From Lepidodermella squamata (taxonomy: Eukaryota; Animalia; Gastrotricha), in contig JBLDXI010000031.1 in the NCBI GenBank assembly GCA_047495785.1, positions 1,736,001 to 1,800,000 on the forward strand: 64,000 bases of DNA. The letters run 5' to 3'. This document shows positions 1 through 64,000 of this stretch, piece after piece. Every line of letters begins with the position of its first letter. Within the stretch, counting starts at the first letter, position 1. A program made the position numbers and the translations under genes. The notes under the pieces are model-generated. The model made no database searches. It worked only from the letters and a program-made list of their open reading frames with translations, and was not told the origin of the DNA.

Positions 1-6129
<6,129 letters not shown>

Positions 6130-9100
6130 TTTTTTTAGCAGGAGTAAATGATAATAATAATCAGTTGATTGATTGAGTTGATTCGAGTGAACACAGTGAT
6201 TGATTATATTGGGTTGAGGTCTGCGGTGTGTGTGTGTGTGTGTGTGCAAATCGGCCTCAGTCAGCAGAAGCGGTACGGTGAGCCAACATCAGCTTCGACG
6301 AAACTCAACACGCTTAAAAGGCCTAGAAAATACATCATTTTCCAATAAATCAATCGATTTTTCTTAAAATTAGCGAGAAATGGTAAAGCTTCACGAGAAT
6401 CATGATTTATTTTATTTATAAATAGTATTTATTTTATAAAAATTACTCCAAAAAAATTAAAATTCCTAAAATTTCAAGATTTTTTTAAATTTAGGACTCA
6501 ATTTAGTGTTCGAGAAGCAATTTTAGTGGAAAAAATATTCATAACTCTAATATGAAAAATATTTTTTAACGAAATTACGCTGGATTGAGGCTTTGATTTT
6601 GCCGGAAAAAGTGTTTAGAACAGTATTAAGCGATATAAAATTTTCATTTGATTTATTATTATTTCGGAACTATGGTACCATATGACACGAAAAAGCATCC
6701 CTTTCAAACAGAAAAATGAGTACCTAGCTGGAAAAATCTGAAATTTTATGAAATTTTGCGAATCGTAAATTTCAATGCCTAAATCTAGAAAAAAGCCTCA
6801 GTCCACGGCTTAACCGTGAAAAATAATTCGAGGCTCCTAAAAATAGTACGAAATTGCTAGAAAAATCGAAAAAATTGCGTACAAGTAAAAATGTATCAAA
6901 TTGTTTAAAATAAGATGATGATCATAAAATTTGGTGGCAGCATCTGATAATTCGGGTAAAACTGTATTTTTCGAAGCGAAAGAAAGCGCTGTGATAAAGA
7001 GGCACTTGAGTAATTGACGCGATATTGTTACTTGTAAATTTCGCTGATATATATACTTATATAAGCATTTGGCAAAATTGAGCAGCAGCAGCAGGCCAGA
7101 CGAGCTATAAGTCGTCGTTTGCCTAGCAAACAGCGATGACGGCAAACGTGGTATGTAAAAATTCGAGTAAAAAAAGGACCGATGGAGGGAAAAAATCAGT
7201 CGATGACGGCCTAGATAGTACGGTAGTGTATATATCGTTCGCGTAAAAATATCGCTCGCTCGCATATATACATACATGCGAGCGAGTTGCGTGTTTGACT
7301 AGTGCATGTTTGTGCGACGACAAATTGCGCTCTATAATATGTACGCACGCGAGCGAGCGAGCGCGAGTACGAGTGCGCGCACTGCTGGCGACACCGCAAA
7401 ATCGATCGACGTCGAGTTATCGATCGAGAGCGAGCCGCGCGAGATCCGGATACGAAGACGACGCAGCAGCGGCGCCGCATCATCATCTTTTTTGCCTGCT
7501 GCTGCTGCTATAACGCAGATTTCAGCAGCCGGCGAAATAATCACCGCTGTCATATACGCGGCTGTAGATGCATTTCGCTATTACTGCTCCGCGTTTGTGT
7601 GTATTAGTGGCGAGCCTGCTGCTGCTGAGTCATCCGTAGCCGCCCCGCCTCGCCTCGCCTCGCCCTGCCGCCGCCGCCGCCATCACCTCGTCGGCGAGAG
7701 AAATGCACGCCGTGAAATTTCACCCATTGCGGCTGCTTTTTTCGATCGCACCGCAGCCGTCGCTAAACACCTCTCATTTGTATTTTACGCGTAAATTATA
7801 CTACACGCCTGCATTTTTAAATTTTATAAATAAACAGCAGCAGCTTCGCGAGGTGTGAAGTGCTGAAATCTAAGAGGAATTCTTAGGTATTCGCGCAGGT
7901 CTGCTGAAGCATGTCCCTGAATTATTCCGACCTGAGATAGACAGAGCTGCTGAAAAATGGAACAATTTGCGCGCATGGCGATGATGTTCCATGAAAATTT
8001 GAAAACGAATGGAGAATCGTAAAAAGAGGCATTTGCTTCAATTTTTCAACATATTGGCTAGGAAAGCGGAACATCCACCCAGTTTTCGCAATGGCGATTA
8101 GTGAGAATCTTTAAACGCGAGAAAAATGCGTTAATGTGTCTCGAAACCATCAATAATTGAGATGAATACACAAAAGCTCTATTGATCGGGGACGTTCTAG
8201 TTACTGAAAGGACTCGAAAATTCGAGAACGCAAATTTGGCTTCAAATCACGCCAAACATGTCTATTATGAAGTGAAACATCACTTTCGAAAATTCTAAAT
8301 ATTTTAAAATAGAAAGGATGAACAATACGAATTTGAGCAAATTTCAGTAAAATTCAGCGTAATTCGCCAAGTAAAAATTCACTTAAAACTTCGATCAAAA
8401 TTTGAGCTTGCCTCCGCTTCCGTCCAGGTTGGTTCCATATTGCTTTGCTATAAATTTAAGCGACGGTCGAGATATTTGGTGCTCAGGAATAAAGTCAAAC
8501 TAATTAATGACCGATCTTGTGGTCGAAATCCAAGCCCCAAATGTAGGCTTAACTTTATGTCCATTAAAAAAGCCATTTTTGCACCGCAAAAATCGTGGTG
8601 GTGAGCACAGGATGAAACTGATTAAATATTAATAGAACAACACCCGCAGAGCTTAGATAAATCTATGTAAGAAAACATGAATAATTTGCCTGAAATTGAG
8701 TATGTTGTTATTAGGCGATGATCAATTATCTCGCAAAAATATTGAGGAAAAAAATCGCGCAAAATTTTTCACCCACATAATAGTTGGAGAGCTGCGTTGA
8801 TTCTCGCGCCGTCGAGGGGAGGAGAAAAACGGCGGCGGCTGCTGCTGCTGCTGCTGCTGTGGGTATATAATCAAAATAATACTATTTAGGTATATTAAGC
8901 AGCATCGACGGCGGCTATGCATGAGGAGTAAACACGCGCGGCCAAAAAACTGAAATACATTGCACAGATGAGCGAGCGGGCGAGCGAACGCGGCATAACT
9001 ATAACAGCTGCGATAAGCCCGCGATAAATCGCTACGCACATATGCCAGACGAAGCAGCAGTACGACTACGAGGCAAATGCACTCCCACGCTGTGTGTGTG

Positions 9101-11180
9101 TATGTGTGTAACGCGTCTCTCGAACATGTGCGAGCTATAACTAACTGAGTAAAATCAAGATTACAACAACAGACGGATTGCTAATCAGGAAAAACCCGAG
9201 AATTTTCGTTTGGGTAGTACGACAAAGATCTACGAGGCAGATTGACAGGTTTTTGCACTTTGCGGCCGATGTGAATAGGCCGCGTTGCTTGGTGATTCAA
9301 TCATCGGGGCGCTCAGCTTCAATAAAGTGCGCGCCACAGTCCAGTGCCGAAAATCAATGCAGACAGAAAAAGCTAATGAGCTGTGCCGTGAAGACCACCG
9401 CCAGCTGTTATATAGCGCATTGCGAAGCCAAAATTAGAGAAAAGACCAGTCACGTAGTATCAAAGTGGTATTTCCATTTTTAGCGGATTGAGACGCTGGA
9501 TTGATATCACCGGAGCTAAAACAAAGTGCTGCTTCAAAATCACTATCCCTCAAGAGGTATCCAACGCCGGCCTTAATAAATCCAGGTTTGCGTCTTTAAA
9601 GCTCCGAACAGAACCATTGCTCATCACGCAACTACAGTTCAACGAATACGCAGCAAGAAATAACAGAATGAAATGACGGCACCCATCAATTCTTAACAGC
9701 ACCATATATACTTGCATTCATCTCACTGTAACAAGTCTCCTTGAACTTCATCTTCTTGCAACATGCATTTAAATGCTAAGAAGAAATAAGAAATAAAGCC
9801 GAAATTAATTGAAAGCAATCTTATGCATCGGCAATCAACACTACTTGGGCGAAATATATCTTAGGAATATTCAACATGAGTTGACATTCGCATCGCTACA
9901 AGCGATATAGGCATGTTATTGATGCAATGTGCATCATGGGCCTCTGACCTCTTTGTAAAAAAATGCAGCTATGCAAAAACATATTGCTGTAGGCTATCTT
10001 TTCCTATACCATTGCATCTCACTACTTTACCCATAAGATTGAAGAAAAAAACCATGCAATGTCGCTAAGAGTTACTCAGTATCGCTTATTGCTTAATATT
10101 TGGATTACATACTCAATAGACAGCGACATTAGATAGCATAGCAGCCTGCTGAGAGAGAGTGCCTCGGCCTAAACTAGTGCAACATGCAACCGGAAAAAGA
10201 GTAAGTAATGATCAAATATGCTAAGTATTATTATTCTCAGCTCACAGATTTGGCTAGGAAAATGCTATGAAAGACAGTTTAAAGCCCACTTGCTTCATTC
10301 AATAACTTCGACGTTACTCGGTTTCTTCCATGTTCTATGCATCGAATTCCTTTTCAGCGATAAGTATGCAAGCTGTATGCCAGAGTACCATCAACACTTT
10401 GCAACTTGCAAGTTTGCAACTTTGAAAATTTGAAAATTTACCGCTCAAACCATCCTGAAGGTCATATACATATTTTCCCATGAAAACAAAGAAATTAATT
10501 AACGATTGCGAAATTCATTTATATAAGAAATGATTGGAAAAATAAATAGCTAAAAATATCGTCGCTCTGGCCGTCCGCAGTTAGCCCGGATTTCAACGAG
10601 ATCCAGCTTGTGCAGGGTAGGGTCGAGTGCTTTTGGCGCTTCTTCCCGCAGTTAGCCGCATTCTCCGCGAATTCGCACTCCTCATCTCGATGAATGTGTC
10701 GTTCGTCACACCAGCGACAGAGATTCCCGTAACGCTGGCGCCCCGACTTTTGTTGATGCTGCGCTTGATGCTGCATGGTACAAACATTCGTATCTTGTAG
10801 CTTTACTTTTGCGTTGTAAGAGTGTTCCTTACACATCCAATGTTCGAATAACATCGATTGAATACGTTGTCGCGGTACAGCTTGTACCCGATGCTTACCA
10901 TAATAGCAATGTTAATAGCGACTAACGCCGAATTACTGGCCGCTGAGATGTCGAACGCGGTGCAGAAGACAGCCTCGCACTTCAGCCGCTCAAGCGCGAA
11001 TGCGGACGCTGTGTGGATGAACGCCGATGATCCCGGTATAGAACCAAATTGTTCCAGTCAGCATGGTGAGAAGAGCGCGAGCCACTTTTGTGGGCACTTT
11101 TCGCAGTTTGGAGAATAGTTTAGCGACACAATTCTGAAGGCAAATTAGTTTTAAGCGCAAACCGCCGAGCCTCTCTTCGC

Positions 11181-11300
11181 CTATTGTGCCGCGAAGATCA
11201 CTAGTTTGAGAATGGAGAAAGATCTCTCAGCATTCGCAACAGTGACAGGAATAGTAAGCAATATTGTCAAGCTGACAGAAATATTAGAAACGATCGAATT
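11181..11300 (-). pseudogene. hAT transposase C-terminal dimerisation-domain relic
   Basis: Translation ILLTIPVTVANAERSFSILKLV matches the hAT dimerisation motif; no remainder of a transposase or TIRs seen. Confidence 0.7.
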
Positions 11301-11439
11301 TACGTTGGTGTTGAAGAAGTCAAAATAGAACCGAGCAAAGCAAGGGTTTTTCGTCGGCGTCAGAACCAACATTTTCGAATTTCACTTGCTCGCTCAAATT
11401 ACATTTAATATTTTAGATAAATTATTAGAATTCTGAATA

Positions 11440-14400
11440 ATGAGCGGTAATGCCGCCACTCAGCAGCAGCAAGAGCTGCAAGACCAAATCAGATCGCTGG
11501 AATACGCCACCCTGAAAGCGCCCTACGAAATTCTGAATAAGAAGTACCGCCAAGCGCACAAAGTCGTCGAAAAGGAAGCCACACTGACCGGCGGCCCTCG
11601 CTCACTCGAGCAGCTCCTCGGCACGCCGGGGGTTACATCGGCCGCCGTTTCCGACGCTCTGGCCAACCTTGAACGGGCACTGGTCGAAAGTCGAAAGCGA
11701 GTGCTATCGGCGTATGACGAAGAAATTGAAGCTACGCTAGCGCTGAAAACGCGAAACGACCATTTGAAACTGGCTGTTGAGACAACAGACGTAGCGACGC
11801 TGGAAAACTGGAAAAATGAACGGGCTATTCGATTCATCGCCGAATACCTCATGCGCACAGGCTATTACAAGTGAGATTTGCTGATTCGAAAACTGAAGTT
11901 TGATAATTTCGAAAGAATTTCAAATCGAGATTTGATTGACGTATAAAATTAAGGTTCCAGCACTAGATTTAAGCATTCGAGGCACGATTTTTTCCATTGT
12001 CAGCTACCATTTTTTTCGATTTTAAAACGAATTTTTCTAATTTTAGCACCGCGATAAAAATGATTCGTCACTACAACGTGGAGCATTTGGTCAATCTCGA
12101 CATTTTCCTGTCGATTCGCGACGTTGAAGACTCCTTGCGGTCGCACTCGACCAGCAAAGCCCTGGCATGGTGCATCGAAAATCGGAGTCGGTTGAAGAAA
12201 CACAAATCGACGCTCGAGTTCAACCTGCGCATGCAAGATTACATCGAGCTGATCAAACTCGGCAAGAAAAAGGACGCCCTCGAGTGAGTTTTTTCAGATT
12301 TTCTTTAGTTATCGTCAAATGGTTGCGACTATTTTTGTAATTTTTCCCTGAAAACCAACCAATTTAATAGGGTATACCTGAAAATTTGGCTCGAAGTAAC
12401 AGGAAATTATGTACCTACGAATAGTTGAAATAGGTATACCATATACTAGTTGAGTACAAATTGGCACGCCGTTTTTTTATTAATTTAGCTAGGTAATTTA
12501 CCTTGAGATACCTTCCCTATTGAAAGGTTTCTCCTTAGATCTTTGTTTACAAAGCTATCAATTACAGCAGATTTTTTCATTCGAATATTAGTAGTAGATA
12601 AGTAGAGATTGAAGCTTCCAGTTCCAATTTCGTGATTCCAAGCCGGAATAGCATTTTGATGAAAGATTACTTGGTAACATCACCCTCATCGACCAGTAAG
12701 TATTTGAGTCGAAAATGTGTTTTATCCGATGAATCAACGTTTATAAGAAACTCGATGATTCGTGTAGGAAATAGTGTTGTCCAAGGAAAAGTTACTGAGC
12801 TCACCGACCTTCTGCTCCACGCAGGTTTGACAGCGCGGAACTAAGAAAAGTAACTTTCTTTGCATACAAGAACCGGTGAGCGACTAGCTTCAAAATCACT
12901 GCTCAATTTTTCTCCGGGCTTAATGCTGGGTCGAGATATTTTACGCAGATTCAAGGGACAAGCAGATAGAGACGAAGTCAGTTTAGTTCAGTGCATTTAA
13001 AGTCACAATTACGGCCAATAGTAACAAGCAAGCAATGTTTTATTTCATCAACAAATAAACTAGCACCGGCCACGGGTGGGCTTTGGGCGCGTCCCGGAAT
13101 GTTTTCGAAGCAACACAATGCTGTTCCGCCAATGCTGTTCAATAGTAACAATAGTAACAAAAATATACCAAAACCACTTGGGAACGGAAACAAAAAATCA
13201 GTCAGAAAGGATAAACACGAAAAGCTGACTGCCTCTCTTGGCTGCTACTGTGTATGTGCATGCTAATTGGTTTTGTGGATTCAAAACAACAAATTGTAAC
13301 TGGCACACATTTATTTGATACTCTCCACCCTGCTGCTGTAAAGATATTATAAAAAGCGCCACACCAGGCTCATCTTCAATGATGTTAGTATTGACCCGAC
13401 AACTACCGTCGACAGCCAAAGCCCGATCAACCGCAGCGTTCCCCGCCATGAGCAACTGCAACAACAGCAGCATTCTCTTGCGTTCGGCATTACGACTGAA
13501 GCCTCTGTAATTTCGCAGTCGGCCAATGGAGCGGAAATGAGCTCGTCTAGTGCAATGTTCAACATAAATACATACTAATAATGGGTGACTTTGAGTGAGG
13601 ATCGACCTTCGAGAACGTCGAGGGAAAATTTGGCTCCGCCTTGTAATCGATGAAATCCCCATGTTTCAACTTGATGACCTCCAGTGGAATAGGTTCCGGA
13701 CTTGCAGATGAAACAATATCTCTCCAGATATCAGGATGAACAATCGGTGACAGCCATCGCTCTGATTCAGAGTATAATTGGACAGAAAAACTCTCGCCAC
13801 TACATGGTTCCGCCACAGTATTTTTTTGCCTGAAGTTCTGGACAGGCCAAACCCATCTCGCGTTGAAGAAAGTCACATTTCTCGAGTGTGCGGTTCCTGG
13901 ATTCAGTGATCTGCAGCAGCTCGGTATCCCAGATCATTCGGGTATTAGGATCAAGATATGTCACCAACCGGTGAAGGTCGTCTACCGAGAACTTTGTCGA
14001 AAATGAGCTCAGACCAGCTTGAGATTATCCGGGATGAAACAACTAGCAGAAGCGATAGATGAGGATGATTGCTCTTTGCCGCGAAAACTGTACCTACAGT
14101 TATTAATTCGAATATGACGGACCCCGCAAATGATGGAATAGTTGATTAACGATTCACGATTGAAGGTTATGAGTTTCCGCGGCATCATTGCTCAGTGCAT
14201 GAACCACAACGAAATGTTATGTCCGTGTAGACGAAATGACCAGGTCGCAAAAGCCGGTTTGGAAAGAGTAGTATAAAAATCTCACAAAGGAGTCCTAAAC
14301 ACGAACCTGAACTTCATATAATTTAGTCAGTTTGAGTGGCTAAATTTATCAATGGAGATGAATTAGTGTTGATGATTTCTAATTGTGAACATTCGATTTC

Positions 14401-15109
14401 CCTATTTTTAGTTTTGCTCGTAAGCACTTTCGAAGCATCGAACCCGAGCAGCTGCCCGAGTTGCAGAAGCTGATGATGATGCTGGGCTTCCGCGACCTGT
14501 CGAAACTGCCGAAACAATACCGCGTGCTGCTGTGCGAGTCGCGCTGGTGCGACTTGATCGAGTCGTTCCGCCGCGACAGCTTCAAACTCTTCCAAATCCA
14601 GTCGGCATCCCTATTCGCACTCGTGCTACAAGCCGGTCTTTCAGCGCTCAAAACTCAGTAAGTTCCGGACTTGGTTTCACGTTTATTTCGCGCAAGCCTG
14701 TTTTGTCTGAACTTTCCCTCTAAAAGAACTAGGGTTCCTCTAAAAATCTAAATAGCGTTTCCCCACGTTTTTCTGATTGTTTCGTTATTTAATGTTTGTG
14801 TGCCTTGTTAGCTCGTGTTTTTCGATGCAACTGATGGACCGGTCGCCGCTGTGCCCGGTGTGCCACCGCGCGCTGAACCGCATTGCGGCGCAGCTGCCGT
14901 CGAGCCACCACTCGCACTCGAAGATCCGCTGCCGGCTGACGGGCCACATCATGGACGACACAAACCCGCCGCTGATGCTGCCGAACGGCCAGATCTACTC
15001 GTACAAGGGCCTGTCGGAGATGGCGCGCGTCCGCGGCTTCGACGTCACGTGCCCCGTCACCGGCGAGACGTACCGCCTGCAGCAGTGCGAGAAGGTTTTC
15101 CTCATGTAA
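11440..15109 (+). CDS. MAEA: Macrophage erythroblast attacher (CTLH/GID E3 ligase subunit), ~403 aa
   Basis: Exons 11440-11870, 12047-12283, 14412-14657 and 14812-15109 join in frame. Motifs: LEYATLKAPYEILNKKYR, LisH (FIAEYLMRTGYY), CTLH (ALAWCIENRSRLKK), LQAGLSALKT, and degenerate RING (CPVC...PPLMLPNGQIY...CPVTG...KVFLM). Confidence 0.95.
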
Positions 15110-16606
15110 TGAGGGAGAGAGACTGTTGCAACATCTTTGTTTGTACCAAGTGTTTTTTGTACGAGACGTGCTCAATCGTCCAGAAAAAACCCTGCAATTG
15201 TTCAAGTCAATTTACTAGCTATACTGTTTTAATACCTATGCTATTGTCATTAAAATATGGAGAATAAAAGGCAATCTTTTTGCTTCTTTTTGCTCGAGTG
15301 ACTGCGAATATTTCAATATTTGACATCGATATTACATACTCTAGTCTCGCCGGGAACGTTACGTTACGTTTTGGACTGCAAAAACCTGGCAAAGCCGAAA
15401 ATGACCTGATATGTGGACTATTCGATGGAGTTTTTCCTAGGCTTCCAGCAAAACAGCCGCAGTCCCCTCAGTTTTGCATCAAAATGAAAAGTAAAAAATA
15501 TCCTAAGATGTCATCTTTGAGATTTTTCAATTTTTAGACATGGAAAATAATTTATAAGCCCCGAATGCGTTTTTAACATTTACGGTAGTATTGATGTAGC
15601 CATTTGCAACTACAGCCATACGATTAAAAATTCCAAACTTCCTAATCATGGCGTCTCTTTCAAAGCATTTCAGGTAAATCGAACTTAATTTGTAACTGAG
15701 GAGATCATGACTCGAATTACCTGTGATTCTGAATAACACTGCATGAAAAATTAAATTTCGAAAGTTCGTTAGTGTCACTATACAATTAGTACACATGTAA
15801 TATGGTTGCAAAATGACATTTATAAAGCAAGACCTGACATCGCAAGCTCGCGCGGTTTGAACCATTAGCGCTAATTTACTAAACAATTAATCACGAATCG
15901 ATTACTGAAGAGGAGACATTACATCCCTAATAAATGGCCCTCATAACCGCTCTTGTGTACATTTTAATTACGGCTGCTTTTGCCAAAATCAACCAGGAGA
16001 CTTATGTCTAGCTAATTTGATTGGCAAGAGTCGTAAAGCGAAGTACAAACGTATCATTCAATTACCCATTCACCCCTTCGGTAATCGCCAAATAAATCCA
16101 TGCAATTATAAATTATAACTATGCTTTAATTTGATATCCTTTTTGTCACTTGTCACGCCTGAGGTCGGATTTCGGCATCCAGATCGGAGACATCAGACAA
16201 TTGGACTAAGCGAAAGGAATAGCTTGAGTTGAGCTGAGGTATGACAGAAAAAAAGAAAGGGGGAACCCGACTCCTTCCGATTCCTTTTCAGTCATATCTT
16301 GGAACAGAATTACTGCGCGAAATATTTCCGTCAACATTGACAAATTCAGGCACTCGTTGAACGCTCTCTAGAGGCGGAAATCTCTGATCCATGAAAACCC
16401 ACTATAATACCATCAGTGAGACGCCGAAAAATGCACGTAAAAATAGACCAATTTCTTTATTATTAGATGAATCACAGATCACAGAATCAAAATAAGAAAG
16501 AACAACTAACAATAATTTATCGAACATGATAACAGATGATATGGCTCATAGTTATGATTATTGACTCAGGAAAGCAATCGCAATCCTGACGTAATTCTCC
16601 GCCGCA

Positions 16607-17038
16607 TCACATCAGTGATGCGGCTTTGTTCATTTCTTGTGCTGCAAGTTTTGCCCATAAATAAAAAGGATCTGGACTGTTGTTCTTGCATAATGATTCT
16701 GATAGCAAACGACCGCATTCTGCCATCTGCTTCCGCTTTTCTAGCTTGAACATTATTCGCAGAAGTGCAATTGCCTTGAAATCTTCTCGGCGACGGATCA
16801 AGGCGCGTATTCTTGCTGTAGAGGATAAGAACAAAAGTTAGATGAAAAAGAACCTGTTTAAATTATTTAACGCGCTAAGTTTACCTTCCATTTTAAATTC
16901 GAAATCTTCCATGTCTGATATTGCAACAGCAGTCTCGCCCTTTCTTGCCGATCGCGGCCCGGAGGATCGACTGGCAGATGCCCTAGTTACTAGATATGTT
17001 AGCATACAGGCGAGTAACATTGCCGCTGCTCTAATCAT
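16607..17038 (-). CDS. Small secreted prepropeptide-like protein, ~120 aa
   Basis: Two exons (16885-17038, 16607-16815) are joined in frame by a 69-nt GTAA..CAG intron. Signal peptide MIRAAAMLLACMLTYLVTRASA, basic sites RK/RRR/KRK, and a C-terminal segment with a C-x8-C pair. Confidence 0.6.
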
Positions 17039-18174
17039 ATTTGCCCAAACAATATTCAATAATGAAAGGAATTCTGGAAATTCGAAGCTTTTCATAGGCA
17101 TTTCAATGGGCTTATATTATAAGAAACGAGACAAGTAAGCTGTCCCTATGTTCACGTTGATCAACGTCAATAGTGATCTGCTTTTTTCTCCGAGTCATTT
17201 CCACCTAATGCGTTTAATTTGTGATCTGCGAGCCGCGATATTAACGTTATTGAGAAACAATTGGATAGGCTTGAACTAATCCGTAAACATGCCGGTTCGA
17301 AAGTTCATGGCCGATATTCGAGCAGTGTAATTTGCTCAAAAGCAATACACTGTGATCGTCCTAAAAGCTCATTTCACGACGAAGTGCTGTATGAGCTCTT
17401 GTAATTTGTAATTAGAATAAAAAACATCCCTTTTTGTTCAAACAGGTTTATCCTCTTCGGATTCTATTATTGCAAGTTTTGATAGAAGAAAAGCTCTTTC
17501 TTCGGCTTCTAACTAACGAAGGGAAATTTTATTTGTGAAGCCCTATTACATCTTTGTATTGAACCGCAATAAGTCACGGGCCTATTAAGTAGCAAAGAAA
17601 TATTCCAGCCGCAAACGGTATGCTTTCGTTCCCGAAATCAGGAGGGCTAAAATCCTCGTTTTGTAAAGTCTCATTCAACAAAAAGCAAAAGCCTCGCCTT
17701 TTATGTTCTATTTTACAACGACACCAAAAATAAGCTCCTAGGATCCAAATGTGTAACTTGACGCCAACGCTTGCGTCGACGCGTCTGAAAAGAATCACGA
17801 GAGGAGAGTTTTGGTAGGCATTGTACTGTTTGCTTCTCAACTTAATTCCTTTTTTAGTACGAAGTAAGCGCAATTTTGAGGCTAGTAGTATTGTGAGGCC
17901 TAACAAAATGTAGCGTGCGTTGTTACCAGACATGTGAAAATGCTTGCTCCTGTTTTTATGACTCGACCTGGTATAGGTTTGCATAGGCCGTAAACCAATT
18001 TTTTTCGTATAGGATATTCCCATAACCCATAAATAATGTTCAATCAGGATTCATGCACTGTTTAATTATTTCATGTAGAAATGTGTTCCTCAATACTTTC
18101 TTATTATTGATGTATTAGCTTGGCTGTTCTTGTTTTATGGCGCAATCTGCCAAATATCGGGAAACTACCAAAAG

Positions 18175-19762
18175 ATGTCATCAATGTCAAGGGCGTATCA
18201 AGGGAGATTCGCTTTTGTGATAATTGCCTCAGCATGCCTCACGGTGCTCTATTTCAAGCTGCGAAAAGGCGAACATCTCACGACTTTTCAATCAAATGAG
18301 GGCTTATCTAGGCTATCGAACAGTCGCTGGTTCACTGTTGCCGCAAGAGGCGATCGGCATTTTGAGTTCACCCTATGCGGCGCGTATTATGACCGGGAAA
18401 CGTGCAGCAATGTTGGAGAAAGCTCAGCGAATGTCACAACTTCGATATTATTCGATTTCACGCCAACAGTCAACAACCACGTGCGTAACATGTTTGCCGA
18501 TCACGTTCGAGCTTCAGAAAAGTGGCTATCAGGCGAAGGTCCCTTCCCAATTAATGGCCCATGCTTGCCACTGAATGATGACAGCATTCAATGCGTGATT
18601 CGTGTTTGGAACCGCATCAACAGAGCCAACAAGTTGAATCGATACCAGGACAGTTTTATGTATGCGGTGAGGCTCGATAAGAACCTGCAGATTGTTCCGC
18701 ATTCTGGCCATCTGCTTGGCATCCCGAGTACTATTCAACAACCAGTTGGTACCGGGCCAGAGGATGCAAGAATGTTCGAACTCAACGGCACGATATTCAT
18801 CGCTTTCACAAATGCTCACTACTACGGAACTTCTTTTCTAAGGTTTGTGAACATCTTCCCTAGCTTACGTGGAACACTCTCTTAGAGGTTGACGTCTCAG
18901 TATCTTGCATTAAATGATTCATAACTGAACTACTCGTAATAATTCTCTTCTCCAGCAAAGGGCTTCCAAAAGCTTGAACCTTAATGAATCTTTAGACGCC
19001 AGTTTTTGTGGTCTTTGGACGATAGCGTGCTGTACTCCATCAAAGTTAGCGACAAGCTGAGACTGGAATCAGCCGCCAAAAACTGGGCACCCTGGGTCTA
19101 CAACGGCCGGTTGCGCATGGTCTACGAACTCTTGCCCAAATTACGCGTAATGGAGTGTTATTTCAAACCGGTCCAAGATCAGGAAGCTCGGATTGCAAAT
19201 TGCTCGTTTGTCATTGGTAGCGAAGGGGGTAACTCAACCGCCTTGGTTCTTCGTGGCGGCACTTCCTTCGTTCATTACTTCGGTGATTACTACCTTTCAG
19301 TGACTCATACTCATACGCGCCGGCTAGGCCCAGCCGGTAAGTTTCATCCAAGCCATTTTCAACCTTATTTCGCAAGTTTATCACTCAGAATATGCTGCTC
19401 AATTGACGCTGCTCGATGCGAAGCTCAACAGAATCGCTCTACTCACATCGCCAATATTCATAGATCCCGATACCATGATGAACGTGCCAGACGCTGAGAT
19501 GTTTGTTGAGAAGCCGATTCTTTTCAGCACGGGCCTGTTCATGGAATCACTTGACAGTTTGATCTTCACAGCTGGACTCAACGACAACCACTGCATCATC
19601 GTTAGGCTTGCTGGGTTCGAGAGTCTACTAAGTAACTTCTTGAAATTACGTCTGAATTGCGTTTCTATCGCATATGATCTTCAGAGAAGGCCATTGAATC
19701 TAATGAAGCTTGTGGAGCCACAACTTCAAGCCGAATGCCTAGTGCCATGGAGGAATGGCTGA
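18175..19762 (+). CDS. Type II membrane protein, GT91/beta-mannosyltransferase (DUF3589)-like beta-propeller, ~460 aa
   Basis: Exons 18175-18842, 18996-19336 and 19389-19762 are in frame. N-terminal TM FAFVIIASACLTVLYF; motifs GPEDARMF, KNWAPW and LRGGT in the order typical of Bmt-like proteins. Confidence 0.6.
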
Positions 19763-20117
19763 AACGCGTCAATGGCCGCGAAATCGATCGATATTTTTAC
19801 AACAAAAGTGTCCCGAGAGTGGACTATTATTCTTCGTCTAATTATGACTCATGGTTCGACTGAAAAATATGGCGAAACCCTCAAGCAATATTTTGTAATC
19901 AATTTTTCATTTCTGGCGAATTTATTTTCCTATTATCAGCCTTCAAGTCATTCTCAAATCATTTTCAGAAATTAGTAAATACGGCAGTTTTATTCAATTG
20001 GAGATGTGGCGATACAAAAAAACACATGTGGGAAGGTACTACGACTAAATATCAGCGACTAAGATAAGAGAATAAACTCGAGTTTTACGACGACTAAATA
20101 CAGTGAATATTGCCGAA

Positions 20118-23100
20118 TTAGACGTTGAGCTCGCACACGACGCAGCGGGAAACGAGGCGAGAATTGCGCTCGCTGAACCACGAATCGCCGCTCGGCGTAG
20201 AAGAAGAGGCTGCCGATGATGAACCGGATGCAGCATCAGTCTCCGCACTCGCCAACCAGTGCCTAACGAAAATGGAAAATAGAAAAAAATAAAAATCCTC
20301 CTTGAATTATATCAGCTTAGATAATTAGAGACTAGCTAATTAGCTAAATAATAAGCAAATTAAACATCATAATTCGAAGATTTTTGAAACAGTATTTATA
20401 AAATTAATTAATTATTTTATTCTATTTATTAATTAATTAAAATTGATCAATCGAAAAAACGTAACTAATTAGCGATAATTAATAAGCAATTAATTAATTT
20501 TCTTGGAGCTAATTTTTGGTGCTCAGCAAAATTAGAAAAAACTCACGTTGTGATGAGAGGAACGCGAGATGATTGCGATCGCGTTGCGGCGAATGGGAAC
20601 CGGCACAAATTGGCGATAGCCGACGGCAATTTCGCGGTGTGAGGCGTCGACGCGTTGAGGCCCGGCGGGCAGTCGAGCGCGGCGATGGGCTCGAACGAGC
20701 GCAGGCACGACTCGGGCGAGGCGAGGTCGCGCTTGACGATGCGGCTGCCACCGAGGCTGGCGCCGACGAACGAGTAGCCGTGCCACAGCTTCGTGAAGCC
20801 GGGCCGGCACGCCAGCTGGTTCGCCTCGACGCCGTGCTGTACGTAGAGCGGCGCCCGCGACAGACACACCGAGCAGCGCGAAATGTGCGCTCGTTGGAAC
20901 ACGTTCGCATCGCTCATGTTGTGCAGTTTGCCTGAATTGGAAAATAATTTCAAAGGAATCAAAATAGTTGGAAAGATATTTCCGAAACATAAAAGCTCCA
21001 ATTTCACTCAATTTTCACCCGAAAAGCATTCAATTGCGCACCTTAATTTTAGGGTTCCGGCAATAAATTTGAGACTCCAGAATTCCAAAAAAAAAGGATT
21101 TTTCCATTTCAAGTCGGCGCGGATCTTATTACTAAGCCTGTATAGATTCTACTAATTTCACTCCAAATATTCAACCTCAAACCCACAACTGTCTTTTCCA
21201 GATTTCATTTAGCTAGCTGGAACCCTAACATTTACTGGAACCCGTTCTGAATATCCGAATTTAAGATAAAAATTGAACGCTATAATTTGCCTCTAAAAAT
21301 GATAATATATTTCTCCATAAATCAAATGGCTACCTAAATTGAACTCAAGCGTGGCTGGGCTGGTTGAAACTCGTCTCGAGCCAGCTCCTCGGCCTCGACT
21401 CGCCAAAGTCGGCATCGGGTACGTCGCCTTTCCATTGGTATCAAAAGTAACCAGAACAGCCGCCTCCACAGCCTGGGACACGTAATCAGCAGCCAACAGC
21501 CAGGTGGAGTGCTCGACGACAGGCTGGCAGAATCGGCGAGGCGAATTCGCGACTCGCGAGTCGACGCACGACGCGGCCGATAAGATAGGCGCGAATGTTG
21601 GCGAACAGGTGGGTGCGTCACCTGAGGCCGTCGCCAACAGGCTGTAACCGGAAAGCAGCGGGGTGTGACCGGCTTTGCACCCAGGCGAAACTTGAGAGCC
21701 AACCTAGCAATTAAAAATTATTAATTAAATTAAAAAATCCATTTTAAATTAAAATCATGCGTTGAAAAGAGACATTTAATTAAAAATTAAATTGTAATTT
21801 TTTGAAATTCATGATTTGACCCGATTTTCAATATTCGATTCTTTCAACTACAACAAAATGATTCTTTAATTTTTTTACCTGGGAATGTTGTACGAACGAC
21901 TGGCCGGTGGCGCGGAGGACAAATTGCGCATCAGGTAACGGTTCCAGCGCGCAAACCGCGCACGCCTCAGCACCCAGTTGCGCCTCGGCGGGTGACTCAT
22001 CACCCGGCGCACAGTCATGGCCCGGCGGGCAATCGACCCGGGTAAGGACGGAAGCTCGTGGCAGGCAAGAGGCTGTTGCGGATTGGTCGGGTACCAACTG
22101 ACCTGGAACCAGGGCGTTCACAGCGCGACCGTCCCACAATTTAACATATCTAAAAAATATATGAACCAAATTACGTTTATACTCAAGTAAATGAAAAGAA
22201 AAATGAATTCAAATAAAAAAATTCAAAATGTTGAGAATTTTCAATTTTCCATATCGATTAAAATATTTTGTAATTTTTTTATTATTTTTTTGCGGTTAAA
22301 ATTTAATTATCAATTTTGTTAATTTCCGCATTGTATTTTTTCATTGATTGATCGAATTTTATTTTAATTTTATTACCTCATTTGTCGCTTCTCAGGCGCT
22401 GGGCAGTCCGCTCGACCGTGAAATACTTCGATAGGCCCCACCGATCGGCAAACTACGCAGCGTGACGGTGCGCTTGAACCAGTCAGCCATAACGCTCGCT
22501 GAGCAATCGATTTGTCTTGGTGCGCCCGCATCTGCGTAAAACTCGACGGCGCCTCTATCGCATTGGCGAAGGACACCAGGGTGCGCTTGGGCGGCTCCGC
22601 AAAGGGCACGCATGACCCGGCGCCCGAGGGTTCGTGCAGCAGCTCCGCGTTGGCATGGGCGTCGTCCAAGGTCACCCCGAGGTACGACCAGCCTCGCCAT
22701 AGCTCGACGTGGGACGGCTGGGCGCAGGAAGGCGCTGTGTTGTCGCGACGGAGCCGTTTAGTCGCGGCTCCCATGTCGTGCAGGACGTAGATCTGCGGCG
22801 TTGTGACGACGGTTTCTTGCTCCTCGGGTGTCGGACAGCGCTCGCATTGCCCGTTAGGGCCACGTGACCCATTGGCGCCCTTTGGACCGGGTTCGGTACC
22901 AGGAGGGCCCTGGTCACCCGCGTCACCCTTTTGCCCACGAGGGCCGGCACGCGAAGGAGCAGCCACCAGTTGAAACTCGCAATTAACGGAGTAATTTTGA
23001 CTAAATTTATTCAAAATTAAATTTAAAATTTCAATTAAGAAGCTAATTTTATTTTCTTCTAATTTTTCAAAATTGAATAAAAAATTGAAAAAAAAATCAA

Positions 23101-24523
23101 ATATTAAATCTCAATAAGAAATTAAATTGATCAAAACTTACGGTTGGCAAGGAACTGTAACATTCGCCGGGCACTGAATTTTGTCGCAGGAGCACATCCC
23201 AGCTGCTCCGGGGTCACCCTTAGCACCCTGGATCATGGGTGGCCGGGAGCCCGGGCGACCTCGAGCACCTTTAATGTAGTCGATCTCGTCAGCAGTGTTA
23301 GGCTGGCATTGGCCGGATTGCCCGTCGTCACCCCGAGGGCCCGTGAAGCCGCGCGGGCCAGGGCGACCTGGCGGGCCCATCTCGCCCTTGAACCCTTTCG
23401 GGCCGGGCACGAGACAGCTCGGTGTCTTCTTCGCATCTAAACAAGTTCCAAGATCACCCCTTTCTCCTTTCTCACCCTTAGGCACGTTTTCACCTTTGCC
23501 GTCTGAAAAAATTAAAATTTACATTAAGTTCAAGTGGTTAAAGCTTATCTACTCACGTCTTTGGTTTAGGGTGACATTGATGGTGATTTTTGAACCAGCT
23601 CGACCTGGTAGCCCGATTTGGCCCTTCTCACCACTGCCGCCAATACTGCCGGCGATACCTTTGATACCCTTCTCACCTGGTAAGAAAACAGGTTTACAGC
23701 ATTGATTTATTTACAAAAATGCCACTGACCTTCTTCGCCTTGAGGTCCAGGAATGCCAGCTTCTTGGCCGGGGGCTCCGATGGGGCCCAGGACACCCTTA
23801 GGTCCGATTGGTCCCTGCTCGCCGCGATCACCAATCTCACCCTGGGGCCCTGTCTCACCTTTCGGGCCAGTTTCACCCTGATCACCTTTCTGACCTTTAC
23901 AGCCTTGGCGCCCAGCGTCACCCGGATCACCCTGGGCGCCGCGGTCACCCTTTTCGCCAGGAGCTCCACGATCATCAGCGCCACGGTCTCCACGCGGGCC
24001 AGTCGCGCCCTTCTCACCCTTATCACCTCGTTGACCCTTCAAGCAAAAAAATAGGTCAAAGGTCATAATTAGAGGTCAATTAACTCACCTGTTCACCCGG
24101 AGGTCCTTGGGCGCCATCAACACCCCGCACACCTTTTTCGCCCTTTTCACCGGGTAGACCATCGTAGCCGGGTACTCCTTTAGGTCCAACGGGTCCTTTC
24201 ACACCCTGGGCGCCCTTCTCGAGGGTGGGCCGTTCAGCGTCGCACGTCTCCCAGCACTTGGCGACAAACCCACACGTGCTTTTCGCATAATCAGCCTCGT
24301 CGATGTAATCGTATTCGACCGTTTCATTGCCAGCGCCACTGCCGGCGATGCTGTCCTGCTGGCGGACCCGGCGCACCCGAATAGGCGCCCGGAGAAACGC
24401 GAAATCCGCACCACTCGCCGCACCAAACAGCGACGAGCCATGCGACGTGAAGCAGTCAAGCGAATCGATTGCGACAATAATAAGTATTGCTAAATAAGTG
24501 AAATAGGACATGTTGCTCCTCAT
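20118..24523 (-). CDS. Short-chain collagen IV-related (spongin-like) protein with four C4/NC1 subdomains, ~1005 aa
   Basis: Nine frame-consistent exons: 24089-24523, 23730-24036, 23557-23676, 23142-23502, 22377-23000, 21879-22149, 21334-21703, 20547-20931 and 20118-20262. Signal peptide, ~90 interrupted Gly-X-Y triplets, then C4 motifs (LWRGWSYL..GSC..RCVVC; KLWDG..SCL..CAVC; LLSGYSLL..ISRCSVC; KLWHGYSF..SCLRSF..VSRCVVC). Confidence 0.85.
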
Positions 24524-25171
24524 TTTCGAAGCCGCGTCTCGGTGTTTCGGTTCGGTGCGCGCGGCCGAGCGGGCGCATGTGCGCGGTTTTATTGCCCATT
24601 TGCGCGTGACGTTTTGACGCGCGCGCGGCCATAAATCGGCGCGTTTATTGGCGCCGACGGGCGATTTATAGCGCCCACTCGGTCGTTAATTAACTGCGCG
24701 CGGCTACCAGGCCGCGTTTTATTGCGGTTACCGCGAGCAGGCAAGCAGATCGCATGCTGGCTACGCACTTGTTGCTTGCTGCCAAGTTGCTGCGCTTTTT
24801 CTTCGGGAGATGATTACACTGATTCGCGGTTGTTTTATGGCTGGCTGTATGGCTGTAGCATGAAACCGGCGTGCCAGTAATTTTATTTGTTAAGAAATAA
24901 TTCTTCTAAAAAGACCTGGAAAAAATAATTGAAGTGTGAAATGAACAAAAAATATTCAAAATTTCTTAATTTTTCATATTTTAGCGGGAAATTTGGAAGT
25001 TAATGAAAACATTGATTTGCCTGAAAATTAATAAATTAATTATTGAATCGATTATTAAATGCTGCAATAATTAATTAATTAATCCATTATTCAAACTAAT
25101 TAAAAAAAATAATCAAAATTTTTGGAAAATTGAGATGCACATGTTTTGAGTGGTTTTGTTTTATTTGTTTT

Positions 25172-25209
25172 ACGGGTGTGGCGCGAACGCCGATACCCAA
25201 GTGAAATAT
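25172..25209 (-). ncRNA. RNU1: U1 snRNA, 3' fragment (Sm-site region plus stem-loop IV)
   Basis: Minus strand ATATTTCACTTGGGTATCGGCGTTCGCGCCACACCCGT contains the U1 stem IV GCGUUCGCGC hairpin. It continues the U1 5' part found beyond the far end of the transposon. Confidence 0.8.
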
Positions 25210-25383
25210 GCCGTTTGATTATTCTGGAGGAGACGTTAGCATGGAAAGCAGTGCGCCCAGAAAGCAGCTGCTTTCCATGCAGTAAGCCGTAATGAGCGTA
25301 TGCGTGGAAAACACTGCTTTCCAGGCAATTTGCCTGCTACGCACTAGCACTGCGCTCTAGGCACTGCTTTCCAAGCAAATTTC
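25210..25383 (+). repeat. Left TIR of MULE
   Basis: Near-perfect reverse complement of 32803-32976; built from repeated GGAAAGCAG/CTGCTTTCC motifs. Confidence 0.9.
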
Positions 25384-25862
25384 TCTCGGAGTGCTTAGAA
25401 TGCATTCTTGGCTCATTTCGCGTAGTTTTGCAGTTTGAGAATTACTGTTTCTGATGTTTGGGACACTTTTCAGTTATTTGTCTAATTTTCGTACTCACAC
25501 GCTTTACTCTGGGCGATAGTATTTTTGAATTATGCTATTAAATTATTATTCGAGTACATAATAGTTTGATAAGGGTGTCACGTGTGTATCCGGTACAAGG
25601 GCGGGTCGCGTGGCGATTCCTTTCGCATCAGCTGTGCAGCATACTTGTGTGGCGCGACAGTCTTGTGGTGCGGAAGCCATACCATAAAACACAGTTATAA
25701 ACCAAAGTATACCTGGAACTACGCTGTCTTGTATTCCCTGTATGAGAACTGTTTGCCAAGTTTGAACCGCAACTCTGTACATTGTAAACGTTTATTCTCT
25801 TTTAATCCATAGGCTTTCAGTTATTCGCTTTTGTAAGCTTATTATTGAGTTGTTTTCTATCA

Positions 25863-28800
25863 ATGAGTCTCTTCGACGAGATTCGTCGTATGAACAAGAA
25901 AGTCATAAAAAAGGATGACATTATCCTCGCTATGCCGCCAGTTTTTCATGGCGATTTGCTTCTGTTTGCTGCGGACTATTTGAAAAAATTGGAGAAGGTA
26001 TGCATTGGTACATTTTACTTCCAGTCATATCTGTTTGCTATCTTATCTTATAGGAGGAAAAACAGATTTATTCCCACCCTAAGGACCACCTGTATTTCGA
26101 CGAAGGAGAGGGGGGTGCTTTGAGAGCCGTTTCTTTCCAGTTGGTTGTTGATTTTGCGGTTAATTTAATTGCAAACATTTTTGTTCATCCCTAGCTGTGC
26201 TGCGGGTTTCTCCGATGAGGCGACGATTAACCCCCGAACCCAGCTAGGTTGCAAAGCCTTCAAGCGCTTCGTCTTGGTGAAGACAGCGCAGGAGTATTTT
26301 GTGGCTATTCGTTCCGGGCCTCAGCCTCACAATCATGGCGACAACCTGAATAACCAGGAAAGTGTGATTCGTCACCTGCGCCACGATCAGGAAACTCTCA
26401 GGGCAGTAGAAGATCTGGTATCTACGAAGCTCTCAGCCACTGAGATTTCGAAGAGATCCTGTGAAGCTGCTGTCCTGGAGAAGAACTCCATTGCCGATCG
26501 TCGCAAATGCCTTGATCAACTCGACGTATACTCGTTCAAAAGACGAATTATGTCGTTGAAAGGTGCGCGGTAAGTGATTTTTATTTACCATGGTATCAAT
26601 CAGGGACTACTTGTATGTTACAATTGATAATAGCCTGGACAAAGTTGAATTCCACAGTGTGGAAAAGCTGGTGGAAGCCGACAGAGGGAAGCAGGTTCAA
26701 GAAGTCATTCATTACACTCCCGGCGATTCTCCGTCCGGTTTTGTCTTGGCAATGATGACGCCTCTCCAGCAAGCTCTCGTTGCCAAAAATGAGATTTACG
26801 AAACTGGATTTCTGGACGCGACTTTCAAGGGCGTAACAAAGCATAATTACGCTCTCTATGCCATCGCCGCCGTTCAGAAAGGAGTCGAAAAATCTTTGCC
26901 GCTTGCGTTTGCCATCTTGGAACATGACGATGAGGCCAGCTTACGCCTATTTCTCACAGCGCTTCGCGACAAATGCATCAGTCTTAATCCTGCGTTCAAG
27001 TTTAGGCATGCCTTATCTCACTATCTTTTCAGTCAAGAATTACTGGGGTATTTTTCAGGACGATTGTCATCGATAAAGACCAGAAGGAGATCTCGCTAAT
27101 CAAAGAAATTTTTGATTGTTGCGTTGTCCTGTGCTACTTCCATCTGCTTCAGGTAATTGCTCGAATACTTAAATAGGATTTTTACAATGTGGCTGTATTA
27201 TAGGCTGTAATTAGATGGCTTCATGGCGAAAAATCTGGTTGTTCCGGTCGCTCTGAGAAGGCCAAGGCGGAGCGTTGCGCTGTAATAGACCTGATAGAGA
27301 CCATTCGAGCGTCTGGCAACTACGAAGAAGTGCAGGAAAAGTGGCGAGAAGGCAGCCCGAATCTGTCGCCAAAAGTCCGCACGTATCTTTGGGAATTTTG
27401 GGTTCAGGAGAAATATGCTGTGTTGTGGTGTCGCTATGCGCTCAAAAATTACCATCTTGACCAGGCTACCAATAACATTATTGAGGTGTAATTACTGATT
27501 TCGACTAAAACGACTTTATTATGTTTTCTTTTTTTTATTACGGTAGAACTTCTGGTTTTGCCTAAAATACACTTTCTTGAAGGTTTGTCAAGCTAGCTAT
27601 ACATCATTTTATTCATTTCTGTTATCTTGTATTATTTCAGGGTTCTTATAACCGCCGGATAGACGATTTGGTATTTTTGCTTTCTAACGAGGTCATGTCA
27701 TATTACGCGCATCTAATGAACCTCGATGCCCACGGTCGAAAAATCTTGAAGCTGAAGCATAAGCCGGAGCAGTTGGCTACGAAGCAAGCTGACAACGACC
27801 GTTTCTGCTCTACGGTCGTCTGGGGCGATGAACTCGTTACCGTACCGTCGTTCACGCCCAACGAATTCGACATCAAGTACGAGGTGAACCCGGCAGAGCA
27901 ACGGTGTTCATGTGTCTACAGTATTCACGGAAATATATGCAAGCATTTGCATTTCGTGCGCAAGTTGAATCCGGATAAGGTAAGACTTGGTTATTTTCTT
28001 CTATAATGTTAATAAAATAATGTTAATTTTGCGTGCGGTTCATTCAGATATCCGTTTACCGTGATCGTCTTACGAAGTCAATTGTCGACGAAGGCCTCTG
28101 CGACAAGTTGGGCGATGAGCTACGAGTGATGAGCCCAATTAGCCATCACGTCAGCCTGGTCGACCTGAAGACGATGAGATGCGACTGCATGGCGTCGAGT
28201 TATGCGCCGGATAAGGAACTTTGTTGTTGTGTTATGGCCGCTCGCCAGCTATTCCCAGGTATATTATTAAACAGTTATTCGATTTGCTGTTTTGTCATTT
28301 CATATGATTCAATTTTCAGTTGAAGCTGAGGCTGCTGACCAACTGCTAGTTCAAGCTCGTTCCACTGCGCCTAGTGTGAAAGATGCGGTTGCGGCATTTT
28401 CAAGCAACAAGGTTGCTCCGGCAACCAAAATGCCTGCAACGACACGTAACGCTCATTTCTCAAAAACCGGAATAAAGCGCTCTGCTCCTATCGACCCGAA
28501 CGAGCCAAGCTCAAGCGGCGATCATCTTGCTGATCACTGCACGAGTGCTGACCCCCTTGCTGATCATAGAGTGAAGAAATTCAGAAGCTCTAAAAGAGGA
28601 AGACAAACTCACAACGTGATGGCGAATTTCAGACGCCAAAACTGTCCCTCTGATGTGCCGGCTGATGTTGCCGCGCGACTTGCGTCAACGTCAAATGCAC
28701 AGGAACCGGTATGTACTCCCGCCTCGCGCCTCGTTGGCCTGAGTCTACCCGGTCTGCGCTTTCCTCGCCCGCCGCTCGCTGGAACCGGTCTGCGTATTCC

Positions 28801-29044
28801 TGGCCCGCTGCTCGCTGGAACCGGTCTGCGTATTCCTGGCCCGCTGCTCGCTGGAACCGGTCTGCGTATTCCTGGCCCGCTGCTCGCTGGAACCGGTCTG
28901 CGTATTCCTGGCCCGCTGCTCGCTGGAACCGGTCTGCGTATTCCACGCCCGCCGCTCCCTGGTGCTGGAATAGCGGTTGTTAGCCCTTCCGGTGTGGTGA
29001 TTTTGCGCCCTCCGGGCGCGGCTAATCCAGACAATATCAACTAA
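25863..29044 (+). CDS. MULE transposase, 10 exons, ~882 aa
   Basis: Exons 25863-25997, 26054-26139, 26195-26569, 26634-26999, 27059-27152, 27204-27485, 27547-27582, 27641-27979, 28048-28258 and 28320-29044 join without stops. N-terminal C..C..HNH finger, FLDATFK (D1), IVIDKD (D2), LCYFH (CxxH), TNNIIE (E), SWIM CSC..ICKH. Confidence 0.88.
28751..28966 (+). repeat. 36-bp coding minisatellite x6 (GLRIPGPLLAGT)
   Basis: Four identical GGTCTGCGTATTCCTGGCCCGCTGCTCGCTGGAACC units flanked by two diverged units, in the last transposase exon. Confidence 0.95.
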
Positions 29045-29830
29045 ACTTTCGCTATTAGCTCTCCGCTTAATCCTTTGTGTTTGCTCAACATCCGGCTTCT
29101 TGCATCCGCATGTGTGCGCATTGTGCGCGATGAGTGCCACTTCTTACACACTCATTAGCGATGACCGCGCGGAATTCATACTCATAGTTGACTCGAGTAT
29201 AATTGAAACGATGAATGCCTCTTTCAACTTCGACACTGTTTTTCGGTTGTAAAATGTCTTTCTATTTTGCCGCATCGTGCGTGGAAATTGTTTACTATTG
29301 TGAACAAATTGCGGCTCGAGCCCGGTTATGGTGATTAATTGATCAATAATTAAATTGTGATAACAGATAATTGCAATTCAGGCGTAATAAATTGCGGTTT
29401 TCTTGCATCCTTGTGTGACATGTCTCATACCTTACACACGTGATATGCAAATTCGTTTTTTTTTAAAGTGAAAATGATACCAAGCTTGATGAATAAACAT
29501 TCCGTTTTCAGTACACTTGTGGTTTTTTTACATAAATGACCCGATGTTCATGTTTATGGAAATATCACAGCTGACGTTTCACGCTACCCAAGTGCGTCAT
29601 CCACTTGAGAGCGCGCTTCTTTTAGCGGCGGGACCAGCTCCTTATGTCGACTGGTTAATAGCAAGGCGTACAGCCTCTCATGTCAGGTGTGGGTAGCTTA
29701 CCGACAAAGCGGCCTAACAGGTGTCGAAACCATGCCGATTTCAGAGTCCAAAACACGAAAACAAATTCGTATCGCATTTATTTTGCAATTTTGTAATTCA
29801 CATTAAAAGTCATCATCATTATTCATCCTT

Positions 29831-31588
29831 ATGGCTGACCGCAGGAAGGACGTTGAATGTCCCGACCTTGTCGACTCTCTTCTTCTTTTTCTGTCGCCGA
29901 ACAATGGCCTGCTACGCACTTGGTCAGGACTTGCCAAACTGACATTCAAGTCGAACGCGACCACCAAGGCTGTGATTCGAGCGGCCTATTCAGGCGACTC
30001 ACGTTACTACGTGCTGCTGAACGCAATCAGGTTGGCTGAGAAGAAAACTGCAAAGGAGCGCGACGACGGCTATTTCACCACCGTTACCCGAGAAGACGCT
30101 GTTAAGCCGATCAAGGTGATTGAAAGCGCTCTGAGGCTTCGCGTTCCGCTCATCAAACGCATCGATCTTCAACTGCCCAGCTTTTGCGATGATCCGCGCA
30201 TGTTCAACCTGACCGCAGAACAAACAAGGTTAGTAATATAGAAGTATACGTTTTTACAATTTTTAGGCTATTTTTGGCTATTTTTGGCGTATGTACAGCG
30301 TCTCCCAAAAATTGCGAAAATTTTTTTAGTTTAGGTTGCTTTTAGATGGTAACTCGCTCGGTAATTTTCGGTATTTTACCCGGTTGGGCCAAATTCCTCC
30401 GGACCTTTTTAATCCCGTAAACCCGTTAGTGGCATACTTAATTATATTCTCGTGATTTTTGGATATTTTTATAAAATTTCTGGCCGTAAGATGGGACTTC
30501 GTCTCTCATTTATGAGTTTCTGAAGCCTTTTCCGTGCATTTTCTCCGCTTGCTGTACATGTAAACTGTAGTTCCTCTTTAGCGCAAAACGAAACCTCAGA
30601 AATTTTAATAAGGTCCCTCCAATTAAGATAATTTGCCTCGTTATATTTTCAACAGAGAGTTCCTGAAATCTTTCAAGGTTCTGATCAGTCGCGGCCTACC
30701 GTCTGACGAAGTGACCAAGGGGGCTTCTAGCGTAGCGTTGCTCGTCGCCATCGATTTCATCGACAGGTCTATTGCCAGCATGTTGAACGAGCCAACGGCC
30801 ATGTTGAACGAGTCCGTCGCGGTGTACGACAAGCTGGCGACCGAATTCATCGCGAAAAACAAACATCTTCTTCGCCCGAATTTGCCAATCATTCAGGGCA
30901 AGGTCAAAGTGAAGCCGCAGGCCATCGAAGAGGCTATGGCGAGCCCAGATGAAGAAATCGAATTCGATCGCCCAGGCTCAAGCGCGTCGAGCATCTCGCT
31001 TTCTTCGTTTTCCGAATCGAGCCATTCCGTTTTAGACCTGGAAGACGATGTCGATGTACTGAACCAACTGGCCGGCAATTCCGCTGACCAAACGATCGTC
31101 GCTGCTCCTCCTAATGAACGACCAGACAGCAGCGTCAGTAATGCCTCGCGAAAACGCCAACTGTCATCAGCCACGACCTCTTCAACCTTGCCGTCTTCGT
31201 CTTCTTCTACACCAATTGACAACGAGCCAGTCATACCTGAAACTGCAAGCGACGCTTCAGAATCTAAAAAGGTAATATCCATCAACTGTGTTGCAGCTTT
31301 TCCTAAATGATTACCTTACTTACCTAGATTCGAGTGGACGAGACGAAGCTGTGGCGGCACATCTTCACGCCGAATCCACAAGACCATCGCTTTCTCGACT
31401 TGACGCACCAATTCCCGCTCAATTGGCCGGCCGAAAATGTGCAGCTGCCACCCGAAGTCCAGGCTTTCAGCGACATGGTCTCGAATGGCGCGCAACCTGA
31501 ACACGCAGCAATGCTCTGTTATAGAGGTTCTGAATTCTCTTGTGAAATCATTCACCATACAATTGATGCAATTGAAATAACTGTTTGA
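29831..31588 (+). CDS. MULE accessory gene of unknown function, ~424 aa
   Basis: Exons 29831-30228, 30656-31271 and 31328-31588 join in frame via GT-AG introns. It lies between the transposase and the right TIR and has an acidic/Ser-rich middle region; no family recognised. Confidence 0.65.
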
Positions 31589-32802
31589 ACAACTAATCGA
31601 TTATCATTCGCTATTTCTTGTTTTCGATAGTTTCCGCTATCTTGCTTGGTTAATTAATTGATAGCTTGTGTTACGATGAATTTGTAGTTGAGACAGCATT
31701 GCAGTTTGCTAATTGACAGGCTTGAGCGCTCAATTTTATAATAAAACGTTTCCAATCAGCATATTTCTTTTCCGTCGCTCTATAAAGGAGCCCTAAAAAG
31801 GCAGAATTCGTAACACGAAACATTTAGACAGACAGAAAGACTGTGAGAGGTAACAGAAAAGTTGAACTCAACTTGTTTGATGATTTTACGATGGGCGTCT
31901 AATCGAGACGAATCACACATTGGTGGTGAGGCGCCCCGACCGTTTTTAATTGCTAAACGTCGCGAGACAAATTGTAAAATAAATCAGTATATCAGGGTGT
32001 CAGTTTACACCAGCTGTCTGATGACGTGGGACACCTCGATGTTTGCACGAGTGCGGTGACATTACTTCAATTAACCAGCCCAAGACGAGCTGGTCTCTTG
32101 TCTGTTAGTTGCATGTCGCAACTGTTTTTTGATTCCAGTGTAAAAAACTTCTAATCCTGCCTTCTATGATAGGATAAAGGTCGGAGAAAGTCGAAAATTT
32201 CAATTATTTCAATCTTGGATGGGATAAAATCAAGATTAAAAAAAATTGCTACCCTGTTGGATTCGCACTTCCATAGAACGCGCGCCGATGTGCGCGACCA
32301 GGATCAGGATCAGGAATTACGATTTCTCCTCGCCCTGACGGACTCAAGCTTTCGCCATACGGCGGAGCTGGTGAGACAATTGCGACCTCACGCTCCAGGA
32401 CAGTTTGGTCTGGTTTACGGTTTACTGACTACTTAATGAATTTCCTACCCCTGGTACCCCAGTTACTGCTGACTGTTTCTCCAGGGCCAAGGCATTAGTG
32501 CCCAGTAAATGTTCACTTGTTTCACGGTGGCAAATGGCAAAAATACGCGATCCTCCTGAAGTAATGCGTTACTCAAAAAAAAAGAAAAGTAATTTGCTAT
32601 TTTTTGGCTTAAGTAACGCCTAAACACCTAATAATCACTTGATGGATGACCTAACGGCTAAGCATGGGGTCAAGGTCTAAAGAAAATAACAGTCATAATG
32701 AAGCGTTTGAAAAACCTCACAAATGGTGTTTCAATAATATAACTATATTTTGGAATGTAAACCAACAGAATGGCGGTAAAACGCTTAGAAAGCAGCGCTG
32801 GC

Positions 32803-32976
32803 GAAATTTGCTTGGAAAGCAGTGCCCGGAGAGCAAAGTGTGTGCGTAGCAGGCAAATTGCCTGGAAAGCAGTGTTTTCCACGCATACGCTCATTACGGC
32901 TTACTGCATGGAAAGCAGCTGCTTTCTGGGCGCACTGCTTTCTATGCTAACTTCTCCTCCAGAATAATCAAACAGC
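32803..32976 (-). repeat. Right TIR of MULE
   Basis: Inverted copy of 25210-25383, followed by the TSD TGAAATAT. Confidence 0.9.

Positions 32977-64000: not shown

Follow-up and report, generated by a model that had tools for sequence, protein, structure and literature searches.

In collagen IV, each chain carries one NC1 domain, each protomer carries three, and each junction between protomers contains six. Whether a collagen chain might depart from this count is the question raised by a locus from the gastrotrich Lepidodermella squamata. The window analyzed here is a stretch of 64,000 nt (GenBank assembly GCA_047495785.1, contig JBLDXI010000031.1, positions 1,736,001 to 1,800,000 of the forward strand), and coordinates refer to this window unless another contig is named. 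An earlier note, made from the DNA alone, had described a short collagen IV-like chain at this locus and had proposed that it carries two NC1 equivalents. The follow-up analysis reported here bears out both statements. One frame of 1005 codons encodes a short, interrupted collagenous helix followed by four collinear C4 units. We consider it probable that the locus is one intact protein-coding gene, and that it encodes a secreted protein related to collagen IV, with a short chain and two tandem NC1 units. Below, units 1 and 2 are called NC1-A and units 3 and 4 are called NC1-B.

Gene structure

The gene model has the same limits as those given originally, with the ATG start codon at 24523 and the stop codon at 20118-20120 (Table 1). 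When its nine exons are spliced in silico, the coding sum is 3015 nt, which is divisible by three and yields 1005 amino acids. Exons have a GC content of 52-66%, versus 13-34% for introns. If the intron after exon 5 were retained, the frame would end after 19 further codons, and a single-NC1 isoform would result.

Table 1. Features of the doubled-NC1 collagen gene and the basis for each assignment
Feature	Position	Strand	Content or basis
Whole coding span	20118..24523	-	9 exons, 1005 codons; 8 introns, all GT-AG, phases agree
Exon 1	24089..24523	-	Start codon, signal-like segment, conserved sequon (NxT), Cys cluster, opening 14 triplets
Hydrophobic signal-like segment	about 24452-24523	-	Within exon 1
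RVRRVR, putative furin-like site 3' of the signal segment	24362..24379	-	Sequence motif; cleavage presumed
N-terminal Cys cluster, C-x6-C-W-x2-C, adjoining the helix start	24242..24274	-	Motif and ortholog alignment
Collagenous region	22847..24214	-	Pfam Collagen matches in exons 1-4; four introns inside
Exon 2	23730..24036	-	33 triplets; 54% identity to ortholog without indel
Exon 2b	23557..23676	-	9 triplets and interruption ITINVT with conserved sequon
Exon 3	23142..23502	-	22 triplets; 7 Cys in interruptions
Exon 4	22377..23000	-	Final 11 triplets, all of C4 unit 1, beginning of unit 2
C4 unit 1 (IYVLHD ... SRCVVC)	22448..22792	-	Pfam C4, own profile and AF2
KRLRR, in unit 1 insertion	22745..22759	-	Motif; segment missing from ortholog
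C4 unit 2 (RSVGPIEVFHG ... ACAVC)	21951..22447	-	6 Cys; split by intron 22150-22376
Linker between NC1 units, ending in FVQHSQ (HSQ motif)	21879..21950	-	FVQHSQ identical in ortholog; exon 5/6 junction in phase 0
C4 unit 3 (exon 6 and start of exon 7)	20864..21703	-	6 Cys; intron 20932-21333; loop of ~65 residues before SRCSVC
C4 unit 4 (remainder of exon 7, and exon 8)	20133..20863	-	6 Cys; intron 20263-20546; ends SRCVVC
RGD motifs (four)	24022-24030, 23986-23994, 23453-23461, 23327-23335	-	Motif count

A layout of this kind could arise if two neighboring genes were misread as one. Exons 1-5 would then form a single-NC1 short collagen and exons 6-8 a standalone NC1 gene. Standalone NC1 genes occur in ctenophores (PMC5395295), and contig C2 of the same genome carries NC1 units without Gly-X-Y repeats nearby. 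However, exon 6 begins directly after an in-frame TAG and has neither a start codon nor a signal peptide, and the exon 5/6 junction is in phase, within the FVQHSQ / PGCKAGH motif. Moreover, a syntenic ortholog (L003) is present on metagenome contigs of a related species, where a CTLH-domain gene (65-72% identity) adjoins the gene just as it does here. One uninterrupted frame of 638 codons in this ortholog runs from the helix through units 1 and 2 and the HSQ linker into unit 3, half of which it includes, with the exon 5/6 junction inside it. A frame of 218 codons supplies the remainder of the chain, and the open frame totals 947 codons.

Seven of the eight introns in the window gene fall within continuous ortholog frame, and only the intron after exon 1 is shared. 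The one unshared intron of the ortholog (9953-10007) lies inside exon 6, which is continuous in the window. Once spliced, the ortholog reads ...SAD-Y-VPSTVE at a place where the window reads ...AADYVSQAVE. Exon C of the ortholog is continuous across the site of the unit 4 intron, and unit 4 is 53% identical between the two species. The residues at the junctions are also collinear (CQ-P-QNYSV vs CEPKNYSV, M-R-Y vs MAY, and IT-T-HWLA vs IVTHWLA). The prospect of two separate genes, raised when the locus was first described, is contradicted by the ortholog, in which a single frame includes both inner units and half of unit 3. Sequence comparison supports one gene, and we find the two-gene reading scarcely credible. 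Between this gene and the CTLH gene, Pfam searches of open reading frames returned no match.

Helix and C4 units

Exons 1-4 contain 89 Gly-X-Y triplets and one or two more span junction codons, in agreement with the original count of about 90. The Cys-containing interruptions noted at the outset are likewise present, and the ortholog keeps all seven Cys of exon 3 (7/7). Exon 1 is 38% identical to exon A of the ortholog, where 4/4 Cys are kept. The N-terminal Cys cluster reads CGFVAKCWETC in the window and CSFVEQCWSSC in the ortholog.

Downstream of the helix, the four repeats end in RCVVC, CAVC, RCSVC, and RCVVC, exactly as first reported. A C4 profile that we built from 183 subdomains matches units 1-4 in collinear order. 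Its scores are 23.3 bits for unit 1, 17.1 and 8.7 bits for unit 3, and 53.1 and 13.3 bits for unit 4. Unit 2 is weak in the window (7.0 bits) and scores 17.9 bits in the ortholog. The Pfam C4 model (PF01413), which has a curated cut-off of 27 bits, had been expected to match four times. In an exon-by-exon scan, only exon 7 exceeds the cut-off (46.1 bits, for unit 4). Exon 4 scores 19.8 bits, with unit 1 aligned over positions 10-109 of 110, exon 6 scores 14.9 bits, and Pfam matches neither exon 5 nor exon 8 when each is scored singly. On the longer frames of the ortholog, the same model scores 52.6 bits over three stretches and 59.1 bits over two stretches, both above the cut-off.

The units contain 4, 6, 6, and 6 Cys in order. 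In unit 1, the middle Cys pair is missing and the loop that precedes RCVVC is short. FVQHSQ starts NC1-B, and the corresponding sites in units 1, 2, and 4 read HDM, HGR, and HGV. The residues that form sulfilimine bonds, which we take to be Met93 and Lys211 from human alpha-1, were mapped through protein P0015. NC1-A is missing the loops that would hold their equivalents. In NC1-B of the window gene, the unit 3 loop has a Met that is unmatched in the ortholog, and Lys is missing from the unit 4 loop. With neither the Met nor the Lys position conserved, sulfilimine cross-links are unlikely in this chain.

Rapid divergence and the question of decay

The gene evolves fast, with 35-53% identity to its ortholog compared with 65-72% for the neighboring CTLH gene. 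All Cys except two are kept, at an identity of 35-63%, as are four N-glycosylation sequons. Identity is 49-53% in NC1-B and 35-36% in NC1-A. Among the three metagenome samples of the relative, polymorphic sites number 6 of 2844 in coding sequence versus 4 of 257 in non-coding sequence (Fisher p = 0.006), which points to constraint on the coding sequence. These three copies are 99.7-99.9% identical, and their 3 synonymous and 3 non-synonymous differences are too few for dN/dS, just as the window-ortholog pair is too diverged for this measure.

Divergence faster than that of the neighboring gene would be expected of a decaying duplicate, or pseudogene. NC1-A would then be a dead relic, and the protein would work as an ordinary single-NC1 short collagen. 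The low ortholog identity of NC1-A, its weak profile scores, and its loss of both the middle Cys pair in unit 1 and the sulfilimine-residue loops would fit this idea. Yet the frame is open from end to end in both species, and the Cys of NC1-A are conserved (7/8 in exon 4 and 4/5 in exon 5). In addition, a paralog retains both NC1 units, and NC1-A is modeled as an NC1 fold that is predicted to trimerize (see below). We therefore judge decay to be improbable.

Predicted fold of the inner NC1 unit

Units 1 and 2 are the weakest pair, and the earlier note had allowed that only two of the four repeats might adopt the C4 fold. Sequence comparison with NC1-A of the ortholog retrieves solved NC1 domains (1LI1_A, E = 4e-4). 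AF2 modeled this two-unit segment with a pLDDT of 78 and a pTM of 0.75, and the best 42 PDB matches to the model are all collagen IV NC1 domains (TM 0.48-0.66, E down to 1.8e-9). Unit 1 of the window gene itself was modeled with a pLDDT of 74, and again every one of the 42 top PDB matches is an NC1 chain. The models lean to the NC1 fold because the input alignments consisted mostly of canonical NC1 sequences. Read with this in mind, units 1 and 2 model as an NC1 fold, which runs counter to the idea that just two repeats fold in this way.

When three copies of the ortholog NC1-A were modeled together, the complex score was 0.63, versus 0.27 for the best control. Of 30 proteins solved as same-chain pairs, 21 attain that mark, compared with 0 of 23 solved as single chains. 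Individual runs share at least 41% of contacts, and the partner pLDDT is at least 52. The predicted interface is cyclic, with the N-half of one copy contacting the C-half of the next. These predictions suggest that NC1-A of the ortholog may homotrimerize, although the score may reflect memory of solved NC1 trimers.

A paralogous chain with the same layout

A second gene type, represented by P0003 in the relative, also encodes a short interrupted helix and four C4 units, and Pfam finds Collagen plus four C4 stretches in its product. This paralog is collinear with the ortholog L003 over 634 residues (30% identity, E = 7e-48). As in the window gene, its unit 4 is split by an intron within the variable stretch that precedes the WL motif. 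The two genes of the relative lie head-to-head in three metagenome samples, with start codons 300 bp apart. In L. squamata, the counterpart of P0003 maps to another contig (C43:310214-313880, together with a final exon), and the two genes do not form a head-to-head pair there.

Unlike the window gene, the paralog keeps the middle Cys pair and longer loops, and its units are nearer to canonical C4 (57-85 bits each). It also evolves more slowly, with 74% identity between the two species in NC1-B and 63% in NC1-A, compared with the 35-53% range of the window gene. In both paralogs, the outer NC1-B is better conserved in sequence than the inner NC1-A.

The genome as a whole has 59 C4 matches, or about 20 NC1 units. 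Searches of this genome with exon 7 and the C4 part of exon 4 recovered the gene itself only, and no close paralog. Word-indexed protein searches were bounded by a length window and depended on shared 5-residue words. With units 1-3 of the ortholog as the query, they recovered nothing beyond the called fragment of the ortholog itself. With the four units of the paralog, they found the paralog itself and three proteins covering 46-48% of the query (one NC1 each). An HMMER search with 101 amino acids of exon 7, a short and divergent query, gave 188 hits and is not a survey of all C4 proteins. In a tree of NC1 units, NC1-A of the ortholog pairs with NC1-A of the paralog on a very long branch with a support of 42. 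The placement of NC1-B is uninformative, and the doubling cannot be dated from this tree.

The alpha-2 chain of collagen IV co-assembles with alpha-1. By analogy, the fast-evolving chain could be part of an obligate heterotrimer with its slower doubled-NC1 paralog (the C43 gene in L. squamata). The head-to-head arrangement in the relative favors this arrangement, as do similar helix lengths (83 to about 90 triplets) and a collinear layout that includes the interruptions and all four units. Against it, L. squamata does not retain the gene pairing, common descent alone also gives collinearity, and the homotrimer prediction passed its controls. We view an obligate heterotrimer as possible, but clearly less likely than not. 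The head-to-head pair in the relative suggests that doubled-NC1 chains make up an established system of two chains and not a one-off accident.

Comparison with known collagens

Nematode cuticle collagens have short Gly-X-Y blocks between conserved Cys clusters and an N-terminal RxxR convertase site, and they carry no NC1 or C4 domain. Their likeness to the window gene is by analogy only, and no homology is claimed.

Canonical collagen IV (1LI1, 1M3D, 5NAX, 8TYS) shares with the window gene an interrupted helix, a C-terminal NC1 region of 6-Cys C4 subdomains, and an HSQ motif at the start of an NC1 unit. By prediction, they also have the NC1 fold and the cyclic trimer interface in common, and the head-to-head gene pair is seen in the relative only. 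The differences are substantial. Canonical chains have a helix of several hundred triplets, and the window gene also falls below the more than 100 Gly-X-Y repeats used to define collagen IV (bioRxiv 10.1101/2021.10.08.463732). They have one NC1 with two C4 subdomains and 12 Cys, rather than four C4 units, and their Met93/Lys211 pair has no conserved equivalent here. The N terminus of the window gene has a furin-type site and a 3-Cys cluster in place of a recognizable 7S domain.

Spongin short-chain collagens resemble the window gene in their short helix, their occurrence in invertebrates, and a reduced NC1 with parts of the canonical domain missing (PMC5395295). However, they have a single NC1 and no HSQ motif (PMC5395295). 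The window gene instead has two NC1 units, with FVQHSQ conserved at the second. Ctenophores exhibit a diversity of collagen IV genes that includes NC1 without collagen (Fidler et al. 2017, PMC5395295). As in the lineage described here, their collagen IV-type genes are numerous, stand in tandem and head-to-head arrays, and show NC1 domains in unusual arrangements. That report concerns a different phylum and describes NC1 without collagen, not two NC1 units per chain. Our literature search returned no paper that reports two NC1 units within a single chain.

By carrying two NC1 units, this conserved chain departs from the count rule of collagen IV. It provides a natural experiment on what NC1 trimers need for helix nucleation and for protomer joining. 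The degenerate inner and conserved outer NC1 found in both paralogs point to a division of labor that can be tested. These genes also add to the evidence for wide diversification of short collagen IV-like chains in animals other than vertebrates.

Proposed assembly

From how collagen IV works, an assembly pathway can be proposed for a chain that would consist of a signal peptide, an RxxR convertase-type site, the N-terminal Cys cluster, ~90 triplets, NC1-A, and NC1-B. The NC1 units would fold via intrachain disulfides, bring three chains together, set their register, and nucleate the short triple helix from its C-terminal end. Conserved Cys in the interruptions and at the N terminus would then lock or cross-link protomers by disulfides, and the RxxR site would be cleaved in the secretory pathway. 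NC1-B could make end-to-end contacts with other protomers, with NC1-A serving as a helix-proximal clamp or spacer. The product could be a homotrimer or a mixed assembly with the paralogous doubled-NC1 chain, whose gene is the head-to-head neighbor in the relative.

A trimer of such chains would carry six NC1 units, which is the number in a collagen IV hexamer, and the earlier note proposed a different network geometry on this basis. The count also raises the idea that, within one trimer, a folded-back NC1-B cap covers the NC1-A cap and the two together form an internal pseudo-hexamer. The C terminus could not network in this case, and the protein would be a disulfide-linked short fiber or a chain terminator. 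That the sulfilimine pair is conserved in neither NC1 unit is consistent with this idea. However, the linker from CAVC to FVQHSQ has only about 18 residues, which looks short for fold-back when judged from NC1 structures, and we think such self-capping quite unlikely.

The observations can also be combined more broadly. Gastrotrichs might use an ancestrally head-to-head pair of doubled-NC1 genes, the gene described here and its C43 paralog, whose chains co-assemble with six NC1 units per trimer. Assembly would follow a mode unknown for collagen IV, such as stacked double caps, an NC1-A-to-NC1-B daisy chain, or a splayed NC1-B shared between protomers. The resulting matrix would be free of sulfilimine bonds and locked by disulfides. 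We offer this combined reading as a rather doubtful one.

Short motifs

The helix contains four RGD motifs and not the three counted originally. Composition alone would give 1.5, so the excess is weak, and only one of the four occurs at the same position in the ortholog. RGD motifs were dropped as candidate integrin sites on these grounds. Both furin-like sites in the earlier note, RVRRVR and KRLRR, are present in the sequence, and they differ in conservation. KRLRR is unlikely to be a conserved cleavage site because the ortholog lacks that segment, and it was dropped as well. The counterpart of RVRRVR in the ortholog alignment is HRVPR followed by Q, such that RxxR before Q is kept in both species.

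A short collagen chain with four C4 units

The gene under study lies on the minus strand, where stop-to-stop frames and the raw sequence yield nine exons with a coding length of 3015 nt, or 1005 codons. All eight introns (52–402 nt) begin with GT and end with AG, phase is consistent across every junction, and exons have a G+C content of 52–66% compared with 13–34% for introns.

Features of the collagen gene, its neighbors, and the syntenic locus on metagenome contig L003
Feature	Location	Strand	Remark
Exon 1	24523-24089	minus	
Exon 2	24036-23730	minus	
Exon 2b	23676-23557	minus	third of nine
Exon 3	23502-23142	minus	
Exon 4	23000-22377	minus	
Exon 5	22149-21879	minus	
Exon 6	21703-21334	minus	
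Exon 7	20931-20547	minus	
Exon 8	20262-20121	minus	ninth of nine
Stop codon	20118-20120	minus	
Hydrophobic N-terminal segment	MRSNMSYFTYLAILIIVAI...		read from exons
RVRRVR	residues 49-54		read from exons
Cysteine cluster CGFVAKCWETC	after RVRRVR, before triplets		read from exons
Membrane-anchored protein (apparent)	18130-19762	plus	open frames, tail-to-tail with collagen gene
CTLH-domain gene	11488-15106	plus	synteny anchor
Ortholog start codon (ATG)	L003 7688	plus	
Ortholog exon 1	121 codons		
Ortholog exon 2	within 638-codon open frame		helix, units 1 and 2, FVQHSQ linker, first half of unit 3
Ortholog exon 3 (last)	within 218-codon frame		remainder of unit 3, unit 4
Paralog P0003, start of first exon	L003 7388	minus	

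Within exons 1–4 there are 89 Gly-X-Y triplets, plus one or two that span junction codons, arranged in blocks separated by Cys-containing interruptions. The predicted protein carries four RGD motifs, one more than the earlier note had counted, and its four C4-like units end in SRCVVC, ACAVC, SRCSVC, and SRCVVC.

Searches and folds used individual exons, or the uninterrupted frames that a relative offers, and not the joined protein. In an exon-by-exon scan, exons 1–4 match Pfam Collagen. Pfam C4 matches almost in full length in exon 4 at 19.8 bits and also finds exon 6 at 14.9 bits, but only exon 7, at 46.1 bits, clears the 27-bit cut-off. A custom C4 profile, made with 183 subdomains taken from database relatives, gives collinear matches in exons 4, 5, 6, 7 (twice), and 8. 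These make up four units, the weakest being unit 2, and bear out the original observation of a short collagen-IV-like chain with four C4 units. Units 1 and 2 are hereafter called NC1-A, and units 3 and 4 NC1-B.

One gene, as judged from a syntenic ortholog

When 101 residues of exon 7 served as query in an exhaustive HMMER search, one hit was P0001, a 214-aa protein at 64% identity, which was called on the 26-kb metagenome contig L003. The orthologous gene there has only three exons and a coding length of 2844 nt. Downstream from the collagen gene, the CTLH-domain gene is 65–72% identical between the window and L003, and the two stretches are syntenic. The open frames that lie between these two genes in the window have no Pfam match, and the interval is absent from the corresponding place in the relative.

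Comparison with the relative also bears on the alternative that the four units belong to two separate genes. In the ortholog, a 638-codon open frame runs from the helix into unit 3, and residues at three predicted window junctions are collinear with the relative: CQ-P-QNYSV versus CEPKNYSV, QM-R-YVKLW versus HMAYKPLW, and LIT-T-HWLA versus HIVTHWLA. Furthermore, exon 6 has neither a start codon nor a signal peptide of its own. On these grounds, the two-gene reading is taken as refuted by comparison of the predicted genes. The architecture proposed in the earlier note, in which one chain carries two NC1 equivalents, is supported by the four collinear C4 units and by the single gene that the ortholog indicates. 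The altered network geometry that the note went on to propose is hypothetical.

The window gene (20118-24523) has eight introns, whereas its ortholog (L003 7688-10645) has two, and only the first is common to both. Seven of the eight window introns fall within continuous coding sequence of the relative, whose second intron (9953-10007) falls within the continuous exon 6 of the window (...SAD-Y-VPSTVE versus ...AADYVSQAVE). Short, AT-rich introns have thus turned over on a large scale between these two species, although synteny is retained.

Identity between the window gene and its ortholog is 35–63% per exon. All cysteines except two are conserved, including seven of seven in the exon 3 stretches that interrupt the helix, as are four N-glycosylation sequons (window/ortholog: NET/NAT, NVT/NVS, NYS/NYS, NMS/NFT). 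The KRLRR furin-like site previously pointed out in unit 1 is not conserved. The relative's locus occurs in three metagenome samples with 99.7–99.9% mutual identity. With codons numbered along the three concatenated exons, variable sites are rarer in coding (6/2844) than in non-coding sequence (4/257; p = 0.006, small numbers), which points to purifying selection.

Fold and trimer models

NC1-A was the doubtful pair with respect to the C4 fold. In the ortholog, this region (223 aa, one exon) directly matches the sequence of a solved NC1 (1LI1_A, E = 4e-4), and its AF2 model from an 86-row alignment has pLDDT 78.4 and pTM 0.75. In Foldseek, every one of the best 42 PDB matches to this model is a collagen IV NC1 (best E = 1.8e-9, TM 0.48–0.66), with no non-NC1 match at E < 0.8. 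A model of window unit 1 (pLDDT 74) likewise has NC1 chains as its best 42 matches (best E = 7e-4). The agreement favors a C4 fold for the pair, although both alignments consist mostly of canonical NC1 sequences and bias the models toward the NC1 fold. NC1-B, which is split by an intron in both species, gives stronger sequence matches than NC1-A.

Three copies of the ortholog NC1-A were predicted to form a trimer with a score of 0.63, versus 0.27 for the best control. Of 30 proteins solved as one-chain pairs, 21 attained that mark, and of 23 single-chain structures none did. Contact agreement between runs is at least 41%, partner pLDDT is at least 52, and the predicted contacts run from the N-half of each copy to where the C-half of the next begins, an interface like that of NC1 trimers. 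Such trimers are already among the solved structures, so the prediction may reflect memory of them; it is read as likeness to NC1 trimers and not as binding.

A doubled paralog in head-to-head arrangement

On L003, the opposite-strand neighbor of the ortholog is P0003, which has a Collagen match and four C4 stretches of 57–85 bits each. The two proteins are collinear over 634 residues, interruptions included (30% identity, E = 7e-48). Their start codons are 300 bp apart in a head-to-head arrangement, which is typical of collagen IV gene pairs, and the pair recurs in three metagenome samples. In the window's own genome, the P0003 ortholog (63–74% identity) is located at C43:310214-313880, with its last exon further on, and therefore on a different contig from the window gene.

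In both paralogs, the unit 4 intron falls in one and the same variable stretch, ahead of the WL motif. The NC1 doubling would therefore predate the split of the two paralogs, and a tree of NC1 units agrees with this order, weakly supported. NC1-B is better conserved than NC1-A in both.

Comparison with known collagens

Relative to canonical collagen IV NC1, window unit 1 lacks the middle Cys pair, and the loops bearing the sulfilimine Met and Lys, at the positions of human alpha-1, are missing from units 1 and 2. The NC1-B loops are long, but no Met or Lys is conserved in them between the window gene and its ortholog. NC1-B opens with the one HSQ motif that is kept. By published working definitions, the predicted protein falls outside canonical collagen IV, being too short and having four units, and also outside the spongins, from which HSQ and two NC1 units distinguish it.

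Two units are present in 142 of the 154 nearest C4 proteins and a single unit in eight; four units occur only in the P0003 cluster. Word-indexed searches with the ortholog and paralog NC1 regions found no other protein covering all four units; being limited by query, length window, and shared words, they are not a census. No description of two NC1 units on one chain was found in the literature searched.

Fewer than 10 Gly-X-Y triplets are present in 113 of these 154 proteins (database hits such as P0002, P0005, P0006, P0010, and P0150), and several start with a hydrophobic segment. P0150 is named at its source a prepilin-type N-terminal cleavage/methylation domain protein and combines Pfam N_methyl with C4. 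The few-triplet proteins and this architecture suggest that NC1-like domains may reside on non-collagen, possibly bacterial, proteins. In another database protein, P0015 (977 aa), Collagen and a full NC1 occur together with ankyrin repeats and a protein kinase domain; it is probably a fused gene prediction.

The window's own genome holds 59 C4 matches in all, or about 20 NC1 units. At C2:1044655-1047012 (L008 3653-6016), two complete NC1 units share a strand, separated by 0.9 kb, and the 7.5 kb examined contains no Gly-X-Y run. They represent either two standalone NC1 genes in tandem or one double NC1 that is free of collagen. A same-strand tandem array of three short collagen-plus-NC1 genes is located at C42:4105925-4112353 (L009).
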